Part shown: one piece after another, positions 1 through 64,000 of the stretch
Layout: the number at the start of each line of letters is the position of its first letter
Position numbering within the stretch: the first letter of the stretch is position 1
DNA from: an uncultured virus (IMG/VR IMGVR_UViG_3300028590_000012)
Lineage: Duplodnaviria > Heunggongvirae > Uroviricota > Caudoviricetes
Virus record (IMG/VR): IMGVR_UViG_3300028590_000012
Reading direction: 5' to 3' (one strand)
DNA length: 64,000 nt
The notes under the pieces: model-generated
What the model saw: the letters and a program-made list of their open reading frames with translations, nothing else
What the model was told of the DNA's origin: nothing
Databases searched by the model: none
Position numbers and translations under genes: made by a program

Positions 1-3000
1 AATGAAGTCCAGCGCTTTCTCGGTCAAGAAGTCCGGGAACCCATACTCGTACTTGAAGGCTTCTCCAAGACGGCGATATACGTCATCCACGCTTTCTGCG
101 GGCTTGGAAAGAACGTCTGCAAGGATTGAGTCGAGGGATTGTCCTGCTTCCTGCGTGATCACCTCTTTGAATTTGTCCTGTCCCTCCAGGCCTTTTTCAA
201 ACTGTGAGGCAATTTCCTTATTGGATTCTGGAATGGCGCGTTCCGCCATCGGCGCGACAAGATCTTGATCCAAGTTACCGTTCTTTGCTTGTTCGACAAT
301 ACTTACAAGCTTATCGCGGGTTTCCTCCCAGTTCTTGAAGAACGGACGAACGTCTCGGGACATGCTGGACGCTCTGCCTGTAAGGGCGTTGAGGAAATCC
401 ATCGCGGCATCAACCAGCCGCTCAAACAGGGGCTTGTCTTTCTGCCAGAGTCTCCTCCAGAACTTCCCGTCGTTGAAGTGTGCGCCGATGAAGTCTTCCG
501 TAAATTCATCTGCGGCTTGGAATTCCGAGTAGCCCTTGTTGTTGATCAGGTTGTTCTTGTAGGCCGTCCAGTCGGTGGCGTTATCCAAAACGAACTGCTG
601 GAGATCTTCGTACAGAGCTTTGTTCTTGGCCTTCAGGCTGTGGCCAAACTCGTGGCCGGTAAGGAACATCAATGGGTAGTTTCCATTGACATTGATGTAG
701 ATGGCGTCGGGATTACTCTTTAGGAAGAGAGCAGACGGTGCGGTTGACGGAAGATCCGTAAGGAATACTATACGCTTCCCGAAAATCTTCTCCAGTTCTC
801 CTGCAAATGCGTTGAAGTTTACGTCGTTGCCCAGCACTCGTCTTGCTGCTCTGGCGTCAGTTGGTTCCAGAGTTCGAGTGCTCGCGCCGGATCGGAAGGC
901 CTCAAGGTCGGCATCCCGTCCCGCCTCCGCAGTTCGTCCATTATCTGCCGAAATCCATTTTGACATGGAGCTAACCGCGTCATTCTGCGCAAGAGCTTCG
1001 ATCTCGCCACTGTCCGCAGCGAAGACTCCTTCATCAACGAGTCCTTCATCGGAATAAATCGGTCTGCCTTGCTCAAGGTCTTGGGCTTCAAGCGTGCCGA
1101 CCGTGCTTTCTTGGAATGCTTGTTCATCTTCTGGAGTTGTTTGTCGTGTCGTTTCTGCTGCGGTCTGTTCCTCCACGGGGGCGAGGATTTCGGAAATGTC
1201 GTTGATGCCACGGAGGAATAGGGCCTTCTCCACGTTGGTTCGGTAGCGGGTGATGGTCTTTTTCACCCCTTCTTGGGAAAGCCCCACTTCTGCTCCGATC
1301 TCGCGCAACGATTGTCCACTGGCGTATCCACGGAGAATGGTCCTATCTCTCTCGCTGGCCTGCGACATGACGGCTTGCAGAGCCTCTCGCGCCACTCCTT
1401 GCATCCTCTTGCGGTCATTTTCTGCGATGGTGGTTTCCTGTGGAAAGGGCGCTGTGGAGACGATGGTTTCCACGTCATCATCCTCCATCACAGGTCGGTC
1501 TGGGGTGACGTACTTACTGCGGATCTTCCTGCTCTTGGCGTAGTCCCGCATGTGGTTGCGGATGATACCTGCCGCATACTGAGGGAATGAAACGCCCTTG
1601 GCAGCATCGTAGGACTTGGCTGCTTTGACCAAGCCTTGCACCGCTTCACTCTGGCGGTCATTGAAATCGGTTCCAGGAATGTTGCTGAACTGACGGGCAA
1701 ATAGGGCCGTCAGCCCAAGAGGCTTGAAGGTGTCTGTTTCTTGGAGAAGCTGCTGCTGTTCGGGAGTGAGCGGAGTAACATCAATCCCCGCGTCCGACTC
1801 AAGTTCCTGCGTGGCCTCTACCAGCGCCTTGGCCTCTGCGGCCTCACTGGCGTTGGGGTTGGTGATGGTTTCCGACCAGCTACCGCTTTCCGCCATTGCG
1901 GCGACAGCGCTTTCACCAGAATCAAGGGCGGATTCCGAAACCACCAATAGTGTTGTATCTTTACCGCCACCGTAAAAGTATTCGTTCAGCCTAACCGAGT
2001 CATATCCAGCGTTGGCAATTCTGGCCGACAGTTCCTGTAAATTATTAGCCAGGGATTGTGCAAGCTCTTCGTCCTTCGCAAATTTAATGCCTGTTGTATT
2101 TACTCCTCCACTCTCTAACAAACGCTTGAGTTCTTGCGAACCAGAATCAAAGTCTGCCGATACCTCAGTTAAGTCTAAAGTGTTTTTTGGAAACACTCTA
2201 ATCTCTTTTGGATTAGCTCCAAAATTGGATGCGTATTCTGGATTTGATGCTGCGTAGAAGGGAACCTTCGGAATCCCATCATAAGAGTTTCTCGTGGCGT
2301 GGTATAGCGTCTCCCCACTCCGCATAGGAGCCGATCCTCCTCTGGACTCAATAATCGGAGCACCAGCCAAGGTGAACGCATTCTCAACGGCGCTGTGTAG
2401 AAGGGATGTCTGTGCCGCAGGCTTGTTGAACAATAGCCTTGCGATGGCGTTGACGAAACGCTGCCACAGGGTTTGCTTCTGTCCGGGGCGCACTCGGTCC
2501 AGCTTCTTGCGGAAGCCTGCGTTGGAGAATGCCTCGGCAACCATTTCTTCCACGTTGCTGATACCGTATTCCCCTTGAAACTCTGGCATGGCAGAGATTT
2601 CCTTGTGAATGGCTACAAGTTCGTCGTACGCCTTGCGGGCTTCTCCGGTCAGTTTCTCGGGATTGCGGATCTGGTCGAGGGTTACCCGATGGCTGGCCTC
2701 ATGGAGGATGGATAGTGCCGCTCCGGGGTTCCTGCGGGCGAGGTTGATGAGAGTTGCGGGGGTTTCTCCTCCGACATAGAGCGCACTCCAGGAACTATCA
2801 GGACGGTTGACGGCCTGAATATCCATGGCCGTTCCGAGCGCTAGGAGCCTCTTGGAAAGCGTTTTCGCCCAGTCAGGGGTAGATTTGCTGTCCGCGATCT
2901 TTTGGAGAACCTTGGTGGCTGTGGCATCCTCGTCAAAGACTCCCAGTTCGGAGAGTTCGTTGAACAGCGGAATGTTAACGCTAGGCAATGGCGCAGCGTT

Positions 3001-5184
3001 CGTGAGCGGGACGCCTTGGTAGGGGTCCGGTTCTGTGGAGATTTCCGTAGCGGCTTCTGCTTTGGCTTGCTGCTTGGCCGGAAGCTTCTTTATCGCCTTT
3101 TTGACCCGCTCGCTCTTGGGCTTTACGTAATGAGCAATGTCGTTCCGCTCAATTACTTGTGTCTCTCCTGTGCGGTCATTTACAACCTCGAAAGAATGCT
3201 CGTCGTTAGCACGTTCCGCCTCTGTTTGCGGGAGAGCGCGAGTAATGGTGAACGTCTGAGGATTTCCACGCAACTGGACACGCTGGGGCTGCTGTTGGGC
3301 TGGTTCCGTAGCTCCTGTACTTGCAGTAGGTGCTTGCTGAACTCCTTCTGGGACATTTGGCTGATCTTGCTGGATCGGAGGGTTTTCATTGACCGCTACC
3401 TCTTGGCCTTGCGCTTCACTGAGTACGCTATCGCTAATGCTTGCTTGCGCGGTTTCCCGGCCCTCAATTCCGTCTTCAGGTTGGACTTGAAGGCCTTCTT
3501 GCTGGGTGACTGTTTCAATGGCATTGGGTTCTCCTTCTGGTTGTGCTGTCGTGATCTGCGCTTGGGCAAGTGCAACATCCGCTAGAGCAGGTGTCTCTCC
3601 TGCCGCAAGGGCTTCTTCCACCCTTGCTCTGGCGGCTTGTTGCTCAGATTCGACAGGCAAATCTGCTTGTGTATCACCGACAGGGGTTTCGTTAACGACA
3701 ACGGGTTCAGAAAGGGGTTGCTCCGTCCCGGCTTCCGTTTCCACCGCTGGAGTTACGGCTGGGGTTGGAGCAAATTGGGTTTCCTCTGTAGCCTGAACAT
3801 GGGCTTCTAGAGAGGGCTTGGAAAGGTCTGCTGCTGGAGTTGAAAGCAGTTCGTCGATGACGCTGGCAGATTTGCGCTGGGACTCGATCCTGTTGTCAGT
3901 GACTTCTGCGGCTGCGATTTCCACCACGGCCTCGGCTGCCGCTGGAGAATCATTAGCCTCAAGGTTCTTAGCCTGGACTGCGGCTTGTTGAACAATAGCT
4001 GTTTCTTTGGCTGATGCCGCGCCAGCCACTTGTGCAACGGTAGTTCCACCTAATCCCACTGCTGCTCCAACTAGGACGGAACTTGCAACATCCTTTGTCA
4101 GGGGTCGCTCTGGGTCGTACTTCTCAAGTTGCTTGGCAACCGTGTTGAGCCAAAGTTGCTGTGTTCCCTCAGTTCCACCTTCCTGAGCGCCTTGCTTGGC
4201 AATTTCTGAAAGGGCTTGTCTGATCGTGGACTTTCCCTCCATGGCGCGAAGGGTTTTCCCCACGAGAAGCTTATCTGCCAGGACTTCCAGGGGGCCGGAT
4301 ACCGCCACGTATTCCTTGGCTGCTGCGTGGGCTTTTTCTGGAGTTGCTCCCGACTGGATCGCATCATCGTAACCCTCTTGGTAGAGCTGCCCAATAGCCA
4401 TCGCTGGGCCAAGACCCGGCACCGCATAGGCCGGGATATTGGCGAGTTGACCGATACCTTGGGCAGCTTGTCCTAGGAATGTGCTTTGAAATTCATCGCT
4501 GACTGGGAGAGCTTGGCGCGCACCTTCCCGCATTCCAGAGGCTTCATTGGCGGCTGTTTCGAGAAATCCTCCAACGTCTCTCCGTGCCTGCTGTGCTTCC
4601 GGGGTTACCGCAAGGTTCTCAATGCTCCCTGGAGTGGTGAGACGGGTAAGGTCTGCTTCCGCCGCAGCCTTATCCAGACCCACCTGGGCCTTCTGGGATT
4701 CGGCATCCTGTGGGGACATCCGACCCTCTTTCACCATGTCATCAATCATGGTGATGGTTTGGTCGAATCCTGCGACCTTCTCCTTGGCTCGGGCCAGCGG
4801 ATCAGCTTCAGAGATTTCCTGACCCAATCCACGGTAGATGCCTTCTGAGGACATCAACACGCCCTCGGACGTAGCTCCCCTGGCGATGGCTGGAAAAACA
4901 TTCCCTATACTGTCTTCAAGGCTGTTGGCAACATTCTCTAAGAAGTTGGTTTCCGGGAGCTTGGATGCGGCCTGAATCTCCTTCAGTTTTGCCGCTGTGG
5001 AGGTATGGAACTGGTCCTGAATGGCGGCATCCTGCCATGCCCCTACAGAGTCTCCATAGGAACGGGTAGCTTTGGCCCAATTCCCAAGCGTGATGGCCTT
5101 GTCCTCGGGGGATAGCTTCTGAAACTCCTCGTTTGTTTCAACCTCCTGCCAAGACGGCGGGGCAAGGATTTCCTCGGTGGGCAT
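1..5184 (-). CDS. Giant virion/internal (ejection-type) protein, >1700 aa, C-terminus beyond the window edge
   Basis: ATG at 5184 (MPTEEILAPPSWQEVETNEEFQKLSPEDK...). The frame was spot-checked as open and no ORF in this frame appears in the track, consistent with running off the edge. Ala/Glu/Gln-rich; follows other structural genes. Confidence 0.75.
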   Translation of the reverse strand, partial: MPTEEILAPPSWQEVETNEEFQKLSPEDKAITLGNWAKATRSYGDSVGAWQDAAIQDQFHTSTAAKLKEIQAASKLPETNFLENVANSLEDSIGNVFPAIARGATSEGVLMSSEGIYRGLGQEISEADPLARAKEKVAGFDQTITMIDDMVKEGRMSPQDAESQKAQVGLDKAAAEADLTRLTTPGSIENLAVTPEAQQARRDVGGFLETAANEASGMREGARQALPVSDEFQSTFLGQAAQGIGQLANIPAYAVPGLGPAMAIGQLYQEGYDDAIQSGATPEKAHAAAKEYVAVSGPLEVLADKLLVGKTLRAMEGKSTIRQALSEIAKQGAQEGGTEGTQQLWLNTVAKQLEKYDPERPLTKDVASSVLVGAAVGLGGTTVAQVAGAASAKETAIVQQAAVQAKNLEANDSPAAAEAVVEIAAAEVTDNRIESQRKSASVIDELLSTPAADLSKPSLEAHVQATEETQFAPTPAVTPAVETEAGTEQPLSEPVVVNETPVGDTQADLPVESEQQAARARVEEALAAGETPALADVALAQAQITTAQPEGEPNAIETVTQQEGLQVQPEDGIEGRETAQASISDSVLSEAQGQEVAVNENPPIQQDQPNVPEGVQQAPTASTGATEPAQQQPQRVQLRGNPQTFTITRALPQTEAERANDEHSFEVVNDRTGETQVIERNDIAHYVKPKSERVKKAIKKLPAKQQAKAEAATEISTEPDPYQGVPLTNAAPLPSVNIPLFNELSELGVFDEDATATKVLQKIADSKSTPDWAKTLSKRLLALGTAMDIQAVNRPDSSWSALYVGGETPATLINLARRNPGAALSILHEASHRVTLDQIRNPEKLTGEARKAYDELVAIHKEISAMPEFQGEYGISNVEEMVAEAFSNAGFRKKLDRVRPGQKQTLWQRFVNAIARLLFNKPAAQTSLLHSAVENAFTLAGAPIIESRGGSAPMRSGETLYHATRNSYDGIPKVPFYAASNPEYASNFGANPKEIRVFPKNTLDLTEVSADFDSGSQELKRLLESGGVNTTGIKFAKDEELAQSLANNLQELSARIANAGYDSVRLNEYFYGGGKDTTLLVVSESALDSGESAVAAMAESGSWSETITNPNASEAAEAKALVEATQELESDAGIDVTPLTPEQQQLLQETDTFKPLGLTALFARQFSNIPGTDFNDRQSEAVQGLVKAAKSYDAAKGVSFPQYAAGIIRNHMRDYAKSRKIRSKYVTPDRPVMEDDDVETIVSTAPFPQETTIAENDRKRMQGVAREALQAVMSQASERDRTILRGYASGQSLREIGAEVGLSQEGVKKTITRYRTNVEKALFLRGINDISEILAPVEEQTAAETTRQTTPEDEQAFQESTVGTLEAQDLEQGRPIYSDEGLVDEGVFAADSGEIEALAQNDAVSSMSKWISADNGRTAEAGRDADLEAFRSGASTRTLEPTDARAARRVLGNDVNFNAFAGELEKIFGKRIVFLTDLPSTAPSALFLKSNPDAIYINVNGNYPLMFLTGHEFGHSLKAKNKALYEDLQQFVLDNATDWTAYKNNLINNKGYSEFQAADEFTEDFIGAHFNDGKFWRRLWQKDKPLFERLVDAAMDFLNALTGRASSMSRDVRPFFKNWEETRDKLVSIVEQAKNGNLDQDLVAPMAERAIPESNKEIASQFEKGLEGQDKFKEVITQEAGQSLDSILADVLSKPAESVDDVYRRLGEAFKYEYGFPDFLTEKALDFI
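3396..3524 (-). CDS. Small basic protein nested in another frame of the giant ORF
   Basis: MPLKQSPSKKAFKSNLKTELRAGKPRKQALAIAYSVKRKAKR resembles a common small phage protein type (MPLKK...GKPQKQAIAIA). Confidence 0.6.
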   Translation of the reverse strand: MPLKQSPSKKAFKSNLKTELRAGKPRKQALAIAYSVKRKAKR

Positions 5185-5199
5185 CCTTCAAGATGTAGG

Positions 5200-6237
5200 C
5201 TACGGACCCGTTTTTGTCGAGGGTTTCGGGAAGAGACTTTGAATTGGCATCGTCTTCACCGGAGTACCTGTAGCTGCGTCTGCGGAAGGATTGGATTGCA
5301 GGGACACAATTTCCTGGGAGATGGCGTTGTAGTCATCAGCCAAGTCTCCTGTGAGGTCTGCCGGGCTCTGGACACCTGCTGTGCGCAAAATTCCGAGACG
5401 CTGGGCGCGTTTGCTGCTGATCTCCCGCTGCACCTGCTGCGGAGTCATGGGACGATCCTCGTATTTCTGGCGCTCCTGCTCGGCCTTCATCTGGTTGATG
5501 AAACCTGAAGCTTTGGAAAAGGCTTCAATGCGCTTTTCGGGTGTAATGAACTGTCCCGGTTCCACCTTCATGGCATCCTGGTACACCTTCATAGCGGCGG
5601 GGCCAAAAGCTGCTACCTGTGCATCAAGGCTCTGCGCCATGCGGTCTTGGGCGTATTGCTCCCTTGCATCATCATCCTGCGCCTGCCGTTTCAGGATTTC
5701 ATTGGCCTGCATCTGCTGGGCGTGGGTTTGGTCTAGGCGTCCCAACTGGGTTTGCAGGGCTTGGTTTTGGGCAGCCAGCGGGTAGGTTTTGAGGAAAAGG
5801 GCCTTCTGGGCTTCGTAGTCAGGGGTTCCGGGAGTAAGGTCCGCAAGCGCGGGCTGCGCCTCCTCAGCTTGATTGATGACCCGGTTATCGTAGTCCAACT
5901 GCTGCTGAGTAACACGCTGGTTCAACAATTGTCCTCGGATGTTTACCTGACGAGCCTGCTGCTGGGTCTGGAACTCATCCATTGCCATCTGCTCCTCAAG
6001 GGGAACCTGCTGGCGTGGGATGGTAGGACTTACGGGGTAGCGGTCAGATACCTCGTTGTACACGTTCCTGTCCCCACGGAAGGCGTAAGGATCTCCCATT
6101 GCGGTCTGATCCTTGTATTGCGTTACCCAACTGAGTCCCGGCTGTGGCATTCTGGTCCTATCGGTGAAGCTTGTCGTGGTACCATCCCCGTTGGGGTAGG
6201 TGATTGTGATGAACTGGGCAAGAAGGAGAGCAATCAT
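5200..6237 (-). CDS. Putative virion/ejection protein (Gln-rich)
   Basis: 345-aa ORF directly upstream of the giant ORF. Confidence 0.6.
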   Translation of the reverse strand: MIALLLAQFITITYPNGDGTTTSFTDRTRMPQPGLSWVTQYKDQTAMGDPYAFRGDRNVYNEVSDRYPVSPTIPRQQVPLEEQMAMDEFQTQQQARQVNIRGQLLNQRVTQQQLDYDNRVINQAEEAQPALADLTPGTPDYEAQKALFLKTYPLAAQNQALQTQLGRLDQTHAQQMQANEILKRQAQDDDAREQYAQDRMAQSLDAQVAAFGPAAMKVYQDAMKVEPGQFITPEKRIEAFSKASGFINQMKAEQERQKYEDRPMTPQQVQREISSKRAQRLGILRTAGVQSPADLTGDLADDYNAISQEIVSLQSNPSADAATGTPVKTMPIQSLFPKPSTKTGP

Positions 6238-6279
6238 GCCACACACTACGATTGAGAATAACTGGCGTCAACGCATCCA

Positions 6280-6927
6280 TCAGTAGAACCCGTTGGCCCG
6301 GCGCTGCATGTACTCCCGGAAAGGACTGTTTCCAGCAAACTGCTCCTGCCACCATGCACGGTTCGCCTCGTAAGACCTTCCTCCTTGCATCTCCTGAAGA
6401 GATTGAGCTTGGTCCAAAAGTTCCATGCCCAACACAGGATTGCCACGCCTACGAGCAGCAATTGATGCTGCCCGCAAAGATCCTTCCTGAGCGTTTGCCA
6501 TGTTTGCCGCTCCTACCGCCCGGCGCTGATCTATCAGGGAAGGGTTGTCGAGCGAACGATTGCTAGAACGCCCCGTCAGGCGCGCGGCTCCAATGGTATT
6601 GGGGTTAATGCCCTGCTCTTCCAGGAAAGCATTGTATCGGTCCCTGCGAGAGTTTGCGGCGTCGGCCTGCTCTTCGGCCCTACGCGCCCCGATCTGCTCC
6701 GCTGCCACCATGGCCCGGTCTGCCTGTTCTGGCGTAACCGCTGGGATTTGCCGCACTCCAGGAGCGGGTAGCACGGGATTCCTTGCTGCTACTTGCGCAG
6801 GAGTTGCTCCCAAGGCTTCCCGCACAGGCATTCCGTTGATGGTTCCTCCGGGAGGGAGTGCTGCCCTGCGGGCGCGGTACGCTTGTATGAATGCGTCCGT
6901 TTCTGGGTCATTTGAGGCTTTGGCCAT
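6280..6927 (-). CDS. Putative virion/internal protein
   Basis: 215-aa Ala/Arg/Gln-rich ORF, co-oriented with the ejection-type genes. Confidence 0.55.
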   Translation of the reverse strand: MAKASNDPETDAFIQAYRARRAALPPGGTINGMPVREALGATPAQVAARNPVLPAPGVRQIPAVTPEQADRAMVAAEQIGARRAEEQADAANSRRDRYNAFLEEQGINPNTIGAARLTGRSSNRSLDNPSLIDQRRAVGAANMANAQEGSLRAASIAARRRGNPVLGMELLDQAQSLQEMQGGRSYEANRAWWQEQFAGNSPFREYMQRRANGFY

Positions 6928-7439
6928 GGAGTATTGGTGAACAATACGTACCCATACTGCAATTGAAGTGCAAGAAGGAAAAGCTTGTGCCGAATTGGGA
7001 GGAATCTAGGAATTTTTCCTAGAACCCCGAACCACCAACTCCAGTTCCACCCTAGAAATCCACTCCAGAACTTTCTTTCGTGAATCAGTGTGAATGTCTT
7101 TCATATCGGTCCTCACTGGCATCATGTCCGACATATATCTCTGAAGGAACCCTGTTGATACCGATGCGGGGATAGGGCCATTTGAAACCAGCGCCGAGTT
7201 AAGATCCACAAATTCTTTCCCAAGAAGGACGGTCTGAATGATTTTCGTGATCATGGAAGGAATTCCTGACATAGGAAATTCGCTGACTCAATCTCCATTT
7301 CTATTCCCGACATCGGCGGACTTACGTGGACGAAAAAACTTTCCCCTTGCGCTCCTTTGGGGGAGTGGTATGGTCGCCTTGCTCGTTCGGGTCGCATCCG
7401 AAGGATAACACTTTCCAAAGCCGGTTTAACCGGAAGAGG

Positions 7440-7471
7440 CCCGGAGGATGCGACCCTCCGGGTTTTTCTTT
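7440..7471 (+). terminator. Intrinsic terminator
   Basis: CCCGGAGG-loop-CCTCCGGG followed by TTTTTCTTT. Confidence 0.7.
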
Positions 7472-7543
7472 GGCATGAAGCGCAAGCAGTTCCCCAAAGA
7501 GACTCAACGAGTCGTTAATCCCTTTCAGCGTCATTGTGGGGAC

Positions 7544-7573
7544 AAAAAGATCGGGTAGCACTTTATATCCCGA
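7544..7573 (-). terminator. Probable terminator ending the tRNA/HNH operon
   Basis: Minus strand TCGGG...CCCGA followed by TCTTTTT. Confidence 0.45.
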
Positions 7574-7585
7574 GCACTGGCCTCT

Positions 7586-7866
7586 GAACCTGAAACACGG
7601 AGAACGGAGAAGCCTTTGAACCCGCAGATCGAGATCGAGGTGGAACCTCGCCCCGTCATTCCCGTAAGGGAGGGCATAATCACGTCATCCTACGCATTAC
7701 CACATGACCGAGTGCGCAGAGTGCTACTGGACGTGATCCAGTATAGAATCTGGTATGTTCGGAAACTTCAAGCGACCCACAACCGCGTTTCAGTTCTTAG
7801 CTCCCGTGTAACATCGGGGGCACTATGCCCGTGTTCTTCTACAATTTCCCCTCCCGGTTTCAGTCG
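7586..7866 (-). ncRNA. Candidate structured ncRNA downstream of the HNH gene
   Basis: Long-range helix GAACTGAAACGCGG/CCGTGTTTCAGGTTC encloses ATCACGTC/GACGTGAT, CTGCGCA/TGCGTAG and CGAGG/CCTCG; G-U pairs favour the minus strand. Confidence 0.4.
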
Positions 7867-7879
7867 TATGAAAATAACT

Positions 7880-8458
7880 CTACGACAAGAAATGATTCCA
7901 GTCCTGAACTCCATGCTTGTTCCTGATGAACAAGCTGACAGGAAGCTCCTTTGGGGCTTGTGGAGCACGGGAAAGCTTCAGTCCTGCTTCCTGTGGAAGC
8001 CTGTCAGCTTTCCTGCTATTCACCTTTTTATCAGCAAGAACGCAATTCTCCCAGGATGTAGCTCCTCCCTTTGATCGAGGAAGTACGTGGTCAATATTCG
8101 CTTCTTCGGGAGATAGTTTTCTTCCAGTGTATTGACAGATTCCATTGTCCCTTTCCCAAATTGTCTTGGATGAAAGCTTTGGTCGCTTCTTTGGAACCTT
8201 TGCGTAGTTGCACAGAACAATCACAGTGGGAACCCGAATCGCCATTTTTGAAGTATGTACTGCACAGTCAGTTTCCCTTACTGGCAGCTTCATCCAGTCA
8301 GTCCACTTTACGGCCTGCATGTTCTGACCATCTATGTCCAGTGCTGTGGCAACGTCCGTTGCGAGCATACAGATTGCTTCTGCAACAGTTTTGGTGTGGA
8401 TGGGCTGCCAAGATCGGTTCAGGACAAGAACCGTTGGCTTGTGGAGGATGTCTGTCAT
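7880..8458 (-). CDS. HNH endonuclease (McrA-like, tRNA-array-associated type)
   Basis: VLVLNRSWQP...IWERDNGICQYTG...IDHVLPRSKGGATSWENCV...NSRKADR. Confidence 0.9.
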   Translation of the reverse strand: MTDILHKPTVLVLNRSWQPIHTKTVAEAICMLATDVATALDIDGQNMQAVKWTDWMKLPVRETDCAVHTSKMAIRVPTVIVLCNYAKVPKKRPKLSSKTIWERDNGICQYTGRKLSPEEANIDHVLPRSKGGATSWENCVLADKKVNSRKADRLPQEAGLKLSRAPQAPKELPVSLFIRNKHGVQDWNHFLS

Positions 8459-8491
8459 AAATTCGTTAGTCTGTTCTTCTTGTTTTCGAAA

Positions 8492-8569
8492 TGGTGGAAG
8501 CGGACGGAGTTGCACCCTCACCTTGCCGGTTAAAAGCCGGATATGCTTGTCTGTTAACACTACGCTTCC
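8492..8569 (-). tRNA. tRNA-Lys(TTT)
   Basis: GGAAGCG/CGCTTCC acceptor, loop CTTTTAA, CCA. Confidence 0.85.
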
Positions 8570-8574
8570 TGAAA

Positions 8575-8650
8575 TGGTCCCTCATCCCGGTAATGCTCCG
8601 GGCACAGTGCTTTTTGAGAACACTCGGTCTGCTATTGCCATCAATGAGGG
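8575..8650 (-). tRNA. tRNA-Leu(CAA), short variable arm
   Basis: CCCTCAT/ATGAGGG, loop CTCAAAA, A73-CCA. Confidence 0.75.
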
Positions 8651-8651
8651 A

Positions 8652-8727
8652 TGGTCCCCATGATTGGTCTTGCACCAACACATTACATCCTTCTCGGGGA
8701 TGCTCCTCTGCTTTGGGATACATAGGG
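8652..8727 (-). tRNA. tRNA-Leu(GAG), short variable arm, C33
   Basis: CCCTATG/CATGGGG, CATCC-CCGAGAA-GGATG, CCA. Confidence 0.75.
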
Positions 8728-8730
8728 AAA

Positions 8731-8806
8731 TGGTACCGCCGACCGGTGCTGCCCCGGCTCGCTCCTCCTTGAAAGGGAGGCAGACATGCTGTTGTCCATC
8801 AGCGGC
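8731..8806 (-). tRNA. tRNA-Glu(TTC)
   Basis: CCTCC-CTTTCAA-GGAGG, CCA. Confidence 0.8.
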
Positions 8807-8812
8807 ATAAAT

Positions 8813-8886
8813 TAGAACCCGAACATGGACTCGCACCATGACTTGTCCTCGTTCAAAGCGAGGGTGACTACTTTGCCGACTCGGGT
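8813..8886 (-). tRNA. tRNA-Gln(TTG), ends CTA rather than CCA
   Basis: CCTCG-CTTTGAA-CGAGG. Confidence 0.75.
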
Positions 8887-8888
8887 AT

Positions 8889-8981
8889 TGGTCCTCCTGC
8901 TAGGTAACGCTCCTAGACTCGGCCCACTTCAAGGACTACTGACGATTATAAGTCGTCCGGTTCTCTTTGAACTACAGGAGG
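8889..8981 (-). tRNA. tRNA-Ile(TAT) with long variable arm
   Basis: CCTCCTG/CAGGAGG (same 5' acceptor strand as Ile-GAT), GACGA-CTTATAA-TCGTC, ~24-nt variable region. Confidence 0.8.
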
Positions 8982-8984
8982 AAA

Positions 8985-9071
8985 TGGCGGATCGCAGAGG
9001 ACTTGCACCCCATGCCCGAAGGCATCATCTGTTTAGCAAACAGCGAAGGCACCTTGGCCCCTATACGATCC
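8985..9071 (-). tRNA. tRNA-Ser(GCT)
   Basis: Loop TTGCTAA, long variable arm, G73-CCA. Confidence 0.85.
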
Positions 9072-9075
9072 AAAA

Positions 9076-9149
9076 TGGCTGGGCTCCGTGGATTCGCACC
9101 ACAACGACCTGTTTCAGAGACAGGCAGGCTACTATTACCTCAGAACCCA
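9076..9149 (-). tRNA. tRNA-Gln(CTG)
   Basis: CCTGT-CTCTGAA-ACAGG, G73-CCA. Confidence 0.8.
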
Positions 9150-9155
9150 ATAAAA

Positions 9156-9228
9156 TTGGATAGGAGTGTGCTATCCGCTACACCAACGAGCCGAAGCCCG
9201 TGTTGGATTCGAACCAACGCTTCTCCAA
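9156..9228 (-). ncRNA. Circularly permuted tRNA mimic (YrlA/Y-RNA-like module)
   Basis: Order is T arm GTTGG-TTCGAAT-CCAAC, acceptor ACGGGC-TTCG-GCTCGT closed by UUCG, D arm GTGT-AGCGGATA-GCAC, open stem GGAG/CTCC. Confidence 0.75.
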
Positions 9229-9230
9229 GA

Positions 9231-9305
9231 TGGAGGGAATCGAGAGACTTGCGCTCTCCTCTCAGGTTTACAAAACCCGTGCATCGCTTTCTATGCTTGA
9301 AACCC
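9231..9305 (-). tRNA. tRNA-Thr(TGT)
   Basis: CGGGT-TTTGTAA-ACCTG, CCA. Confidence 0.8.
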
Positions 9306-9309
9306 AAAA

Positions 9310-9395
9310 TGGCGGTCAGCGGAAGTATCGCGCTCCAAACCCGAAGGTTCCTTCCGTTTTCGAAACGGAGTCCATGCTTCATGGATTCACTAACC
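9310..9395 (-). tRNA. tRNA-Ser(CGA)
   Basis: TCCGT-TTCGAAA-ACGGA, long arm, G73. Confidence 0.8.
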
Positions 9396-9399
9396 AAAA

Positions 9400-9474
9400 T
9401 GGTGGTTCGCCACGGTACTGCCCCGTGTTCTCAAGGTTAAGAGCCAAGTGCATCACTTCGTATGCTTGCGAACC
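9400..9474 (-). tRNA. tRNA-Lys(CTT)
   Basis: GGTTCGC/GCGAACC, loop CTCTTAA, mismatched anticodon stem. Confidence 0.8.
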
Positions 9475-9476
9475 AA

Positions 9477-9563
9477 TGGCGGTTGATGGAGGTATTGCGC
9501 CCCAAGGATTGCTCCTCCACCTGTTTTCCAAACAGGGACAGCCCCTTGACTGTGCCACCAACC
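9477..9563 (-). tRNA. tRNA-Ser(GGA)
   Basis: CCTGT-TTGGAAA-ACAGG, long arm, G73. Confidence 0.8.
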
Positions 9564-9566
9564 AAA

Positions 9567-9792
9567 TTCAGACAATAGCCGCGATTCTGTAACCCTTTCG
9601 GGGTTCATCATTCGACTGACGATTTCTCGCCGGGAGTATTAACTTCCCCGCACCAACCCGCCTTCTCAGGGAAGCACTACCCTCAGGCTGTTTGGCTTGC
9701 TGATACCACGTAGTAAAAACGGACGAATCCTCCTACGGCTGCTTTTCAGTCGCGAACTTCCTCACCATTGCTGGCGCGATGAACTATCTGAA
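9567..9792 (-). ncRNA. rnpB: Minimal bacterial-type RNase P RNA (~226 nt; catalytic domain intact, S-domain largely missing)
   Basis: P1 TTCAGATA/TGTCTGAA; P2 GTTCATC/GATGAAC; P3 CGCCA-GCAA-TGGTG; GAGGAAGTTCGCGAC and ACAGAATCGCGGCTAT (P4); AGCAAG-CC-AAACAG...GGGTTGG-TGC (P15 with GGU); P18 GGCGA-GAAA-TCGTC; P19 CCC-GAAA-GGG. Confidence 0.85.
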
Positions 9793-9793
9793 A

Positions 9794-9869
9794 TGGAGCC
9801 CAAGGTCGGATGTGCGCCGACCATCTCCCGCTTACCGAGCGGGCGCATCGCTATCTATGCTTCATGGGC
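9794..9869 (-). tRNA. tRNA-Thr(GGT), C33
   Basis: CCCGC-TCGGTAA-GCGGG, CCA. Confidence 0.8.
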
Positions 9870-9874
9870 AAAAA

Positions 9875-9948
9875 TGGTCCGTGACCCCAGAGTTGCACTG
9901 GGCCTGCATCTTTCACAGAGATGAATGCTTCTGCTACACTATCCACGG
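9875..9948 (-). tRNA. tRNA-His(GTG), A73, no encoded G-1
   Basis: CATCT-CTGTGAA-AGATG, ACCA end. Confidence 0.8.
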
Positions 9949-9949
9949 A

Positions 9950-10017
9950 TGGAGCCTCATCTGGCATCTCAGCCAGCACGCCTATTTACGAAACAGGACT
10001 AGGATCTTACATGAGGC
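9950..10017 (-). tRNA. tRNA-Thr(CGT), reduced D arm
   Basis: GCCTCAT/ATGAGGC, CCTGT-TTCGTAA-ATAGG, only 68 nt. Confidence 0.65.
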
Positions 10018-10020
10018 AAA

Positions 10021-10099
10021 TGGCGCTCCGAGTAGGACTTGCACCCACAACCACATCGGTTCGAAGCCGAGTATGCAAAAGCTCTTACACCTCCGGAGC
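10021..10099 (-). tRNA. tRNA-Arg(TCG)
   Basis: Loop CTTCGAA, GCTCCGG/TCGGAGC, CCA. Confidence 0.8.
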
Positions 10100-10103
10100 A
10101 AAA

Positions 10104-10177
10104 TGGTGTTCCTGCCGAGATTCGCACTCGGGGCTGTACCTTCGCAGGGTACCGTGATTCTGCTTCACTACAGGAAC
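10104..10177 (-). tRNA. tRNA-Arg(GCG)
   Basis: GTACC-CTGCGAA-GGTAC, GTTCCTG/CAGGAAC, CCA. Confidence 0.85.
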
Positions 10178-10178
10178 A

Positions 10179-10253
10179 TGGTGCCCTACCCCAGTGCTGC
10201 CCTGGGTCATCCGCTTTGGAAGAGCGGCATCATAGCTGGTAGATCAGTAAGGC
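10179..10253 (-). tRNA. tRNA-Gly(TCC), A73
   Basis: CCGCT-CTTCCAA-AGCGG. Confidence 0.8.
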
Positions 10254-10269
10254 TTGTTGAACAATAAAG

Positions 10270-10344
10270 TGGCCGTTGGAATCCGTAACGCTCGGATCTC
10301 TGCGGTTCTTCAGACCGCCGCACATCTGTCTATGCCATCCAACG
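10270..10344 (-). tRNA. tRNA-Phe(GAA), G73
   Basis: GCGGT-CTGAAGA-ACCGC. Confidence 0.8.
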
Positions 10345-10348
10345 AGAA

Positions 10349-10422
10349 TGGTCCTCCGGGGTGGTACTGCCCCACCGTCTTGCGTTTATCAAACGCGGAT
10401 TCTGCTTTTGAACTACAGGAGG
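10349..10422 (-). tRNA. tRNA-Ile(GAT)
   Basis: Loop TTGATAA, CCTCCTG acceptor, CCA. Confidence 0.85.
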
Positions 10423-10423
10423 A

Positions 10424-10497
10424 TGGTGCCCAGCCGAGGAATCTCACCCCGTCTTCAGCTTTGTAAGAGCCGCTCGCTAATGTTACAACAGCCGGGC
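10424..10497 (-). tRNA. tRNA-Val(TAC)
   Basis: CGGCT-CTTACAA-AGCTG. Confidence 0.8.
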
Positions 10498-10500
10498 AAA

Positions 10501-10573
10501 TGGTGGCGGGGGTGGGAGTCGCGCCCACGGAGGCAAGCTTATGAGACTCGCTGGAATACTCATTCTCCCCGAC
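10501..10573 (-). tRNA. tRNA-Met(CAT) (initiator/elongator/Ile2 status unresolved)
   Basis: CGAGT-CTCATAA-GCTTG; fMet-like CGGGG/CCCCG acceptor. Confidence 0.75.
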
Positions 10574-10579
10574 ATAAAA

Positions 10580-10656
10580 TGGTGCCTGTGGCAGGATTTG
10601 CACCCGCAACCTCTGCGTTCTAAGCGCAGCGCCTCTGCTGGTTGGGCTACACAGGC
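10580..10656 (-). tRNA. tRNA-Leu(TAG), short variable arm
   Basis: GCCTGTG/CACAGGC, CTGCG-CTTAGAA-CGCAG, variable loop AGGTT. Confidence 0.85.
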
Positions 10657-10662
10657 ATAAAA

Positions 10663-10737
10663 TGGCGACCTCACCGGGTAACGCTCCCGATATTCCACCT
10701 TGAGAGGGTGGCGTCTCATCTTTTCGACTTTGAGGCC
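10663..10737 (-). tRNA. tRNA-Glu(CTC)
   Basis: CCACC-CTCTCAA-GGTGG. Confidence 0.8.
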
Positions 10738-10738
10738 A

Positions 10739-10805
10739 TGTTCCCAAACGGTAACGCTCCGTTTCATCAGACTTAGGAGGTCCGAGCCCGTCTATTGGTG
10801 GGAAC
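10739..10805 (-). tRNA. tRNA-Arg(CCT), reduced D arm, no encoded CCA
   Basis: GTTCCCA/TGGGAAC, CGGAC-CTCCTAA-GTCTG. Confidence 0.65.
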
Positions 10806-10811
10806 GGAAAG

Positions 10812-10887
10812 TGGCGGTTGAGACGGGTGCTGCCCCCGCTCGGTCCAGCTTGACGGGCTGGCATTGATGCTGTTCAAACTCTCAACC
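10812..10887 (-). tRNA. tRNA-Asp(GTC), C33
   Basis: CCAGC-CCGTCAA-GCTGG, G73. Confidence 0.8.
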
Positions 10888-10888
10888 G

Positions 10889-10974
10889 TGGCGGGTCACT
10901 GAGGTATCGCGCCCCAAGCCTTTCGGCTCCATCCGTTTTCAAGACGGCGACAGGACTTTCCTGTTTAATGACCC
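10889..10974 (-). tRNA. tRNA-Ser(TGA)
   Basis: Loop CTTGAAA, long arm, G73. Confidence 0.8.
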
Positions 10975-10978
10975 AAAA

Positions 10979-11053
10979 TGGCACCAGCACTTGGAGTCGC
11001 ACCAAGCTCGTGCGGTTTAACAGACCGACTGCGCACTCCGCGCATCTACTGGT
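10979..11053 (-). tRNA. tRNA-Asn(GTT)
   Basis: Loop CTGTTAA, G73-CCA. Confidence 0.8.
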
Positions 11054-11054
11054 A

Positions 11055-11121
11055 TATCCCATCACGGTAACGCTCCGTGCCTGAGTCTTTAGAAGAGACT
11101 TGTCCGTCTATCGGATGGGAT
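11055..11121 (-). tRNA. tRNA-Arg(TCT), reduced D arm, no encoded CCA
   Basis: ATCCCAT/ATGGGAT, AGTCT-CTTCTAA-AGACT. Confidence 0.7.
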
Positions 11122-11125
11122 GAAA

Positions 11126-11201
11126 TGGTCGGGCTACTGGGACTCGCACCCAGGATGTTCTGATCCCAAATCAGACGGATTAGCTGCTATCCTACAGCCC
11201 G
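11126..11201 (-). tRNA. tRNA-Pro(TGG)
   Basis: C1-G72, TCTGA-TTTGGGA-TCAGA, A73. Confidence 0.85.
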
Positions 11202-11202
11202 A

Positions 11203-11287
11203 TGGTGTATGGGGTCGGTAACGCTCCGACACAGTGCTAAGACGACGGGTTTACAGTCCGCGAGGCTCACTTTTGCCCAGCCCATAC
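11203..11287 (-). tRNA. tRNA-Tyr(GTA)
   Basis: Loop CTGTAAA, long variable arm, A73. Confidence 0.8.
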
Positions 11288-11288
11288 A

Positions 11289-11366
11289 TGGACTCCGTGG
11301 CGAGATTTCCACTCGCAAACCCTGAATTTTAAGAACAGGAGGTTTGGTAATTACCGTCACACGGAG
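11289..11366 (-). tRNA. tRNA-Leu(TAA), short variable arm, weak anticodon stem
   Basis: CTCCGTG/CACGGAG, loop CTTAAAA. Confidence 0.65.
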
Positions 11367-11380
11367 GTTGATTGTTAAAA

Positions 11381-11456
11381 TGGTGGAGATGAAGAGATTC
11401 GCACTCTCATAATCGCAACTTGCAAGGTTGGAGCATCCTCGTCTAGCCACATCCCC
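11381..11456 (-). tRNA. tRNA-Ala(TGC)
   Basis: G3:U70 pair, loop CTTGCAA. Confidence 0.85.
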
Positions 11457-11466
11457 ATTTTGAAAT

Positions 11467-11542
11467 TGGAGGCCAACCCCAGACTCCCACTGGGTAAATC
11501 GCGCTTTGCAGGCGCACGCTTCGAGTCTTTAGCTTGTTGGCC
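11467..11542 (-). tRNA. tRNA-Cys(GCA)
   Basis: Loop CTGCAAA, U73-CCA. Confidence 0.85.
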
Positions 11543-11543
11543 A

Positions 11544-11615
11544 TGGCAGGTTGCCTCAGTGCCGCCCTGAGCGGGATCGGATTTGGAGTCCAATCTGCAC
11601 GCTGGTGCGCAACCT
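11544..11615 (-). tRNA. tRNA-Trp(CCA)
   Basis: AGGTTGC/GCAACCT, loop CTCCAAA, G73. Confidence 0.8.
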
Positions 11616-11620
11616 ATAAC

Positions 11621-11691
11621 TGCGGTCGGCGGGAATTGCACCCGCATCTCATCGTTGGCAACGACAAATCCTGCTATTGAACGACGACCGC
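11621..11691 (-). tRNA. tRNA-Gly(GCC), A73, no encoded CCA
   Basis: GCGGTCG/CGACCGC, loop TTGCCAA. Confidence 0.85.
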
Positions 11692-11788
11692 GTGAAAACA
11701 AAAAGAACAGACCTTTCTCATTCCTGAGCCCACAGGTATTTCGCGGTGGTGTTTCGGAGATTCGGGCTCTCCTTCCAATCTGGCCCTT

Positions 11789-11850
11789 AAAATGAAAAAC
11801 CCTACTGGCTTGTTAGCGAGCAGGGTGAAAATGTTTTCTTGTGCTCGCTA
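11789..11850 (-). promoter_or_regulatory. Transcription attenuator (antiterminator/terminator switch)
   Basis: Terminator CCCTGCTCGCT-AACA-AGCCAGTAGGG-TTTTTCATTTT. TAGCGAGCA (11850-11842) pairs perfectly with TGCTCGCTA (11822-11814) in the terminator 5' arm. Confidence 0.8.
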
Positions 11851-11851
11851 G

Positions 11852-11950
11852 TTATTGACGCATCGGTTCTGCATTACGCAGGATGGAGCAATAATCTCCC
11901 GTCCAGATAAACTGGCTTTGGGATTTTGAATGCGAGGTTGTCTTGAACAT
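11852..11950 (-). CDS. Leader peptide of the tRNA operon (32 aa)
   Basis: MFKTTSHSKSQSQFIWTGDYCSILRNAEPMRQ*; the stop lies 1 nt before the antiterminator strand. Confidence 0.75.
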   Translation of the reverse strand: MFKTTSHSKSQSQFIWTGDYCSILRNAEPMRQ

Positions 11951-11956
11951 GGATGA

Positions 11957-11986
11957 AGTATTGTGCTAAACCATCAGGAATGTCAA
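11957..11986 (-). promoter_or_regulatory. Sigma70-type promoter of the tRNA operon (probably leaderless)
   Basis: TTGACA-N18-AATACT-N6-ATG. Confidence 0.55.
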
Positions 11987-12130
11987 CTGCATTCATTTCA
12001 TGACGACGAATTCCACACCCACACCCGAAAACCCCCGTAGCGAGCCTCCTACGCGCAAGGAAGGCCATCCCAGAAACTATCCCAGCGGTATCCGTGAGGA
12101 TCGCCCAGAAGACGATGTAGAGTATGACAC

Positions 12131-12475
12131 GTGAAATCCCTCCCCGCTAAAGAACTCTCCCTGCGCCCCTACCATGGAAGGCTGTTCGTGGCCAAGAGCA
12201 AGAATTCCTACCTCAAGGCCCACCAGATGTTGTTCAAGGAACCGGATGTTCTGGAATGCAATATATCTGGACGGTTCTCAGGAAAGATGAGCGCAGGAGG
12301 CGGCCATGACGAGATGTGGACCTACCTCGTCTGGGGTAACGCTCCTCACACCCTTGTCCACGAACTCTCCCATGCTGTCCTCCATGTATTCGAGCGCTGC
12401 GGGATCGACCCCAGGGAGGCTGGAGGAGAGCCCTTCTGCTACATGCTTTCCCAGCTTATGCTGGAGGCGAGGTAG
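12131..12475 (+). CDS. Small HExxH (zincin-like) phage protein
   Basis: TLVHELSHAV...GEPFCYM. Confidence 0.6.
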   Translation: MKSLPAKELSLRPYHGRLFVAKSKNSYLKAHQMLFKEPDVLECNISGRFSGKMSAGGGHDEMWTYLVWGNAPHTLVHELSHAVLHVFERCGIDPREAGGEPFCYMLSQLMLEAR

Positions 12476-12680
12476 GGGGATGGATGTAGGTCCAATGGGA
12501 TGGCTCTACAATTTCCCAGTCACATTCACAGATCGGACCAATATACCAACCCTTGCTACTATCAACGCCATCTACAATTCCGAATCTGTCTCCGTACTCT
12601 TCTGAGCGTATCCAAATGAGAACTGTTGACCCCGGTTCTGGGGATGCCTCTTTGGATGGAATCCATTTGAGAGTATTCAT
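12456..12680 (-). CDS. DUF551-like small phage protein
   Basis: KWIPSKEASPEPGSTVLIW...PSHWTYIHPP. Confidence 0.55.
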   Translation of the reverse strand: MNTLKWIPSKEASPEPGSTVLIWIRSEEYGDRFGIVDGVDSSKGWYIGPICECDWEIVEPSHWTYIHPPTSPPA

Positions 12681-12901
12681 GCTTGTTGAACAATAGTTGG
12701 CGGTTCAGGGAGGGGCATCCAGTAGGTAATTTTATCCCACATTTCAACATTGCAATCGTATCCTCCTATGCACTGCGGACAACACCAGTGCCGAATTGTA
12801 CGGTCATATGATGCCATACCCATCATTGTTCCGTCCCATACCAAAACGTCTCCTGCTTTAGATTCCGGCAACCGCTCCTCTACGCTGATCCAAGTGTTCA
12901 T
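12677..12901 (-). CDS. DUF551 family protein
   Basis: MNTWISVEERLPE...ITYWMPLPEPP. Confidence 0.75.
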   Translation of the reverse strand: MNTWISVEERLPESKAGDVLVWDGTMMGMASYDRTIRHWCCPQCIGGYDCNVEMWDKITYWMPLPEPPTIVQQA

Positions 12902-12944
12902 ACCCTCCATTCTGCCACAGCCATCAGACAGTGCAAGGAGATAG

Positions 12945-12973
12945 TTGACAGGATGCGACATGGTGCGTATGGT
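12945..12973 (+). promoter_or_regulatory. Sigma70-type promoter
   Basis: TTGACA-N17-TATGGT, ATG 6 nt downstream (12980). Confidence 0.65.
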
Positions 12974-13181
12974 ATCCCCATGATCCTCTTCTGCGCAGCA
13001 AACCTAACCCTGATCTCCGCAGGCATTGCCTGGGACAGATTATTCCCGGCAAGAATGGGCCGGAAATCCCTTCACATTCAGGCCATTTTGAGGAAATCAT
13101 GAACACTGAGAGGACCAGATGCTCATGAAGTGCGTATATCGAAAATGATCCAGCTAACACCACGATGAGGAATCCCGAGCC

Positions 13182-13499
13182 ATGAGCGCGACCAGAAAGA
13201 GCGGCAATCCCGAGGGATTTGCTCCATCGCCTGTTCGACAATATGGGCCTTGGTCCACGGAGTACGGTGTAGAAATGATCGAGGAAATTGGTGGATCGTG
13301 GGCAAATGTGGACGATTACGAAACTCTCAAACGAGAACATAAAAATCTGTGGGATGCTCTGCAAGAACTGGTCAACGACGAGTGGCGAGTGTGTTGCGAC
13401 TATGGGCCGTATGAGGAAAGAGCCGCGATCCTAAAGCGGGCCGAAGATGCTTTGTCGAACAGCGCTCCGAGCAGCGGAGGAGGGCAAAATGAGCGTTAA
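13182..13499 (+). CDS. Hypothetical phage protein
   Basis: 105-aa ORF in a plus-strand run. Confidence 0.5.
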   Translation: MSATRKSGNPEGFAPSPVRQYGPWSTEYGVEMIEEIGGSWANVDDYETLKREHKNLWDALQELVNDEWRVCCDYGPYEERAAILKRAEDALSNSAPSSGGGQNER

Positions 13500-14372
13500 C
13501 GGAACGTCTGCTCCGGCAAGTGGTTCACGCGACATGGAGCGTGCCAGCAAAGAAGCCCGACGGAGTGGAGCGGCGCGCTGTTCACGCGACCTGTGCCCGA
13601 CCTGCAAGGGCCGAGGCTGCATTTCGCTGGTGATTAACTATCAGCACACCAGCGCCAATTGCGACCGGTGCCAGGGCACAGGTCGCGTGAACGTGGAAGT
13701 GAGCCACCGAGAGGAGGCGTCCGATGTCTGAATCAACATCAACGGCGGTTGGCTCGACTGACTGGGTAGCCGCCGCCCGAACATGCGAGACGCTCGCGAA
13801 TGAAATAGATGTGCTCCTGAAGACCGTGGGGACGGAGACAATGCGCGAACTCACGAATCTCTCCGACGACAGACATGCGCTCTGGAGAGCCGCGAGAGCA
13901 CTACAGACCAAGGCGGCTACCAGTGATTCAGCAATCGCCGTTCGTGTATCAAATCCCGCAACCGAAACTCCCCCAAAGGAATAACCAAAATCACCCTCAT
14001 GAGCCAATCCGCCTACAGACTACGCCGGAAGCCCTACAGCAAGCATGAACTACAAGACCACTGGGAATGCCGGGAAGGCTCCACGAATGGCAGATATGAG
14101 GATTCCTGCTGGTGCTGTGGGGAGGAACGGGAGAAAGATTCCGAACAAGAACACCACGATGAAGAGTGAACTCAGGATGCGGTTTGAAACCGTGTTTTAC
14201 ACAGAACAGGAGAGGGAATGCCTTCGACAAGAGCGTATCAGAGAAGCCATGGCTTGGATTCCTCCAATGACCTACTCCAAGGAGGTGATCCTTTATCCTG
14301 GAGACGCTGGCTATGACAATGCTCCGTATGTCATGGGATGTGAGTTTGGGACAATCTCTTACCCCATCACGA

Positions 14373-14702
14373 ATGAGTGACTTGTTGAACAATACTCCTG
14401 AAATTCGCGGCATTCAGAGAACCGTTCCGATATTTGATGATTTTCCTACCATATCTCCCACAGGAATTGAGGCCGAGGTCTGCGCTGACATCGCCTCCCG
14501 TCAGGCTGTTGGGATCAGGAAATACGGTGTGACGTTGGCGGAAAATCCCGCTGACCTTCTGGAACGACTTCAGCACGCCTACGAGGAATGCTTGGATCAA
14601 GCCTGCTACCTGAAGTGGGCCATGAAGGTATTCAATGTAACTTCCCATTCCCACGCCTCAAAAGCCTCTGTAGCGTGTCCTGATGGCGAAACCATGCCAT
14701 GA
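14373..14702 (+). CDS. Conserved-looking phage hypothetical protein
   Basis: RQAVGIRKYGVTL...LQHAYEECLDQACYLK; stop overlaps the next start (ATGA). Confidence 0.6.
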   Translation: MSDLLNNTPEIRGIQRTVPIFDDFPTISPTGIEAEVCADIASRQAVGIRKYGVTLAENPADLLERLQHAYEECLDQACYLKWAMKVFNVTSHSHASKASVACPDGETMP

Positions 14703-14920
14703 CACCTGAACCGATCGTAATCGGCGCTACGAAAGATCGTTGGGAGGAAATCTTGGAAGCCCTAGAGTCTGGCCTGGAATACTCTCGCGATTGCCTTGCA
14801 ACCCACGATTCCACCCTTGGACGAACTATCCGAAGAAACCGGGTTGCGGCAGAACGCTTGGAACAAGACATTGCTCAAATTATTGAACAGATGGAATATG
14901 TGAAGAATTGCGTATTATGA
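14699..14920 (+). CDS. Hypothetical protein
   Basis: ATGA-coupled to the upstream ORF. Confidence 0.5.
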   Translation: MTPEPIVIGATKDRWEEILEALESGLEYSRDCLATHDSTLGRTIRRNRVAAERLEQDIAQIIEQMEYVKNCVL

Positions 14921-15080
14921 CACCTGAACCCGAATACACGGGCAAATGGCAGGTTTCTACCATGGAGTGCATGGCCTGTGGGACTATTCAGGTATCCGTG
15001 CACCCTGTAACCTGCGAATATCTGGAGTGCTACATGTGCCACAGACTGATGCCAGCACCGTTTTTGGAGGAGAGTTTGGA

Positions 15081-15488
15081 ATGAAAATACTATGCGTATG
15101 CCGAGGAGGCAATGTCCGGTCAGTTGCAGCCAAGATGATCCTGAAGAGATACTTCGGGCATGAAACTCTTGCCTGCGGGTGGGAGAACAATGCCTGGGAG
15201 ACGCTGTGCCTGCTAGGTGAATGGGCTGACCGTGTGATTGTCATGCACAATGATTTCACCGCTATGCTCCCTGCTCATATCCAGGGGAAGACATACTGCC
15301 TGCATGTCGGAGAGGACATTTGGGGGAACCCTTTTCATGAAGAATTGCAGGATCGGATTTACCACCTCGTGATGGCCGACAAAGTATTGTCCAATAATAA
15401 ATCCCCCAAGTTGGATACCGTGATTTCCCGGCTTAGGAAATATCGGGATAAGATCGCGGAACGAAATGTTCAGGATATTGCTGTGTAG
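15081..15488 (+). CDS. Low-molecular-weight protein tyrosine phosphatase-like protein
   Basis: N-terminal MKILCVCRGGNVRS (CX5RS P-loop), WADRVIVM. Confidence 0.75.
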   Translation: MKILCVCRGGNVRSVAAKMILKRYFGHETLACGWENNAWETLCLLGEWADRVIVMHNDFTAMLPAHIQGKTYCLHVGEDIWGNPFHEELQDRIYHLVMADKVLSNNKSPKLDTVISRLRKYRDKIAERNVQDIAV

Positions 15489-15541
15489 GGGTTGACAGGA
15501 AGTGATACTCGCAGGAGTGACCGTTCCTGCTGCGGGTTACT

Positions 15542-16585
15542 TCACCTGCCGGGGTACAGCCCGGCCATATTCCAGGTGGAGGCGTTGATCCGCAATGTCA
15601 TTGCCGCGCCACCACGAAACGACCGCAGTTCATTGTTCAACAAGTCAATGGCCTGAGCCATTTCTTGATCTCTCCTGCCGCCATCATTTGAAGACTCGTA
15701 AACGATGGCCGTCAAAGCTGTCCTCAATGCCCCCAAGTTACTCGGCACAACGTAGTCCTGATCATGGAGTACAGGGACATACTGCCTCTTGCAGATGGCC
15801 CTCACGTAGAAATCCTGAGAGGAATCCCGATTGCAGTTAGGGACAGTGTAGCGCTTATAGGACGGATTGGTGTCGTTTGGCTGGTAGGTTCCGATCAGGG
15901 TTTCCGCAGAGGTATCCACGTCCACCGCGTAGATTCGCATGTACCCTTGGAAGCGTTCCCGGTAGAGGAAGTACAGTTGCTTGGTGAAATGCTGGGAAGG
16001 TTCTGTTGAGGGGTAGGTAAGATCAAACTCGATCCCCTCGTAGGAGGAAGAGGACTGCGGGGTGAAGACCCTGTTCCCATCCTCGTCGTAGCCTTTGACA
16101 AGAAGTGTCTGCCCGGCATCCTCCGCGTCGTCAATTTCGATGCGCAGGGTGTACTCCACATAAGGAGAATCCCGGAAGGTAACAAACCCATCACCCCGAT
16201 CGTTTGCGAAGCTATTGAAGGAGGAGAACCCGAACTGCCCCCACAAGTCCCACCTCCATAGGAAAGGACCAGAACCAAGCACCGTCAACCATTCGTTGCG
16301 GATCTGGACAGGCATTCTTCCGATACATCCATTCTCTCCCCGCAGTTCGTAGGACAGGGCCTCCACCGAGGCGAATTCCATCGGCAGCGTGATGTGATGA
16401 TCTCCCTCGGGAATCAAGAATGCGACATGCTCATACTGGCCAAGCCACGAACCGCTGTTGATGATCCGCTCGCAGGCAAGGTTCAAGGTCAGGTTGAACT
16501 TGTCGATGTTCTCCTGCGAGGAAAGATTCGGCACAACAGCCTTGTAAAGCTGATTGCGCACCTGACCCAGTGTGAGCTTTGCCAT
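15542..16585 (-). CDS. Putative virion structural protein (adaptor/tail-tube-like)
   Basis: 347 aa, MAKLTLGQVRNQL..., in a minus-strand structural-looking cluster. Confidence 0.5.
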   Translation of the reverse strand: MAKLTLGQVRNQLYKAVVPNLSSQENIDKFNLTLNLACERIINSGSWLGQYEHVAFLIPEGDHHITLPMEFASVEALSYELRGENGCIGRMPVQIRNEWLTVLGSGPFLWRWDLWGQFGFSSFNSFANDRGDGFVTFRDSPYVEYTLRIEIDDAEDAGQTLLVKGYDEDGNRVFTPQSSSSYEGIEFDLTYPSTEPSQHFTKQLYFLYRERFQGYMRIYAVDVDTSAETLIGTYQPNDTNPSYKRYTVPNCNRDSSQDFYVRAICKRQYVPVLHDQDYVVPSNLGALRTALTAIVYESSNDGGRRDQEMAQAIDLLNNELRSFRGGAAMTLRINASTWNMAGLYPGR

Positions 16586-17176
16586 TTACCAGAGGGCTTG
16601 GAAAGAGGTGTTTGGCTGACGGGTGCGGTATTTCGCGTAAAGCGGAGCCATGGCCTGCTGATATGCCTGGGCTTGGGTGGAAATCTTGTCATTCCACGAA
16701 GAATACCGCTGTCCTGGCGTAGAAGTGCTTCCTCCCAAGAGTCCCGCCGCTCCCTGCCCGCTCATGAATTGCCCGTAAGAAGTCTGCGCCAGTCCAGAAG
16801 AACCTTGTCCGTACCCACCGCTGGCGGTGGGATCGCGCATGTAGTTGTTGTAGTTCACCCCCTGAAGGCCGCCCAAAGCATCAGCCTTCTCGGACTGGAA
16901 CTGGTCAAAAGCCCGCTGCCGAAATTGATTCCCAGCCTCCCACTTCTCATACATCTTCTGTGCGCGATTGGTGATGCGATCTTCAGGGCTGCCAGACCCC
17001 ATGCCGTTGATGTTGGTACTATCCCCTACCGCGCGGAGATTACTGAGGCCGGTATTGTACTGGATCGGTCCAGGCACAGGATTCGATGGCGTGGCCGGGA
17101 TTCCAGCATTTACGCCCATGAATCGGTTGTAACTATTCTCAACCGTGCTGTATGGCTGGTAGGTGTTCGTTGCCAT
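16586..17176 (-). CDS. Putative virion protein (Gly/Gln/Asn-rich)
   Basis: 196-aa ORF abutting the downstream gene. Confidence 0.5.
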   Translation of the reverse strand: MATNTYQPYSTVENSYNRFMGVNAGIPATPSNPVPGPIQYNTGLSNLRAVGDSTNINGMGSGSPEDRITNRAQKMYEKWEAGNQFRQRAFDQFQSEKADALGGLQGVNYNNYMRDPTASGGYGQGSSGLAQTSYGQFMSGQGAAGLLGGSTSTPGQRYSSWNDKISTQAQAYQQAMAPLYAKYRTRQPNTSFQALW

Positions 17177-17414
17177 TACACCGAATCCTTTTTCGCCTCC
17201 CCATCAGGGGATTCTGTGAAGTACTCCTTGGTGAAGACAGCCACTTCTTCTGCGGTCTGTTTGATCAGCTTCTCCACCTTACCTCCAGAGTTGACGTAAA
17301 GGAGAAATCCTCCGGTAAACGACTGAATCTTGAGGGTCTTCTGCATGAGGGACATGTAGCACTACCTGCAACACGGTTGCAAGAGGGAAGTTTTAACCGC
17401 TTGTCGAACAATAC

Positions 17415-18047
17415 TCATGAAACAACTACCGTTCCTCCGTCATAATCTCCTATCGGTGTATTCTGGTCGCCGTCTTTTATACCGTTGAAAATGTTCCCAC
17501 CTTCATCGGAAATATCCGCATGCCAATTGTAATCCCCGGGATATTCAACGAATACGCTATATGTGTTTCCTTCCGACTCAATTGTTCCCTCCCAGCGACA
17601 CAATGAAACCCGCGAAACAGTGGTGGTTGCAGCACCCCAGTCGAATGTCAGCGTGTCAGGGAACTCGTCTTCAGTCTCTCCTGGGTCTGGTAAAGAATCA
17701 TTTTCCCATCCAGAAGATATAAGACAACCAGAAGTCCACTGTCCGAAACTCAAATTTACGATGGCCCAATTATCACCAGAAAATTCGGATTCCTTGATTG
17801 TAAAATCACCATAAATGTCGTGAGTTCCAATGTAAATAGTGTCTCCGGCTGCCTGTAGAACCATTGTCACTTCATATGTATCACCCTCAAAAATAAACCT
17901 GAAAAGGAACTGTGAAGGAAGATCCGTACGAGGATAGGAAGAATCCAAATATCCAATAGACGAATACAGGCAACACTCCGCAGGAGGCTCGCAGCAACAG
18001 GGATCTGTAGCGCTTCCTGCAAGGACTGCGGCTATTGCGTAAGCCAT
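17415..18047 (-). CDS. Acidic Cys-cluster protein, probably tail-associated
   Basis: DPCCCEPPAECC motif, beta-rich composition. Confidence 0.5.
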   Translation of the reverse strand: MAYAIAAVLAGSATDPCCCEPPAECCLYSSIGYLDSSYPRTDLPSQFLFRFIFEGDTYEVTMVLQAAGDTIYIGTHDIYGDFTIKESEFSGDNWAIVNLSFGQWTSGCLISSGWENDSLPDPGETEDEFPDTLTFDWGAATTTVSRVSLCRWEGTIESEGNTYSVFVEYPGDYNWHADISDEGGNIFNGIKDGDQNTPIGDYDGGTVVVS

Positions 18048-18050
18048 GAC

Positions 18051-18308
18051 TCAGGGAGGGATGATATACCCCGACACTCTGGCAATATTGCCATCACACA
18101 GCGCAAGATCCACTGTAGGCAAATCTCCACCACCCCCCCCTCCTCCAGAGACATTCCCGTTTGCTTGGGAAGGAGTGCTTGTAGGAAATGCTACCGCCTG
18201 ACCGATTGGTTGATTATTCCCGTAGTAGATCGAGGAAATCCCGCCATCTCCAGGGATGGACGCTGGAGGGAGTTGCTGAATCTGGTACTGGTAACTGTCG
18301 TTTGGCAT
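18051..18308 (-). CDS. Small Gly-rich structural protein
   Basis: MPNDSYQ...GGGGGGG. Confidence 0.45.
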   Translation of the reverse strand: MPNDSYQYQIQQLPPASIPGDGGISSIYYGNNQPIGQAVAFPTSTPSQANGNVSGGGGGGGDLPTVDLALCDGNIARVSGYIIPP

Positions 18309-18310
18309 GG

Positions 18311-19519
18311 CTACACAAGAAGAACCTTCGTTTCCTGCAAAATCCAAAGCGACCCTCGGTAGCGCTTTATATCCACAGCTACGGTCTGATAAGTCCCGAT
18401 CAAGGCATTGTATTCGGTAGCTGTCGGCGTGCTTTCTGCGAAGATGTGATCCTCTTCAAGATCTCCGTAATTGGCATCATCTAAGAAAATAGCCTCTACA
18501 GAAATCTCGTCATTAAGCACTCCCCCGATGTTGATTGAGAAGGAAATACCATTGTAGATCAAATCGCGGGTTCCCAGTGCAAAGATGGTCGGAACGGACG
18601 GACTACTTGTGTAGTAACTCGTGGTGGTGCTGAAAATGGCGGGAACCTGGGGAGCGGCTTTATGGGTGGGATACCAACGGACCTGTGACCTGTCGGGGTC
18701 TAGTGTCAACTGGAGGACATCCACGGTAATATCGAAGTACAACGCGGGCCAGTTGAAGCGACCCGTGTTGTACTCGGTGAATGTTTCAGGAAGCTCTTGA
18801 AGGTACGACCATATGCGGAGCTTTGTGTATTTCGTAATGGAACTCTCTTGCATCGCAAGCGTGAGAGGTTCTGTGGAAGGGTCAAATTCATCCGTGGACA
18901 GAACCACCTGTCTATCCGTGAACACTAGAATATTCATCTCTGTGTCGAAATCCTGTGTCGTGACCACTGGTCCAGGAAGTGTGGTGTAGGTGCGGACTAC
19001 TTGGATGAACTTCGAGTGGAGGTCTGCTGGGTCCGTCTGATTTACCGTGTGCTCCTCGGTAAGAAGTGCTCCTGGATAATCAGGATCAGGGGTAAGAGGA
19101 GCGAGCGGAGTGTACCCTTCGCGTGGAACCGTGTACAACCTTGTTATGGTCGGGTAGTCGGGGTCTGATTCTGCGTAGGCGAACGAATAATTCCAATCAT
19201 CCTGATCCTGCCAAGCTTTCGCCCAGACATACCGCATCCACCACGAATTATTATCAAAGGCTGGCTGCTGGGATACTAGGAAGTATCCGTTGTACGCTTC
19301 CGAGAACGCCGTGTGGTCAACCGTTTCGTAAAGGGTGCCATACTGTCGAAGTTCATACGCCCCAGTCTCCATCGGCACATATTCCACCAAAAGGCGATTC
19401 TCTACTGATGGCGTTGGATAATTCTCCTGCGGTTTGAGAAGGACCGTGCTGTTGGGCTGGATTCTGGCTGGGCCTGGAGGCATATTTCGCAAGAACCTTG
19501 CAACAAGACTGCCCGCCAT
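18311..19519 (-). CDS. Putative virion structural protein
   Basis: 402-aa Thr/Tyr-rich ORF heading the cluster. Confidence 0.55.
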   Translation of the reverse strand: MAGSLVARFLRNMPPGPARIQPNSTVLLKPQENYPTPSVENRLLVEYVPMETGAYELRQYGTLYETVDHTAFSEAYNGYFLVSQQPAFDNNSWWMRYVWAKAWQDQDDWNYSFAYAESDPDYPTITRLYTVPREGYTPLAPLTPDPDYPGALLTEEHTVNQTDPADLHSKFIQVVRTYTTLPGPVVTTQDFDTEMNILVFTDRQVVLSTDEFDPSTEPLTLAMQESSITKYTKLRIWSYLQELPETFTEYNTGRFNWPALYFDITVDVLQLTLDPDRSQVRWYPTHKAAPQVPAIFSTTTSYYTSSPSVPTIFALGTRDLIYNGISFSINIGGVLNDEISVEAIFLDDANYGDLEEDHIFAESTPTATEYNALIGTYQTVAVDIKRYRGSLWILQETKVLLV

Positions 19520-19693
19520 GCAATATCTTTCCCCAGATGCTCAAGAACCCGTATAACCTTCCCAATGCCAAGCAGGCTTCCAACGCCCTGAAAGCTGCCT
19601 GGGAAGCGATAGGGAAAAGGCTTGATGCCAAGCACGCCCATGAAATGTCCCGCCTGCGCAAGGCAATCCCCGAGGTGAAGGATTTCCAAGGGA

Positions 19694-20557
19694 CTATCGG
19701 GAAACTGTAATCTCCGACATGTATGGGATGGAAAGCCCTCGGCAGATATGTTCTGCCCGGACCATCAGCTTGCACTGCATCTCGTCCATGGCGTAGATGG
19801 GGCTCCCCTCGCAATAGCCCGTAAATGCCCCCCTGGTTGATTCTGGCACGTGATGGAACTCCTTCCCCAGGATCTCCACATGAAGTTCTCCTGTGACCGC
19901 GTAGAGCGTGGATGGACGGCTAAAGAAACAGTCGCAGGCGTAGGAACATACTTCCAAAATGTTCGGGTGGTGCAGCCCTTCGCAGATCGCGTTGCAGGAT
20001 GACTGGTTCCCGATGAACACCGCGCTCCCTTTGATGGCCCTAGCGGCTTCGTAAAGGTCTGCGGTTCGGAGGTACTCCACCATTCCAAACTGGGTACAGA
20101 ATGCCTTCCATTCTGCCTCAAGTCCGATGAAAAGGATGTCTCGTTTGTATTGTTCAACGATACCCTTCCAGGGGAATGTGTTGAAAGATTGCCACCGGGG
20201 GCAGCGGTTCACAACGATCCTTCCGGAAGTTCGAAGGTCAGGCTCTACCTCAAGCCACGGCTTGGAAATGTCTGCCTTCACACGCGCCCACCGGGCCACC
20301 TTGCTGATGATGTTCTCCCCTACCCTGTGTCCACCAGAACGGTAGGTGGAAAGATCCATATCCAGGGGCTCTCCATTGTGAGGAGCGAAGGTGTAGCCCT
20401 GTGCCTCCAGGAGTCGGGAGAGGGTCTTTGACCTGACCGCGAATCCAGGCCGCGTCCAGGGGCGTTCTAGCGCGAATAGATGGGTGGCCTGTAGCGCCCT
20501 GAAGGTGGGGATGCTGTAGAGGAAGTCCCCAGCCTCGCCTCCTTGGCCGATCCTCAT
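19694..20557 (-). CDS. Glycosyltransferase, GT9 (heptosyltransferase)-like
   Basis: GEAGDFLYSIP...DLYEAARAIKGSAVFIGNQSSCNAICEGLHHP. Confidence 0.7.
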   Translation of the reverse strand: MRIGQGGEAGDFLYSIPTFRALQATHLFALERPWTRPGFAVRSKTLSRLLEAQGYTFAPHNGEPLDMDLSTYRSGGHRVGENIISKVARWARVKADISKPWLEVEPDLRTSGRIVVNRCPRWQSFNTFPWKGIVEQYKRDILFIGLEAEWKAFCTQFGMVEYLRTADLYEAARAIKGSAVFIGNQSSCNAICEGLHHPNILEVCSYACDCFFSRPSTLYAVTGELHVEILGKEFHHVPESTRGAFTGYCEGSPIYAMDEMQCKLMVRAEHICRGLSIPYMSEITVSR

Positions 20558-20958
20558 TTATTATGCTTAATCCAACGATTAACCATGCGGAAAGATCTAA
20601 CAAATTCCGGCAATACTTCTCCAAGGAATGCCGATAATCTTGATGCCATCTCTGTCCATTGAGAATGGTTCATATGAAACTGAACTATGTCACTGGCATC
20701 TCGTTCAAAACACATCGGCTTTAGAGCCACGCCAAGATCATTCATAATAAGTTCTCCGGCTTCGTGTGTTAACACAGCCACAGCTTTCGTCTCAAATTCC
20801 GAATCTGCTCCAACATGGATAACTGGATGTTTACCATCCAAGCACAACACAAACCAACCTCCGTCCAAATTTGGTTCTATCCAAACCTCAACCATGCGAA
20901 ATCCTATTTGATATATTCCTACCAAATAATTCCCTCCAGAATATTGTTTTCGTTTCAT
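20554..20958 (-). CDS. Hypothetical protein (VLTHEAGE motif)
   Basis: ORF coupled to both neighbours. Confidence 0.5.
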   Translation of the reverse strand: MKRKQYSGGNYLVGIYQIGFRMVEVWIEPNLDGGWFVLCLDGKHPVIHVGADSEFETKAVAVLTHEAGELIMNDLGVALKPMCFERDASDIVQFHMNHSQWTEMASRLSAFLGEVLPEFVRSFRMVNRWIKHNK

Positions 20959-21185
20959 TGCGGAATCTCCTCCCATGTCACCTTGGCGATTTGGGATTTC
21001 GGAAGAAATTGCCTATCCCCAACTTCTATCCAATCGTACCCAAGTCTTAACCAATTAAGAAGCGCCTGTACTGGATCAAGGGCTTCTCCACAAAGGTATC
21101 TGGAATTTGGATTTGGAGGAATATCATAAAACTCCTTCTCAAGGGTCTGTCCGTCGAGGAAGTGTATCGTGGCTTTGATGGTCAT
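20955..21185 (-). CDS. Hypothetical protein, paralogous to 21799-22140
   Basis: KATIHFLDGQTLEKEFY...IAKVTWEE. Confidence 0.5.
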   Translation of the reverse strand: MTIKATIHFLDGQTLEKEFYDIPPNPNSRYLCGEALDPVQALLNWLRLGYDWIEVGDRQFLPKSQIAKVTWEEIPQ

Positions 21186-21798
21186 GGTGTTGCGGTAGCT
21201 ACAGGTTGATTTTTCGGCAAGTCTTTTGGAGGCCGAACATCAATCCGAACCTGCCATAACATTCCACACGAACCAATCCCGAGCGGGAATGCCAGTATGA
21301 TAAGCGCTATGCCAGCAAGTTGACCAAATGTTTGTGGGTCATCTGAATCACTCATACCTCAATAATCTCCCATGACTTGGCCGTCTTTCTCGCCTCGTTG
21401 TACTTTTTGAGCCATACGTTGAAATGCTCCCATAAAGGATGCTTCTCCGAAGGAAGCCATCCCTTCTTGCTCCCATTCACGTAGAATGTTGGTCCGCAGT
21501 AATGGTGGTGTTCCCATCGGTACCTCTGTTTCCCAATCGTGCAGCTACCCTCCCCATCGTGGTAGTCGATCGCCATTCCGTTAATGATTTGTCCTGCCAT
21601 AATTTTTGTTAAACAATCACATCTCCACGCGCCTTGGCCTGCTTCCACCAAAGAGCATCGTAATGGGGCGGCCTGCACATTCCTTCAACGGTATCTAGCA
21701 GGGCATCAGCTTCCGCGAGATCCCTGTGACAGGCTAGGCATACAGGGCCAATCATGGGCTCGTAGGTCTCCGCCCAGTCCTGGCGGCAGCAGGTGCAC

Positions 21799-22140
21799 TC
21801 ACGCTTCATGATCGTCAATTACTTTCCACTCAGGGATGTATTCCTCGTAATCCACTTTTGCGATGTCGATTGCCCTTCGGAACTTCCGTCCAAATTGCAT
21901 CAGATTATCCCCGTCGGAAATTTCATTTTTCAGATCCAAGTATCCTGAATACCAATACGTTCCGCCTCCAACATCAGGAACAGATCTGGGATAAAACGTC
22001 TTTTCAAGAATTTCCCCATCCTTGAACGTGATGGTAGCTTTAGCTGCTTTTTTTGATATTCGCTCGTCTCGTTCTGCATCAGTCTCTTTCACCATCACCC
22101 GAATCCCTTCGAGGTCTAAAATCCTTCTCGCCGTTTTCAT
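21799..22140 (-). CDS. Hypothetical protein, paralogous to 20955-21185
   Basis: KATITFKDGEILEKTFY...IAKVDYEE. Confidence 0.5.
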   Translation of the reverse strand: MKTARRILDLEGIRVMVKETDAERDERISKKAAKATITFKDGEILEKTFYPRSVPDVGGGTYWYSGYLDLKNEISDGDNLMQFGRKFRRAIDIAKVDYEEYIPEWKVIDDHEA

Positions 22141-22479
22141 TCCTCCTCCTTGTCAAAAGGGAAATCCACCTCACACCTGCGCATGGACTGCTCCCGTTTC
22201 GCCTCCTCGTATTCCTCCCAGTCCGATTCCACGATCCCCTTACCTCGGATGAATCGGTAGTCCAGACGGTTCTCGTCGTAGTCGTCTCTGTCGGGGGAGA
22301 AGCTCATTCGCCGTCCCTACAGTCGCACCTTCCACCCAGGAGTTCCGCGCCACAATTGACGCAGTATCCGTCCCTGATGGAATCCAAGACCGTTTCCCGA
22401 TCCCTTTGCTTCATCCCTGCCATCCTATCCCGCAACTCGTCGATGAGTTCCTGGGTGGCAAGCTCTTGGGCGTTCATGA

Positions 22480-22824
22480 CTATTGGTTTTTCCACTGTCC
22501 CTTCCTGCACTCCGAGCACAACCCCGTACCCTTTTCATCCTGGGGACTTGCGCAGAACCGGCACAGTCCACGGGATATGTTGTCAAACTGCCAGAATCCC
22601 CGATGGTCGAATCCCACTTCCTTGTAGGCCGTCACCTTGGCCTCCTGAGCAAGCAGCTTTGCCGCCCGTGCCTTGGCGATGGTTTCCTTGCTCTTGCGCT
22701 GGCGAGTGCCCTCCCGCTTGAGCACCTCCACAAATTCCAGCCGGGTGCGCTTGGCCTCATCCGATAGGCGCTGGAGTTCCTTGATGGCTTCCGGGGTTAG
22801 CTTGGAGAAGTATTCGTCAAACAT
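22480..22824 (-). CDS. Hypothetical protein with C-terminal Cys cluster
   Basis: CRFC...CSEC. Confidence 0.5.
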   Translation of the reverse strand: MFDEYFSKLTPEAIKELQRLSDEAKRTRLEFVEVLKREGTRQRKSKETIAKARAAKLLAQEAKVTAYKEVGFDHRGFWQFDNISRGLCRFCASPQDEKGTGLCSECRKGQWKNQ

Positions 22825-22853
22825 TGGCAGTACAGGTAAAGGTCATGCTGGAT

Positions 22854-22882
22854 ACCATAGCGTTGATGGTGATGAGTGTCAA
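22854..22882 (-). promoter_or_regulatory. Sigma70-type promoter
   Basis: TTGACA-N17-TATGGT. Confidence 0.6.
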
Positions 22883-23376
22883 CCTTGCGATAAGGTGACA
22901 TGGCCAGAATATCCTCGCTGTATGTGAATGGCCCCCAACTGGAATCCGCTCTGAGGCCATGGCTTTGGAGGAGTGTCAAGAAGGAGGATTTCTTTAATGG
23001 CAAATCCAGCATCCTGTATCGCCTTCATTCGCGCCTTCAATCCCAACACCGCATTTAGATTACACAGGAATACGACATCATCGGCCTGCTCCATGGACCT
23101 CACTAAAAAATGCCTCAACTTGCTGAACGGAGGGTTGGTAACAATCCAATCGTAGTGATTGATCTCGGGAGGATCGCTCAAGAAGTCTCTGCCTTCGTCT
23201 ATCTCCATCCACCTGGCATGTAGCGGCAAATGCTCCAGAAACGCTCCTGCGCCCTTGCAAGGCTCAAGGATTCGTCCTTCTGGACGGAAGTGGTCCACGA
23301 TCCTTTTAGCTAGGCAGGACGGCGTATAAATCTTGTCATCCCCTCCGTTGGGCACCATTGGGCGAGTACTGCTCAC
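22879..23376 (-). CDS. DNA amino-methyltransferase (N6-adenine type)
   Basis: DKIYTP...ILEPCKGAGAF...DWIVTNPPFS. Confidence 0.85.
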   Translation of the reverse strand: MSSTRPMVPNGGDDKIYTPSCLAKRIVDHFRPEGRILEPCKGAGAFLEHLPLHARWMEIDEGRDFLSDPPEINHYDWIVTNPPFSKLRHFLVRSMEQADDVVFLCNLNAVLGLKARMKAIQDAGFAIKEILLLDTPPKPWPQSGFQLGAIHIQRGYSGHVTLSQG

Positions 23377-24078
23377 TGCTGATTTGTCTTTTGAAGTTGC
23401 TCCCAGGAAATGATGCACCATTCTCTGTATGACGCCCACGCTTGCCTTCTCGCCATCCAGGCAAAAGGGAAGGCGCATCCAAACTCCCTCCCATTTGGAT
23501 TTTTATAGTCCCATTTGAACATCTCATGTCGGATAAGCGTGTATCCTTTCGGGACACCCTCTGTGGTGGTTAGCTTCATTTCCTAGAACCCCTTCTGCTG
23601 GCGCTTAATGGAATCCCTTCGATCAATGGCCCGATCAAGCTGCTCGTCGTAACGGATCTTGCGGAGTGCCATGCGCTTCCTTGTGGAAGGGATCACGCAA
23701 AGGAACAACGGAGCGAGGATCGCTAGAACAATCCACACCCACGTTCCTGCCAGCCACAGTAACGCAGCCACACATCCCACAAGGGTTGTCAGGAACTTCG
23801 CAGCGGAGATGATATTCTCCTCACGATCCTGCCAGTCCTTCGCCTCCTTGCAGATGGCTGCTATGGCACGCTCGGCTTCGATAAGGTAGTATTCGTTGTT
23901 GCTCATACTTGTTTCCCGCAATGACTGCATTTATAATACGTGAGACCAGAGATCATCCACAGATCCAAGGCCATTGCTCCACAGGAAGGACACTTTAGAG
24001 GGGCTGTACTTTCGGCCTCCCCGTGAGGGTAGTCTTCTGGAAGACATCCCTTCCATATATCCCGGATTTCTTTTGTGT

Positions 24079-24588
24079 TCATTCTAATCCCTTCGTCTGG
24101 ACAAGTTCTAATGGCGAAAATTCCTTGTTCTGCTCTAGCCAATCTTCGGCACGCTGCCAAGGCTCTTGACCAGCCATTGCATTCACGAGCTTCCATGCTT
24201 CCTGCATCCGCTCGCGGAATGTTGGGCCGGATGGCGTAGCGGCGAGGGCTTCCTTTGCATGATTCCGCGCCTCCTCGCATTTGATTGCGGTATCGCAACA
24301 GTCAGGATCGCAGCAGGGTCCGTTTTCAATAACCGACTCCAGCGCCCTCCGCAGCCCCTCCTCGCGCTCTTGGGCATCCATTGCTTTCCGCATCCATTCT
24401 TGTGTTGCTCCACACTGCCGCGAATACTGCTCATCCAAGAAATCAATGCGCTCTTGAGCGGCGGCGAGTTCGGTTTCCAGTTGACGCATGTCTTTGGAAG
24501 AAACCGCAGGAAGCATTGTAAGTTGAATCTTGCTCCAATCGACTATTGCAGCATCCGTCCGAAGTGTCTTTGAAAGGTTGTCATTCAT
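24079..24588 (-). CDS. Hypothetical coiled-coil protein
   Basis: 169-aa ORF in a coupled run. Confidence 0.5.
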   Translation of the reverse strand: MNDNLSKTLRTDAAIVDWSKIQLTMLPAVSSKDMRQLETELAAAQERIDFLDEQYSRQCGATQEWMRKAMDAQEREEGLRRALESVIENGPCCDPDCCDTAIKCEEARNHAKEALAATPSGPTFRERMQEAWKLVNAMAGQEPWQRAEDWLEQNKEFSPLELVQTKGLE

Positions 24589-24968
24589 GGATTTTTACCG
24601 TACGCCTTTCGGAGTCTGACCCGGATCGGAGATCCTTTCGCCCCAACCCCAATATTATCGAGAGCATCATCGGCCTCCTTCAGTAAGGACCGCATCTCCT
24701 TGCAGCGCTCAAGAAGTTCGCCCTGCATCAACTTCCCTTCTGGATCTCCGAGGGCAGCACGGACCTTGGCCACAAGCATCAGGGCGGAAAACTCCGTTCT
24801 GTCCAGGATTCCCTGGATGCGATCTACCCCGTCTGTGATCCCCTCTCCAGGCAGAAGTTGTGAGGCCGCCCAGAGTTCATGGGCCAGATCGTTGTGTTGA
24901 TGGTTTTCCATTGATTTACTTTCATTCATGGCTTGTTCCAAGGCTGGTTCCATAGGTGTATGGCTCAC
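24585..24968 (-). CDS. Hypothetical protein
   Basis: LAHELWAASQLLPGEGITDGVDRI; start uncertain. Confidence 0.5.
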   Translation of the reverse strand: MSHTPMEPALEQAMNESKSMENHQHNDLAHELWAASQLLPGEGITDGVDRIQGILDRTEFSALMLVAKVRAALGDPEGKLMQGELLERCKEMRSLLKEADDALDNIGVGAKGSPIRVRLRKAYGKNP

Positions 24969-26547
24969 GAAGCGGCCACTGAGGCATAGGGCGTCGCTTC
25001 ATCTGGTGAAATGGCTTTGGAAAGATGAGGCGGGACTGGCAGCTTGGGCAGCGCACAGAGCACGCATTACTTCCCCCAATGCCGCGCATGTCCGAGTAAT
25101 CCGTGACACAGTCCCCGTCCTCCAGTTCCACTTCGGCCCCACAGGAGCAGTTCAGCTTCAGGCCTACCCACCAGGGCTTTGGGGGAGGCGTTCCTTGTCG
25201 GATGATTTTCATAGGGTATCTCTGCTACCTTCCTTTGTGATGAGTTCGATGAGTTTTTCTGTGTAATGAATTGCCTTCTCTCCTGTAATTACAGCAATTC
25301 CATTTCCGTCCAAGATCTCAGCGTCTCCGGTTTCCTTGTTCCATCGAAACTCAGCGATAGTGAACTGTCTTGAGTCGTCTTTCATAGTATTGTTTAACGA
25401 TGCTTTCTGTTGAGGCATCTTATGATGGTTCTGGACTTGCTTATGCTTTCGCTGATCTCATAGTCCGCAGCCATCCTGGCCCAGAACCCCCTCCCGCGAC
25501 TGTAGGCATAGAGCGTCCTGCGACACTCCCGCAGGAGTTTGAGATACTTGCGCTCTAGGTCATGGAAGCTGCCCGGTTGGATCATTGCTTGTTGAGTTCT
25601 GCGATCAGAGCATCAGCCATTCTTACGGCAATCTGCGCGACGATTGTGACATCTTCAGGAAAGGGCGTTTCCCGGTAGGTGTTCTTAAGAAGAACAAGTG
25701 CCTGCCCAGCGAAGTAGGCCCGGAGTGACATGCCTCGCTTCCCAGTAGCGTCACATGGAAAAGCCGGTTCTTCGTAATGTTTGTTCATATGATCAGGAAA
25801 TGACGATCTTCTCCCCGGGGGTGAGGCGACGGACGCGCAGATTGCTTTCGGAAGGAGCGGTCCATGTGGAGCCTTCGCCACCGAGTTCAACGGCGCACGT
25901 GTACCCCACTGCAATAATTGCACCGGTACAGAAGTGAACCGGTTCAATTATCTCCGCAATGTCACCGGGCTTAAGGTCGCGCATGCGAAGTTGCTTTTCA
26001 GTGGTGGGCTTTTCAAGTGTTGCTTTCATGGGCTTTGTCTTTGAGTTGTAGTCTGCGGTGAAGTTCATCCAACATGACGGCCTTCCGATCCGCTGGGTGG
26101 GGCGTAACAATCCCCGTCATGGCTGACATTAGTAGGTCTGTTGAGGAAAGGTTATCCCCAGAGGGCATGACCATCACAACCTTGGAAGGGTCATCCGCCT
26201 CCACCGCCAAGAATCCTTCCTTGCTCATGCGCTCCTTGTCTTTTGGACTGATGGAGCCTTTCGGGAAAACTACGAGTTGTTTCACTTTGCTCCTTTTCCC
26301 TTGGAAACCCTGGAGGATGCCGAGCGCCTTCCTTTCTTTCCAAGAACGTACTTCGCAGCACTCACCATAAATTCGGCTGCCCTCACCTGCGCAAGGCTGG
26401 TTGCCCAGTCAGGATTACGGGCAAGAGCCTGCGCATCGTGTTGTATCGCCCGGCAGCAGCTCACAAGGCCGTCTTGGGTGCGAGGTATAGAGAAGGCTGC
26501 TGAGATGGTTTTCAGCAAGGCGTCGATCTGGTTGTAGGTGTCTCGGT

Positions 26548-27078
26548 TCATGGCTTTGGCTTGGAGCAGGGTTTCCAGTTGATCCGGTCGGGGCTGCATT
26601 CCCAGTTCATCATCTCGCTGTAGGGCTGGCTTCTTCCGTGGCCTGCAAAAACGCAATCCTTGTAAACTGCCGTCACCAGAATATCTCCATCCACATCAGG
26701 TATCCTCAACCAGCACACCGGAGGAATGTCGTAGGCTTCCAGGGGGACCAGTTCTGGCTCGGGGCGGATGCGGTAGTGGTCAACGGGACAGTCCCACTTG
26801 GGGTGCGTAAGGACCCACGGTTTACTTGAAGGCTCACATCTGAACTCAATCACCATCCCAGCCGCATGAGCCGATTTCAGTTCCGCGTATGGGTCAGCTT
26901 TGGGTTTGATGCGCACGTCTATGCCGAGTTCGATTGCCCAAGTAATATCCCTTAATTTAGGTGCCGCACACCAAGGGCCATCCCCTCCGTCAAGCATCCG
27001 CGTCCGGTACTCACACTCGACACCGTTCCACGCTGCATCCAGAACCGCTTTCTGTTCTTCTCTCGTTTGTGTTGTCAT
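26548..27078 (-). CDS. Hypothetical phage protein
   Basis: Repeated xEYR...W...YRIKP modules. Confidence 0.55.
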   Translation of the reverse strand: MTTQTREEQKAVLDAAWNGVECEYRTRMLDGGDGPWCAAPKLRDITWAIELGIDVRIKPKADPYAELKSAHAAGMVIEFRCEPSSKPWVLTHPKWDCPVDHYRIRPEPELVPLEAYDIPPVCWLRIPDVDGDILVTAVYKDCVFAGHGRSQPYSEMMNWECSPDRINWKPCSKPKP

Positions 27079-27082
27079 AGGT

Positions 27083-27517
27083 TTATTGTTGAACAATTCT
27101 GTTCTGGTGTGCCGCCATGAACTGGAGCACTGTAATCCCCAGCCCGGAACAGATCACCTCGATGGTTTTCATACACGGGTTCACGTTGGGGGTTCTCTCA
27201 AGGATAGACAGTCTGCATGGCGGAAGTCCTGAATGACGGGCCAACACAGATTTTGATATACCCGCCCTGCGCCTGAGCATCTCTATAGTCCCGCCATATC
27301 CTGGAATGTTTAAGGGAGGGGTTCTGTTCGTGCTGGACCTTTTCGCGCCCGGACTTGTCTTGAGCATGATCTTATCCGCACACGAATCGCAGTGACTCTT
27401 GGTGGAAAGCGGCAGCACCCCACAGTTCTGGCAAAGGCCAGCCTTTATCAGTCGAAGCTGCCTCTTGCGCGCTGGGGATACTCCCAGATCCGTGAACTCA
27501 TCAATGATTTTTATCAT
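27083..27517 (-). CDS. XRE/Cro-type HTH regulator with N-terminal Cys4 finger
   Basis: CQNC...CDSC; IEMLRRRAGISKSVLARHSGL...NPCMKTIEVICSGLGI. Confidence 0.7.
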   Translation of the reverse strand: MIKIIDEFTDLGVSPARKRQLRLIKAGLCQNCGVLPLSTKSHCDSCADKIMLKTSPGAKRSSTNRTPPLNIPGYGGTIEMLRRRAGISKSVLARHSGLPPCRLSILERTPNVNPCMKTIEVICSGLGITVLQFMAAHQNRIVQQ

Positions 27518-27540
27518 GGTGGATTATTGTTGAACAAGAC

Positions 27541-28038
27541 TCAGAAAGTCTCCCCACACTTGGGGCAAATGTGCTTCAGTTTGGGCTGACGAATCTTGCT
27601 TGCAGGGATGGCCCCTGTCTTGGCCGCCAGGGCCTCGATCTTTGATGCAGTAGGCTTACCTTCCGCCACCACAGCCTGAACAACTTCTAGGCGGCTTTCC
27701 GGCTCAATGCGGGCCACTGCACGAAGCTGCGTCTCCCCCATGCTTTGAATATTCTCAAGCAACACTCCATCCCCCTTCGCCTGATCAGCCAAAAAATCCC
27801 TCACGTTCTCCGCATTGATCAACTGATTTCCCCGACTCAACGACATGTCCCACTTCTGGCGGAGGTATGATTCAAATGTCTCGTAGTCCGCAGCCTTATA
27901 GAGACGCTTCTCGCGAATCTCCCGAAGCTGCCTCCCAATTGTTTCAACCGCTTTCAAGATTTTCTCCTCACAATCGTTCAGTTCATTGCTCAACCACCGC
28001 TTGTCGCGGCGCACTACCCAGTCTGGTGTTTCGTCCAT
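27541..28038 (-). CDS. Phage DNA-binding-type hypothetical protein
   Basis: IGRQLREIREKRLYK...YETFESYLRQKWDMS; C-terminal CPKCG. Confidence 0.6.
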   Translation of the reverse strand: MDETPDWVVRRDKRWLSNELNDCEEKILKAVETIGRQLREIREKRLYKAADYETFESYLRQKWDMSLSRGNQLINAENVRDFLADQAKGDGVLLENIQSMGETQLRAVARIEPESRLEVVQAVVAEGKPTASKIEALAAKTGAIPASKIRQPKLKHICPKCGETF

Positions 28039-28116
28039 AGATACCAAAAGTATCAATAGATACGAATAGTAGCAAGTAGTTTCTCATAGGGTGATACGTT
28101 TCGTAGCAATGCCAAT

Positions 28117-28145
28117 ACCATAGACACGGGACGGAATGCTGTCAA
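28117..28145 (-). promoter_or_regulatory. Sigma70-type promoter
   Basis: TTGACA-N17-TATGGT. Confidence 0.6.
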
Positions 28146-28644
28146 CGAGTAAGGGACAGGATGGAAAGGAAAGATTTTTTGGAGGGGCTGAGATTTAAAG
28201 ATGATGCCACCCCCAACTTCCCACCCAGCGCCCCTACCCGGCCCAGGGGCCTACCCCTCGTTCTTCCTGCCCTCCTACCCTCCCCACAGCGCAGGCCATC
28301 GTGTCCTTTGTGCTGCTGCTTTCCCCTGATCCTGCCAGTGTCTTGCTCCTGTCCGAGCTAGGGGAAACACCCATACCGGAAATCCATTCCCCACCATGGC
28401 GAAAATGTCATGCAACAATCCCGGTCCAACAGAGTAGTGGGGAGCTGTCCCTACGTTGCGTAGATTCTAGACCGTTTACCCGGGGAACGCTGTACGCAGG
28501 TATAACGGGCATAACATCATAGATGCATGGACACGTATAATTCTCACGTAAACCGTTGAAAACCGTCTCAAAACGGCTTTGGTGGGGAATCCACCCTAAA
28601 TCCCGCAGAAGCCCTTTCCTGGGCATCCTAGCGCAATTGCGCCC

Positions 28645-29343
28645 CTACTCCGGCAAATCCTGCTTTTCAGGCTCTACCTCCACGATATCCGCCGAAGGAA
28701 CCTCCTGGCCCAGCATCGCGAAGTTGAATGTCGCGGATACCTGGGCTTCGGATGTGTCCAGGCCTGCGGCCTGACGGTTCAGTTTCACGATCTGAGCCAC
28801 GTCTGACCAGGATTCGACCTTGGGAATGGGCTTTTCCCCGCTCAGAAGCTGGTCCAGGGGCTTTTCGGTGATGGCCCACGCCAGATTCCGGCTCTTTTCG
28901 CCCCTTTCGAGCCAAGTTTCAGCCGTAACACGGGTCTCTAGACGGTTCTGGGACACTATTTGGGACAGCCTTGTGGCCTCCTTTGCGACGTTCTGCGGGA
29001 TGGGCCATTCCTCGCGCTGGCACTTCTTGCGCAGGGCCTCGTAGCTGAGGCCGTACTTGTCTGAGGCTTCCCGTTGGGAGAATCCCAGCTTGCAGACGGC
29101 TTCCCTGGCGAACTTCCACCGGGTTTCTTCGTCAAGGTCTTGTTCCTGGTGGAATTCTATGGAGGGGGATTCTGTGGTGCCAGTCCAGATAGCTTGTTCT
29201 CCTTTGGCGGCTCTTTCGGCGGCTAGCTGGATGAGGATTTCTTCCTGTTCGGAGAGGGGTTCCCGGTCGTATTTGACTCGGAAGGCTCGTTCAAGGCGAG
29301 CTTTTGCCTGGGATACCTTGTCGGGGTTTGTGTCCTCGCTCAT
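28645..29343 (-). CDS. Putative terminase small subunit (HTH)
   Basis: SQREASDKYGLSYEALRKKCQREEW HTH followed by helical region and acidic tail. Confidence 0.5.
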   Translation of the reverse strand: MSEDTNPDKVSQAKARLERAFRVKYDREPLSEQEEILIQLAAERAAKGEQAIWTGTTESPSIEFHQEQDLDEETRWKFAREAVCKLGFSQREASDKYGLSYEALRKKCQREEWPIPQNVAKEATRLSQIVSQNRLETRVTAETWLERGEKSRNLAWAITEKPLDQLLSGEKPIPKVESWSDVAQIVKLNRQAAGLDTSEAQVSATFNFAMLGQEVPSADIVEVEPEKQDLPE

Positions 29344-29400
29344 GGAGTCTGCGATTACACCTGTAGGCTTGTCCTTGCAAGCTCTGTGTGTGGAGGTTGG

Positions 29401-29429
29401 TTGACAGTGTTTGTTCTCCGTCGTATGGT
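29401..29429 (+). promoter_or_regulatory. Early sigma70-type promoter, leaderless
   Basis: TTGACA-N17-TATGGT-N6-ATG(29436). Confidence 0.7.
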
Positions 29430-29435
29430 ATAGGT

Positions 29436-29690
29436 ATGACTGCAACACACTCACATAAGATTGAAACCTTCACCGCAACTGCTCCCTCCTATTGGGCGAG
29501 TTACCTCATCAATGGTGATGCTTCCGGGTTGGAATATCCAGAGATCGCACAAGCAGACGCTTTCTTGGCCCGTCAGGGCGGGTACGTTGTTTCCTGTGAG
29601 GATTACGGCTTCTGCACTCGTCATGATGCGTGGTGGGAATGTCCCTACGCTGTAGACTGTCAGGAATACACTTTCATCGCCCGCCCCTGA
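29436..29690 (+). CDS. Early hypothetical protein
   Basis: PSYWASYLINGDASGLE motif. Confidence 0.6.
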   Translation: MTATHSHKIETFTATAPSYWASYLINGDASGLEYPEIAQADAFLARQGGYVVSCEDYGFCTRHDAWWECPYAVDCQEYTFIARP

Positions 29691-29716
29691 CTCACCCTTT
29701 ACCTTGGATAAAACAC

Positions 29717-29974
29717 ATGAAAACACCCGCGCAACACATTCAACACCTCATCAATCTTTACAAGCTGGAGCCTTCCGACCTTCAAGAGGAGATTACACAG
29801 GCCCAGCTTTCCTTAAATCAGCTTGTTTTGGAGCGTCGAACCAATCTTACAGGGTTCCGGGAGGCTCTCCTTTCGCTGGAACTGGCCCACACTGAGAATC
29901 TCCGTAATGGCTACACTCCTGCCATCATTGGATGGCTCAGGGAGCGCATCAAAGCTCTGGAGGGCAAGGCATGA
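29717..29974 (+). CDS. Early hypothetical protein
   Basis: MKTPAQHIQHL... Confidence 0.5.
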   Translation: MKTPAQHIQHLINLYKLEPSDLQEEITQAQLSLNQLVLERRTNLTGFREALLSLELAHTENLRNGYTPAIIGWLRERIKALEGKA

Positions 29975-30788
29975 CTCCCTTTGAGAAGTTCCAAGAGCGG
30001 CTTTACTACGCACATCTTACGGCGGTTATGGGCTTTTTCCTCTCGGTTGCGCTTGCTGGAGTTATCCTCCTGATTCTTTTCCTCTGCGGGGTTTCCCTAT
30101 GAAACTTAAACCTTTTGGCGCTGGATGCAGTTCTGAGGATTACGGTTTTGACCTCCCCACCATTGTTTCGCACCTGGAGAACATGGTCAACACTGAGGAA
30201 GCGTCAGGGAATGGACCTCGGGCAAGGCGTTTAGCAAAAGTAGAGGATGCCGTGCAGCTTCTCAATGCGGCTCTCGAAATGGGAGGGGAACTATGAACAA
30301 GGGCCATCTATCGCCACAGTGGACTGCATGGTGCGGAACATGCGTTCGATGGGATATGGAATCAGGGAGCAAAAAGTACTGTGTTGGTGAATTCAGGCGC
30401 AAGGGCTGGAGGCGTACACACGATTCTGGATGGGTTTGCCCTGACTGCCAATCTACGCAACAAACCCACGCCACACCAGTCTTGTTCAACAATACTCACC
30501 TCAACATTCCCAGCCATGACACCTAGCCCGCAATTGCTCAGAAATCCCCTTCCTGGGCGTTTTGCTGGCGCTTCCTTGTAACTTCCCTATGAATGACGAA
30601 ATGCTCAATAAATGGTCTAGCCTGCATGCAGAACGCTCCTCGATAGAGGACTTCTGGGCATGGCTGGAAGAAACGCAGGGCAATGTCCCTTTGTACGATC
30701 TCCACCTTTCCAAGCTTCTGGACGAGTACCACGGCATTGATCGTGCACAGCTTGAATCTGAGCGCAGGCTGTTGCTTGCGTCTCTTGG

Positions 30789-30817
30789 TTGACGCGCCAC
30801 AATCTCAATCGTATTGT
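30789..30817 (+). promoter_or_regulatory. Early promoter
   Basis: TTGACG-N17-TATTGT. Confidence 0.6.
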
Positions 30818-30875
30818 AAACCATCGCCGGGAATACCTCCCGAAGATTCTTTGACCGACTACCTGCTCACTCACA

Positions 30876-31130
30876 ATGAAACATAAAACACCATTACAAG
30901 CACTTCGCCACCATGTCTCTGGAGCTATCGCACGCGGAGAAGGCGAAGCCATCGTAGGAATTACCGCCAGCGACTTGCCCTCACGCCTAGAATACCTTCG
31001 TGGCGAATTACGGGCAGAGCGTATCAGTTATGGCGAGATTGCCGAATTGCAGTCTCTTGTCCCGTTCATCTCTCCCGATGATTTAGAGCTTCTGGAAGCT
31101 GCTGGCGTGCCTGAATTTCCTACCGTCTAA
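30876..31130 (+). CDS. Early hypothetical protein
   Basis: RLEYLRGELRAERISYGEIAELQSL...LLEAAGVPE. Confidence 0.6.
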   Translation: MKHKTPLQALRHHVSGAIARGEGEAIVGITASDLPSRLEYLRGELRAERISYGEIAELQSLVPFISPDDLELLEAAGVPEFPTV

Positions 31131-31520
31131 TTTCTCAGTGAGTGGGAAGCCCCTTCCAAGGAAGCTTGGGAGGGGTCCTCGCTCGCTTGTTCAACCATAC
31201 TCGATACCATGAACACTCAAGATACCTGTTTGCCGTTCCTGCTCTCGCTGGCCGGAACTCTTTCCCTCATCTCCATAGCTGTGCAGTTCACGGAAGTCTG
31301 TGCCGCGATTCACAAGGCGCTGCTTTTCCTGGTCGGTCCCGTTTAGGGCCATTCCTCTGCCAGAAACACACCTAGAAAGCGTTTTTATGCTCAAGACCTA
31401 CATTTGCCGGTTGCCCTACCCTTCCTCCGTTTCTGAGCGGATTGTTGCCCGGTCCATCTACGAGGCTGCGGCTATCTTCCAGGACAAGCGCGGGGTACAG
31501 CCCTTCCTTGTGAGGGCTGG

Positions 31521-31549
31521 TTGACAGCATTCACTCTCGGTCGTATTGT
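31521..31549 (+). promoter_or_regulatory. Early promoter
   Basis: TTGACA-N17-TATTGT. Confidence 0.65.
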
Positions 31550-31602
31550 ATATCATCGGTTGGGAATGACTCCTGACCGCCTCACTCAAAACTCACTCAC
31601 TC

Positions 31603-33192
31603 ATGAAAAACTCTGATTTATTCAACGAATCCAATCAGGCCACGTATTGCCCTGAAGACAACAAATTGCGCCTGTACGTCGGGCGCGTTCCTCGGGAAGA
31701 ATACCTTGCGCTAAAGTCCGAGGGCTGGACATCCACACCGAAACAATCCTGTGATTTCGTCGCCGTCTGGACACCTGACCGGGAGGACACGGCTATTTCC
31801 TACGCGGGAATCATTGGAGACGAAGATCAAGACCCTGGAGAACGTGCGGCAGAACGTGCGGAGCGCTTTGCCGGATACCTTGGAAAGCGTCTTTCGGAAG
31901 CCAGTACACACGCCGATTCCTTTGAGTCTGGCCCTTCTGTCCATGGCTACCAGTCCCAAGAACGCGCAGAACGTGCTGCTGCTCGGCACGACCGACTTGC
32001 GGACAAGGCTGTAAACCAGTGGGAGAAAGCGGAATACTGGCAGCGCCGCACGGAAGGCGTTATTTCCCATGCTCTTTATAAGGATCTTCCGGGGGTTCGT
32101 ATGGGACGCATCAAGACCATCGAAGCCGACATGCGCAAGAATGTTGCAGACCGCCAGAAATGGCACTCCGAGCAGGTTATGAACCATTCCGTCATGCTGG
32201 CCATCGTTAAACACTCCGAAGGCAAGCAGGAGAAGATCGTCGCGGCCCCCGGCTATCAGTATTGCATCCACTACATCCGCGAAGCTGATGGACTTGAAGA
32301 GGGCACACCAATGTCCTTCGAGCAAATCTGCCGTGTCATGATTTCCACCGTTCTTTCCAGCTCCTATTCGGAACCTTGGGCCACGCTCTGTATGCAGGCA
32401 GAAAAGGGTGAAATTCCCGCCGCTGATGTTGCGCGTAAATGGCTGGACCGCCACGGCTGGGAGGCTCCTGGTGAATTCAAGGAAGACGATAGCCGCTGGT
32501 ACCGTCACTTTCAGCTTCGCCTGTCCTACGAGCGCCAAATGCTGGAAGCGCAAGGCGGCACACTAGAAAGCCAAGTTGCCGACATTATCCCCGGAGGGTG
32601 GATTCGTGGCGGTCGCCGCTTGAGTAATGAAGAGCGCCAGATTCAGAAAGTGAACAAATCCCCCAAGACTGGCCGCGTTGTCTCGGTGATCGTGGCCGAC
32701 AATCGTCCATCTTCTGTCAACCATTACGGAAACCCCTTCCCGGACGGGGTCACGAAAACCCTCTGGCATGACGTGGACGTGGAACGCCTGGACCCAAGCG
32801 CTTATCGCCCCCCGACAGACGAAGAACTTGCGGCCTTCCTTGGAAAGAAAGCTGCCAAAAAAGCCGCTGCTCCAAAGATTCAGTTCATCAATCCAACCAA
32901 GGAAGACGCGCAACGCCTGCAATCCTTCCTGAACAACGAGGCTCGGATTACGGATGCTGGCAAGAATTACCCGCGCCAAGCTTCGGAAGTCTCGGAGATG
33001 ACGCAATCCCGATTCTCTGATGGTTGCGCAGACTACCGCACAACAACCGTTCTCCATGGAGTGAAGTTTCGCGCCTACCTTATCGGATGGCGTGGAGTTA
33101 ACTCCGTGGTTGTCCTTACCGACAAACCGCAGAAGCCTTTCCCGGCCTCATTCTGGGAAAAACTCGAAGTCAAGCGGGAGGTTGCGGCGTGA
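31603..33192 (+). CDS. DUF3560-like protein
   Basis: ATYCPEDNKLRLY...VAVWTPDRED...ERAAERAERF...KAEYWQRR. Confidence 0.65.
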   Translation: MKNSDLFNESNQATYCPEDNKLRLYVGRVPREEYLALKSEGWTSTPKQSCDFVAVWTPDREDTAISYAGIIGDEDQDPGERAAERAERFAGYLGKRLSEASTHADSFESGPSVHGYQSQERAERAAARHDRLADKAVNQWEKAEYWQRRTEGVISHALYKDLPGVRMGRIKTIEADMRKNVADRQKWHSEQVMNHSVMLAIVKHSEGKQEKIVAAPGYQYCIHYIREADGLEEGTPMSFEQICRVMISTVLSSSYSEPWATLCMQAEKGEIPAADVARKWLDRHGWEAPGEFKEDDSRWYRHFQLRLSYERQMLEAQGGTLESQVADIIPGGWIRGGRRLSNEERQIQKVNKSPKTGRVVSVIVADNRPSSVNHYGNPFPDGVTKTLWHDVDVERLDPSAYRPPTDEELAAFLGKKAAKKAAAPKIQFINPTKEDAQRLQSFLNNEARITDAGKNYPRQASEVSEMTQSRFSDGCADYRTTTVLHGVKFRAYLIGWRGVNSVVVLTDKPQKPFPASFWEKLEVKREVAA

Positions 33193-33830
33193 AATCCTCC
33201 AGTCTCCATCGCCTTCTGGGCTTAAAGGGGGATCTCTCGCAATTCACCGCCGACATGAACACACAGCGGGAGCGTTTCGGCGATCTCGCTGGCAGGCACG
33301 AGAACGGCACCACCCCTAAAGCTGTTTCCGTGTTCAACCTCTTCCAGACACCGAAAGACATCGCGCAGCGCATGGCTGGCATTGTTCAACAGCACTGCGG
33401 AATGTCTTCCCGCATTCTGGAGCCGTCCGCAGGGCTTGGCCGCATTTATTCCGCAGTCATTGACACCCTTCCTGGTTCTCGGGTGTCTCTGGTGGAGCAA
33501 TCCGCCGAATGCGCTGGAGAACTTTACCGGATCGCCCGCGACGGAGATAGGCTTTTCCAGCGGGATTTTCTGGAAGTTTCCCCGGAAGAAATCGGGTTTT
33601 TCGACGCCATTTGCATGAATCCGCCTTTCAAACAGGGGCTCGACATAAAGCACATCATGCACGCAAAAACCTTTCTTGCGCCCGGGGGTGTGCTTGTGTC
33701 CCTTTGCTACAACGGAGCGCGGCAAAATGCTTTCCTGAAGCCTTTAGCAACCTCTTGGGACGTTCTCCCTGACAATTCCTTCCGGGCAGAAGGAACAACC
33801 GCAAGCGTCTGTCTTCTCATAATCCAATAA
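33189..33830 (+). CDS. DNA methyltransferase (N6-adenine type)
   Basis: LFQTP...ILEPSAGLG...FDAICMNPPF; GTGA overlap with the upstream ORF. Confidence 0.85.
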   Translation: MKSSSLHRLLGLKGDLSQFTADMNTQRERFGDLAGRHENGTTPKAVSVFNLFQTPKDIAQRMAGIVQQHCGMSSRILEPSAGLGRIYSAVIDTLPGSRVSLVEQSAECAGELYRIARDGDRLFQRDFLEVSPEEIGFFDAICMNPPFKQGLDIKHIMHAKTFLAPGGVLVSLCYNGARQNAFLKPLATSWDVLPDNSFRAEGTTASVCLLIIQ

Positions 33831-34034
33831 CCCACCCTGACTTGTTGAACAATACTCACGATGAGCGCATATAAATCCTGCGGGACATCCCGAGAAGCAA
33901 ACGACTGGATCCGATTTGTGGATGTTTTAACTGCCAGGCTCAACGAGCACTGCGCCGCGCCCAATCACTCACCTCTCAACAAAAACCCTGTAGCGGTTAT
34001 TTTGACGCAAATGCGGGGGTAATCTGAACGAACG

Positions 34035-34691
34035 ATGGACGCACTATCGAAAGACATACAAAAAGCTCTGTCCTACGACCCTCTTTCGGAAGCGGAGCAA
34101 ATCACCGGGGAATCCTACAGGGACAGTGACGTTACGACTGGGCTCGGTTTCCTCCTCATGCACAAGAACAGGGAACACAAAGACGCCTTACTTCACCTGA
34201 CCAACGACACGAACTCCTATAACCAGACGCCAGACGAATGGGTTTCTGTTGTCGAATCACTCGGGTTCGAACTGGTTTTGGAAGATCCCATGAAAAGCGG
34301 GGACACCTTTCGCGTCTGGTGGAATCCCTCCATCTCTGCGCTCTTGGTAGCAGATACCTACTGGAAAGGTGAAACCATCAACAGCGCCAAGTGCTATTTC
34401 GTGGTGGAATATGACGATCGCCTTAATTGGAATACATTCGATGGATGCTCTCATGGTCCCATTGGAGATGGCAATATTCGGCATGTTTCCTACGACTCAC
34501 GCGAGGGACTTCGGCATGTCCTAAGCCGTTTCCAGGCTGGCGCAAGATTCATTCTCCAGTGGCCTGAAACTCCATTTCTGTGGCTTTTGAGTCATGAGGA
34601 CACAAAGGCGGAAGGATACAGCTATGACGCGATTACCGCCGAACGCATCTCCCTGCTTCCCGATCATGTTAGAAAGGCCATTTCCCAATGA
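34035..34691 (+). CDS. Hypothetical protein
   Basis: 218-aa ORF (YDPLSEAEQITGESY). Confidence 0.6.
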   Translation: MDALSKDIQKALSYDPLSEAEQITGESYRDSDVTTGLGFLLMHKNREHKDALLHLTNDTNSYNQTPDEWVSVVESLGFELVLEDPMKSGDTFRVWWNPSISALLVADTYWKGETINSAKCYFVVEYDDRLNWNTFDGCSHGPIGDGNIRHVSYDSREGLRHVLSRFQAGARFILQWPETPFLWLLSHEDTKAEGYSYDAITAERISLLPDHVRKAISQ

Positions 34692-34830
34692 AACCCCGTT
34701 GGATGATTCATGCATTCTTCGCCTCTGGCTGGATGCGCGCCCGATACACTGCTACGGGTGCGCGACTTCTGAAAGCCGATCAACGGTATAACCTTGCTGA
34801 TGCCAAGTTCCGGACATCGGTGTTTGAATT

Positions 34831-35244
34831 ATGACCACTAGAAAAATACACGCTACAATCACCATTTCCCGCCCAAGCTACCACGACGGCAGGAAAGCAA
34901 TTAGAATCACAATCAATGATCAAGCATCCCGGATTGAGTTCCTTGATGCTGAAATCTCAATGGAAGACTTTGCTGAATGCCTTACCGGACACGGTCACCA
35001 ACCCATTGAGATCGAACTTCGCGGGATGGATGTTGTTGGAAAAACCCGCGTTCGCGAGACTAGGACTATTGAGTACACGGGCTCAAATTCTTGGGAGCGG
35101 GAAGTTTTGGAGCAATGGTTGCAAGATAACGCACAAGAGGAGGGATGGATTATTGATCACTACCTTGGATCGCAATCCAGCATCGACCATATGGATGGGA
35201 AAACCTTCCTCAACTATTCCGTACACAAATACGTCGAGCTATGA
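34831..35244 (+). CDS. Hypothetical protein
   Basis: 137-aa ORF. Confidence 0.55.
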   Translation: MTTRKIHATITISRPSYHDGRKAIRITINDQASRIEFLDAEISMEDFAECLTGHGHQPIEIELRGMDVVGKTRVRETRTIEYTGSNSWEREVLEQWLQDNAQEEGWIIDHYLGSQSSIDHMDGKTFLNYSVHKYVEL

Positions 35245-35524
35245 TCCGAAAACTTCTCCACCGATGGCTATCTTCCCGCCTCAACGCCAAAGCCCGGAAC
35301 ATCCGGACGGAAGCCTTCCGGGAACACAGGATCGCTTGCAACCAGGCAGAACGCCTGGAACGCAAGGCCCTCAAGCACTCCCGCATGGCTGGGCCTCGCC
35401 TGCTGTCCGGTACGCGGCGCATGACCGCACCATGGCCTAGCAAGTCCCGGCTGTGCGTTCCTCGGGTCCGAGAGATTCTTGACAGGATCTCACTTGTTCG
35501 ACAATAAAAGGTTCTTCATAACGC

Positions 35525-35562
35525 AGAAAGCCCTCCAGAGATTTCTCCTTGGAGGGCTTTCT
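35525..35562. terminator. Bidirectional terminator between convergent gene blocks
   Basis: AGAAAGCCCTCCA...TGGAGGGCTTTCT inverted repeat. Confidence 0.75.
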
Positions 35563-35722
35563 TGCGTGCGGATGGATTTTATACACGAACCGCTGTTTGC
35601 TTATTCACTGTTCAGACCAATCCTCCCAAACATCAGCAAAAACCTGTCCTGGCGGGGCAGTTCCTCAACCTCGCGCCAGTTCTCAGCGCGTTCTTCTTCT
35701 GTGGGCGCTTCCGGGTCGGCGG

Positions 35723-36790
35723 TCATGCGGCTTCCTGTTGGGGTTCTTGATCGGCAATACCGAGAGCATTCCTCGCCTGTTGGGCGATACTTGTCAGATC
35801 ATCAGCCCGCATATCCTCACGCAGTACCTTCAGCCCCTCTTCCGCTGCAATGAGGATTTCCCGGAAGGTTTCCTCAAGGAACATTATTCGACGATCCTGG
35901 GCGGAAAGCTGTTCCCGCAGGCTTGGCCTTCCTTCTACTGGATCATCCTTCCCTTTGCGCATCCTGGCGTGGCTGCGGGCCTCAGAAGCGTTCCAGCCGT
36001 CATTGATGGCAGATTGCAAAAGTTCATCAATCACCTCTTGGTTCTTCTTCTCGTCGTCGTCATACCGGCCAGCGGCAATCTCGACACAGGTTGTCAGAGG
36101 AAGGCTTTTTCGGGCCTCACTGTTGCAGGGAACACGGCGGGCAACGCGGCAGTAATTGTATGCGGTGGACTTGGCCAGCTTGAAGTCTGCCGCAAGCTGA
36201 GTGAGGGAATCCACGAACCCCAATGCTTCCAGGTGGGCAGCGGCATCCGCCATAACCCATCCTGCGCTGTAGGTCCAATCTGCGGCGAATCCCCAAACCT
36301 TCCCCCAGTCTGCCGGGGTAACGATTGCCCCATCCTTCACCTTCACGTACGCAAGATTGTCTCCAAAATCAAACAGGTCGCGCAGTTCTGTGTAGCTCGC
36401 CTTGCTGGCGGATTTCGCCGCGTTGACGATCTGGAGTTCCATTGGTGCAGGGGCTTCCAGGATAACCGGGACGCACTCCGGGGCCGGTTCTTCCGTTAGA
36501 GGGCCTTCTGCGGGTGTTTCTGGCGCAGTGTGGGCCGCTTCCCATTGCTTGGATTGCTCCAGAAGTTGGCATATGGACTCGATGATCTCGTAATCCTCCT
36601 TCGGGGAGTCCTCGGGCAGGTCATCCCCGCTGCGGCATACGTCCACCATCTTTTGGATGTTCCCGGGGAGGTAAATAAACCCCTCCTCGGAGTACTTCTT
36701 GGTGAACTCTTCGGCCATCCTGATGCACCACTCACGCCGAGAGATGCACTCGGTCGGGCTAATGAAGACTGGTTCGGTGATTCTGTTCAT
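35723..36790 (-). CDS. Hypothetical protein, probably DNA-binding
   Basis: 355 aa; QLAADFKLAKSTAYNY is HTH-like. Confidence 0.55.
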   Translation of the reverse strand: MNRITEPVFISPTECISRREWCIRMAEEFTKKYSEEGFIYLPGNIQKMVDVCRSGDDLPEDSPKEDYEIIESICQLLEQSKQWEAAHTAPETPAEGPLTEEPAPECVPVILEAPAPMELQIVNAAKSASKASYTELRDLFDFGDNLAYVKVKDGAIVTPADWGKVWGFAADWTYSAGWVMADAAAHLEALGFVDSLTQLAADFKLAKSTAYNYCRVARRVPCNSEARKSLPLTTCVEIAAGRYDDDEKKNQEVIDELLQSAINDGWNASEARSHARMRKGKDDPVEGRPSLREQLSAQDRRIMFLEETFREILIAAEEGLKVLREDMRADDLTSIAQQARNALGIADQEPQQEAA

Positions 36791-36814
36791 GTCATGCAGT
36801 ATGGTTGAACAAGC

Positions 36815-37585
36815 CTAGAACCCAACATCAGCCGCTTTTTTGGATGGAGTTTTTGGGATGGCCTTCTCCAGGTCATCGCTTTCAGGATCGGGTTCCGGGT
36901 CAGGGTAATCCGCCGGGGGTTCTTGGGAGAAATCCTCTTCTCCAGGAAGCTTGTCCGATCCTTTGGAGGTAACCCCTTTGGCAAGATAACCTTTCAGGTA
37001 TTCCTGCAATTTGCGGTCCAGTTCCTTGGCCTGCTCGTCTGCCTCGGGACTGATTTCGATGATGGAGAACTCAGGCGGGGTGAACTCCACGTCTCCCGTG
37101 GTGTCCTTTTCTCCCGCTGTAATGGCCACGGCTTTCGTCTGAATTTCCTTCTGGTGTTTCTTTCGGAAGTCGAACCAAGGGCCAAGGGCACAGCCGGAAA
37201 TCTTGAAATTGCCAATCTTGACCTCGTTTCCGTCCCTGTAAGCGATGTAGCAGGAACTTGCGAAGCTACCCTTCTTGAATGCGACCTTTTCCTTGATCTC
37301 GGACCAAAGGCCGGTTGCAATTTCCTCCCCATTGAACAACTTGACCGTAAATGGGTCCGTGCGGGTGTCCCGAACCTCGTTTGCGTAGATTCCGGATTTT
37401 GCTTTCTTATTGTATCCACTAACTGTGGAAAGCTCGTCCAGCACCAGCATCTTAAAGGGAGGCGGGATCTTGATGTTTTCTCTGGCTTCCTTGTCGTAAA
37501 AAACGATGGCCCCCTCGGAGCCCTTCCACTCGAAGAACTTCTCGGCGGGGTTTTGATTGTGACTGGTCGGGTTTGATCTGCTCAT
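36815..37585 (-). CDS. Putative ssDNA-binding/recombination protein
   Basis: Acidic C-terminal tail ending in F; sits near the exonuclease. Confidence 0.5.
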   Translation of the reverse strand: MSRSNPTSHNQNPAEKFFEWKGSEGAIVFYDKEARENIKIPPPFKMLVLDELSTVSGYNKKAKSGIYANEVRDTRTDPFTVKLFNGEEIATGLWSEIKEKVAFKKGSFASSCYIAYRDGNEVKIGNFKISGCALGPWFDFRKKHQKEIQTKAVAITAGEKDTTGDVEFTPPEFSIIEISPEADEQAKELDRKLQEYLKGYLAKGVTSKGSDKLPGEEDFSQEPPADYPDPEPDPESDDLEKAIPKTPSKKAADVGF

Positions 37586-37835
37586 GATGTTTTTGTGTGA
37601 GTTGTCGGGTTGAAAATTTCCTAGGATTCCTGCTTAATCGGAGTCCATGTTCCATTGTAGTAATCCAATGGATTCTTTGGGTCGGTAATGTCGATGCACT
37701 GGCAAATGCCGTTATCACAGGCGTCAAGAACTCCTTCGCCAAGAGATCCTAGGAAATGCGTCACGGCTCCATCCTCAAAGATTGATAAATAGCTTTTCAT
37801 GTGGAGTATTACAATAGATTTCTGAAATCGTCCTG

Positions 37836-38705
37836 TCAACCAAGAATCGCCTTCCCGTACCGGCAAAATCGCGCCACGCTACAGAAGGATTGGCATCGGG
37901 TTGCCTCCCCTGGGCGGTGTTCGATCTCAAATTTCTTGCTGGGATTCTTTGCGGAAAGAACGGATAGCCTTTTCTTGGCCTCGTCCTCGCTCCCCAAGAC
38001 CGCTGTAGCGCGTTTTGCCCCCTTGGCCTTCACTGCCCAACCTTCCGGCCTTTCCCAGCGTTCCTTGGGCGTGCAGAGGGGGATTTGATCGTCCTCTAGT
38101 TTCTCGGCAGCTTGATGTAGGAGGATTCTTTCCCGGATATAGGAAAGGCACTTCTCATTTGGCCACAGGGGGAGCTTTTTGACGATTACCGGGGTCTGTG
38201 GATACTCGCTGTCAAACTCTGCCTTTCGCCTGCTCCAGTCCTTCAGGATTGCAACGATTTGCAGACCGTTTACCAAGAACCCTGCGTTACGCATCATGGC
38301 CGCATTGGTGTTACATTGGTTCACCCAGTCCTCCTTTTCTCCCAAAAGGAAGCTGTACACGCTGGTAATCTTGAAGTCTGAGATTGTCTCGTCCTCGTAA
38401 AGGTCGATCTGGCCGGAAAGGGTCCAGCCCTCCACCTCCATGTACAAGCGTTCCTCGGAAATTGCATCCTTGGCCTCCGCTCGTTCGATAACTACATGGG
38501 CGGCCTGCCCGAGAAGGCTCCAGATCCGGTCTGCCGCATCCTCCGTGACCTTGTGGCCATGGCGCTTCTTGAGCTGCCGGATGAGCGGAGGAGCGATCAA
38601 AGTTGTTGTACTGATGTTAGAATGCCTGCTTCCGGGGTCGTACCCATCGTAGGACAGAGCCCGGTACATGGACTTTGGTAGGTTGTGCTTGTTGGTGAGT
38701 TCCAT
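37836..38705 (-). CDS. PD-(D/E)XK Cas4-like exonuclease
   Basis: SEERL...LSGQIDL...ISDFKITS; C-terminal RCQSFCSVARFC. Confidence 0.8.
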   Translation of the reverse strand: MELTNKHNLPKSMYRALSYDGYDPGSRHSNISTTTLIAPPLIRQLKKRHGHKVTEDAADRIWSLLGQAAHVVIERAEAKDAISEERLYMEVEGWTLSGQIDLYEDETISDFKITSVYSFLLGEKEDWVNQCNTNAAMMRNAGFLVNGLQIVAILKDWSRRKAEFDSEYPQTPVIVKKLPLWPNEKCLSYIRERILLHQAAEKLEDDQIPLCTPKERWERPEGWAVKAKGAKRATAVLGSEDEAKKRLSVLSAKNPSKKFEIEHRPGEATRCQSFCSVARFCRYGKAILG

Positions 38706-38722
38706 ATTATTGTCCAACAAGC

Positions 38723-39118
38723 CTATTTCCCGTCTTTCCCATACACCAAAAGCCCTTTGGCCCGAGCTTCTGCGGGGTTGTCATGCAACCGCTGATGGCA
38801 GGAACGGCAGAGCCCAACCCAAGTTGAGGTGTCGAGGTAGAATTTACCTCTCCCAAGTCGGTGATGGATGTCACTCGCAATTCCTCCGCAAAGAGCACAC
38901 GAAGGATTTTCTCGCAAGTGGGCCAGTCGTAGTCTTCCGTACTCCTTTTCATCGCGTTCCCTCCGCTTGCTCCTGGCCCGAAGCTTCCCGCCTCGGTTCA
39001 GCCTGCCCTTTGATGTACCTCCAAAGGGATTCGAGGAAACGGATGTCTTCAGGAGTGAGCCCTTCCAGGTCTTCTTTAACCCCTTCTTGGATCGGAGGGG
39101 TGTTTTTCGGAGTAGCAT
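38723..39118 (-). CDS. HNH-type small nuclease
   Basis: CALC...DIHHRLGRG...LCRSCHQRLH. Confidence 0.65.
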   Translation of the reverse strand: MLLRKTPLRSKKGLKKTWKGSLLKTSVSSNPFGGTSKGRLNRGGKLRARSKRRERDEKEYGRLRLAHLRENPSCALCGGIASDIHHRLGRGKFYLDTSTWVGLCRSCHQRLHDNPAEARAKGLLVYGKDGK

Positions 39119-39162
39119 GTGGGGAGTGTGTCATGGTCAGTATAATTGGCAAGGAAGGGGTG

Positions 39163-39507
39163 TTATACGGAGCCCTTGGAGGGATAATTGGTGTTCTGGC
39201 CACGAGCCTTTGCAATTGCAGCACGCAGCCGCGTCAAAAATTCCTTGTCGCGCGGCGTGCCTAGCCAAACAGGCCAATTACTTTCCATTTCTTCCGCCAC
39301 GGAAAGCAGGTCGGGCGCGGCTGCAATCAACGGTTTGTCCTCGTCGCTTGGGCCATACGGATCGTCCTCCGCGATCATTACAGGCTCGGATGCCATGTAG
39401 CGTTCAGCCAAAAGTTGAGGGCCAACCCACACCCAAGGGCCTGCCGTATGGCCAGAACCAGTCAAAGCAGCCGAGGGGCCGGGCTGCGCGGCATTTTGAT
39501 TTTCCAT
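39163..39507 (-). CDS. Hypothetical phage protein
   Basis: HTAGPW...LIAAAPDLL...AAIAKARG. Confidence 0.65.
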   Translation of the reverse strand: MENQNAAQPGPSAALTGSGHTAGPWVWVGPQLLAERYMASEPVMIAEDDPYGPSDEDKPLIAAAPDLLSVAEEMESNWPVWLGTPRDKEFLTRLRAAIAKARGQNTNYPSKGSV

Positions 39508-39558
39508 AGATTATTTACCGGACTCCCGGCTGTTCTCGGCGTTCTCTTCCATCTCCAT

Positions 39559-39587
39559 ACCATACGATTGAGAAAAACACTTGTCAA
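39559..39587 (-). promoter_or_regulatory. Sigma70-type promoter for the recombination block
   Basis: TTGACA-N17-TATGGT. Confidence 0.65.
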
Positions 39588-39616
39588 CCATCAACCCACG
39601 ACATATTGTGTCTCGC

Positions 39617-40042
39617 ATGACAACGGAAGAACACCTCACCCGTATCCACAACCTGTTCGCCAAGATTGAAGAGATGGAGAAGTTGGCGACGGAATTTCCT
39701 TGGATTTACGATCCTGAAAATAAGCTGGCTAAAACAGATCGGTTTTCCGGTTATCGAAACGCACCTCAAATGATATGGGGGCCAAAGGGTCCAGGATATG
39801 GAACTGTGGCGGAAACCTGTTCTGCGGGGCTAATGCCGTATCCGGGAGGACAGCAAGCCCGCGACGCCTCCTTCATCGCGCTCAACCGCAACATCATCGT
39901 GCCGCTAGTAAAATACGCTTCTACGCAACTTCGCGATGTATCCTACGCATACAAAACGGATTTTATCAGCCAAAACGATCCGCGTTTGACAACGCTCCTC
40001 TCCCTCTTCCCTGACGAACTCTTAACCCTTTGTGGAGTATGA
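39617..40042 (+). CDS. Hypothetical protein (Ead/Ea22-like)
   Basis: LATEFPW...DASFIALNR. Confidence 0.5.
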   Translation: MTTEEHLTRIHNLFAKIEEMEKLATEFPWIYDPENKLAKTDRFSGYRNAPQMIWGPKGPGYGTVAETCSAGLMPYPGGQQARDASFIALNRNIIVPLVKYASTQLRDVSYAYKTDFISQNDPRLTTLLSLFPDELLTLCGV

Positions 40043-40896
40043 AAGAAACCCTCGGAAAGGAAATCACGGAATGAAATGCCTGCTATGCGCTTTTATGATT
40101 GGGTTCGCAGCAGGGGTATTTGTGATGGTGCTCGCTTGTTACAAATTTCCAATGACCGCTCCAGCTCGTGAAGCTGCGGTAAAGGCTGGAAAAGCTGAAT
40201 ACTACTTGAACGCAAACAACGAACGCGAATGGCGATGGAAACCATGACCCCTCCTTCCTTCACCCTCGCCGACCTCCTCTCCGGCGACCACAACGACGTT
40301 CTCCGTGAACTTGCGGCGAAGAATATCGGTTATCGTGTTATCGACATTCATAGAATGATGGAACAGTGGGTTAGGCCTGACGGCACATACATAAACCAAA
40401 GTTGTGTGCCGATTCCAGAGTTTCACACCTCCCTCGACTCCTGCCGTGAACTTCTGGAGGCGTTGACGGATGAGGAATTTGGATGGATGGACCTAAACCT
40501 CTCGGAGCTATTCTCGAAGCAAGGAAAAGACGAATATACCTGGAATGCTTCTGCGCTCGAAATTCTCATAGCCTTCTGCCTGACCCGCAACCTCATCCAA
40601 CTTGTTGAACAATAATCCATGAACGAACCACGCCATGCCTACGTGGGAATAGCCATTGACGGCACCCTCCAGCTAGTCCTCTCCCGAGAGGTTCTGGACC
40701 CCATCGGGGCAAGACTCCAGCAAGGCACTCGCTTCCCGGCTGCGGTGTTCGACCTTTACGATGAATCCATCCCCATCTCCAGGGAGGTCATTGTGAGCGC
40801 TGTGCGGGGCCTAGAAGCCTTCATGGCTGGCGAGGAGTATCAGGCCCACACTCTTACCTTCGGACAACCTACATACAAACCTAGACGCAAAAGATC

Positions 40897-41274
40897 ATGA
40901 ATCCTGAATATTGGAAGAGTTTTGCCATTCACCCGGAAAATGAACTCCCCGAGTCGCCTGTCCTTGAACTTAAACCCGGAGGGCCACCAACCAAGAAACC
41001 CGCTTGGTTCAAGCCTCCATCCCGCCTCTCCTTGAATATGGAGAAGGTGTACACGCTTCTTGTTTCCAATCTTGGAAAGCGTCTTTCCATTGAGCAGATC
41101 AGCACCATGCTGTCCATGCCACAGAAGTCAGTCACAGCGGCTTGCAAGGCCCTCTCCTTGCGAGGATTCGCCTCTCCAGCGCGAGAGAGGGCTGTAGTAG
41201 AGAAGCGGCTCGTGACCATCACCTACATGCAGGGCGTCGATCCCGCAGGCAAGCTTGGGAGAAAGGAGTGGTAG
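40897..41274 (+). CDS. Winged-helix-like protein
   Basis: LSIEQISTMLSMPQKSVTAACKALSLRGF. Confidence 0.5.
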   Translation: MNPEYWKSFAIHPENELPESPVLELKPGGPPTKKPAWFKPPSRLSLNMEKVYTLLVSNLGKRLSIEQISTMLSMPQKSVTAACKALSLRGFASPARERAVVEKRLVTITYMQGVDPAGKLGRKEW

Positions 41275-41647
41275 CCATGAACACTGACAAGATCAACAAG
41301 CTGATTGCGGAGGCCAAACATGCCGAGGGTGGTAACTGGGTTCCTGTGGCGGATTCCCTCCACGATTCGGAACGATGGAACGCCCAAGTGGCTGTTTCCG
41401 AGAATCACCAATTCGTCAGCCGTATTTGCGAGTGCGAGTACTCGGAGGCTGTCCATATCGCCAACTGGCGTCCTGATCGTGCCATTGCGTTCCTGGAGGC
41501 GTTTAAGGCCATGAGAGAAGCACTTGGCGATATGTCCTATCGTGCTCGCCAAGAAAAATGGGAGAATTCCATAACTGGGAAACAAGTCCTGCTCAAGCAT
41601 GCCGAATCCGCAATGATCGCCGCCGACAAGGCCCTGGAGGAACTCCC

Positions 41648-41881
41648 ATGAACTGCCCGAAATGTAAGAAGGACAAGGACCGGGTGATTGATTCGCGCTC
41701 GTCCTATGACAGTATTCGTCGTAGGCGTCTTTGTAAGCGATGCGGAACTCGTTGGACCACGTATGAGCGCAGCGAAGAATCGTTTTCCGCCTTCAAGGAG
41801 GAACTCCGCAGGAAACTGTCATTGGACTTTGATGGCGCATATCGCTACTTGGATCAGGCCTACAAGAAACTCCTGCCCTGA
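41648..41881 (+). CDS. NrdR-like zinc-ribbon protein (no ATP cone)
   Basis: MNCPKC...VIDSR...[18 protein letters not shown]. Confidence 0.75.
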
Positions 41882-42301
41882 GTATTGTTTAACAAGCGTA
41901 TGGAACTTTCCACGGTTATCAAACCCCACCCTGAAGGATGGTTTTACAGGAAAAGCGTTCGAATCTCCGACACAGGAGAATTGCCCTCAATGCTTGCGCG
42001 GTATGGCGCTGTTTATGATGAGGGATACGTCCTCGTACAGTTTGATTCGATTGTCTCTGACATTCACTCCTCATTTGGAAGGGAACACAAGATGTGCGTT
42101 GTGATGGAGCGCTTCATTACCGTACATGAAGCGATGGAAAGGGGATTTCTGTGAATCTTTTGGCTTGCGTGTGGGGAAGTGGAGCGGTACGGGTGATCGT
42201 ATCCACACCATGCGTATCGTTACCTTTCAAACCGGCTGGCCATCTGTACGCATTGGTGTGGAAACTTTTGTTTCCAGATGTGCCGGTCGATTTGAGGGGT
42301 A

Positions 42302-43057
42302 ATGAAATACCAGGTTACCGAAATTGTAGAGGGCGTGCGGCTGCACGAGCAAACACCGGACGCACACCTGATCGGGGTTACTCAGACGACGATTGAGCGG
42401 ATCATAAAACTGTCAGACTGCCCCGGAGAAGCCATGGCCCTATACCTTTTCTACGCATACACCTGTAAATGGCAGAAGAACTCATGCGCATTTGCTACTG
42501 CCAAATTTGTCCAGAAACATTTCGGATGGGGGAGAGACAAATTCCAGAAGGCCAAGAATAGCCTGAAAGAAATGGGGTTGATTGAAGATGAAAAGAGGCG
42601 TGGAGAACGGAATAAAATCGTGGGTCACTACATCAAAGTTCGGTACGCATCGACCACTACTACGGAAATCCACCCTGTGGACTCACCAGCGAGTGGGAAA
42701 CAGACAACAGATACCATGTACTCTAACGGAGATACCAGTAACTCTCATGTACATGCCATTGACTCTCATAAAAGTGGTACTCCTGTACAGGATGTTCGTT
42801 CCAACAAAGAAATTTTCCCTTCAAAAGCCAAGGACACAGCGCGTACAAGGAAAAGTAAGGCTGCGCCACAAGTACCCACCACCCCCGAGTGCCGCGTCCC
42901 CCCTCCTCCCATGGAAATCAGCTGTAATGAGTGTGACATTCGATTCGTGACTCCCGATCCTCTGAATACGCAATTCTGCGATTCTTGTGCCATCAAGATC
43001 GCCAAACAACGACAATCTGAAGACTCGTGGGCCGAGATAGAGAATGCGATTGCCTGA
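42302..43057 (+). CDS. Putative replication initiator (N-terminal wHTH)
   Basis: AMALYLFYAY...HFGWGRDKFQKAKNSLKEMGLIE; upstream of DnaB. Confidence 0.55.
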   Translation: MKYQVTEIVEGVRLHEQTPDAHLIGVTQTTIERIIKLSDCPGEAMALYLFYAYTCKWQKNSCAFATAKFVQKHFGWGRDKFQKAKNSLKEMGLIEDEKRRGERNKIVGHYIKVRYASTTTTEIHPVDSPASGKQTTDTMYSNGDTSNSHVHAIDSHKSGTPVQDVRSNKEIFPSKAKDTARTRKSKAAPQVPTTPECRVPPPPMEISCNECDIRFVTPDPLNTQFCDSCAIKIAKQRQSEDSWAEIENAIA

Positions 43058-44035
43058 TCCCTTCCGAAGCCATGTTTGCCATTTCCAAACCACAATGACC
43101 CCCTACACCTTCCATCGAGCCTCTGGCTGGCATCCCTTGGACCTGCCCTCTGACGAGGAAGCCATACGCAACGCCCTGTGTAATCCTGGGACCGTATCTG
43201 TCGTCAACGAAGTGACCGGGAAGGTGGTCTGGTCGGAAGCTGACATTATTGACCATCAACTGCCATGAACAACATCGAAGAAACCCACTCCATTCTCGCC
43301 AACGAGAACTTCCGCTACTGCGTATGCTTCCTGAAAAACTCCGGAGAGAAGATCCGTGCCATGCGCCTTGTAAGGGATGTCACCGGACTCCCGATTGGCG
43401 CTGTGATGAGTTGGGTGAATGCCCTTCACATACCATTGGGCGTGGCGGATGAACTGGTACGTTGGGTAGAAAATCCCGAATACGAGAACGCTACCGCTGA
43501 AATTGTTCTGACTGGAGTGCCTCAAGGGCTGCGCGAGAGTTGCAAAATGCCCACAAATGGACGGGTCAACGAGTTCTTTGTGTGCTCTTTCTGCCAAGAA
43601 CTTCCAGAATGGACTGAACCATGAAGGTCTGGCACATAATTCAGAACCGTCCGATCAACATCATTGAGCTACTCCCGGATGACGAGATGTACTTCGGAAT
43701 GGAAATGGCCGAGTGGAATGAACCAATCGCTATAGCTCGTGACTCAATCTGCCCGCATTGTATTTCTGGAAGGTCCCATATCCATCAGTTAGGGGAACAC
43801 ATTCATGCGTTTGGGGCGCCTGCCGGGAAAAATCCTCCAAAAAACCATGCCACCCACACACCTTGAAGTAGTTTTCCGCCACAAGAATGGCCGGGAAGAA
43901 GTCCGCTACCGCCGTCCCATTGACTCCGCATCCGCCAAGGAACTCCGGGAGTTCGTGGATGCCCTGCGGGAGGATCTTGGGGAAGATTGCCAGTATGGGT
44001 ATCGTTATGTGTGACTTGTTGAACAATACTCCTGA

Positions 44036-45379
44036 ATGACAATCGACCCTCCCTCACCTCTCCCAGAAGTCCCGAAAGCGGAACTTGGCCTACTCTGCTC
44101 CTTCCTGCACTCCCCGGACACCGTGGCGGGGCTTGTGGCGCAAAAGAAGGCCATTCCAGAGTTCTTCCACCACCCCGACAACAGGACTCTTTTCGAGACT
44201 CTCCTGCGGATGCACAAGGAAGGGGTGCCTATCGACATGATCTCGGTGGGGCTCTACATCGCCAAGCACAAGATCCACTTGGAAACCCTCACACCGGAAG
44301 CTTACATCGCGGAAATCTGGTGCTTCATCGAGACAGCTTCAATGGCCCTCTTTTACCTGGAAACGCTCCGTGAGAGCTTTGCCCGGAGGTCTGCCATCCT
44401 GGAGTGCCAGCGGATCGAGAGGGAACTGCGGGAGGATGCGGTGACTACGCAAGACGTTTACGACCTGACCACTTCCGCGTTCAAGGAAGTTCAAGAAATC
44501 TGCATCATTGAGGAGCCAGAGGATGACGTGGACAAGCAGGAAGCAATGAGGTTCCTTGATGACATGCAGAAGGCTGCGATGGGGCAAAAGAATCCCGCCC
44601 TCATGCCGTTCGGACTGCCAACCATTGACGATATGACTGGGGGAGGGATGAGGGGAGAACTGGTGGTCATAACAGGCTTGCCGGGGGTCGGGAAGAGCCT
44701 TACTGGACAAAAACTCGTCACCCAATCAGTTTTCCAGCGCAACGAGAATGCCCACGTTTACTCCATGGAGATGGGTCACCAGCAATGCTTGCGACGGTAC
44801 GTGGCTGATCTGGGCAACATCTCCCTGCGCTCCATGCGCAAGGGGATCTTTACCGAGCGAGAGTTCAATGGATTTGCCGGGGCGCTTTCCAAGGTGACTT
44901 CCTCCGGACTCAAGATTTACGACATCAAGCGCAACAAGATGACACCTCAAAGCATTGAGGCTGAGATTCGGAAAGGGAAAAAGAACCGTGGGTTGGACGT
45001 GGTGATGGCCGATTATCTGCAACTCATCCGCACAAACTCCCAATCTGAGAAGCGCAGGGATCAGGAATTACAGGAGATTTCCAAGCGATTCAAACTGCTC
45101 GCTGGGGAACTGGACATTATGTTCATACTTCTCGCTCAAGCCAACGAGGCAGGCGGGTGCTTTGATTCCTCCCAGGTGGAAGCAGACGCGGATTGGGTGC
45201 TCAACCTGAACCCTGTGTTCAAGACGGAGGGCAAGATCCGTCGCATCACCGGCACTGACTCCATTTACCTCTCAAAAGCCCGTGAAGGAGAGCGTGGAAA
45301 GAGAATCCCGCTTCGGATGCTGGGAGAGTACGCCCGGATTGAAGAGTGCCAAGAGGTTGTTAAAGCCACGGATTTCTGA
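44036..45379 (+). CDS. dnaB: Replicative DNA helicase, DnaB-like
   Basis: GELVVITGLPGVGKS, YSMEM, VMADYLQL, LLAQAN, VEADAD. Confidence 0.92.
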   Translation: MTIDPPSPLPEVPKAELGLLCSFLHSPDTVAGLVAQKKAIPEFFHHPDNRTLFETLLRMHKEGVPIDMISVGLYIAKHKIHLETLTPEAYIAEIWCFIETASMALFYLETLRESFARRSAILECQRIERELREDAVTTQDVYDLTTSAFKEVQEICIIEEPEDDVDKQEAMRFLDDMQKAAMGQKNPALMPFGLPTIDDMTGGGMRGELVVITGLPGVGKSLTGQKLVTQSVFQRNENAHVYSMEMGHQQCLRRYVADLGNISLRSMRKGIFTEREFNGFAGALSKVTSSGLKIYDIKRNKMTPQSIEAEIRKGKKNRGLDVVMADYLQLIRTNSQSEKRRDQELQEISKRFKLLAGELDIMFILLAQANEAGGCFDSSQVEADADWVLNLNPVFKTEGKIRRITGTDSIYLSKAREGERGKRIPLRMLGEYARIEECQEVVKATDF

Positions 45380-45400
45380 AAGAATTGTCCAACAAGCCAC

Positions 45401-45922
45401 ATGTCGCAAAACCATCCCAAAAACGACACGTTTAACGGATATGTCGCCAAAGAGAACATGACCCGAGAACACCTGCGCCACCTTTTCCCCCTCGCATCGC
45501 AAGAATTCCTGGATAAGAACGCCGACGCCATCATTGCCCGAAGCAATGCGGAGGAGCAATCTGCTGCCAGAGGGGCCTCTACGGGCATCCTGGAGAAAAA
45601 GAAGGCACAATCTCATGAACAAGATATTCGAACTAAAGGTTCCCGGAAGGCTTCCAAGCTGGAATGCACTGCTGGGGATGGAACACTGGGGCAGGATCAA
45701 GGCCAAGAAGGAAGTCCAGAGCGCCTTCATATCCGCATTGAAAGCGTCAGGAAACGATTGCTGGACCCTGACAACATTAGCGAAAAAGCAATTCTCGACT
45801 GTCTCCGATATGTTGGCGCGATTCCAGGCGACCAGCCAGATCAAATCACGCTCGAAACCACTCAAAGGAAATGCGAAAAAGGGGAAGAAGAGCACACCTT
45901 GATACAGATATTTGAGCCATGA
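45401..45922 (+). CDS. RusA-like Holliday junction resolvase (catalytic half)
   Basis: RLLDPDNISEKAILDCL...AIPGD. Confidence 0.65.
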   Translation: MSQNHPKNDTFNGYVAKENMTREHLRHLFPLASQEFLDKNADAIIARSNAEEQSAARGASTGILEKKKAQSHEQDIRTKGSRKASKLECTAGDGTLGQDQGQEGSPERLHIRIESVRKRLLDPDNISEKAILDCLRYVGAIPGDQPDQITLETTQRKCEKGEEEHTLIQIFEP

Positions 45923-46124
45923 CGATTCAGCAGGCCGCCACCATTGAGGCTAAAAGACTTCATAAAGCCGGAGAACAACACTCTGGCATCAAGTTCACGC
46001 CACGGGGCAAACACAAGGCCATTGCTAGCATTGCAAGATGGTTGCTCCGAAAAGATAATCCATGGTATATGGCTGAGACTGGCCCTTGGGGAAGATGGGG
46101 TCCAAATGCCAAATCTTTGTACAA

Positions 46125-46280
46125 ATGACCTCCTCCGCCCTCCACATCGACGTAGAGCTTTTCAACGGGCTCTACTACGCAGAGTGTGAGGAAACACCTG
46201 GCCTGCTTGGTTGCGGGGATTCCCCGGAGGAAGCTGCTGACGATCTGATTGACTGGATTGCGGCCATTGTTTGGAATTGA
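46125..46280 (+). CDS. HicB-like antitoxin domain protein
   Basis: YYAECEETPGLLGCGDSPEEA; ATGA overlap. Confidence 0.6.
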   Translation: MTSSALHIDVELFNGLYYAECEETPGLLGCGDSPEEAADDLIDWIAAIVWN

Positions 46281-46561
46281 GTGTTATGAAAACTCCCTGC
46301 CAAGATGCGCCTTTCGAGGAGTGGATCGTGGACATTGGAGGCTCTCTCATACAGCCTGACACCACCACTGGTCGGTGCCGACTTCTCCAGATAGGAGAAA
46401 GGATCGTGTGCTCAGGACTCCCGCGAAGGTACATTTTTGAGAACGGGGAGTTTGTGGAAGTCTTTCCACAGGAAGAAGACTTGCGATATCCGCCTAACAA
46501 GCTATCCTAACCTCGTTGTGGTCCTTAGCGGGCCGTGTTCGTTGAACGAGTTGTCATGCAG

Positions 46562-46594
46562 ACCCCGGCTGGAGAAATCTGGCCGGGGTTTTGT
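46562..46594 (+). terminator. Intrinsic terminator
   Basis: ACCCCGGCTGG...CTGGCCGGGGT-TTTGT. Confidence 0.65.
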
Positions 46595-46907
46595 GCGTCC
46601 AGGGAGTGCGGGAGGAGCGATAAGGGGGTATGATTTCCGCGTTCCTCATTCTTACAGTCATTGCCTTACTCCTGGCAGTGGCGTCACTTGTTAAACCTGG
46701 ATGGCCCCTATTGGCTGTTTCCGTGATCCTTCTGGCCGTGGCAATACTAATCGGCGGAAGGTAGCTACTGCAACGGCTGCGTCCCAACGTCCTTTTTCCC
46801 CAGCCACACGGAACGGAACAACTTGCCCCACTTCCGCCTAACGATGCCCTTACGCAGGTTCGGGAAGGTGACAAGCATCTCCCTCAAAGCCCGGCGTTTG
46901 GTCTTTT

Positions 46908-47516
46908 TTACGATGGCTGTAGGGGATATGTGATGCCGTTTACTTGGGCAGGTGTCCCTGGCCAGAAAATATACTCAAAAGCCTTCTTGCTACTGCCTCC
47001 ACTCTTTGGGTTGCCAGAAAGGCCCAAGGCCACGGCAGCGGCAATGCTGGCTTCCCCAAGGTGTTTTGCTGGTCCGATGTCGGCCACAACAGCCATTACG
47101 AACTTCCCTGTGCGAGTATCGATGATCTTGGCCTGACTCCCAAGCACTACACCACGGACCTTTTTGATAAGCGGACTAGGGACTACAATGAATGGAACCT
47201 TCTCGCTGTCGATTTCACGGCGAGGATCTCCATGCTTGAACCCCTTGTTCTTTAGCGCAGTCGTCGAAACGTAGTATCCAGGATACGGGTCATCCTTGCC
47301 TTGAATGATGGGGATTCCTTTGGAGTCGGTAGCAATACCCCACCAGTTCCCCGGATTCCCGGCATTTGCCAGAAAGTCCAAAGGCTTTGTTCCTGGAGGG
47401 CCGTAGCAACGCGGGGAACCGTCTCCATCCACAGTGAGTTCCCCCAGAAAGGAAACACTCCCATCCTCATTGAGGTACACGTTCTCTCCATCTACGGACA
47501 TGAGTGCTGTTTCCAT
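46908..47516 (-). CDS. Glycoside hydrolase family 75 (chitosanase-like), candidate endolysin
   Basis: VDGDGS...IDSEKVPFIVVP...VVADIGP..LGEASIAAA. Confidence 0.7.
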   Translation of the reverse strand: METALMSVDGENVYLNEDGSVSFLGELTVDGDGSPRCYGPPGTKPLDFLANAGNPGNWWGIATDSKGIPIIQGKDDPYPGYYVSTTALKNKGFKHGDPRREIDSEKVPFIVVPSPLIKKVRGVVLGSQAKIIDTRTGKFVMAVVADIGPAKHLGEASIAAAVALGLSGNPKSGGSSKKAFEYIFWPGTPAQVNGITYPLQPS

Positions 47517-48187
47517 ATGAGTCAGAAGGTGTACCCCACCCCGGCCTCAATCCGTGGGATGAAGGGGTTGGGTGATTTAAAGTCAGGCTCTCCGGTCATC
47601 TTTGCGTTCACAGTGGTCCCCGCGCAACCCGTCAGCAAAGAGAGCAGCCACAGGAATCCCATGACTACGGCTGCGGTGATGATGAGTCTCCAAATCACAA
47701 CCAGTGAAAGCTTTCATTATCAATCGTGGTGGCAGGGAACTCCACGACGTTTGTAAGCCTCTCAGGACGGGCTTTACGCTGCACCCATGCCATGGCCACA
47801 CAGAACCCCGCAAAGGCTCCTAGGGCGATTATAGAGGCGAAGATGCGGGTCATATCACAACTGGCACCGGCCAGAAAGGTTTTCCAAGTCGCGTGACAGT
47901 TCGCGGATTCGCCTTTCCTGATTCACAAGAAAAGACGCAGCAGCGCATCGCAGTTCTTCAGAATCACCTTGCGCTGTGCAAACAGGCTCAGGAGGTTCAG
48001 GCAAAAGTGTTCGCTGAATCTTGTTTTGGATCTGCTCTACCGAGTCTGCAAGAGCGTCAATGGCCTGAGAAAGGCGACTTTCCCGCTCCTCCAGTTCAGA
48101 CATAGGACGAGAAGAAATTCCTCCAATGTGATTTGCGACATATGATGCGGTTTGGGTATTTGTCATAGATTTTATTTGGTTGAATGT

Positions 48188-48622
48188 TTATGGAATTGCT
48201 CCTACGGCTGGGGCTGCGGCTGCACCTAGAACAGTTGTCCCCATAATGTATTGGCCAACTTTGCCAATAGTGGTGCCGAGCCCTGAAAAGAAAGCGTCCC
48301 ACGCATAGGACGCCCTCTGGGATGCCATAAGAGGTTGCTGCGTGGTGGTCGTCACCCCATCCTTTACAGTGGTTGTTTCAGCGAACTTCCCTTCATATCC
48401 AGTCGGCATGGACCGATCCACGACAACCTCGTAGCCACCCTTTTTAACGGTGATCTTGCTGGGTCCAAAGTTGTCATTCCCATTCTGATAGGCTGTGGCC
48501 ATGAATTCCACGCGAGTTCCGTCTTTGGTTTTTCCAGCTACCGGGACACTGATGCGTTCTCCTGGACCAGCGGCGCAGGCCGCGAGCAGGCAGAGGATGA
48601 GTGCTATGGGGATGTATTTCAT
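48188..48622 (-). CDS. Lipoprotein, candidate spanin
   Basis: MKYIPIALILCLLAAC lipobox; hydrophobic C-terminus. Confidence 0.55.
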   Translation of the reverse strand: MKYIPIALILCLLAACAAGPGERISVPVAGKTKDGTRVEFMATAYQNGNDNFGPSKITVKKGGYEVVVDRSMPTGYEGKFAETTTVKDGVTTTTQQPLMASQRASYAWDAFFSGLGTTIGKVGQYIMGTTVLGAAAAPAVGAIP

Positions 48623-48640
48623 AAAGTATTGTTGAACAAG

Positions 48641-48904
48641 TCACCTGTTGTTGGGGTTTCCGTAGTTCCTTCGTACACGTTCTGCTTTCTTGGCGAATTC
48701 CTTGTTAACCTCTGCTGGAGACTTCATCGGATACTGCTTGTCGGGAACCTGTTGGATTCCAGTTTCCTTGGCGTGCTCTTGGTCAAATACACGGTCAGCG
48801 GCATCCACGGTCTTGCGAATGTTCTCCCGCTGATTATCGGGGATCTTGTGGTACACGGTCCTCCACAGCTTGTTCCCGAACATCTTGGAGAACCATCCGC
48901 TCAT
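48641..48904 (-). CDS. Hypothetical protein
   Basis: Coupled to the upstream ORF. Confidence 0.45.
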   Translation of the reverse strand: MSGWFSKMFGNKLWRTVYHKIPDNQRENIRKTVDAADRVFDQEHAKETGIQQVPDKQYPMKSPAEVNKEFAKKAERVRRNYGNPNNR

Positions 48905-49200
48905 TTGTTCAGTTGGTCGTACGCAGCCTTCACCGCCAAAGAAATGACGGCCTCACGCACCGGCTCGATGTAGCTGGTGGCGGTGTCCTTCAGGAGTGGT
49001 TTGATTTCCGAAACCACCCACGAGTGCCGCGCCTCGCCAGAAAGAAGAGTCGGATCAGCCGCAGCATGAGTGATATAGGCTGTGGCCTTTTCGGTGGCCT
49101 TGGTGAGGAGTTCAGAGAGAGCTTTGGCAAAAAGCGGAGCGAGTGCCGCCGCTAGCTGCTTCGTGACGCCAAGGAAACTGGCGAGAAGTTTGTTCCACAT
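48901..49200 (-). CDS. Hypothetical Ala/Leu-rich protein
   Basis: Follows TTGACA-N17-TATGGA (49237-49209). Confidence 0.5.
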   Translation of the reverse strand: MWNKLLASFLGVTKQLAAALAPLFAKALSELLTKATEKATAYITHAAADPTLLSGEARHSWVVSEIKPLLKDTATSYIEPVREAVISLAVKAAYDQLNK

Positions 49201-49286
49201 GAGCACCATCCATAGACACCGGCATGGGAGATGTCAACTCGTGAAATCAATTGACATTGGATTAGCTTTCAGGATAACTCAATGCC

Positions 49287-50039
49287 ATGCCAAAGAAATT
49301 AAACCTTGCAGGTACCAGATTTTCACGATTGCTGGTCCTCGATGAGCATCCCATACGGAACGGCGGAAAAGTATGCTGGGAGTGCATTTGTGATTGCGGT
49401 CAGAAGTGTTATCCAAGTGGAACCAATTTAAAGACCGGTAACTCTACATCGTGCGGATGCTTCAAACAGGAACGTTCAGCGGCAGCTAAAACTACTCATG
49501 GGTTTTCAAAAAATGTTTCCGAATACCGGATATGGAAAAACATGAAGAGCAGATGCCTGAACCAGAGAAACCCGGCATTTAAAAACTATGGATCACGCGG
49601 CATAGCTGTATGTGATAGATGGAAAAATTCTTTTCAAAACTTCTTGTCCGATATGGGGAGACGCCCATCCACCCACCATTCCATAGACCGAATTGACAAC
49701 AATGGAAATTATGAACCCGGGAACTGCCGGTGGGCCACTGAATTCGAACAATCCAACAACAAGTCTTCAACTGTGATAATTGACGCTCACAAGAAGCCTG
49801 TTGCACTCACCATGTATCTTCGTTTTCTCGGAATTCCCGGCCTCCCTGTTTACAAGCTTCGCCATCGCTACCCAGATGCTTCAATGCAGGACATTATCAA
49901 TTTCCAATTAGAAAACCTTGGAAAGAGGGTGCGATTTCGCGCATGGCTCAAAACAAGGACCGCCAAGCCCCTGCCTGCCTATGTCGTGACTCCATCTGAT
50001 CAGACTGCCCCCACAATGTGGCCACAAGCCCCGCTATGA
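49287..50039 (+). mobile_element. Free-standing HNH homing endonuclease, opposite strand to neighbours
   Basis: WECICDCG...TSCGC...YRIWKNMKSRC...YGSRGIAVCDRW...SIDRIDNNGNYEPGNCRWAT. Confidence 0.85.
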
Positions 50040-50268
50040 CTCCGATAGCGGAAGACATGGCCAAGGATATCTCGGGGAAGTATCCGAGTGGACGCTCGCC
50101 AGTGATAGCCGTCTGGCACAACGTCAGAATGGAAACCGCGATAATGGCGACATAGAGTCTTGGAGCAACTCCAAGACCTTTTCTTCCCATGGCTACAAGC
50201 AACGCGATGGAAAGCGTCACCGTCACTGCTGCACAAAATATCAAAATGTATTGTTCGCCCATACTCAT
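49948..50268 (-). CDS. Membrane protein (3 TM)
   Basis: Three hydrophobic segments. Confidence 0.5.
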   Translation of the reverse strand: MSMGEQYILIFCAAVTVTLSIALLVAMGRKGLGVAPRLYVAIIAVSILTLCQTAITGERPLGYFPEISLAMSSAIGVIAGLVATLWGQSDQMESRHRQAGAWRSLF

Positions 50269-50358
50269 ATCCTCCCTATACGAATAGCATCGCACACCAC
50301 CAACCATCCGTCTCCTCGGGGATTGCCTGATTCACTCCTATCCATGAACCAGTTGACC

Positions 50359-50688
50359 TTATCGGGCGTCATCTTTGCGAAAACTCAGAAGGAGTTCCAA
50401 ACCCTTGAAAAACAGAGGAGGGACAATCTTGGGGATTCCGCGAATGATTCCCAGGCCAGACACTCCCAGAAGGAATGCGACTCCCGCGTAAAGCTGGTCT
50501 GAAGGTATTGGCCACCAGAGATTTATAAACGGCGTTCCGACGACGGCAACGCAAAAACCGCCGAAGACCTGTACAAAAGCTGGGGCAAATCTCCTGGTCG
50601 GCTTGAGGGCGAAGGCAATGATGCCTCCAGCAGCGCCAAACACCGCAACATCCGCTCTAATGTTTTGCGCCCACTCAGGGAGGTTCAT
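50359..50688 (-). CDS. Holin-like membrane protein
   Basis: GAAGGII...GVAFLLGVSG; 3 TM. Confidence 0.6.
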   Translation of the reverse strand: MNLPEWAQNIRADVAVFGAAGGIIAFALKPTRRFAPAFVQVFGGFCVAVVGTPFINLWWPIPSDQLYAGVAFLLGVSGLGIIRGIPKIVPPLFFKGLELLLSFRKDDAR

Positions 50689-50697
50689 CGCGGGAGT

Positions 50698-50949
50698 TTA
50701 CGGATTCCCGTTCGTCTTGGCAACAGGTTCCGCAACTGACTTGTTGGACAATACCTCAGTAGAGGATCGGTCGATAAATGCGCGAAAAACCACCATTCCC
50801 GCAAGCGTAACTCCCAGCCAGAACTTGGCCCGCGATTCAAGGTCTGAAGAAAAAGCGGAATTTAGGTCAGTAGAGGCTTGAGTGGCCGCTGCAATGGCGG
50901 TGTAAAGCAATCCGCGCAGGAAGAAAGAGAAGCTGGACATTGGGGTCAT
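50698..50949 (-). CDS. Small membrane protein (holin-like)
   Basis: 2 TM, ...VFRAFIDRS. Confidence 0.5.
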   Translation of the reverse strand: MTPMSSFSFFLRGLLYTAIAAATQASTDLNSAFSSDLESRAKFWLGVTLAGMVVFRAFIDRSSTEVLSNKSVAEPVAKTNGNP

Positions 50950-50974
50950 TTGTGTTTGCCTCCTTCGAGACGAT

Positions 50975-51508
50975 TTAATTACTAGGTTGCGAAATAGCAG
51001 GGTTGAACATGAAATCAGGGAACCGTTCGCCGTAACTTTTCTGCCAAAGAAGTGCCACAAAACGCATCTGTGTGGTTATCTGGAGGTTGCGAACCTGATC
51101 AGCAGATCTAAACTGTGATTCTTGTTCGGTTTGCTTCTCAGTCCACTTTGCCTCACTGGCTTTTGTTTCTGCCTCCATCCTATCAAGCCTGTCTCCAATC
51201 GCCGCGATAGCCACGTTAAGTTCATTGCGGTCCCGGATCGACACCTCTGCCTTGGACTCCAATGGGTTGACTGCATTCTGGATGGAGAAGGACACGAACA
51301 TTGCCAGCATCCCAATGCTTGGCAGAACAATGGCTACCACTACGGAGATGGCCGCGAAGATGAGAGCCCAGTTGGTACGTCCTGTAGATCCAAGCCTGTC
51401 TAGGATCTGGCGAACTTCTCCAGAAAGCTTTTCCTGTCCCTCTATGAGGCCACCAACTTGGGCCTCCAACCTTGCCAACCGCTCTGTTTCAGTGGGATCT
51501 CCACTCAT
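50975..51508 (-). CDS. Membrane-anchored coiled-coil protein
   Basis: ERLARLEAQV...TNWALIFAAISVVV. Confidence 0.55.
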   Translation of the reverse strand: MSGDPTETERLARLEAQVGGLIEGQEKLSGEVRQILDRLGSTGRTNWALIFAAISVVVAIVLPSIGMLAMFVSFSIQNAVNPLESKAEVSIRDRNELNVAIAAIGDRLDRMEAETKASEAKWTEKQTEQESQFRSADQVRNLQITTQMRFVALLWQKSYGERFPDFMFNPAISQPSN

Positions 51509-53118
51509 GGTCCAACAAGTATCCAATTATACGTGGATGTGTCGGTAATGGCCCCAGTAAACAGCGCCGTCCCGTTAAATACCTGAACCGTGGGAGGTCC
51601 CGACACAGTTCCTCCAATAACTCGAAGAGTTGGAATAATTGTAGATCTTGTCGTAATAGCTGCATTTGTAATGCTCTGGGTTCCGCTGACCAAAACCACT
51701 GTCCCGCTAGATACTAGCTTTACTGTAGCAAATAGTGGAGAAACGGCATCCAGAAAAACCTGTCCCGCGATAGCGTGTCCCGCATTCGTAAGATGTACGC
51801 CGTCTGAATAGTAAGTTACATTACTTGCTGCGGCTTGTGGCCCTATGGTAGAATTGGCTGCAAAATCAACCAAAGCATCAGCGAATGTTGACCAGTTTGC
51901 CCGCAGCCATGTATTAAATGTATTTCTGGCGGTCTCAAATCCTGCTGAATCTTGACCTCCCGAAAATGATGCAGATCTTGGAAGAATTGTGCATGCAATT
52001 ACTTTCCATTGAGGGTTGAAGGTTTTTCTAGCCGCGCAGAAAGACTGATAATTCGTTTCTAACGTCCCAACAGAACCATTGGTCGCCAGGTCATTTGTTC
52101 CTGCAAATAATGATGTGAGATTAGTTTTACCAGGTACATAACTTGCGTTTACCATGGAAGAATTAAGGGATGCGATAACCGCCATAGTCGCTCCAGACTG
52201 TGCGGAATATTTCGGTGTTACAGGAAGCTGTGCTGCTGCAATTCCTGAATATGACTGGGCCAACGTACTCGCATTACTGCCAATTGTAAGACTGTCGCCA
52301 GTAAAGTTTAGGACATTGTCCCCAACTGAAGAAACTCCATGGTACGAAAATATACTGGAGATTTCCTGCTGTGAAAGCGTACGGTTGAATACATAACAGG
52401 CAATAGTTGGGTTCCCCCAAGGATACTGTCCTCCTTCAAATATGAATAACTTGGTCAGAGTGTCTGTTCCAGAATTATTACCTGTACCTGTAAAAAACAA
52501 GCCATTTGAACAAACCGTGGTAAGCGTAGATGAAAACGCAGTCGCTACCCCATTCACTGGTTGGGAGAAAACCGTTCCAATGAATCGAGTTGGGTTGTAT
52601 ATAGTTATTGATGGCTCATTAGAGTAAGCAATCATGCCACCTGTACTTACAGGGTTGGTCGCTATAAGCGTGCCATTTTGATTGATCGGCGCTTGGATCG
52701 GGCTGCCAATCCATACAACAGTCAGGCTTTGGTAGTTGATGGACAGACCAGTCAAATCATACCCTATATTTTGCCCAGGAGGAGGAATGGCACCGTTTGC
52801 CGTCCATGTCCATTGAGCAGCAGTACTAGATTGGACCAAGGAATTTCCGTTTCCCGATTTGTCATTCCATTGACTGACTCTGCCTGACGACAAAATAACA
52901 TCATCAATGGACCATGCCGCAATACAACCAGAAAATTGCCATGGTAATACAGGAACGGTTTTGGGAACACTGCTGCCAATTACCAACATCCCTGTTCCAG
53001 TCCATGTGCCAGTGCTCCAGATAGAACCATTCCAATAGGAATTACGGACGTTTCCGGTGGATTGACCGAAGGCTGTTATTGTCCAACAAGCGAAGAGGAG
53101 CGCGAAGAGTTTTTTCAT
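51505..53118 (-). CDS. SGNH/GDSL esterase-domain protein with LamG-like region and signal peptide
   Basis: GDSLT, GTND, DGVHL; VSQWNDKSGNG; N-terminal MKKLFALLFACWTITAFG. Confidence 0.8.
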   Translation of the reverse strand: MKKLFALLFACWTITAFGQSTGNVRNSYWNGSIWSTGTWTGTGMLVIGSSVPKTVPVLPWQFSGCIAAWSIDDVILSSGRVSQWNDKSGNGNSLVQSSTAAQWTWTANGAIPPPGQNIGYDLTGLSINYQSLTVVWIGSPIQAPINQNGTLIATNPVSTGGMIAYSNEPSITIYNPTRFIGTVFSQPVNGVATAFSSTLTTVCSNGLFFTGTGNNSGTDTLTKLFIFEGGQYPWGNPTIACYVFNRTLSQQEISSIFSYHGVSSVGDNVLNFTGDSLTIGSNASTLAQSYSGIAAAQLPVTPKYSAQSGATMAVIASLNSSMVNASYVPGKTNLTSLFAGTNDLATNGSVGTLETNYQSFCAARKTFNPQWKVIACTILPRSASFSGGQDSAGFETARNTFNTWLRANWSTFADALVDFAANSTIGPQAAASNVTYYSDGVHLTNAGHAIAGQVFLDAVSPLFATVKLVSSGTVVLVSGTQSITNAAITTRSTIIPTLRVIGGTVSGPPTVQVFNGTALFTGAITDTSTYNWILVGP

Positions 53119-53465
53119 GGGTTATTCTTGTCGATGATCGTCCATTGGGTGTCTCCACCAGCAATTGTCCAAAGGGTTCCTGCATCCCTAGGCGCAAAGA
53201 ATACCTCGTCTCCGGTAGGCGCAACACCACCAGGAAGCACTGAGAAGTCATTGATCCCAGAAGGAGCCTCCACGACCACGGCAGGAGTTCCGCCACTGGC
53301 AGCGTTGATGTTGGCAATGTTCGTGGAAAGCTTGTAAAGCAAATCCCATGTCCGGTCTTGGTAGTTTGGACTCACAAAATTGGTAACGTAGGGTTCCAGA
53401 TCGGCAACCGCTTTGTAGAGAAGATCCCACTCGCGGTCCTGAAAGTTTGGGGTGAGGACTGGCAT
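53115..53465 (-). CDS. Structural-region hypothetical protein with internal repeat
   Basis: PNFQDREWDLLYK / PNYQDRTWDLLYK. Confidence 0.55.
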   Translation of the reverse strand: MPVLTPNFQDREWDLLYKAVADLEPYVTNFVSPNYQDRTWDLLYKLSTNIANINAASGGTPAVVVEAPSGINDFSVLPGGVAPTGDEVFFAPRDAGTLWTIAGGDTQWTIIDKNNP

Positions 53466-53469
53466 GGCA

Positions 53470-53790
53470 TCACACTAGTCCGGCTGCCTGCGCACGAGAC
53501 GCGAGGCTGTCTTCTTCCGCTGCGTCTGTGGCTTCGGAGGAGGCTTGGTTCTCGTATTCCTCTTCGTTCTCTTCCTCGTCAACCATTTCGTCCTCGTCTT
53601 CCTTGAGGGCTACCCCGTTGATCTCAACAAGGCACAGTCGGTCGCCTTTCTTGCGCACTGTGGCAACAATTTCCTTCTCGTCTCCTTCACGGAGATCCGC
53701 CACATCGACACCCACAGGGACATCGAACTCGGGATACTCTGATTCCTTTTTACCGATGCCGATTGCCAGCATCATTTTGTCTTTGTCCAT
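53470..53790 (-). CDS. Acidic hypothetical protein
   Basis: 106 aa, E/D-rich. Confidence 0.55.
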   Translation of the reverse strand: MDKDKMMLAIGIGKKESEYPEFDVPVGVDVADLREGDEKEIVATVRKKGDRLCLVEINGVALKEDEDEMVDEEENEEEYENQASSEATDAAEEDSLASRAQAAGLV

Positions 53791-53794
53791 AATT

Positions 53795-54475
53795 TTAGGT
53801 GGCTGCCCGCATGTAGTCTGCGGTGGGTGAAGGTTTGAGGAACATCAGAAGATATTGGAACTCGCGGTAGAGGGTGTTCCACATCTTTCCGCGAAGAATG
53901 TAGCGCATATTGTTTGGAGCCAGACCATATTTTCGTGCAAGCCCCTTTACAGATGCGCCTTCTAGGTAATGCGCCTTAAGAGCTTCGCGCACTTTCTCTG
54001 CCGTCATTTTCTGGGCCATTCCATTTGTACTGGTGGATTTTGTGCGGTTATGAACATCCGCCCAGAGTTTTCGATTCAGGATCAAACTGATATTGCCAGC
54101 GTCATAGTTCATGATCCCCTTAATTTCCGCCAAGGTCTTTCCTTCGGAATACAGGTCAAAGATTTTGTGGATCTTTTCCACCGTCATGCGCGTAGATGAT
54201 TTCTTACGCTCGTTGTCTCTCACGGAGAGGAATTGCACATTTTCTGGACAATATCCCAGTTCATTGTCAATCCGGTCTGTGTGAAGGCCCTTCTTCCATC
54301 CTTTCGACAAGGCAAACTCTTCAAAAGCAAAATAGTTCTCGCGCCATTCTTGGCACACCGAGATTCCGCGAGCGCCATAATGTTTGAAGGAAATGTGTTT
54401 TGGATTATGGCACCGCTGGATCATGGAACGCCACACGCTATAAACCGGACCAAGGGATTTATGGGATTTATACAT
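53795..54475 (-). mobile_element. Free-standing HNH homing endonuclease downstream of the capsid gene
   Basis: WRSMIQRC...YGARGISVCQEW...DRIDNELGYCPENV plus two HTH-like repeats. Confidence 0.8.
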
Positions 54476-54560
54476 TGGCGAATTGTATGAAGATTTACTC
54501 TCAAAAACAACCTAACTTCTCTCGCCAAAATGAATTGGCGAGAGATTGTTAAGTTGCTGA

Positions 54561-55748
54561 TTACGAGCAGATTGCTACATCATAATTGCATGTAGCAGTT
54601 CGCTTGTACAGCAGGCTGTATGCCCATTCCGTGCGCTTCGGCTGGGACCCCTGCATACTCTCCGAGTAGAAGAACCCTTGGTTGCCAAGGATGTTGCAGT
54701 TGTTGTCCCGGTTGTTGATCCAGATGAAGTCGCCACGGTAGTTAACCGGGTCGAACTTGGTGTTTCCACCAGGGCTGGTGATGGCCGAGGCAACGCGGGA
54801 GGTGTAAGCCTCCGGGTTGAAGATGAACGCCACTTCATACGGAGCGGTGAGGTAGGCCGGGTTGACAACCGCTTGGTTGCCTTCCGACGCTGCCGCAGTC
54901 GTGTAGTAAGGCACACGCACATATTCACCATCGGTGAACGTGTAGCGGGGCACCTGCATGTCCGCGATGTAGATGTAGTTCATGTAAGCCCAGGTCGCGC
55001 CCAGAGGAGCGAGCAGGGTGTTGGCCTCACTGGAGAAGCGGATGTCCTGACGGATGTCGTTGTTCTGCTTCTTCAACGCATTGATGATTTCCGGGGAAGC
55101 AATCAAAGCGAACTGCTTCTGACCGTCGATCTTGGCGTATTCGCCAGTCGCGTTATCACGGGCAAGCTGGAGCCAGTAGGCATCCAGGTAACCCTGTTGG
55201 AGCGTGGTGATGGGCTCAACCGCCGGGAAATCCTGATCCGATCCGCTCGAAGAAGCGCTGTAGGGGTCAAGGGAGTCCAGGACGATGTGGTTGCCAGAGA
55301 GACGCAGGAATTCATCGCGGTAACGATTTTCCCAGATCCAGGTGGTGTTCTCGGACAGCACACGGAATTGCTCCGAAAGCTGCTCACGGACCTGCCAGCC
55401 GTAGCGCAGGTCATTGACGCACAGCACAGGACTCTTAACCGCCAACTGCTGGAGGTTGTAGCTCTTGTAGCTGAACGCATAGTTGATCTGCTGCGGGGTC
55501 GGGTTACAGGTCGTACCGTCGCCGCTGTTGAAGTTCACATCACTCCAGGCTGCGCTGGACACATCAGGTACCGTAGTACGCTGATAGATGAGGGTTTGGA
55601 GGGTGCTTCCAAGTCCCGTTGGGAATTCGGCCTGTTTTACGAGCCGGTTCCACGGGCTGGTCATAATGGCCTTAGCGGCCACCATTTCGGAAATACGACC
55701 GCTTTCTGCGGCCAAAATACTATCTACATTACAGACATCGACTGCCAT
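54561..55748 (-). CDS. Major capsid protein
   Basis: 395 aa, strongly biased codons, follows portal and scaffold, hairpin at 54514-54550 after the stop. Confidence 0.75.
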   Translation of the reverse strand: MAVDVCNVDSILAAESGRISEMVAAKAIMTSPWNRLVKQAEFPTGLGSTLQTLIYQRTTVPDVSSAAWSDVNFNSGDGTTCNPTPQQINYAFSYKSYNLQQLAVKSPVLCVNDLRYGWQVREQLSEQFRVLSENTTWIWENRYRDEFLRLSGNHIVLDSLDPYSASSSGSDQDFPAVEPITTLQQGYLDAYWLQLARDNATGEYAKIDGQKQFALIASPEIINALKKQNNDIRQDIRFSSEANTLLAPLGATWAYMNYIYIADMQVPRYTFTDGEYVRVPYYTTAAASEGNQAVVNPAYLTAPYEVAFIFNPEAYTSRVASAITSPGGNTKFDPVNYRGDFIWINNRDNNCNILGNQGFFYSESMQGSQPKRTEWAYSLLYKRTATCNYDVAICS

Positions 55749-55964
55749 AAAAATTGCCCCGTTATCTGGGGACTTATTGAGGTTTGAATTGCCGCATATG
55801 CGCGGCGGTTGCTTGACTGATCCCTTGAGCCACTAGGGGTCTGCCGATGGCAGGAAGCTCTTCTGATTTGGAATCGAGGTCGAAGCCCTCAACTGGCTTG
55901 AGACATTTTAGCAGCGTCTCGACTGCGATTCGCCTTATCGCATACGACTTGCAACTTGTCTAGG

Positions 55965-56001
55965 AAAAAGAAAAGGGCGGCGGGAGTGATCCTGCCGCCC
56001 G
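55965..56001 (-). terminator. Terminator after the scaffold gene
   Basis: GGGCGGCAGGA...TCCCGCCGCCC-TTTTCTTTTT. Confidence 0.7.
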
Positions 56002-56024
56002 TCTCTTTCTCAGTAACTTCCCGT

Positions 56025-57227
56025 TTACCGAGATAAGCTGGAGGTCAGTTGCGCCGCGAAGTCATCGAAGCTGGTCGCGGCCAGTTCATCACGGGAAGGT
56101 TGTTTCTTGGCCTCCTGCGGGCTGCTGGGCGCTGTCCCCGTGGTGTTGGCCTTGGGAGCCCCATTTCGGAACTTGGCAAGTTCTGCGGTCATTTCCTTGA
56201 TCTTAGCTGCCTGGGACTGTGACAGGCGAACCAGTTCCGGCATGACTGCCGCCGCGTGACCAGCATAGACCTTCAGTTCAGGGGTCCATGTATCGATCTT
56301 CTGGGACTCCATTCCCATGCGGGTGTAGTCCGGGGATGCGTCTTCAGGGAGAAGCTTGGAGAGTGTCTCCTTGAACTTTTCCCCGATGGAGGAAGCGGCC
56401 TTCTCGTATTGCTGGATCTGCTCCTGCTGTTGCTTCTGGGAAAGTTCCTGCTGGCTGCGTATGGATGTTTCGTAGGCTTCCTTGGAGTTGGCCTTAAGAT
56501 CCTGCGCCCGCTTCTGGATGGCCACCATGTTCTTGGCAAGGTCACGAGCATCAGCCCGGATGTCTCCTGCCATGTCCGCGTCCATGCCTTCAAGGAGGCC
56601 GCGCAATGGGCCAAGGTCTCCTTTGGCAAGCTGGGCTACAGCCTGATAGAGCTTATCGCCCTCGATGTTTCCTAGGCGAGCAAGGCTGTCCACCCCTTCA
56701 AAAACCTGATCCAGAGGTTCTTGAACGGCCTTCTTCCACTCTGAGGTTGCCTCCACGCGATGGACGAACAGTTCTCGGTTGGCTTCCTCGATCTGCTTCT
56801 GAACGCTTTGCAGTTCAGCTTCCCGCTGCTTGAGGCGCTCACTGGCTTCCCCGGCCTGCTGGAGCTTTTGTTCCAGTTCGGCCTTCGTGGTGCGCAGGGT
56901 TTTGACCTCCTTCTTGAGTTCACCCCATCGGTAACGGCCTTTCTCGTCAGTAGCAGGGGGAGCGTCGTCAGTTTCCGTGGCCTCCCCTTCTGATTCCGTC
57001 TTCTCCTTGGAAACCTCTTCAGGCTTCTTTTCCTGTTGCTGCTTTTCAACTTCCACCTCTCCGGGGCTTTTGGCCTCGGTTGGGGGTGCAGTTGTTACCG
57101 TGGACCGGCCCGCTTCAAAGCGGGGGTCTTTCGGCATTTCGCCCTGCATTTCATCAAACAATCCTTTTACCGCTGATGCGGCTTCGGTCATGTCGATAGT
57201 CGGTGCTTCTGCTACTGCTTCAGCCAT
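56025..57227 (-). CDS. Capsid scaffolding protein (putative)
   Basis: Acidic disordered N-terminus plus coiled coil; lies between portal and capsid genes. Confidence 0.7.
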   Translation of the reverse strand: MAEAVAEAPTIDMTEAASAVKGLFDEMQGEMPKDPRFEAGRSTVTTAPPTEAKSPGEVEVEKQQQEKKPEEVSKEKTESEGEATETDDAPPATDEKGRYRWGELKKEVKTLRTTKAELEQKLQQAGEASERLKQREAELQSVQKQIEEANRELFVHRVEATSEWKKAVQEPLDQVFEGVDSLARLGNIEGDKLYQAVAQLAKGDLGPLRGLLEGMDADMAGDIRADARDLAKNMVAIQKRAQDLKANSKEAYETSIRSQQELSQKQQQEQIQQYEKAASSIGEKFKETLSKLLPEDASPDYTRMGMESQKIDTWTPELKVYAGHAAAVMPELVRLSQSQAAKIKEMTAELAKFRNGAPKANTTGTAPSSPQEAKKQPSRDELAATSFDDFAAQLTSSLSR

Positions 57228-57236
57228 GGTGCCTCC

Positions 57237-57347
57237 TTATTTCTTTTCCTGCTTTGCGCGGTGATCCGCTCCCCAGGTAGCCTTTTTGCCGGTAGGGGCA
57301 ACGGGCTTGGGAAGCGACTTCATGGTGCTTTTCTTCGGTGTTTTCAT
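57237..57347 (-). CDS. Small basic protein (36 aa)
   Basis: MKTPKKSTMKSLPKP...KQEKK; ATGA overlap with the upstream ORF. Confidence 0.45.
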   Translation of the reverse strand: MKTPKKSTMKSLPKPVAPTGKKATWGADHRAKQEKK

Positions 57348-57700
57348 GATGCGTTTTGGGTTAATTGGTATTCCTGACGGATTTTTGCGATTTCTTCTTT
57401 GCTGAATCCTTGTTGCTCCAGAGCCTTTGTCGCTTCGGCATCGTATTCCATCGGCTGTTCTGATGGCTTCTTAAGCGGCTGAGTAAGCGTAAAGATCCCC
57501 GATACCACAAGGTTTGCCCCGCGTGTCTTCATGGCTTCCAAGGCTGCTTGGTGGATGATGTCTCCCATTTGGGAAAGAGGTTCCTTGGGCTGGAGTTCTG
57601 CTACCGCAATCTGAATGGCTGTTGCGAGAACAGGGTCACCCAGAAGTTCTGCGAGCCTCTTGCAGTTGGCCGGTTCAGAGGTGAATTGGGTTCTGGTCAT
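57344..57700 (-). CDS. Small head-module protein
   Basis: Coupled to the portal stop. Confidence 0.55.
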   Translation of the reverse strand: MTRTQFTSEPANCKRLAELLGDPVLATAIQIAVAELQPKEPLSQMGDIIHQAALEAMKTRGANLVVSGIFTLTQPLKKPSEQPMEYDAEATKALEQQGFSKEEIAKIRQEYQLTQNAS

Positions 57701-60015
57701 GGTTTGCGTTGCTGGCGATTCTTGGCAGCGTTGGATGTCAACTGCTGGGCTGTAGTTGCATCCTTGAGCGCCATGTCCTGAGAAGCTTTACGCTGTTTGA
57801 TCTCGATGTCGGCGTCCGTCTTGGCTCGAAGTGCGTTGATCTTCTCGGAGGTAAGCGCTCTTTGATCCTCGATCTTGGCCAGAACAGCAGGGTCAGGACC
57901 GGCAGGCGCTTCCTCTCCTTGAGCAGCTTGAGCCTGCTTTTCCATGATGGCTTGGATCTGTTCACCGGAATTATGCACAACCTCGTCGGCCTGCTGGAGG
58001 ATCTGCTTGTATTGTCCAACAAGCTGCTGGCCTGCGGGGTTGACAGCAATCTTCTCCACGGTTTCTGCGGTGTGGGCGGTGAGGAGTTGCAATCCTTGGA
58101 GCATTTCCACGGTCTTGGTGATGTCGTAGGGCTGCCCCGAGCCAACGATTTCCGCCGCCTGCTTGACCGCCTGACTGGTCTGCTCTGTGGCTGCGGGAAG
58201 GATGGAGGTATGGACCTTTGCGTGAACAAATACATCCTCGTCTGGCAGAACCGGCTGGAACGACCCCTTCATGAGGAGGGAGTTCTGAGTGAAAGCCAAT
58301 CCTTCTTGGTTGGTCAGGGATGGCGACGAGCCTGAGAACGTGTATCGGTTGGCGTTCTGGTAGTTTACCGCGTTGGCTGTGATGTCGTAGATCAAGTTCT
58401 GCCGTCCGCTTTCTGGATAGTAAGGCATCAACGGAAGAAGTTGGTTCAAGGCAAGCTGCCGAGCCGCTTCGGACCCAGATCCAATGGCACTGATGGATTC
58501 GAGCTTATCCACATCCAGCTTGTGGAAGGCTTCCAGGAGAGCATCACCGCCAAGCTTCAGGAGTTCTGCCCTCAGCTTCACGACGTAGCTTCCCCCATTC
58601 TCCAGTTCGCTGTAGTCAGGCCGGATGATACGGCGCACAATCTCGCGAAGGGTCAGTGTCCAGGGCGGACGGAAAAGGTTCTGTGAGGTGTTGGACATCT
58701 TGGCAATCGTGCCAAGGCGACCATTGAACTCCGCTGCGCTCATCTCCTTGGTGGAGTCCAGAAGGGCCTGCGTGTTTGCGTTCGCGGTCTGCTCCCGGAA
58801 CATGCTAGTGAAACTCTGGATGATCGGGAGAACCCCGGAGGAAATGTTCGGGACGATTGCCGAGGGAATGACGGTCAGGTTGGGGCTGATGACATTGAAA
58901 ATTCCCATCGGGGTGAACTGCATTTCCTGCATCGCAGACTCATCCCGAGGCTGTAGGATGGGAGCGCTACCAAAGGTTCCTACCTCCAAGAGTTGACTGT
59001 AGGCCCGGTTGAGGGCTCCTACGATGGGATAAATAACGTAACCCTGCCCACGGATGCCGTGGTAGTAGTCGTTACCCACCCCGTAGGTGTAGGCGACGTA
59101 CGCGTTGTAGCTGCTCTGGTAGCGGCCTACTTTGTGGCACAACCAATCTTCACCATTGTTGTCATCAGTGATGACCCCGTAGCTCATGCGCCCGTCGAAC
59201 TCCTGCCAGACCATATGGACAAGTCGGATGTTCTGCGTCTGGGCTACTCCGTAGGTCCAGAAGTAATCGTTGTTGCGGAGTTCGATTTCCAGCTTCTCCC
59301 ACTCGTAGAACTGCCATTGGCGGAACGTGTTCGAGTTGTTAATGGAGTGCATGATGACTTTGCGAACAGCCTCCACATTCCATCCATGGGCTTCTGCCAC
59401 CTCGGGGTCTTTGATGAACTGGTAAAGTTGGCTCTGGGAGTAGAACCGTAGCCAGCAGGCCACATCAATATTCTCCTGACCGACTTTCGTTTTTCGAGGG
59501 ATCTTGAAATCGCTCATCCCTTTGGAATCGAATCGCCAGTCGTACTCGTCATCGAAGGTCGCAAAGCTTACTGCGTGCTTGATGAAGGTAGAGGTCAGTC
59601 GAAGAAAGGTCGGCATGAAATCCGGCCAACTTCGGATCATCTGGGAGATTTTCTCCGCGATAATCCCTTCGTACTCCTTCTTCTTTTCAGGCGAAAGATT
59701 GGCCCGAGTAGGGCAGCTAAAAAGGGTTTGGATCGAGCTGATCATGTCGATGTACCCAGACTGGGCCATCTCCAGAACCATCGGAGCAAGGCCCCAGGAC
59801 ACGTTCACACGATACGATTGCCCGTTCGCATCAAGCTGGGCCTGATTGAGCGGAGGAGTGTTGTCGTAAAGAGCGTCGTGGCGGGCACGCTCCATAGACG
59901 ACATAGCATCAGCCATCCGAAGGGTGTTCCAAATCTGGTACCCCTTTTGGGCGGATTCAAGACGGGTCTTTGGAGGTGTCCCGTCAGGCTTGAGTGTGGA
60001 TAGCTGGTCAATCAT
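57697..60015 (-). CDS. Portal protein (putative)
   Basis: 772 aa with Gln/Ala-rich C-terminal helix; position in the head module. Confidence 0.7.
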   Translation of the reverse strand: MIDQLSTLKPDGTPPKTRLESAQKGYQIWNTLRMADAMSSMERARHDALYDNTPPLNQAQLDANGQSYRVNVSWGLAPMVLEMAQSGYIDMISSIQTLFSCPTRANLSPEKKKEYEGIIAEKISQMIRSWPDFMPTFLRLTSTFIKHAVSFATFDDEYDWRFDSKGMSDFKIPRKTKVGQENIDVACWLRFYSQSQLYQFIKDPEVAEAHGWNVEAVRKVIMHSINNSNTFRQWQFYEWEKLEIELRNNDYFWTYGVAQTQNIRLVHMVWQEFDGRMSYGVITDDNNGEDWLCHKVGRYQSSYNAYVAYTYGVGNDYYHGIRGQGYVIYPIVGALNRAYSQLLEVGTFGSAPILQPRDESAMQEMQFTPMGIFNVISPNLTVIPSAIVPNISSGVLPIIQSFTSMFREQTANANTQALLDSTKEMSAAEFNGRLGTIAKMSNTSQNLFRPPWTLTLREIVRRIIRPDYSELENGGSYVVKLRAELLKLGGDALLEAFHKLDVDKLESISAIGSGSEAARQLALNQLLPLMPYYPESGRQNLIYDITANAVNYQNANRYTFSGSSPSLTNQEGLAFTQNSLLMKGSFQPVLPDEDVFVHAKVHTSILPAATEQTSQAVKQAAEIVGSGQPYDITKTVEMLQGLQLLTAHTAETVEKIAVNPAGQQLVGQYKQILQQADEVVHNSGEQIQAIMEKQAQAAQGEEAPAGPDPAVLAKIEDQRALTSEKINALRAKTDADIEIKQRKASQDMALKDATTAQQLTSNAAKNRQQRKP

Positions 60016-60018
60016 GGA

Positions 60019-61296
60019 TTAGGCGGAAACTGGTTCCCTCTTCTTGCCAAACTTGCCCTCTGCCACGAGCTTCTTGGCCCGTTCGCTGGCAGCCTGCCGT
60101 TGCTCAGGAGTCCAGGCACGCTTGCCCTTCTTGGCTCCCCTTTTGTAGGAAGTTGGGACTTTCGGGGCTTCCGCAACAGGAGGGGCTTCTGCCACTGGCG
60201 TGGGCTCTGGCTCTGGCGCAGGAACGGATTGCGCTGGCGTTGCTACGGCAAGTCCGCTGTCGTCGTACTTCTGCGGAGCGGTGTTGCTGTGGGACGCTGC
60301 AAGTTCGCCAAACTTACGGACAGTCGGAGGGGGGAGTTTTTGATGGATAACTGGCGTGCTCTTCATCTCGCCAAGTCGGGATACGGGAGTTGGCGGGACC
60401 GGGACGTGTTGTTGCTTTGGAAGCGTGGCGGTCTGGTAGGGGGTGATATGCTGGAAGTAAGGCTTGGCCACCACCTTTGGAACGGGGATGGCTACCTTTG
60501 TCTCAACGGTAACCGTGCGAGAAGAGTCCACAACGTCGATCAGCGAACCATCCTTGCAACCATGGAGGATGAGGGTGTCTTTACCAAGAGGGCTGTTCCA
60601 GTGAATATCCCAGGCGTTACGGGCTTGCGAGTCGCAGACAATGGCCTCGCCTTCCACTCGGTAGTTGCAGGTATCCCGGTTGTTCTGGATCAGGGATGTT
60701 CGATTAAGGCTCTTCAGGGGATACCATTTGATGTGAGCGGCGAAATGGAACTGGATACCCCCCAAGCTTTTTAGGACCGGACAGGTTGACGAGAAATCTG
60801 CGGGGTAAATTCCAACAGGGGCCATATGCTCCCCGGCGTCTGTGAGTTCTCCTGCTACGGATTTGATGGTCTTCTCCATGGTCCCCATATACCGCCGCAT
60901 AGGACGGCCCTCTGCCTGGGCAAAGGTGGAGTCTGCGTAGTATTCCTGCTCAAGGATGGTCAGCCAGTTGGGAGCTACAGGAACACTGTCGAGTTCCATC
61001 CATAGCCATCCTTGATTGGGCTTGGCGTACTTGTGGATCAGGAATGCAGACTGCTGGAAGTAGGAATTACAGGCCCGAGGCCAGCCTTGGTTATTGGCAC
61101 TGACGAAAATCTCCACCCCACTGTTTTCAAAGAATGGGCGAAGCTTGTTCAACAATACATCAGCCTCAGTTCTGGCGTCTGGTCCAGCTACTACGAGAAG
61201 GTTGTGGCCGGTTCCGGGGTTGAACTTTTGGAACGCCTTTTCCATGGCGTCCATAAGGTGAGCGTCAGCGCGACTGATGGGCAGTACTACGAGCAT
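60019..61296 (-). CDS. Glycosyltransferase-like protein with Pro-rich/basic tail
   Basis: MLVVLPIS...GWPRACN...WLWMELDSVP (GT-A-like xExD motif). Confidence 0.45.
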   Translation of the reverse strand: MLVVLPISRADAHLMDAMEKAFQKFNPGTGHNLLVVAGPDARTEADVLLNKLRPFFENSGVEIFVSANNQGWPRACNSYFQQSAFLIHKYAKPNQGWLWMELDSVPVAPNWLTILEQEYYADSTFAQAEGRPMRRYMGTMEKTIKSVAGELTDAGEHMAPVGIYPADFSSTCPVLKSLGGIQFHFAAHIKWYPLKSLNRTSLIQNNRDTCNYRVEGEAIVCDSQARNAWDIHWNSPLGKDTLILHGCKDGSLIDVVDSSRTVTVETKVAIPVPKVVAKPYFQHITPYQTATLPKQQHVPVPPTPVSRLGEMKSTPVIHQKLPPPTVRKFGELAASHSNTAPQKYDDSGLAVATPAQSVPAPEPEPTPVAEAPPVAEAPKVPTSYKRGAKKGKRAWTPEQRQAASERAKKLVAEGKFGKKREPVSA

Positions 61297-61309
61297 ATCG
61301 TGTGTTGGG

Positions 61310-61867
61310 CTATTTACTCTTGTTGCTAGTTTCTTGCAAGATGTTCCTAGCGTGGCGATAGGCGGCATGTTTGATGCGCCACCATTTTACGGATTCCCTC
61401 GCAAGAGCGATTTTCATGGCAATCCTTCCCTTGGATTGGGCATTGAACAACCTGACCCACCGATCTCCCATTTCACCTTCAATATCAGCATGCCCAACTA
61501 TTTCTTTCGTCCCCTCTCGCCAACTCACCCAATCCAATTGGATGGGCTGAATTTCCCACGGGAACAACCATTTACGAGCCTTGTTGACCCCTAAATAGTG
61601 CTTCCATTTCCATGGTAACGAACAAAGAAACGCCCTTGTCTTCAAGGTTATGCTCGTCACGAGACTAGGTTTCGTACGATTCTCTAAAGCTCGCTTCATG
61701 GACTCTGCGCTACGTTGCGCCTCGCAATAACAGCATTTGCATTTTACGGGAATAAACCCATAACCATCGCGACCCTTGTTTACGAACTCTCCGAATGGTT
61801 GTCCTTTATTCATGATTTTTTCGATTCTGCTTCTTGAATCTCCTTCTGGCCCATTACTTTGAACCAT
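61310..61867 (-). CDS. Hypothetical protein
   Basis: 185-aa ORF; start uncertain. Confidence 0.35.
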   Translation of the reverse strand: MVQSNGPEGDSRSRIEKIMNKGQPFGEFVNKGRDGYGFIPVKCKCCYCEAQRSAESMKRALENRTKPSLVTSITLKTRAFLCSLPWKWKHYLGVNKARKWLFPWEIQPIQLDWVSWREGTKEIVGHADIEGEMGDRWVRLFNAQSKGRIAMKIALARESVKWWRIKHAAYRHARNILQETSNKSK

Positions 61868-62256
61868 TTGGTGATATTGGTTCCTTTCAGCGCAAGGGCT
61901 GCCTTGAGCTTGTTGCGGAACTCCTCGGAGACTTTCACCGCTATGCGAGGCTCATTCATCTTGTTTCTTCAAGCCCACCTCTTCCGCGTGCTTGATGGCA
62001 TCAGAGACAAGATCGAACTGTGGGCTGAACCAATGGCCAGAGTTACTACCCCAGCGGAACCCTCCTTCAGGGCGACTCAGGATGGCGATGGTGTGGGTCT
62101 GCTTTTCCAGCGCCCGTTCCGCCAGTCTGCGTGCTGCCCGATTTGCTCTGTCTCCGTTGATGTGCATGTGGGTATAAGTGCCACTATTGCAAGAAATGTG
62201 CGTTATGACAATCCCCATCTTGCAAATTCTTTGCATCTTCGTAGTATGCCCGAGAT

Positions 62257-64000
62257 ATGGCAGCAACACAGGCACCCCTTGCTCGTCCCTTTCGTGGACC
62301 AGAAACCAAGGGGTACTTCTACAAGTATGGATGGAACTGGGATAAGCGCTATGCACAGCCAGCCAACGCACTTTACCTAGAACTCCTCGCCTTCCGTATC
62401 CTCCCAGGAATAGAGCGTGTAGAACCCTTTAAGAACGTCTGTAGGATGCTTTGGCCCAACACGGCAGATTCCCCGAAGAAGTTCTATTTCAATGAGTGGA
62501 ACGAGAAGATGCTTCGGGAAGCCTGTAAGTGGAATTACTTGAGCGTGATTGGGTCGGGCTCCTCGGGAAAGTCAGCTTTCTTCGCGGTATGGGCCATCGT
62601 GAATTACCTGTGCGCGCCTGAATTAACGAAGGTACTATTGACCTCAACAACCCTTAACGATGCTCGCGGACGCATCTGGGGCGATGTTGTGGGATACTGG
62701 CTTGCTCGCCCAGGACTTCCGGGGAAACTTCTCAACTCACAAGGGACCATCCGTTTCCAAAACGGGGACAAGTTCTCGGACAAGAGCGGCATCACGCTGA
62801 TTGCCGGGGCTCCTACCAAAGCGCAGGAATCCGTGGCGAAGATGATCGGTTTCAAGAATCAGCGGTTGATCTTGATCGCAGACGAGCTTCCCGAGCTTTC
62901 CGAGGCGATTGTAGAGGCCGCTCTTACCAACCTCACCCTGAACCCGTACTTCCAGCTTGTTGGCATTGGCAACCCAAAGAATCGCTTTGATCCGATGTCC
63001 CGAATGACCATCCCAAAAAACGGGAACTGGGATTCGGTGAACGTGGATACCGGGGAATGGGAGACAAAGCTGGGCTACTGCCTGCATTTCGATGGCCTCA
63101 AATCCCCGAATGTTATCGCTGGACGAAACCTTTACCCAGGCATCATCACCCTCGACAAGGTCCAGGAGGCTATTGACCGGGTAGGCCCTAATTCCTCAGG
63201 CTTTTGGCGAATGGTGCGCGGGTTCTACTGCCCAATCGGTGAGGACAATACCATCTATTCCGACATCGAATTGGAGCAATGCGGGGCCATGCAGACGCTC
63301 GGCGAAGGGTTCGCGTGGCTGGACAATGACCTTACGCCTGTCGCGGCCCTGGACCCGTCCTACACCAATGGCGGTGACCGGACGATGATGATTTGGGGCG
63401 TGGTTGGGAAAAACCTGGAAGGAAAGAAAACACTCCTCATTACCGAATATTCCCCGCTGTTCGAAGATGTTGAGAACAAGGAACTCAATCGGACCCAGCA
63501 GATCATCTCCCAGTTCAAAGACCGTTGCCACAAGCTAGGCGTACAGCCCAAGCATATGGCCTTTGATGCGACCGGGGCAGGTAAGCCTTTCGGAGATGTT
63601 GTGGACCTGATGATTTCCAAGGAAGTCCTGAAGGTAGATTTTGGAGGACGCCCCAGCGATAAAGCTGTTTCAGCCTACGACCCTACCCCGGCAAGTGAAC
63701 GATATGTTAACCGGGTTTCGGAGTTGTGGTATTCGGGCTGCGAGTATTTCCGAACAGGCCAGATCAAAGGGCTGACTCGGGAAATTGCCAACGAGATGTG
63801 CCAGCGCAGGAAGTCAGAGGAAAAGGGGACTGGGCTCATCTTAAAGATCCGCGTGGAATCCAAGCGCGAGATGAAGGCCAGAAGCATCCCATCACCCGAT
63901 TTGTCCGATGCGCTATTCATCCTTTTGGAGGTCTGCCGGGAACGCCTAGGGTTTGACTCCGGTTCCGTACAGAGAGAAAAGAATCCTCAAAACAACTCCA
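62257..64000 (+). CDS. terL: Terminase large subunit (runs off the window)
   Basis: ATG at 62257; Walker A GSGSSGKS, Walker B LILIADE, GIGNP, RNase H-like AALDPS...FDATG...SPDLSDA. Confidence 0.9.
   Translation, partial: MAATQAPLARPFRGPETKGYFYKYGWNWDKRYAQPANALYLELLAFRILPGIERVEPFKNVCRMLWPNTADSPKKFYFNEWNEKMLREACKWNYLSVIGSGSSGKSAFFAVWAIVNYLCAPELTKVLLTSTTLNDARGRIWGDVVGYWLARPGLPGKLLNSQGTIRFQNGDKFSDKSGITLIAGAPTKAQESVAKMIGFKNQRLILIADELPELSEAIVEAALTNLTLNPYFQLVGIGNPKNRFDPMSRMTIPKNGNWDSVNVDTGEWETKLGYCLHFDGLKSPNVIAGRNLYPGIITLDKVQEAIDRVGPNSSGFWRMVRGFYCPIGEDNTIYSDIELEQCGAMQTLGEGFAWLDNDLTPVAALDPSYTNGGDRTMMIWGVVGKNLEGKKTLLITEYSPLFEDVENKELNRTQQIISQFKDRCHKLGVQPKHMAFDATGAGKPFGDVVDLMISKEVLKVDFGGRPSDKAVSAYDPTPASERYVNRVSELWYSGCEYFRTGQIKGLTREIANEMCQRRKSEEKGTGLILKIRVESKREMKARSIPSPDLSDALFILLEVCRERLGFDSGSVQREKNPQNNS

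Follow-up and report, generated by a model that had tools for sequence, protein, structure and literature searches.

What kind of system is the 4.4-kb operon-like region in this soil phage DNA, in which tRNA genes for all amino acids stand together with other small RNAs and an HNH gene? The initial annotation of the window, i.e. the whole 64,000-nucleotide stretch analysed (IMG/VR record IMGVR_UViG_3300028590_000012), proposed a self-contained backup tRNA system with parts fitted to each other. Judged from sequence comparison, we consider it probable, with the mechanism outlined below, that the phage carries here a long tRNA operon of the ‘L-array’ kind, in which three modules with separate distributions are joined. 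The first module, shared with chromosomes of Verrucomicrobiota, would comprise a leader-peptide attenuator and an accessory tRNA array, followed at the 3' end by a gene for an HNH endonuclease. The second is a 226-nt RNase P RNA with the catalytic domain only, from a family widespread across phage tRNA arrays, and the third a 73-nt YrlA-like permuted tRNA-shaped RNA, recurrent in phage tRNA arrays. A literature search found no published description of any of these features.

The anatomy first described is present: a leader ORF with attenuator hairpins, 36 tRNAs with altered elbows, an RNase P RNA devoid of the S-domain, a mimic whose elbow is canonical, and the HNH gene (Table 1), all on the minus strand at 11986..7880. 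The two ends of the unit fared unequally. A promoter-like site is found at the head; four such sites occur in the region against 3.4 expected by chance, so that the match is not significant alone and proves nothing by itself, and its weight comes from its location at the head of the unit. The final terminator and the structured RNA proposed 3' of the HNH gene gained no support: a search of the minus strand near 7544 gave no terminator-like site, and 7882..7540 folds no better than its shuffles (z -0.20; 37 of 100 fold as well) and has no Rfam match.

Table 1. Features of the region, in the order of the minus strand; all tRNA genes were found by the relaxed scan, and further support is named where it exists.
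Feature	Coordinates	Strand	Details
Promoter-like site TTGACA-18-AATACT	11957..11986	-	10/12 consensus matches
Leader ORF	11852..11950	-	32 codons + stop; 19/20 amino-acid types, Val missing
Antiterminator hairpin A	11814..11850	-	9-bp stem, begins 2 nt past leader stop codon; -15.4 kcal/mol
Terminator hairpin T + T-run	11790..11828	-	-15.8 kcal/mol; overlaps 3' strand of hairpin A
Small conserved hairpin	11756..11772	-	7-nt loop GCCCGAA; stem covaries with L065:1385-1401, loop identical
tRNA-Gly(GCC)	11622..11691	-	T-loop TGCAATT, CCA not encoded; ARAGORN, Rfam gathering
tRNA-Trp(CCA)	11548..11615	-	T-loop GGCGGCA, short D-arm
tRNA-Cys(GCA)	11471..11542	-	T-loop TGGGAGT (G56), D-loop with AC
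tRNA-Ala(TGC)	11385..11456	-	G3:T70; Rfam E<1e-3
tRNA-Leu(TAA)	11293..11366	-	T-loop TGGAAAT (G56), short variable arm, weak anticodon stem; scan score 16
tRNA-Tyr(GTA)	11207..11287	-	T-loop AGCGTTA, long variable arm
tRNA-Pro(TGG)	11130..11201	-	ARAGORN, Rfam gathering
tRNA-Arg(TCT)	11056..11121	-	66 nt, D-arm reduced, CCA not encoded
tRNA-Asn(GTT)	10983..11053	-	
tRNA-Ser(TGA)	10893..10974	-	T-loop CGCGATA, long variable arm
tRNA-Asp(GTC)	10816..10887	-	T-loop GGCAGCA
tRNA-Arg(CCT)	10740..10811	-	D-arm reduced, CCA not encoded
tRNA-Glu(CTC)	10667..10737	-	T-loop AGCGTTA
tRNA-Leu(TAG)	10584..10656	-	short variable arm; ARAGORN, Rfam gathering
tRNA-Met(CAT)	10505..10573	-	sole CAT tRNA, not initiator-like
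tRNA-Val(TAC)	10428..10497	-	T-loop TGAGATT (A56), D-loop with AT
tRNA-Ile(GAT)	10353..10422	-	T-loop GGCAGTA
tRNA-Phe(GAA)	10274..10344	-	T-loop AGCGTTA; ARAGORN
tRNA-Gly(TCC)	10183..10253	-	
tRNA-Arg(GCG)	10108..10177	-	ARAGORN, Rfam gathering
tRNA-Arg(TCG)	10025..10099	-	Rfam gathering
tRNA-Thr(CGT)	9954..10017	-	64 nt, 6-nt T-loop TGAGAT, small D-arm
tRNA-His(GTG)	9879..9948	-	A73, G-1 absent; ARAGORN
tRNA-Thr(GGT)	9798..9869	-	
Miniature RNase P RNA	9567..9792	-	226 nt; Rfam RF00010 match, family alignments, own covariance model
tRNA-Ser(GGA)	9482..9562	-	long variable arm; possible 1-nt register shift giving 3' GCCA
tRNA-Lys(CTT)	9404..9474	-	
tRNA-Ser(CGA)	9315..9394	-	long variable arm, possible 1-nt register shift
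tRNA-Thr(TGT)	9235..9305	-	5/7 acceptor-stem positions paired; Rfam gathering
Permuted tRNA-like RNA	9156..9228	-	73 nt; fold -24.1 kcal/mol, z -1.7; Rfam YrlA match
tRNA-Gln(CTG)	9080..9149	-	ARAGORN, Rfam E<1e-3
tRNA-Ser(GCT)	8989..9071	-	long variable arm
tRNA-Ile(TAT)	8893..8981	-	24-nt variable region; ARAGORN
tRNA-Gln(TTG)	8817..8886	-	CCA not encoded; ARAGORN
tRNA-Glu(TTC)	8735..8806	-	
tRNA-Leu(GAG)	8656..8727	-	short variable arm
tRNA-Leu(CAA)	8579..8650	-	T-loop AGCATTA, short variable arm
tRNA-Lys(TTT)	8496..8569	-	Rfam gathering
HNH endonuclease gene	7880..8458	-	192 aa from ATG; Pfam HNH_4 E 2.8e-9, also HNH, HNH_5
Region 3' of HNH	7544..7879	-	neither structured RNA nor terminator supported

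A relaxed, coordinate-only scan delimits 36 cloverleaf units between 11691 and 8496, encompassing all 20 amino acids. The scanner is home-made and its strict version recovers 22 of the 36; ARAGORN reports nine tRNAs, and Rfam seven at its gathering score and nine at E<1e-3. CCA is encoded in 32 of the 36 (counting two Ser units in a register moved by 1 nt). The weakest unit of the relaxed scan is tRNA-Leu(TAA), and the 7-bp acceptor of tRNA-Arg(CCT), when read by eye, starts at 10805. By wobble rules this elongator set would read all 61 sense codons; the relaxed scan found no initiator-type tRNA among the 36 units, and a Pfam scan of 67 ORFs found no RnpA, aminoacyl-tRNA synthetase, CCA-adding, RtcB or TROVE protein, which makes ‘self-contained’ too strong a term.

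The elbow contact between G18 and U55 is near-universal in tRNAs. In the array, nt 55 (T-loop position 2) is G in 36/36 and TTC occurs in none, while T-loop position 3 is C in 32. The D-loop carries ‘GG’ in only four of the 36 and ‘AG’ in 31 of the 32 tRNAs with C56; where nt 56 is G (two tRNAs) the D-loop has ‘AC’, and where it is A (two tRNAs) ‘AT’. The sequences point to A18/G55 in place of G18/U55, the 19:56 pair being preserved through matched changes. The T-loop of tRNA-Ile(GAT) is identical to that of Ile-GAT in the Nostoc PCC 7120 array. The altered elbow first proposed for the replacement tRNAs is thereby confirmed, as is the statement that only the mimic keeps a canonical one, with GG in the D-loop and a T-loop of the canonical kind. 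In this RNA a 5-bp closing stem encloses a T-arm (loop TTCGAAT), a 6-bp UUCG-capped hairpin and a D-arm (loop AGCGGATA), and an anticodon loop is absent. It resembles the tRNA-like domain of YrlA, its best Rfam match (RF02553, 19.7 bits, model 30-81 of 114).

The miniature RNase P RNA has a bacterial type A architecture with P1-P5, J5/15-P15, distal hairpins and J18/2, and it aligns globally to RF00010 (model 1-367) with 23.9 bits and E 5.6e-6 when 246 nt are searched, far short of the gathering threshold of 100. A stub of 38 nt replaces the S-domain where RF00010 has 154 positions, in agreement with the earlier reading of a ribozyme without the elbow-reading specificity domain. In a covariation test on 19 family members, with 18 relatives picked by conserved motifs, 90.2% of the P2, P4, P5 and P15 pairs are paired compared to 25-45% in slid controls, and 18 of 30 pairs have changed on both sides (covariation score 0.464 versus 0.03-0.09).

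The array is preceded by two mutually exclusive hairpins of equal stability, with the T-run following the second. The duplex of hairpin A with the 5' strand of the terminator has -14.9 kcal/mol (shuffle P 0.02). As the leader ATG lies 7 nt past the -10 hexamer, the mRNA would be leaderless; a Shine-Dalgarno sequence ahead of the ORF is absent in the window and in five of six bacterial loci. The amino-acid diversity of the leader is unusual compared to every 32-aa stretch without a stop in the window (P=0.003) and to a pooled null (P=0.0016). The attenuator idea gains independent comparative support from Verrucomicrobiota, in which the terminator hairpin is conserved upstream of arrays. All six loci examined with this terminator have a related leader ORF of 34-55 codons, ending 25-35 nt before it, with 16-20 amino-acid types and a central motif related to that of the phage leader. 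Complementarity between a segment near the leader stop and the 5' strand of the terminator is found in 7/7 loci, the window included (shuffle P 0-0.054). The seven leaders are related, so that their diversity P values (0.0016-0.36) are not independent, and two show no unusual diversity (P 0.36 and 0.21). In four of the bacterial loci, 400-640 nt separate the terminator from the first tRNA found downstream, and two, L108 and L122, yielded no tRNA at all in the strict scan, which makes the link between leader and array less tight there.

The HNH protein is of the type that adjoins long tRNA arrays. It is homologous to the one that neighbours the array of Nostoc PCC 7120 (plasmid delta; 33.5% identity) and 60-67% identical to those of Verrucomicrobiota. 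A report on the Nostoc L-array describes induction by translational stress and an HNH neighbour (PMC8421152).

Whether the parts were made for each other can be judged from where each occurs. The combination of altered tRNAs, a ribozyme unable to read the elbow and a canonical mimic was first taken as a mutual fit, and this is largely unsupported by the comparisons. The miniature RNase P family is present in 30 viral loci, and most tRNAs beside it are of the canonical type (162/185 with TC at T-loop positions 2-3, 11/185 with G55). The mimic architecture recurs in six viral loci with compensatory hairpin changes, and the family occurs in viral arrays of canonical tRNAs (10/10, 9/9 and 4/4). 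Genomes hold 579 relatives of the HNH, the best 80 all from Verrucomicrobiota; at the loci around these 80, G55 is present in 201 of 223 tRNAs on the HNH strand, and 50 loci have no tRNA in a strict scan of one strand. Neither the miniature RNase P RNA (motif search and covariance model) nor the mimic was found at any of the 80, at six of which leader ORF and terminator are both related to those of the window. One Verrucomicrobiota genome with a G55 array has a full-length RNase P RNA (175.9 bits). As each part is also found elsewhere without the others, the region looks like a mosaic of modules rather than one purpose-built machine.

In such a mosaic, transcription would start at or near the leader AUG. 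Smooth translation to the stop codon would let ribosomes cover the antiterminator strand, leaving the terminator free to form and yielding little array RNA, while slow or absent ribosomes, due to tRNA loss or other translation stress, would allow the antiterminator to form and the whole array to be transcribed. The polycistronic RNA would then be cut into tRNAs, the embedded ribozyme, probably together with the RnpA protein of the host, adding to the capacity for 5' processing, and the array tRNAs may sustain translation. That the mimic acts as a decoy is conjecture, as is a role of the cassette in counter-defence. In the Verrucomicrobiota genome with the full-length RNase P RNA, 29/29 dispersed tRNAs have the canonical TTC/GG elbow; the rewired elbow distinguishes the accessory tRNAs from the housekeeping set of a related host lineage.

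All 36 tRNA genes of the phage unit carry G at T-loop position 2 (nt 55), and neither U55 nor a TTC motif occurs in any of them. G18-U55 is among the most conserved tertiary contacts in biology, and the canonical elbow set (G18, G19, U54, U55 and C56; RF00005) is not the one found in the array tRNAs. At T-loop position 3 (nt 56) C is retained in 32 of the 36 genes, position 54 is T in 17, and the D-loop dinucleotide 'GG' is seen in four. The D-loop and T-loop vary together, as 'AG' is present in 31/32 of the C56 tRNAs versus 1/4 of the others, while the G56 tRNAs (Cys and Leu-TAA) have 'AC' and the A56 tRNAs (Val and Thr-CGT) have 'AT'. The combinations at positions 54/58 are T/A (17), A/T (7), G/G (6), C/A (5) and C/C (1). 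We read this pattern as a replacement of G18/U55 by A18/G55, in which a Watson-Crick 19:56 pair would be kept through matched changes.

The number of tRNA genes recovered depends on the stringency of the search. ARAGORN identifies nine in the unit, Rfam gives seven matches at the gathering score and nine at E<1e-3, and a strict home-made cloverleaf scan of the window returns about 22 units. A relaxed scan using coordinates only yields 36, the same count as the initial annotation had reached from the sequence. The genes are packed in 3.2 kb, with mostly T-rich spacers of 0-20 nt, and their anticodons are complete for the 20 amino acids; by standard wobble rules they should read all 61 sense codons. 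The single CAT tRNA is paired at 1:72 and lacks a G:C run in the anticodon stem, and is thus not initiator-like by the usual rule. NCCA is encoded in 32/36 genes (two Ser genes being counted after a one-base register shift), the acceptor stem is paired at 7/7 positions in 30/36 units, and the anticodon stem of 5 bp with a 7-nt loop and the T-arm are present, with reduced D-arms in a few units. Some units look impaired: only 5/7 acceptor positions pair in Thr-TGT, the anticodon stem of Leu-TAA is weak, and CCA is missing from four units. Candidate identity marks for aminoacylation include G3:T70 in tRNA-Ala, long variable arms in the Ser and Tyr tRNAs, and discriminator bases that are mostly as expected.

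Several individual tRNAs have atypical features (see the table). The usual bacterial identity set for histidine differs from that of the tRNA-His gene, a long variable arm is the norm for bacterial tRNA-Leu but is found in none of the four Leu genes, and the two AGR-reading tRNA-Arg genes are reduced. A TAT anticodon for AUA codons is rare among bacteria; it is also present in a horizontally transferred mycobacterial cluster (PMC6582537). One further weak tRNA-like fold, in the leader region, was rejected as a tRNA.

Positions of features in the window and in compared loci; (-) denotes the minus strand
Feature	Position	Observation
Promoter-like site	11986..11957 (-)	
Likely start	11950 (-)	A of ATG
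Rejected tRNA-like fold	11799..11714	Relaxed scan, score 15.5; better read as terminator tail plus small conserved hairpin
Hairpin between terminator and first tRNA	11756-11772 (-)	7-nt loop GCCCGAA on a 5-bp stem
Counterpart hairpin, Verrucomicrobiae array L065	L065:1385-1401	Identical loop, covarying stem
tRNA array	11691 to 8496 (-)	36 units
tRNA-Leu genes (four)	11293-11366, 10584-10656, 8656-8727, 8579-8650 (-)	Variable regions short, 4-6 nt
tRNA-Arg genes, AGR-reading (TCT; CCT)	11056-11121; 10740-10811 (-)	66 nt; D region reduced and largely unpaired; no encoded CCA
tRNA-His	9879-9948 (-)	A73; G-1 unencoded
tRNA-Ile(TAT)	8893-8981 (-)	Variable region 24 nt
Mini RNase P RNA	9792..9567 (-)	
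P1 of mini RNase P RNA	9792-9785 with 9574-9567	P1 and P3 read by eye
tRNA mimic	9228..9156 (-)	
Giant ORF	1-5184 (-)	>1,727 aa, runs past window end; sigma-70 region 2 match (E 4.9e-7); weak match to LuxR-type helix-turn-helix
Mini RNase P RNA and mimic, viral locus L039	634-773; 2501-2551	Same contig, canonical tRNA array
Permuted tmRNA, viral locus L014	5378-5712 (-)	RF04321, 105.8 bits; array with mini RNase P and mixed elbows
YrlA-like matches, viral loci L035 and L036	L035:123-239; L036:2624-2734 and 2755-2905	Weak, full length, 31-33 bits versus gathering score 69; in viral tRNA arrays shared with the short mimic

From the position of the promoter-like site, the A of an ATG is the likely start of the unit. 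Over its 32 codons the leader ORF draws on 19 of the 20 amino-acid types, a diversity with P=0.003 relative to the window itself and P=0.0016 relative to a pooled null. Only 2 nt past the stop codon begins a hairpin with a 9-bp stem (-15.4 kcal/mol). Its 3' strand shares nucleotides with the 5' strand of another hairpin (-15.8 kcal/mol) that has a T-run behind it. When the first 13 nt after the stop are masked, the predicted fold is the terminator. Seven bacterial loci (L052, L060, L065, L084, L108, L119 and L122) have the terminator hairpin conserved ahead of their arrays or remnants of arrays. Six of these were examined, and each has an ORF of 34-55 codons whose end lies 25-35 nt upstream of the hairpin, compared with a gap of 26 nt in the window; the leader peptides align around a shared central motif. 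These six ORFs hold 19, 20, 17, 20, 19 and 16 amino-acid types, with pooled-null P values, in the same order, of 0.048, 0.0028, 0.36, 0.011, 0.087 and 0.21; since the leaders are related, the diversity tests are not independent. In 7/7 cases the 5' strand of the terminator has a complementary segment no more than about 30 nt from the stop codon (-13.8 to -21.5 kcal/mol, shuffle P 0-0.054). A short ORF upstream of an intrinsic terminator, with a predicted antiterminator that would exclude it, is present in all seven, in keeping with the leader peptide and attenuator of the initial annotation. Judging from the size of its footprint, a ribosome that has reached the end of the leader would mask the antiterminator. 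In both the phage and the Verrucomicrobiae array, the hairpin with the GCCCGAA loop is placed after the terminator and ahead of the first tRNA, with flanks about 76% alike over 51 nt.

Leader-peptide transcription attenuators control the trp, his, leu, thr and ilv amino-acid operons. The phage arrangement has in common with these the short ORF, the U-run terminator and an exclusive antiterminator whose 5' strand is near enough to the stop codon for a terminating ribosome to reach. It differs in that tRNA genes would be controlled, in that the leader samples 19/20 amino acids instead of repeating a single one, and in that the mRNA may be leaderless. Because there are two hairpins rather than four segments, read-through is expected also when the leader is not translated.

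The RNase P RNA gene was missed by an Rfam search of 5.6 kb at E<=10, and the match appears only in a 246-nt search. When 9795..9560 of the window is searched alone, a global alignment to RF00010 is obtained (model positions 1-367, 23.9 bits, E 5.6e-6), which is below the Rfam gathering score of 100. It spans P1-P5, J5/15, P15 and J18/2 and both conserved P4 strands. A stretch of only 38 nt stands for 154 model positions, so that the S-domain is absent: the specificity domain (P7-P14), to which the tRNA elbow docks, is lacking, and in the relatives a stub of about 30-90 nt is found. Pattern scans of viral contigs recovered four and then 30 loci with the same ribozyme core (two of the 30 being duplicates), some of them on contigs of 300-500 kb, and the closest family member has no more than 61% identity to the window. 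In alignment A2 (19 sequences) the pairs of P2, P4, P5 and P15 are paired in 90.2% of cases versus 25-45% with slid partners, two-sided changes occur in 18/30 pairs and the covariation score is 0.464 versus 0.03-0.09 in the slid controls. The P4 helix with its bulged U comprises eight pairs, 98% of the cells being paired and five pairs changed on both sides. The 18 relatives were picked by conserved motifs, so that the invariant motifs are partly selected, whereas the covarying pairs lie outside that selection. Compared to type A RNase P RNA (rnpB, RF00010), the helices and junctions of the catalytic half are shared and P2, P4, P5 and P15 covary, but the phage RNA is 226 nt rather than about 370-430 nt, carries the 38-nt stub in place of the S-domain and is embedded in a phage tRNA array. 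The type T RNA of the archaeon Pyrobaculum resembles it in having little of an S-domain.

The leader ORF and hairpins could instead be an ordinary terminator that insulates the array from upstream transcription, the ORF being untranslated. A Shine-Dalgarno sequence is absent before the leader ORF in the window and in 5/6 bacterial loci, the promoter match is at chance level, two of the leaders are not unusually diverse, and in the bacterial loci the terminator and the first detected tRNA are 400-640 nt apart, a distance that could accommodate another promoter; the array of Nostoc is also reported to be governed by direct repeats in a promoter (PMC8421152). However, in 7/7 loci the ORF ends 25-35 nt before the hairpin, the frame remains open and the motif alignable despite nucleotide divergence, and complementarity to the terminator 5' strand is found close to the stop. 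In the window, furthermore, just some 100 nt separate the T-run from the first tRNA, with no further promoter-like site on the minus strand in this interval. Insulation appears rather unlikely, if a serious contender, and the arrangement is probably, though by no means certainly, a translation-sensing attenuator, which may respond to any slow decoding or to a specific arrest. A similar question concerns the RNase P-like RNA, which might be a relic without catalytic activity, or an RNA that binds or titrates RnpA or pre-tRNA, carried as a passenger of the array. Its score is far under the Rfam threshold, constructs limited to the C-domain are reported to be less efficient (PMC5839562), and one low-depth soil contig skips the gene, 9474 being joined to 9793. 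Against this, the motifs of the catalytic core are invariant over 19 diverged members and the family is spread across 30 viral loci; a relic would not keep an invariant core together with compensatory changes in P4, P2 and P15, and an inactive RNA is considered unlikely.

The unit also encodes a 192-aa ORF with HNH domains. Together with the tens of closely spaced same-strand tRNA genes that it adjoins, this homing-type endonuclease of the same family gives the unit the composition of the L-arrays. It is homologous to the HNH protein beside the plasmid delta array of Nostoc PCC 7120 (33.5% identity, E 5e-16). Relatives number 5,625 at E<=1e-10, and 579 were confirmed in genomes, the best 80 of which (60-67% identity) are all from Verrucomicrobiota, including Chthoniobacter flavus Ellin428; among viral contigs no close relatives of the HNH protein were found. 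Within 7 kb of the C. flavus homologue (locus L057) a strict one-strand scan detected 0 tRNAs. Four further Verrucomicrobiota loci (L052, L084, L108 and L122) keep the leader-terminator and the HNH gene with only 0-3 detectable tRNAs between them, which suggests either eroded arrays or tRNAs missed by the strict scan. Downstream of the HNH gene, two elements of the initial annotation were not recovered: the proposed structured RNA is not unusually structured (z -0.20) and has no Rfam match, and the scan found no terminator-like site closing the unit at ~7544.

Translational stress is reported to induce the L-array of Nostoc PCC 7120 (Santamaria-Gomez et al. 2021, PMC8421152), and such induction fits the logic of an attenuator; for the phage array the attenuator architecture points to a possible induction of this kind. 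Dense, same-strand, supernumerary tRNAs, many with CCA, and a homologous HNH neighbor are common to both. The phage unit differs in being carried by a phage, in having the HNH gene at the 3' end, in the embedded ribozyme gene and mimic, and in seemingly being controlled by a leader peptide rather than by direct repeats in the promoter, as described for Nostoc (PMC8421152). Two of the 18 Nostoc tRNAs found are G55, with loop types as in the window, compared with 36/36 in the phage; the terms 'T-loop', 'G18' and 'RNase P' do not occur in that publication (PMC8421152). HNH-linked tRNA arrays are described as horizontally mobile, and those of mycobacteria are stated to be horizontally transferred clusters with 'structurally different tRNAs' (PMC8421152, PMC6582537).

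The permuted tRNA-like RNA within the array consists of a 5-bp closing stem around a T-arm (TTCGAAT loop), a 6-bp hairpin capped by UUCG, and a D-arm (AGCGGATA loop), with a predicted fold of -24.1 kcal/mol (z -1.7). Its top Rfam match, in a 101-nt search, is the YrlA tRNA-like domain (RF02553, 19.7 bits, E 0.028, model positions 30-81 of 114), well below the gathering score of 69. A pattern scan recovered six viral loci (four distinct sequences) with the same order of elements, each within a tRNA array, and compensatory changes are found across them in the middle hairpin and the T-stem. YrlA RNAs are reported to occur in phages adjoining Ro60, and to be acted upon by TruB, by DusA and, in one instance, by RNase P (Chen et al. 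2014, PMC4201824). The mimic shares with YrlA the order of T-arm, acceptor-like hairpin and D-arm, the ends at the position of the anticodon stem, and canonical T and D loops. It differs in being located inside a tRNA array rather than beside a Ro60 (rsr) gene; no Ro60-binding helix is recognizable in it, YrlA model positions 1-29 and 82-114 being unmatched, and a scan of 67 ORFs in the 64-kb window revealed no TROVE/Ro60 gene. Weak YrlA-like matches of full length also occur in two of the compared viral loci.

According to the initial annotation, the S-domain-less ribozyme and the altered elbows were adapted to one another. Comparison of loci by tRNA and covariance model scans, over 3-7 kb on either side of each match, did not uphold this, and the parts were also found apart from one another. 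A strict, loop-blind scan of the ribozyme strand over 3 kb on either side of the 30 viral mini RNase P loci found 185 tRNAs, 162 with TC at T-loop positions 2-3 and only 11 with G55 (8/18 in L014, 2/24 in L022 and 1/16 in L031); the same scan of the window as a reference gave 22/22 G55. In the reverse direction, scanning the 80 Verrucomicrobiota loci on the strand of the HNH gene gave 223 tRNAs, of which 201 are G55 and 176 carry CCA (at least eight tRNAs in 13 loci and none in 50 by the strict one-strand scan), and ribozyme or mimic motifs were found in 0/80 of them. R1, a covariance model of the 5' two-thirds of the ribozyme searched over 1.02 Mb, matches only the window and L039, a viral locus with the mimic (43.6 bits), and has no match in the 80 bacterial loci or the Nostoc array. 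The genome of L065, with an array that is 29/29 G55, encodes a full-length RNase P RNA (175.9 bits), while its dispersed tRNAs are canonical (29/29). Taken together, the forward and reverse tests indicate that the S-domain was not lost in adaptation to G55 substrates and that the mini ribozyme is not required by G55 tRNAs. Likewise, mimic-bearing arrays have canonical tRNAs (10/10, 9/9 and 4/4), as have 16/18 genes of the Nostoc array. The contrast between a mimic with the host-type elbow and tRNAs without it, also part of the initial annotation, is thus real in this phage but particular to it. These distributions show the parts to be separable modules. That the array tRNAs differ at the elbow from the housekeeping tRNAs of a related host lineage does hold.

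An alternative, that of the initial annotation, is an integrated system, in which the ribozyme lost its S-domain for substrates with a rewired elbow, the mimic decoys a host factor that attacks or reads host-type elbows, and the cassette counters tRNA-cleaving immunity. All parts are indeed found in one tightly packed same-strand unit, an S-domain-less ribozyme should ignore elbow sequence, given the established biology of RNase P, and L039 holds the mimic and mini RNase P together. With canonical housekeeping tRNAs and G55 array tRNAs, moreover, an elbow-reading factor could distinguish the two sets. The mini RNase P family is, however, found beside mainly canonical tRNAs, it is missing from the 80 Verrucomicrobiota loci, one of these genomes has a normal RNase P RNA, and the mimic family resides in canonical arrays. 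A 73-kb relative keeps the RNase P and leader regions (~91-93% identity) although the mimic stretch is unaligned, and no tRNA nuclease or defense link was found in the window; integration is accordingly judged improbable. A further alternative is that the array is a selfish element in decay, disseminated by the HNH endonuclease, with odd loops resulting from pseudogene drift. Such a view draws on the impaired Thr-TGT, Leu-TAA and CCA-less units, on the reported horizontal mobility of HNH-linked arrays (PMC8421152 and PMC6582537) and on the bacterial loci that keep the leader and HNH gene with 0-3 tRNAs between. It is hard to reconcile with 36/36 G55 tRNAs with a matching D-loop partner, a complete amino-acid set and the same loop classes in distant arrays; the mostly intact stems (30/36 acceptor stems fully paired), G3:T70 in Ala and the long arms of Ser and Tyr also argue against pseudogene decay, which is very improbable.

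The remaining gene content of the window is phage-like, with a DnaB helicase, DUF551, DUF3560 and a tail enzyme of the GDSL/K1-lyase type; a giant ORF is present at one end. DNA near-identical to the window was found in soil metagenome runs only; the runs listed comprise 13 of soil DNA and none of RNA. The whole unit has 0 matches to GenBank phages by blastn in distant mode, and a metagenome pattern scan gave nine short contigs with 0 close relatives of the window among them. A 73-kb contig from one soil run is collinear with the window at 7412-8462, 9307-10840 (containing the ribozyme) and 11359-12100 (containing the leader), with roughly 91-96% identity. Several tRNA-sized segments are swapped in this relative, and window 9073-9306 (Gln, mimic and Thr) is the unaligned stretch. 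In the low-depth contig, from a second soil sample, eight other letters lie between 9474 and 9793 in place of tRNA-Ser(GGA) and the ribozyme, which weakly suggests that the two are exchangeable modules.

The tRNA sets of vibriophages and mycobacteriophages reportedly compensate for lost host tRNAs, and their escape changes are said to lie in the anticodon loop. The large set in this phage could likewise keep translation going after depletion or cleavage of host tRNAs, with the difference that the systematic change here is in the elbow. Searches of the literature, excluding subscription journals and supplements, returned no phage-encoded RNase P RNA, no A18/G55 tRNA arrays and no leader-peptide control of tRNA arrays, and the terms 'leader peptide' and 'attenuator' are absent from the accessible portions of the tRNA-array literature. 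Three features have no counterpart in the literature searched: a phage RNase P ribozyme reduced to its catalytic half; complete tRNA sets in which G18-U55 is swapped for A18-G55 with 19:56 retained; and probable leader-peptide attenuation of tRNA genes, with almost all amino acids represented in the leader. A bolder reading, speculative and unlikely as it stands, would make the A18/G55 tRNAs an orthogonal, stress-induced reserve. An elbow-reading nuclease, toxin or modification-dependent factor would disable the canonical tRNAs, stalling of ribosomes on the pan-amino-acid leader would open the attenuator, whereupon the G55 tRNAs, having escaped, would restore translation; the phage would have captured a Verrucomicrobiota module and added an elbow-blind RNase P for host shut-off and a canonical-elbow decoy.

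If these three features are confirmed, the mini ribozyme would represent a natural minimal RNase P of the bacterial type, and the attenuator would serve to sense translation capacity in general and to regulate the supply of tRNA. The link to Verrucomicrobiota may offer a test system, for example Chthoniobacter flavus Ellin428, provided that a G55 array exists there. The G55 tRNAs would constitute a natural second tRNA population, told apart at the elbow, with relevance to tRNA recognition, to anti-phage tRNA nucleases and to orthogonal translation.

Follow-up and report, generated by a model that had tools for sequence, protein, structure and literature searches.

A phage array of 36 tRNA genes with G at position 55 and a probable A18/G55 elbow

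The window is a 64,000-nucleotide stretch of DNA from an uncultured virus of the class Caudoviricetes, and its minus strand carries a tRNA array that runs from position 11691 down to 8495, with the final encoded CCA ending at 8492. A cloverleaf parse of this soil phage array gave 36 tRNA genes, which together serve all 20 amino acids; with a 233-base structured spacer and a capped tRNA-like element, they make up the whole array (8495..11691). Standard finders miss most of these genes: ARAGORN detects 9/36, and the Rfam tRNA model recovers 7/36 at its gathering score and 9/36 at E ≤ 10. A covariance model trained on 24 of the array tRNAs recovered its training set and 12 further sequences on the minus strand, exactly 36 in total at E ≤ 0.027, together with three weak plus-strand matches (E 0.13-0.94). 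The spacer (9564..9796, minus strand) folds with a long terminal stem (folding z -1.9). The tRNA-like element (9150..9233, minus strand) is circularly permuted, with a UUCG loop closing its acceptor stem and an opening at the would-be anticodon loop; its T arm (TTCGAAT) and GG-containing D loop constitute the only canonical elbow of the array. Directly downstream, on the same strand, is an HNH endonuclease gene (7880..8458), a recurring partner of homologous arrays.

G18 and U55 form a near-universal structural base pair of the tRNA elbow. The original prediction held that the array tRNAs lack TTC in the T loop and place G at position 55, and this was confirmed, with an identical list of triplets at positions 54-56: G55 occurs in 36/36, U55 in 0/36, and TTC in 0/36. 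TGC (13 tRNAs) is present in tRNA-Gly(GCC) (11621..11691; T loop TGCAATT, D loop A-G), Ala(TGC) (11384..11456; TGCGAAT, with G3-U70 and a weak D stem), Pro(TGG) (11129..11201; TGCGAGT), Asn(GTT) (10982..11053; TGCGACT), Leu(TAG) (10583..10656; TGCAAAT), Arg(GCG) (10107..10177; TGCGAAT), Arg(TCG) (10024..10099; TGCAAGT), His(GTG) (9878..9948; TGCAACT, with A73 and no G-1), Gln(CTG) (9079..9149; TGCGAAT), Ser(GCT) (8988..9071; TGCAAGT), Gln(TTG) (8816..8886; TGCGAGT), Leu(GAG) (8655..8727; TGCAAGA) and Lys(TTT) (8495..8569; TGCAACT). The seven AGC tRNAs are Tyr(GTA) (11206..11287), Arg(TCT) (11055..11121), Arg(CCT) (10739..10805), Glu(CTC) (10666..10737), Phe(GAA) (10273..10344) and Ile(TAT) (8892..8981, with a 24-base variable region), all with AGCGTTA, and Leu(CAA) (8578..8650; AGCATTA). 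GGC is found in six: Trp(CCA) (11547..11615; GGCGGCA), Ile(GAT) (10352..10422) and Lys(CTT) (9403..9474), both GGCAGTA, and Asp(GTC) (10815..10887), Gly(TCC) (10182..10253) and Glu(TTC) (8734..8806), all GGCAGCA. Another six have CGC, namely Met(CAT) (10504..10573; CGCGACT), the sole CAT tRNA, Thr(GGT) (9797..9869; CGCACAT), Thr(TGT) (9234..9305; CGCAAGT), Ser(GGA) (9480..9563; CGCAATA), and Ser(TGA) (10892..10974) and Ser(CGA) (9313..9395), both CGCGATA. Position 56 differs in Cys(GCA) (11470..11542; TGGGAGT) and Leu(TAA) (11292..11366; TGGAAAT), which have TGG, and in Val(TAC) (10427..10497; TGAGATT) and Thr(CGT) (9953..10017; six-base loop TGAGAT), which have TGA. All 36 genes are on the minus strand. 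The classes proposed for positions 54/58 were also right, at T-A 17, A-T 7, G-G 6 and C-A 5, with one additional C-C in Thr(GGT).

D loops were called from a model-based alignment, in which 30 array rows had a cleanly aligned T loop. A18 G19 accompanies G55 C56 in 18/30 rows, in agreement with the expectation that D loops mostly read AG rather than GG; GG is present in the D loops of only three array tRNAs, each time as A-G-G (Ala, Ser(GGA) and Ser(GCT)). The D loop was also said to follow position 56, and it does so in this alignment: Cys and Leu(TAA) pair A18 C19 with G55 G56 (2/30), and Val, with a seven-base D loop, pairs A18 U19 with G55 A56 (1/30). The Lys(CTT) and Thr(TGT) rows are offset by one base and read AAG, Ala reads G-A, and six rows have no aligned D loop. 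Thr(CGT), the fourth tRNA without C56, combines A56 with G-A-T in its D region, and in all four the base following A18 is complementary to position 56. In control arrays picked via a canonical tRNA, 529/595 cloverleafs have T55 and 37/595 have G55, so array-wide G55 is not explicable by chance.

The proposed check by alignment across homologous arrays revealed the same link outside the window. Other viral and bacterial contigs supplied more than 1000 cloverleafs, and by two alignment methods the base at 18 in these tracks that at 55 almost perfectly, the linked states being A18/G55 or G18/U55; the contingency tests for this pair and for 19/56 ignore relatedness of the sequences. Counts were restricted to seven-base D loops, where numbering is unambiguous, after removal of tRNAs selected by the scan pattern. 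Viral contigs (n = 152) gave A18/G55 41, G18/T55 98, G18/G55 4 and A18/T55 0, and genome contigs (n = 120) gave 73, 31, 6 and 2, respectively. A set of 150 tRNAs drawn from 11 mixed arrays and aligned with Infernal gave A/G 81, G/T 33, A/T 4, G/G 1 and other 31, and adjacent D-loop columns had no comparable link to 55. At the outer pair, purine+A occupies the 18-19 site of 19/28 T56 tRNAs elsewhere vs. 99/864 controls; U19 was not enriched in A56 tRNAs under the strict numbering rule (6/29 vs. 171/864). Comparison of G55-type with T55-type tRNAs showed non-U54 in 113/284 vs. 27/514, non-U8 in 64/284 vs. 56/514, and a D-loop U content of 0.16 vs. 0.22; judged from these bases, the G55 type appears to carry fewer modification sites. 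The ratio of Arg-GCG to Arg-ACG is 11:3 in the G55-type set vs. 4:15 in the T55-type set, favoring GCG.

The gene order of this array is common to five others (L123, L189, L146, L198 and L160), and both gene order and HNH partner are shared with arrays in Verrucomicrobiota genome bins. This places the array as a phage-borne member of the L-arrays with a recoded elbow, and synteny assigns the all-G55 arrays to one family. The L-array family is already known, and no description of an A18/G55 tRNA elbow was found in the literature searched. The Anabaena trn operon, also an L-array, contains mostly canonical tRNAs. The HNH protein is 57% identical to the HNH of the homologous array L146 and 34% identical (E 1e-24) to that of the Anabaena operon. 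This fits the homing-type HNH partner of tRNA arrays described in the available text of PMC8421152. The suggestion that the neighboring HNH is an elbow nuclease is therefore unlikely, given its relatives beside a homologous array and beside mostly canonical tRNAs. Homologous bacterial arrays often adjoin Ro60/Rsr, RtcB or RlaP RNA-repair genes (Rsr/TROVE at 9 loci on 8 contigs; RtcB at 3 and RlaP at 1 genome-scan loci). The Rsr/RtcB association is confined to bacterial contigs, and Rsr was absent from the flanks of the viral loci fetched (0/121 in the G55 scan, 0/123 in the control).

A set of decaying pseudo-tRNAs, or of tRNA-shaped decoys, primers or regulators with no role in translation, is highly improbable. 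Such a reading could draw on the 27/36 genes missed by ARAGORN and Rfam, the tRNA mimic within the array, and the weak-looking members. In six of the latter the D arm is reduced or pairs poorly: Trp (atypical D region without the 8-9 linker; 21 bits in the covariance model), Arg(TCT) (30 bits), Arg(CCT), Met (atypical D region), Leu(TAA) (weak D stem) and Thr(CGT) (degenerate D arm), the weakest member at 11.6 bits and E 0.027. C33 occurs in three (Asp, Thr(GGT), Leu(GAG)), two U-U pairs each in the anticodon stems of Leu(TAA) and Lys(CTT) and the acceptor stem of Thr(TGT), and four lack an encoded CCA (Gly(GCC), Arg(TCT), Arg(CCT), Gln(TTG)); some members may be pseudogenes. A look for RNA runs that contain this stretch listed none. 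Against this, R37 is found in 36/36, U33 in 33/36 and encoded CCA in 32/36, every amino acid is covered, tRNA-Ala has G3-U70, and discriminator bases mostly match the bacterial identity rules. The acceptor stem is fully paired (7/7) in 30/36, and long variable arms are present in the four Ser tRNAs and Tyr, with short variable loops in Leu(TAA), Leu(TAG), Leu(GAG) and Leu(CAA). Compensatory stem changes provide further evidence: 21 G55-type tRNA-Phe sequences contain 154 double-change cells vs. 41.8 in shuffles, with a covariation score of 0.918 vs. 0.14-0.20 for slid partners, although the paired-cell share is inflated because the finder that picked the sequences demands pairing. Three compensatory pair changes also distinguish the D stem of tRNA-Ser(CGA) from its counterpart in a related phage contig that a separate soil study had sampled. 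The Anabaena operon includes a tRNA-Ile(GAT) gene whose T loop reads GGCAGTA and whose D loop has A-G, and the available text of PMC8421152 reports that operonic tRNA-Ile(GAU) is present and charged in vivo and runs aberrantly on gels; the two were equated by anticodon only. Collectively, intact cloverleafs, 18/55 and 19/56 covariation, compensatory stems and the occurrence of A18/G55 on many unrelated isoacceptor backgrounds support well the claim of selected remodeling rather than decay; the original interpretation as a whole is partly supported.

Escape from an attack on the elbow is a possible but doubtful explanation. A nuclease or inactivating factor reading G18, T54 or pseudouridine 55, whether part of a host defense, a competitor toxin or a component of host shut-off by the phage itself, would destroy canonical tRNAs and spare the A18/G55 set. 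Altered loops reportedly let phage T5 tRNAs evade anticodon nucleases, and one toxin of contact-dependent inhibition is reported to cleave between T54 and pseudouridine 55; both precedents count in its favor. The completeness of the recoded set is as expected for replacement of the host pool, RNA-damage genes lie beside homologous bacterial arrays, and the only canonical elbow belongs to a capped, unchargeable mimic that may be a decoy. Translational stress induces the Anabaena L-array, as stated in the available text of PMC8421152. The proposal is nonetheless purely inferential: Pfam and PHROGs searches of 74-80 ORFs gave no candidate nuclease in the window, and mixed arrays retain canonical tRNAs. 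To our knowledge, no phage defense has been shown to target the tRNA elbow. Compensated drift with hitch-hiking is unlikely. Here A18/G55 would be a near-neutral alternative to G18/U55 that loosely constrained accessory tRNAs acquired through compensatory mutation, and its spread would reflect that of the arrays rather than any elbow benefit. The ~6% of G55 in the control arrays, the existence of rare intermediates (G18/G55 10 and A18/T55 2 among 320) and the single syntenic family agree with such a path, as does the slightly closer mutual distance of same-anticodon G55 tRNAs (22.1 differences over 50 body positions) than to T55 ones (24.8). The latter value is lower than the 28.1 separating G55 tRNAs of other anticodons, so the array is not one recent duplication. 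G55 isoacceptor backgrounds differ from one another about as much as unrelated tRNAs do (28.1 vs. 28.4), and 36/36 recoding on such unlike backgrounds would require either numerous parallel double changes or a very ancient origin. Also weighing against drift, other modification sites move in the same direction, and the G55 type is absent from cultured-phage arrays (0/55) and a cyanobacterial plasmid array (0/26). Escape from G18/U55-reading enzymes, independence from modification and drift are all candidate motives for the recoding; the first two, as originally suggested, are not separable here from compensated drift.

The favored reading, which we consider probable, is a complete, functional phage tRNA set with an A18/G55 elbow that belongs to the L-arrays and may serve as a modification-independent spare pool. 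In the canonical contact, G18 stacks into the T loop and bonds pseudouridine 55. A18 would instead pair with G55, thereby giving these tRNAs, in place of the unusual U-clamp T loop of tRNA, the G-clamp that prevails in rRNA, RNase P and riboswitch T loops. The available text of PMC2615604 describes T loops as usually combining a UA handle with a G-clamp, the U-clamp as in tRNA being rarer, with the clamp base touching the intercalated nucleotide; among 54-58 pairs, it notes C:A and G:G variants. In this three-dimensional geometry, the outer 19-56 pair would be retained, and compensated where 56 differs. That pair is the flat face against which partners such as the ribosome and RNase P stack. 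TrmH, TrmA and TruB read G18, U54 and U55, and our best guess is that the array tRNAs would fold and work without these host enzymes and escape recognition by them. A18/G55 and G18/U55 tRNAs coexist in single arrays (e.g., L052), which implies that the recoded elbow is not required for a working phage tRNA and that an all-or-none private tRNA pool is not general. The benefit, again as a best guess, would be a self-sufficient spare tRNA pool for the phage or a stressed cell.

The tRNA array runs on the minus strand from 11691 down to 8495, and 36 units were resolved in it by our own cloverleaf parser together with inspection of the gaps. The genes are packed into 3.2 kb of one strand in an order without repeats, and their anticodons span all 20 amino acids, with four isoacceptors each for Leu, Arg and Ser, three for Thr, and pairs for Gly, Glu, Gln, Lys and Ile. 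A 233-base spacer that is not a tRNA (9796–9564, minus strand) and an 84-base tRNA-like element (9233–9150, minus strand) interrupt the series. Only 9 tRNAs were reported in the array by ARAGORN, and with the Rfam tRNA model (RF00005) 7 of the 36 cleared the gathering score and 9 appeared at E ≤ 10. With a covariance model trained on 24 of the array tRNAs, matches on the minus strand numbered exactly 36 at E ≤ 0.027, 12 of them from outside the training set, in addition to three weak antisense matches. The array sequence is also present in soil metagenomes from two or more other studies. A blastn search in distant mode gave no match to GenBank phages, and the sole match among plasmids covered 58 bases of a Kovacikia plasmid whose own array is canonical (TTC T loops in 26/26).

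Positions 54–56 of the T loop read TGC in 13 array tRNAs, AGC in 7, GGC in 6, CGC in 6, TGG in 2 and TGA in 2. As the original prediction had stated, G55 is therefore found in 36/36 genes and TTC in 0/36. GG occurs in only three of the D loops, each time as A-G-G, and the Rfam alignments of the four best array members place A beneath the model G18 and G beneath the model U55. In a model-based alignment, A18-G19 accompanies G55-C56 in 18 of the 30 rows whose T loop aligned cleanly, in agreement with the prediction that the D loops mostly read AG. The further proposal that the D loop follows changes at position 56 was borne out in the same alignment, where Cys and Leu(TAA) combine A18-C19 with G55-G56 and Val combines A18-U19 with G55-A56. 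Of the remaining rows, two are shifted by a single base, one has G-A, and in six the D region is too atypical to be aligned. The four pair classes anticipated for positions 54 and 58 were all seen (T-A 17, A-T 7, G-G 6 and C-A 5), plus one C-C.

The genes otherwise retain the four-arm cloverleaf of canonical elongator tRNAs, and it is the G18-G19 plus T54-U55-C56 signature that is missing (U55 in 0/36). Acceptor stems have 7/7 pairs in 30 genes, 6/7 in 5 and 5/7 in 1, and the T stem is completely paired (5/5) in 32/36; the D arm is reduced in five to six. U33 is present in 33/36, R37 in 36/36 and an encoded CCA in 32/36. The tRNA-Ala carries G3-U70, the four tRNA-Ser and the tRNA-Tyr have long variable arms, and most discriminator bases agree with bacterial identity rules. 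D arms are reduced or pair poorly in the weak members Trp, Arg-TCT, Arg-CCT, Met, Thr-CGT and Leu-TAA. C33 replaces the near-universal U33 in Asp-GTC (10815–10887), Thr-GGT (9797–9869) and Leu-GAG (8655–8727), all on the minus strand, and paired U-U mismatches were noted in the stems of three other array tRNAs. All four tRNA-Leu genes (minus strand, 11292–11366, 10583–10656, 8655–8727 and 8578–8650) have short variable loops of 4–6 bases, unlike the long arm of bacterial tRNA-Leu, and the same short loop was seen in L094 and L052, two loci found by scans outside the window. The tRNA-Ile(TAT) has a variable region of 22–24 bases in the window (8892–8981, minus strand) and in two of the scanned loci (L030, 5583–5673; L052, 3574–3662 in minus-strand coordinates); its recurrence in three unrelated arrays suggests that a long-arm tRNA-Ile(UAU) is conserved.

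Recoded elbows were sought in two further collections with a pattern that joins a G55 T arm and CCA to a D loop of A14-G15-C16-A18-G19; the loci recovered numbered at least 121 in the viral and at least 129 in the genome collection. Among the listed loci, some arrays are entirely or nearly entirely of the G55 type (12/12 in L030, 11/11 in L038, 22/24 in L123) and others are mixed, an example being L052 with 15 G55 and 9 T55 tRNAs. From the listed loci 1128 non-redundant cloverleafs were assembled, and the 118 pattern-selected tRNAs were removed. In a first test limited to 7-base D loops, where the numbering is unambiguous, viral tRNAs (n = 152, listed loci) comprised 41 A18/G55, 98 G18/T55, 4 G18/G55 and 0 A18/T55, and genome tRNAs (n = 120, listed loci) comprised 73, 31, 6 and 2, respectively. 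With all D-loop lengths included (n = 1010, listed loci), GG occurred with T55 in 543 and AG without GG occurred with G55 in 285, set against 25 GG with G55 and 10 AG with T55. A second method, Infernal alignment of the best 150 of 256 matches from 11 mixed arrays gave 81 A/G, 33 G/T, 4 A/T, 1 G/G and 31 other combinations, and in those 150 no association with position 55 was seen for D-loop columns 15, 16, 20 and 21. The coupling of A18 with G55 and of G18 with T55, on which the original prediction depended, was thereby found by two alignment methods; these tests take each tRNA as independent, kinship being ignored, and both states adjoin one another in single arrays.

As a control, a matching scan used the canonical spelling. 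Its 595 non-ascertained cloverleafs among the listed loci comprised 529 T55, 37 G55 (6%), 16 C55 and 13 A55, and those with 7-base D loops (listed loci) comprised 128 G18/T55, 7 A18/G55, 2 A18/T55 and 0 G18/G55. G55 was absent from the 55 tRNAs of three cultured phages (Xanthomonas BUDD, Phaeobacter MD18 and Myxococcus Mx1). In three Verrucomicrobia genome bins that carry G55 arrays, the dispersed tRNAs are canonical, with TTC and GG in 34/40 cloverleafs; five of the other six carry G55. The covariation of positions 19 and 56 was also sought outside the window. T56 was accompanied by a purine followed by A at the 18-19 site in 19/28 tRNAs versus 99/864 controls, and G56 by a purine followed by C in 10/27 versus 136/864; A56 was not enriched for U19 under strict numbering, which demands at least two bases after position 19 (6/29 versus 171/864), but by eye an A-T lies directly ahead of A21 in most good A56 tRNAs. 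Pairs other than T-A at 54/58 were found in 147/352 G55 tRNAs versus 60/596 T55 tRNAs.

A structural rationale is suggested by the published rules for the T-loop motif (Jaeger et al. 2009, PMC2615604). There, the T loop is composed of a UA handle and a UNR or GNR turn; the intercalating base is contacted by a G-clamp or, "more rarely a U-clamp", as in tRNA; and the 54-58-type pair is also found as C:A or G:G. The G-clamp form, with the signature U-G-N-R-A, is described there for rRNA, RNase P, riboswitches and an AMP aptamer. The corresponding T54 G55 N56 R57 A58 is present in 17/36 array tRNAs, and the other 19 have A-T, G-G, C-A or C-C at 54/58. Because 18 and 55 covary, an intercalated A18 probably contacts G55, and the G-clamp rules would then account for G55 with an intercalated A18. 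Whereas those G-clamp T loops belong to RNAs other than tRNA, the array consists of tRNAs with A18, and on this predicted geometry what is new here would be the use of a G-clamp with A18 by tRNAs themselves. U55 and G18 are described as conserved or universal in tRNA in the reviews PMC7912444 and PMC4810234. Natural A18/G55 tRNAs are not described in the literature searched, and U55G appears in it as an engineered mutant only. Like animal mitochondrial tRNAs, the array tRNAs are devoid of the G18-G19 and T-pseudouridine-C consensus. Mitochondrial D and T loops vary in length and no longer carry conserved nucleotides (PMC2777451), whereas the array loops are of standard size and carry one specific, covarying replacement.

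Several lines of evidence indicate that the genes are under selection. In 21 G55-type tRNA-Phe, picked by a finder that demands pairing (a caveat on the paired share), 96.8% of stem cells are paired; cells with double changes number 154 versus 41.8 ± 4.9 in shuffles, and the covariation score is 0.918 versus 0.14–0.20 for slid partners. When the window was compared with contigs of four soil runs, a related 73-kb contig from another soil study was found to have ~90% identity over 9307–10840. Among the 40 of 176 differences that were listed, compensatory changes were present in the D stem of tRNA-Ser(CGA) at 9385/9371, 9383/9373 and 9382/9374, and they therefore support stem selection free of the pairing-demanding finder. 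In the same contig, single tRNA genes or blocks are exchanged for different sequence of similar length (window 8462–8575, 8655–8728, 8887–8889, 9072–9307 and 10840–11359), with 505 bases inserted at 8887–8889; the swaps and the insertion indicate that the array evolves by cassette-like replacement. Over 50 body positions, G55 and T55 tRNAs that share an anticodon differ at 24.8 on average, and G55 tRNAs with different anticodons are 28.1 apart, on a par with unrelated pairs (28.4), so the recoded state spans many isoacceptor lineages and does not derive from one recent duplication. Collectively, the retention of stems, R37, U33 and CCA, the coupling of 18 and 55, and the compensatory stem changes favor remodelling over decay, as had been proposed.

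The array has the features of L-arrays: a long co-oriented run of dozens of tightly packed, non-periodic tRNA genes in a mobile context, an adjoining homologous HNH gene of the homing type, and homologous arrays in unrelated replicons. In Santamaria-Gomez et al. 2021 (PMC8421152), L-arrays are described as having up to 43 genes, being horizontally transferred and adjoining a homing endonuclease; their hosts include Verrucomicrobia, Planctomycetes and Cyanobacteria among others, and they are normally silent, are turned on under translational stress, and are associated with that stress and with RtcB. The 26-gene trn operon of Anabaena sp. PCC 7120 is the example there. During translational stress, 23/26 of its tRNAs were reported to be detectable and charged in vivo, and the operonic tRNA-Ile(GAU) is aminoacylated and has aberrant mobility; the terms T loop, G18, U55, G55 and elbow each have zero occurrences in the text of that paper. 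In our own parse the Anabaena array is mostly canonical, as opposed to 36/36 recoded in the window, and its one complete A18/G55 tRNA gene, tRNA-Ile(GAT), combines GGCAGTA in the T loop with A-G in the D loop. A second T arm with G55 lies near 52000. The gene order of the window recurs in six Verrucomicrobiota genome-bin contigs (L123, L189, L146, L198, L160 and L151) as three conserved blocks: G-gcc ... P-tgg, R-tct, N-gtt; I-gat, F-gaa, G-tcc; and R-gcg, R-tcg. Since standard finders overlook three quarters of such genes, the tRNA counts of phages and of L-array bacteria are underestimates.

The carrier in the window is a phage, unlike that of the Anabaena operon, with genes for a terminase large subunit, holin, DnaB-like helicase and exonuclease and three HNH genes (7880–8458, 49287–50039 and 53795–54475), of which the first alone is of the array-linked type. 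This first gene lies downstream of the array and had been suggested as an elbow nuclease. That role is unlikely, given that its homologues adjoin the L146 array (57% identity) and the mostly canonical Anabaena operon (34% identity, E 1e-24). The 348-aa neighbor protein had no related loci among viral contigs. A giant ORF of >1728 aa (1–5184, minus strand) runs off the window and has a sigma-70 region 2 match at residues 1163–1220 and a weak match to virion RNA polymerase.

RNA-repair genes adjoin several of the recoded arrays. Pfam searches of 55 ORFs flanking 15 G55 arrays found TROVE/Ro60 in L151, L189 and L149, RtcB in L190, RlaP in L139, and HNH in L146 and L030. By tblastn across all loci, Rsr adjoins arrays in 9 genome loci (8 contigs), and among the viral loci listed it was found in 0/121 from the G55 scan and 0/123 from the control. 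In L189, from a Verrucomicrobiae genome bin, three tRNA mimics in tandem (about 3160–3800, minus strand), which bear GNCGAA and YUAY motifs, separate the G55 array from the Rsr gene that comes after them (L189:38–1816, minus strand). Rfam assigned two of these units to YrlA (RF02553, E 2e-7 and 3e-6, under the gathering score) and one to a Deinococcus-type Y RNA. The presence of Rsr, RtcB and RlaP beside G55 arrays ties these accessory tRNA arrays to RNA-damage responses.

The tRNA-like element at 9150–9233 (minus strand) is circularly permuted and holds the only canonical elbow in the array, with a TTCGAAT T loop, a GG in the D loop and a UUCG cap. Its predicted fold is a four-way junction (MFE −24.1, z −1.4), and in sequence and MFE fold it has the YrlA order of T arm, closed acceptor-like stem-loop and D arm. 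Bacterial Y RNAs of the YrlA type mimic tRNA and are bound by Ro60/Rsr (Chen et al. 2014, PMC4201824), and the capped element resembles their tRNA-like domain in arm order, canonical T loop and GG. It was nevertheless rejected as a YrlA Y RNA: the 15-base stretch that separates the T arm from the preceding tRNA lacks the GNCGAA(N)G Ro-binding motif, RF02553 gave no match at E ≤ 10, and no TROVE/Rsr match was found among the 80 ORFs of the 64-kb window. A script search for the capped topology returned 526 matches, mostly neighboring tRNAs whose acceptor strands pair by chance. The spacer at 9564–9796 (minus strand) has a long terminal stem (MFE −76.2, z −1.9) and, as in Y RNAs, a G-N-C-G-A-A-N-G-like and a YUAY-like word. 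It gave no Rfam match and is present in the 73-kb soil contig, with few of the 40 listed differences (of 176) inside it.

According to the enzyme roles given in PMC7912444, G55 abolishes the substrate of TruB, A18 that of TrmH, and loss of U54, which is missing in 19/36 array tRNAs, that of TrmA. Outside the window, G55-type tRNAs also have fewer U8 and fewer D-loop U, and Arg-GCG to Arg-ACG is 11:3 in the G55 type versus 4:15 in the T55 type. The lost substrates, the fewer U8 and D-loop U and the use of Arg-GCG fit a set that works without host modification. The window itself has a single CAT tRNA and uses Arg-GCG instead of Arg-ACG, which would make both lysidine and inosine dispensable. Tentatively, and with considerable doubt, the recoded elbow could mark a private tRNA pool, independent of the host core-modifying enzymes and invisible to readers of G18, T54 and pseudouridine 55. 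Translation would then continue while canonical tRNAs are cut, sequestered or unmodified, both in phage infection, for the window, and in the bacterial Rsr/RtcB RNA-damage response, for the homologous arrays, and the capped canonical-elbow mimic would be a decoy for the same elbow-reading factor.

Escape from elbow-directed attack fits the recoding equally well. It would be consistent with the completeness of the tRNA set, with the RNA-repair neighborhoods of the homologous arrays and with the presence of the capped mimic within the array. The tRNAs of phage T5 escape anticodon nucleases through anticodon-loop changes, as has been tested experimentally, and here too the phage tRNAs differ from those of the host at nucleotides that a nuclease would read. 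Unlike in T5, the change is at the elbow instead of the anticodon loop and affects the whole array, and we know of no nuclease for it. Recoding may also be compensated drift.

A whole, apparently functional tRNA set with one covarying replacement implies that the tRNA elbow has a second natural solution. The A18/G55 set offers a direct handle on the roles of pseudouridine 55, Gm18 and m5U54, and its design suggests natural "orthogonal-elbow" tRNAs that are possibly useful in engineering.

Follow-up and report, generated by a model that had tools for sequence, protein, structure and literature searches.

The window, that is, the whole stretch of 64,000 nucleotides from IMG/VR record IMGVR_UViG_3300028590_000012 analysed here, is DNA of a soil phage. 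It carries genes for a terminase large subunit, a DnaB-like helicase, an exonuclease, several HNH endonucleases, replication initiator-like proteins and DNA methyltransferases, and most of its other open reading frames (ORFs) belong to no family. In a search with DnaB, the identity of cultured relatives did not exceed 27%, and blastn of the region around the RNA studied here gave no match among cultured-phage records.

The RNA under study lies inside an array of tRNA genes, where the original prediction had placed it, and the tRNAs on its flanks are encoded on the same (minus) strand. The tRNA-like gene that follows it begins 3 nt past the P1 helix of the RNA; it was called by neither ARAGORN nor Rfam and was recognised by its fold. 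The 3'-CCA is encoded in seven of the nine tRNAs found by ARAGORN in the window. A scan of the array for sigma-70 promoters and terminators gave counts not above those of shuffles (4 versus 2.9 expected, and 5 versus 4.2, respectively). A tRNA-like element was also considered as the identity of the RNA itself, and was rejected.

The features of the locus are listed below, with the evidence for each in brackets. Helix names follow RNase P RNA, RF00010 is the Rfam model of bacterial class A RNase P RNA, and R1 is the family covariance model described further below.

8495..11691, minus strand: array of same-strand tRNA genes, with variant elbows (G55/A18) (Rfam, ARAGORN, T-arm scan)
9875..9948, minus strand: tRNA-His(gtg), 82 nt upstream of the predicted ribozyme (tRNA gene call)
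9567..9792, minus strand: whole miniature RNase P RNA, P1 to P1 (structure check, R1 match, RF00010 match)
9787-9792 with 9567-9572, minus strand: P1, 5' strand UUCAGA (structure check, flank-pairing test)
9778-9784 with 9603-9609, minus strand: P2, 5' strand GUUCAUC (structure check, covariation)
9763-9776, minus strand: P3 hairpin CGCCA-GCAA-UGGUG with GCAA loop (structure check)
9750-9763, minus strand: CR-I, with the P4 5' strand within GAGGAAGUUCGCGA (structure check; aligned to GAGGAAAGUCCGG of RF00010)
9746-9749 with 9700-9703, minus strand: P5, 5' strand CUGA (structure check, covariation)
9740-9744 with 9672-9676, minus strand: P6 pseudoknot, AAGCA with UGCUU in the P17 loop (structure check, covariation)
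9709-9737, minus strand: S-domain stub, 29 nt (structure check, stem covariation)
9697-9699, minus strand: J5/15 CAA, part of GCAAG (invariance in the family, alignment to GCAA of RF00010)
9694-9696 with 9652-9654, minus strand: P15, GCC/GGU (structure check, covariation)
9660-9688, minus strand: P16-P17 hairpin (structure check, covariation)
9655-9659, minus strand: J16/15 GGGUU (structure check; CGGGU aligned in RF00010)
9632-9649, minus strand: extra hairpin between P15 and P18 (structure check)
9618-9631, minus strand: P18-like hairpin GGCGA-GAAA-UCGUC with GAAA cap (structure check; GAAA-capped counterpart in relatives)
9603-9617, minus strand: J18/2 (AGUCGAAU) and P2 3' strand GAUGAAC (aligned to AGAugAAUG of RF00010)
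9593-9602, minus strand: P19-like hairpin CCC-CGAA-GGG, between P2 and CR-V (structure check)
9577-9590, minus strand: CR-V, ACAGAA and the P4 3' strand UCGCGGCU (structure check, RF00010 alignment)
9476..9563, minus strand: tRNA-like gene that has a long variable arm and encodes its CCA (cloverleaf-like minimum-free-energy fold)

Architecture of the RNA at 9567-9792

The minus strand of 9567-9792 specifies an RNA of 226 nt. Checked pair by pair, each of the 15 helices proposed for it forms. A single mismatch occurs among the proposed pairs, in the extra hairpin at 9632-9649, and all the remaining pairs are standard. P4 is formed by 9750-9758 with 9577-9584 and consists of 3 bp, the bulged U9755 and 5 bp, every pair being standard. 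The elements named in the original prediction, namely P1 to P3, both P4 strands, AGCAAG, the GGU of P15, P18 and P19, are thus in place on the minus strand; the P6 pseudoknot and the second hairpin before P18 are additional to them. Some relatives likewise have two hairpins at this place, and a GAAA-capped counterpart of P18 is seen in relatives. The single-sequence fold of the RNA was not better than those of shuffles (z -1.36), as calculated by a folding method that does not include pseudoknots.

Bacterial RNase P RNAs have an S-domain of about 150 nt between the two strands of P5. Here the gap between these strands is 42 nt, in agreement with the short replacement of about 50 nt predicted originally. 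It holds the stub at 9709-9737, which is made up of a P7-like stem (CGUAG/CUACG), a 3-bp hairpin and an internal loop in which GGAG and GU...AC are conserved.

The architecture of the type A catalytic domain (C-domain) is complete, comprising P1-P6, P15-P17, GGGUU, the bulged U, the GCAA of J5/15, J18/2 and ACAGAA. With the bacterial class A RNA (rnpB, or M1 RNA; RF00010) the phage RNA has in common P1-P5 with the bulged U of P4 at the same position, the GCAA of J5/15, P15-P16-P17 with GGGU, J18/2 (AGA..AAUGA), ACAGAA, and the P6 pseudoknot, in which L17 pairs with the strand after P5. It differs in length (226 nt versus about 350-400 nt) and in having the 29-nt stub in place of P8-P14, the elbow modules of the P7-P14 S-domain (CR-II/CR-III) not being found in it. 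The two also differ in P4, which is AAGUUCGCG in the phage RNA and AAAGUCCGG in class A; the window has GAAGUUC where the RF00010 consensus has GAAAGUC. Unlike bacterial rnpB, the gene resides in the tRNA arrays of phages.

Covariance models and the phage family

A scan of the whole window with Rfam at gathering scores returned only tRNAs and no RNase P family, and a scan of a 551-nt stretch at E ≤ 10 likewise gave no match to an RNase P family. In a targeted scan of the 241 nt at 9560-9800 with laxer filters, RF00010 matched 9560-9795 on the minus strand with 23.9 bits (E 5.5e-6), which stays below its gathering score of 100 bits. The alignment spans model positions 1-367 and includes P1-P5, GCAA, P15, CGGGU, the AAUG of J18/2 and ACAGAA; 154 positions of the S-domain are replaced by 38 nt in the window. 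The model of archaeal type T RNase P RNA (RF02357) found no match in the window in either the 551-nt or the 241-nt scan. Of the two kinds of Rfam model named in the original prediction, therefore, the bacterial one recognises the RNA at a sub-threshold score and the type T one does not. From the architecture together with the RF00010 alignment, it is very likely that the RNA derives from a bacterial type A ribozyme and has been stripped of nearly the whole specificity domain, which is also how the original prediction had read it.

Type T RNA works with several archaeal proteins, and it is reportedly the RNase P RNA of Thermoproteaceae treated by Lai et al. in 2010. Like the phage RNA, type T RNA is a natural form of about 200 nt in which the C-domain is kept and the S-domain is nearly gone (PMC3579882). 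The phage RNAs, unlike type T, keep the bacterial P15-P17 and P6 and the CCA-binding GGU, so that the likeness appears to be convergent and one of form only. A second comparison is with engineered type A RNAs consisting of the C-domain only, which a passage of PMC5839562 describes as still cleaving substrates at lower efficiency; on that account a natural enzyme poor in S-domain is plausible. These constructs are laboratory deletions, whereas the phage RNA is a natural reduction with a conserved stub and a viral gene.

R1 was built from 13 short members of the phage family and has 185 positions and 36 pairs; P1, P4 and P6 were left out of it, P1 having been dropped from its alignment and its pairing assessed separately. 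It matches the window at 9627-9789 on the minus strand with 74.2 bits (E 1.4e-20). In one piece this match covers only the 5' two-thirds of the RNA. The 3' third carries insertions and is matched separately, with 17.8 bits. A weak R1 match elsewhere in the window, at 7780-7952 (16.8 bits), is attributed to chance; it overlaps an HNH gene in part and has P4 strands that fail to pair with each other.

The family comprises at least 54 distinct core sequences, from IMG/VR phage contigs, from uncultured phages of 642 kb and 735 kb, and from the cultured Stenotrophomonas phage DLP6. The exact P4 5' strand occurs at no fewer than 119 loci in IMG/VR, and at about 29 loci among the matches listed the P4 3' strand lies 121-263 nt downstream of it. 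Two-part P4 patterns were found in IMG/VR at 34 loci with a spacing of 115-145 nt and at 15 with 146-176 nt. R1 matches 40 of 100 sources at E < 1e-18 and recovers members missed by the P4 pattern, which have ACAAAA or ACAGGA instead of ACAGAA. All the family loci examined lie in or beside same-strand tRNA arrays. Some family records are labelled 'provirus' in IMG/VR.

Several members show the range of the family. The longer RNA of L012 (303 nt), the P4 15-mer of which is identical to that of the family, scores 178.2 bits with RF00010, above the gathering score, and its record is a 177-kb phage rated 100% complete. Nine mini members match the archaeal model RF00373 below threshold (E 5e-11 to 0.012), and the best score of the family on type T RF02357 is 18.3 bits (L001; E 8). 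The DLP6 member (KU682439.2, 105774-106022) fills an unannotated gap of 258 nt in the tRNA array of that phage and scores 54.7 bits with RF00010 (E 1e-14) and 97.2 bits with R1. By blastn against cultured-phage records, the DLP6 RNA found nothing besides DLP6 itself; L017 was the sole blastn query that reached both DLP6 and the huge phages. The family explains such unannotated gaps in phage tRNA clusters, which standard annotation has missed, and the membership of a cultured phage puts the question within direct bench reach.

To our knowledge, the RNase P RNA gene has been taken to occur solely in cells and organelles. Full-text searches of the literature turned up no description of a phage-encoded RNase P RNA. 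As far as its main text is concerned, the DLP6 paper (PMC5349666) contains neither 'RNase P' nor 'ribozyme'. What is new is a viral, miniaturised RNase P RNA of bacterial type A, the parent ribozyme being already known. A widespread viral family of this kind would add a ribozyme to the translation-related genes of phages. It would also offer dozens of natural 'experiments' on how small a bacterial-type RNase P gets, with the catalytic core and a conserved stub kept.

Compensatory changes and selection

Pairs were counted in 25 well-aligned and distinct sequences of the 45 aligned R1 matches, and later in 27 sequences. The counts leave out 14 members with long insertions after P15 and the window itself, the 3' parts of which were misaligned by R1; two MAFFT alignments, A1 and A2, lacked the accuracy that such counting needs. 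In the 27 distinct sequences, 91.2% of cells are paired, as compared with 69.1% when shuffled. Their covariation score of 0.557 is reached by none of 500 shuffles, which give 0.165, and the maximum of the slid controls is 0.109.

Compensatory changes are present in 6 of 6 pairs in P2, 3 of 4 in P5, 4 of 5 in the stub stem, 3 of 3 in P15, 3 of 4 in P16 and 5 of 5 in P17. P6, which is outside the model, has them in 5 of 5 pairs, with 87.7-88.3% of cells paired. P4 is 99.1% paired in the 27 sequences and has three compensatory pairs, all of them from L173, the 642-kb uncultured phage LR756502.1, the P4 of which differs from the rest. The covariation of P4 rests on this single sequence, because most members were collected by the exact P4 pattern.

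For P1, the flanks of 54 cores were paired with their own partners and with mismatched ones. The mean duplex energy is -13.9 kcal/mol for own partners versus -8.4 kcal/mol for mismatched ones, and a duplex of -9 kcal/mol or lower is formed by 45 of 54 own pairs and by 393 of 1063 mismatched pairs. Among the unpaired positions, the GCAA of J5/15 is invariant in the family and the GGT of the P15 region is invariant or nearly so. Within the stub, a G, an A and a C are the same in all 13 seed sequences, which argues that the stub is not a mere linker.

A close relative of the window (X3), a 73-kb contig of about 93% identity from another soil run, was compared at the DNA level. In its P3 the closing pair A9772-U9767 is changed to G-C, which is compensatory, and the loop GCAA is changed to GAAA; in P2 one U-A pair becomes the wobble-compatible U.G; in P16 the change of U9685 to A breaks one pair. 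There are 8 differences within the 226-nt RNA versus about 30 in the adjacent 70-nt spacer. Of the others compared, X2 and X7 gave partial coverage and X1 none.

As judged from the aligned sequences, the fold is maintained by compensatory changes across a large phage family, and the RNA at 9567-9792 on the minus strand is very probably a selected homologue of RNase P RNA. The low Rfam scores and the 'provirus' labels on some IMG/VR records might instead suggest a functionless, decaying remnant of a captured host rnpB, or cellular DNA misbinned as viral. Such an origin is extremely improbable in view of the strong compensatory covariation over 54 distinct sequences and the stronger conservation of the RNA than of its own flank. 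Furthermore, the RNA occurs in a cultured lytic phage and in phage genomes that are complete and bear direct terminal repeats (four family records, of 172, 462, 519 and 173 kb), while the two-part pattern was found only once among 185,579 prokaryote species genomes (one per species), on a 2.3-kb contig of a metagenome-assembled genome (MAG).

Protein partner, tRNA processing and tRNA elbows

The RnpA family (PF00825) is absent from the 65 ORFs of the window, in line with the original prediction that no rnpA would be seen there. It is present in one of 49 family records, and in one of the 12 rated at least 90% complete. The homologue, in the 476-kb record G002, has 99 aa, scores 50 bits and lies beside ClpP; 20 of the 26 ORFs around it have no Pfam family, and neither rpmH nor yidC was found near it. 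Its setting, rich in ORFans and free of rpmH and yidC, gives it the look of a phage-encoded protein. For the RNA of the window, the most likely protein partner would be the RnpA of the host.

In bacteria, RnpA binds the regions P2-P3, J18/2 and P15, which are conserved in the phage RNAs, and most family records have no rnpA of their own. Both facts would suit an RNA that mimics RNase P without being an enzyme and that sequesters or diverts the RnpA of the host, or a different factor that binds RNase P, in favour of phage tRNA processing or host shut-down. This is very improbable, since conservation or covariation extends to elements without a protein-binding role (the bulged U of P4, ACAGAA, J5/15, the CCA-pairing GGU, P6 and P15-17), a pattern that fits a working active site, and since one phage carries its own RnpA.

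It is probable that the RNA is an active ribozyme for the 5' processing of phage tRNAs. As such it may be co-transcribed with the phage pre-tRNAs of the array; RNase P, by cutting at the tRNA-like gene 3 nt downstream, would release its 3' end, and tRNA 3'-end processing would trim its 5' side. Acting as the catalytic subunit, it would cut the 5' leaders off the pre-tRNAs that the phage itself encodes. In this reaction the active site would consist of J5/15 and P4, the GGU of J16/15 would base-pair to the 3'-CCA encoded in the substrate, and the C-domain would recognise the acceptor stem and CCA, as it does in the C-domain-only constructs. The benefit to the phage may be an extra, or an elbow-independent, capacity for 5' processing of a burst of about 20-40 phage tRNAs.

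The tRNAs of the window have unusual elbows, as predicted originally. Its array contains 21 T-arm-like hairpins, with loops UGCRA in 11, AGC(G/A)UUA in 7 and UUCG in 3, and G stands at T-loop position 2 (G55) in 18 of them. All nine ARAGORN tRNAs have AG in the D-loop where GG (G18 G19) normally stands. Against the canonical Leu tRNAs of L073, the substitutions in the window fall on G18, which becomes A, and on U55, which becomes G.

Within RNase P, it is the S-domain that recognises the tRNA elbow, and the original prediction had linked the loss of this domain to the maturation of these variant tRNAs. In a stronger form, the S-domain would have been lost specifically to process A18/G55 tRNAs refractory to host RNase P, the two making an orthogonal maturation pair. 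The elbows of the window are consistent with such a specialisation, as are those of L041, which has a mini RNA of the same subgroup and the same elbows; a passage of PMC4810234 names the tRNA elbow as a recognition site. ARAGORN was run on 44 sources (the window and 43 family loci), of which 13 loci had no tRNA in the stretch scanned and 31 sources had tRNAs. Among these 31, G55 T-loops are found only in the window and L041, whereas the other 29 have canonical elbows with GG and UUC, for example in 4 of 4 tRNAs of L012 and in 18 of 18 of L073, the mini RNA of which also belongs to the subgroup of the window. Moreover, G19-C56, the outer face of the elbow, is apparently retained, and none of the features of the stub varies with the type of elbow.

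Because most family members accompany canonical tRNAs, the loss of the S-domain does not appear to be an adaptation to variant elbows, and that part of the original prediction is not upheld. The reduction rather came before the elbows changed, and independently of that change, and a specialisation on A18/G55 tRNAs is distinctly unlikely. At most, the loss of the S-domain made the variant elbows possible.

Somewhat less unlikely, though still improbable, is a reading in which the whole tRNA set, its elbows rebuilt (A18-G55 for G18-Psi55, and in some tRNAs A54-U58 for U54-A58) in the phage of the window and independently in L041, may thereby be hidden from elbow-reading host enzymes or defences. 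Such elbows would be permitted only by an elbow-blind phage RNase P, the whole forming a natural orthogonal maturation system. No terminase common to the window and the L041 phage was detected, the L041 record being only 76% complete, and the terminase of the window had no match in G003, G024, G004 or G005. The A18/G55 tRNA sets beside the RNA in two phages pose a separate puzzle, namely what reads the elbow during infection. In L041, seven of the nine tRNAs have T-loops with UGC, one with CGC and one with AGC.

Variant tRNA elbows and encoded CCA

Altered elbows (the D-loop/T-loop contact, canonically G18 and U55) are found in two tRNA sets, one in the window and one at the family locus L041.

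Window 8495-11691, minus strand: tRNA set with altered elbow, nearly all tRNAs affected
L041:18-3012: tRNA set with altered elbow like that of the window

In the window set the T-loop is U-G-C-R-A, in which G55 replaces U55, and the D-loop has AG where GG is expected, i.e., A18. This G55/A18 elbow is common to the window and the L041 phage, and other family loci are canonical. No terminase shared between the L041 phage and the window was detectable. Several of these elbow-variant tRNAs are missed by Rfam, and several by ARAGORN.

A second class of T-loops occurs in the window.

Window 8586-8602, 8900-8916, 10281-10297, 10674-10690, 10747-10763, 11063-11079 and 11214-11230: T-loops AGC(G/A)UUA

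In this class A54-U58 appears to take the place of the usual U54-A58 pair; G55 is present here too.

CCA is encoded on 7 of the 9 window tRNAs. Some family phages encode it on every tRNA (18/18 at L073 and 9/9 at L041), and others on none (0/16 at L001, 0/12 at L007, and 0/12 at L162). GGGUU, the expected partner of CCA, is retained in the CCA-encoding and the CCA-less phages alike.

Other sites in the window

Window 1-5184, minus strand: open frame longer than 1728 aa that continues past the window edge
Window 7780-7952, minus strand: weak second match to the family covariance model R1 (16.8 bits), overlapping an HNH endonuclease gene at the gene's end

Residues ~1163-1320 of the open frame form a sigma-70 region 2 or sigma-factor-like segment. 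The site at 7780-7952 was considered as a second family RNA and rejected: its P4 strands do not pair, and the R1 match is therefore probably due to chance.

Further family members and an RnpA homologue

L172:2302-2550 (KU682439.2 105774-106022): mini RNase P RNA of phage DLP6 (RF00010 54.7 bits, R1 97.2 bits)
L012:1250-1552, minus strand (also L171): 303-nt RNase P RNA in a 177-kb phage record rated complete
L173:1468-1655: family member in the uncultured phage genome LR756502.1 (642 kb)
L174:1490-1698: family member in the uncultured phage genome LR756501.1 (735 kb)
L170:1498-1797, minus strand (G002:C1:440379-440669): RnpA homologue in a 476-kb phage record that carries a mini RNase P RNA

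The DLP6 RNA lies unannotated in the tRNA array of this cultured Stenotrophomonas phage, and goes unmentioned in the main text of the DLP6 paper. The L012 RNA scores 178 bits, above the Rfam class A threshold, and its P4 15-mer is identical to that of the mini forms; it may represent an intermediate in the reduction to these forms. The P4 variant in L173 is fully compensated.

In the 476-kb phage record, G002, the RnpA homologue (PF00825, 50 bits) has 99 aa, and the phage would thereby encode an RNase P protein of its own. Neither rpmH nor yidC adjoins it; its neighbor is ClpP, in surroundings rich in ORFans.

The CR-V element ACAGAA is near-universal in the family alignment A5; about 10 members have ACAAAA at this place, and about 6 have ACAGGA.
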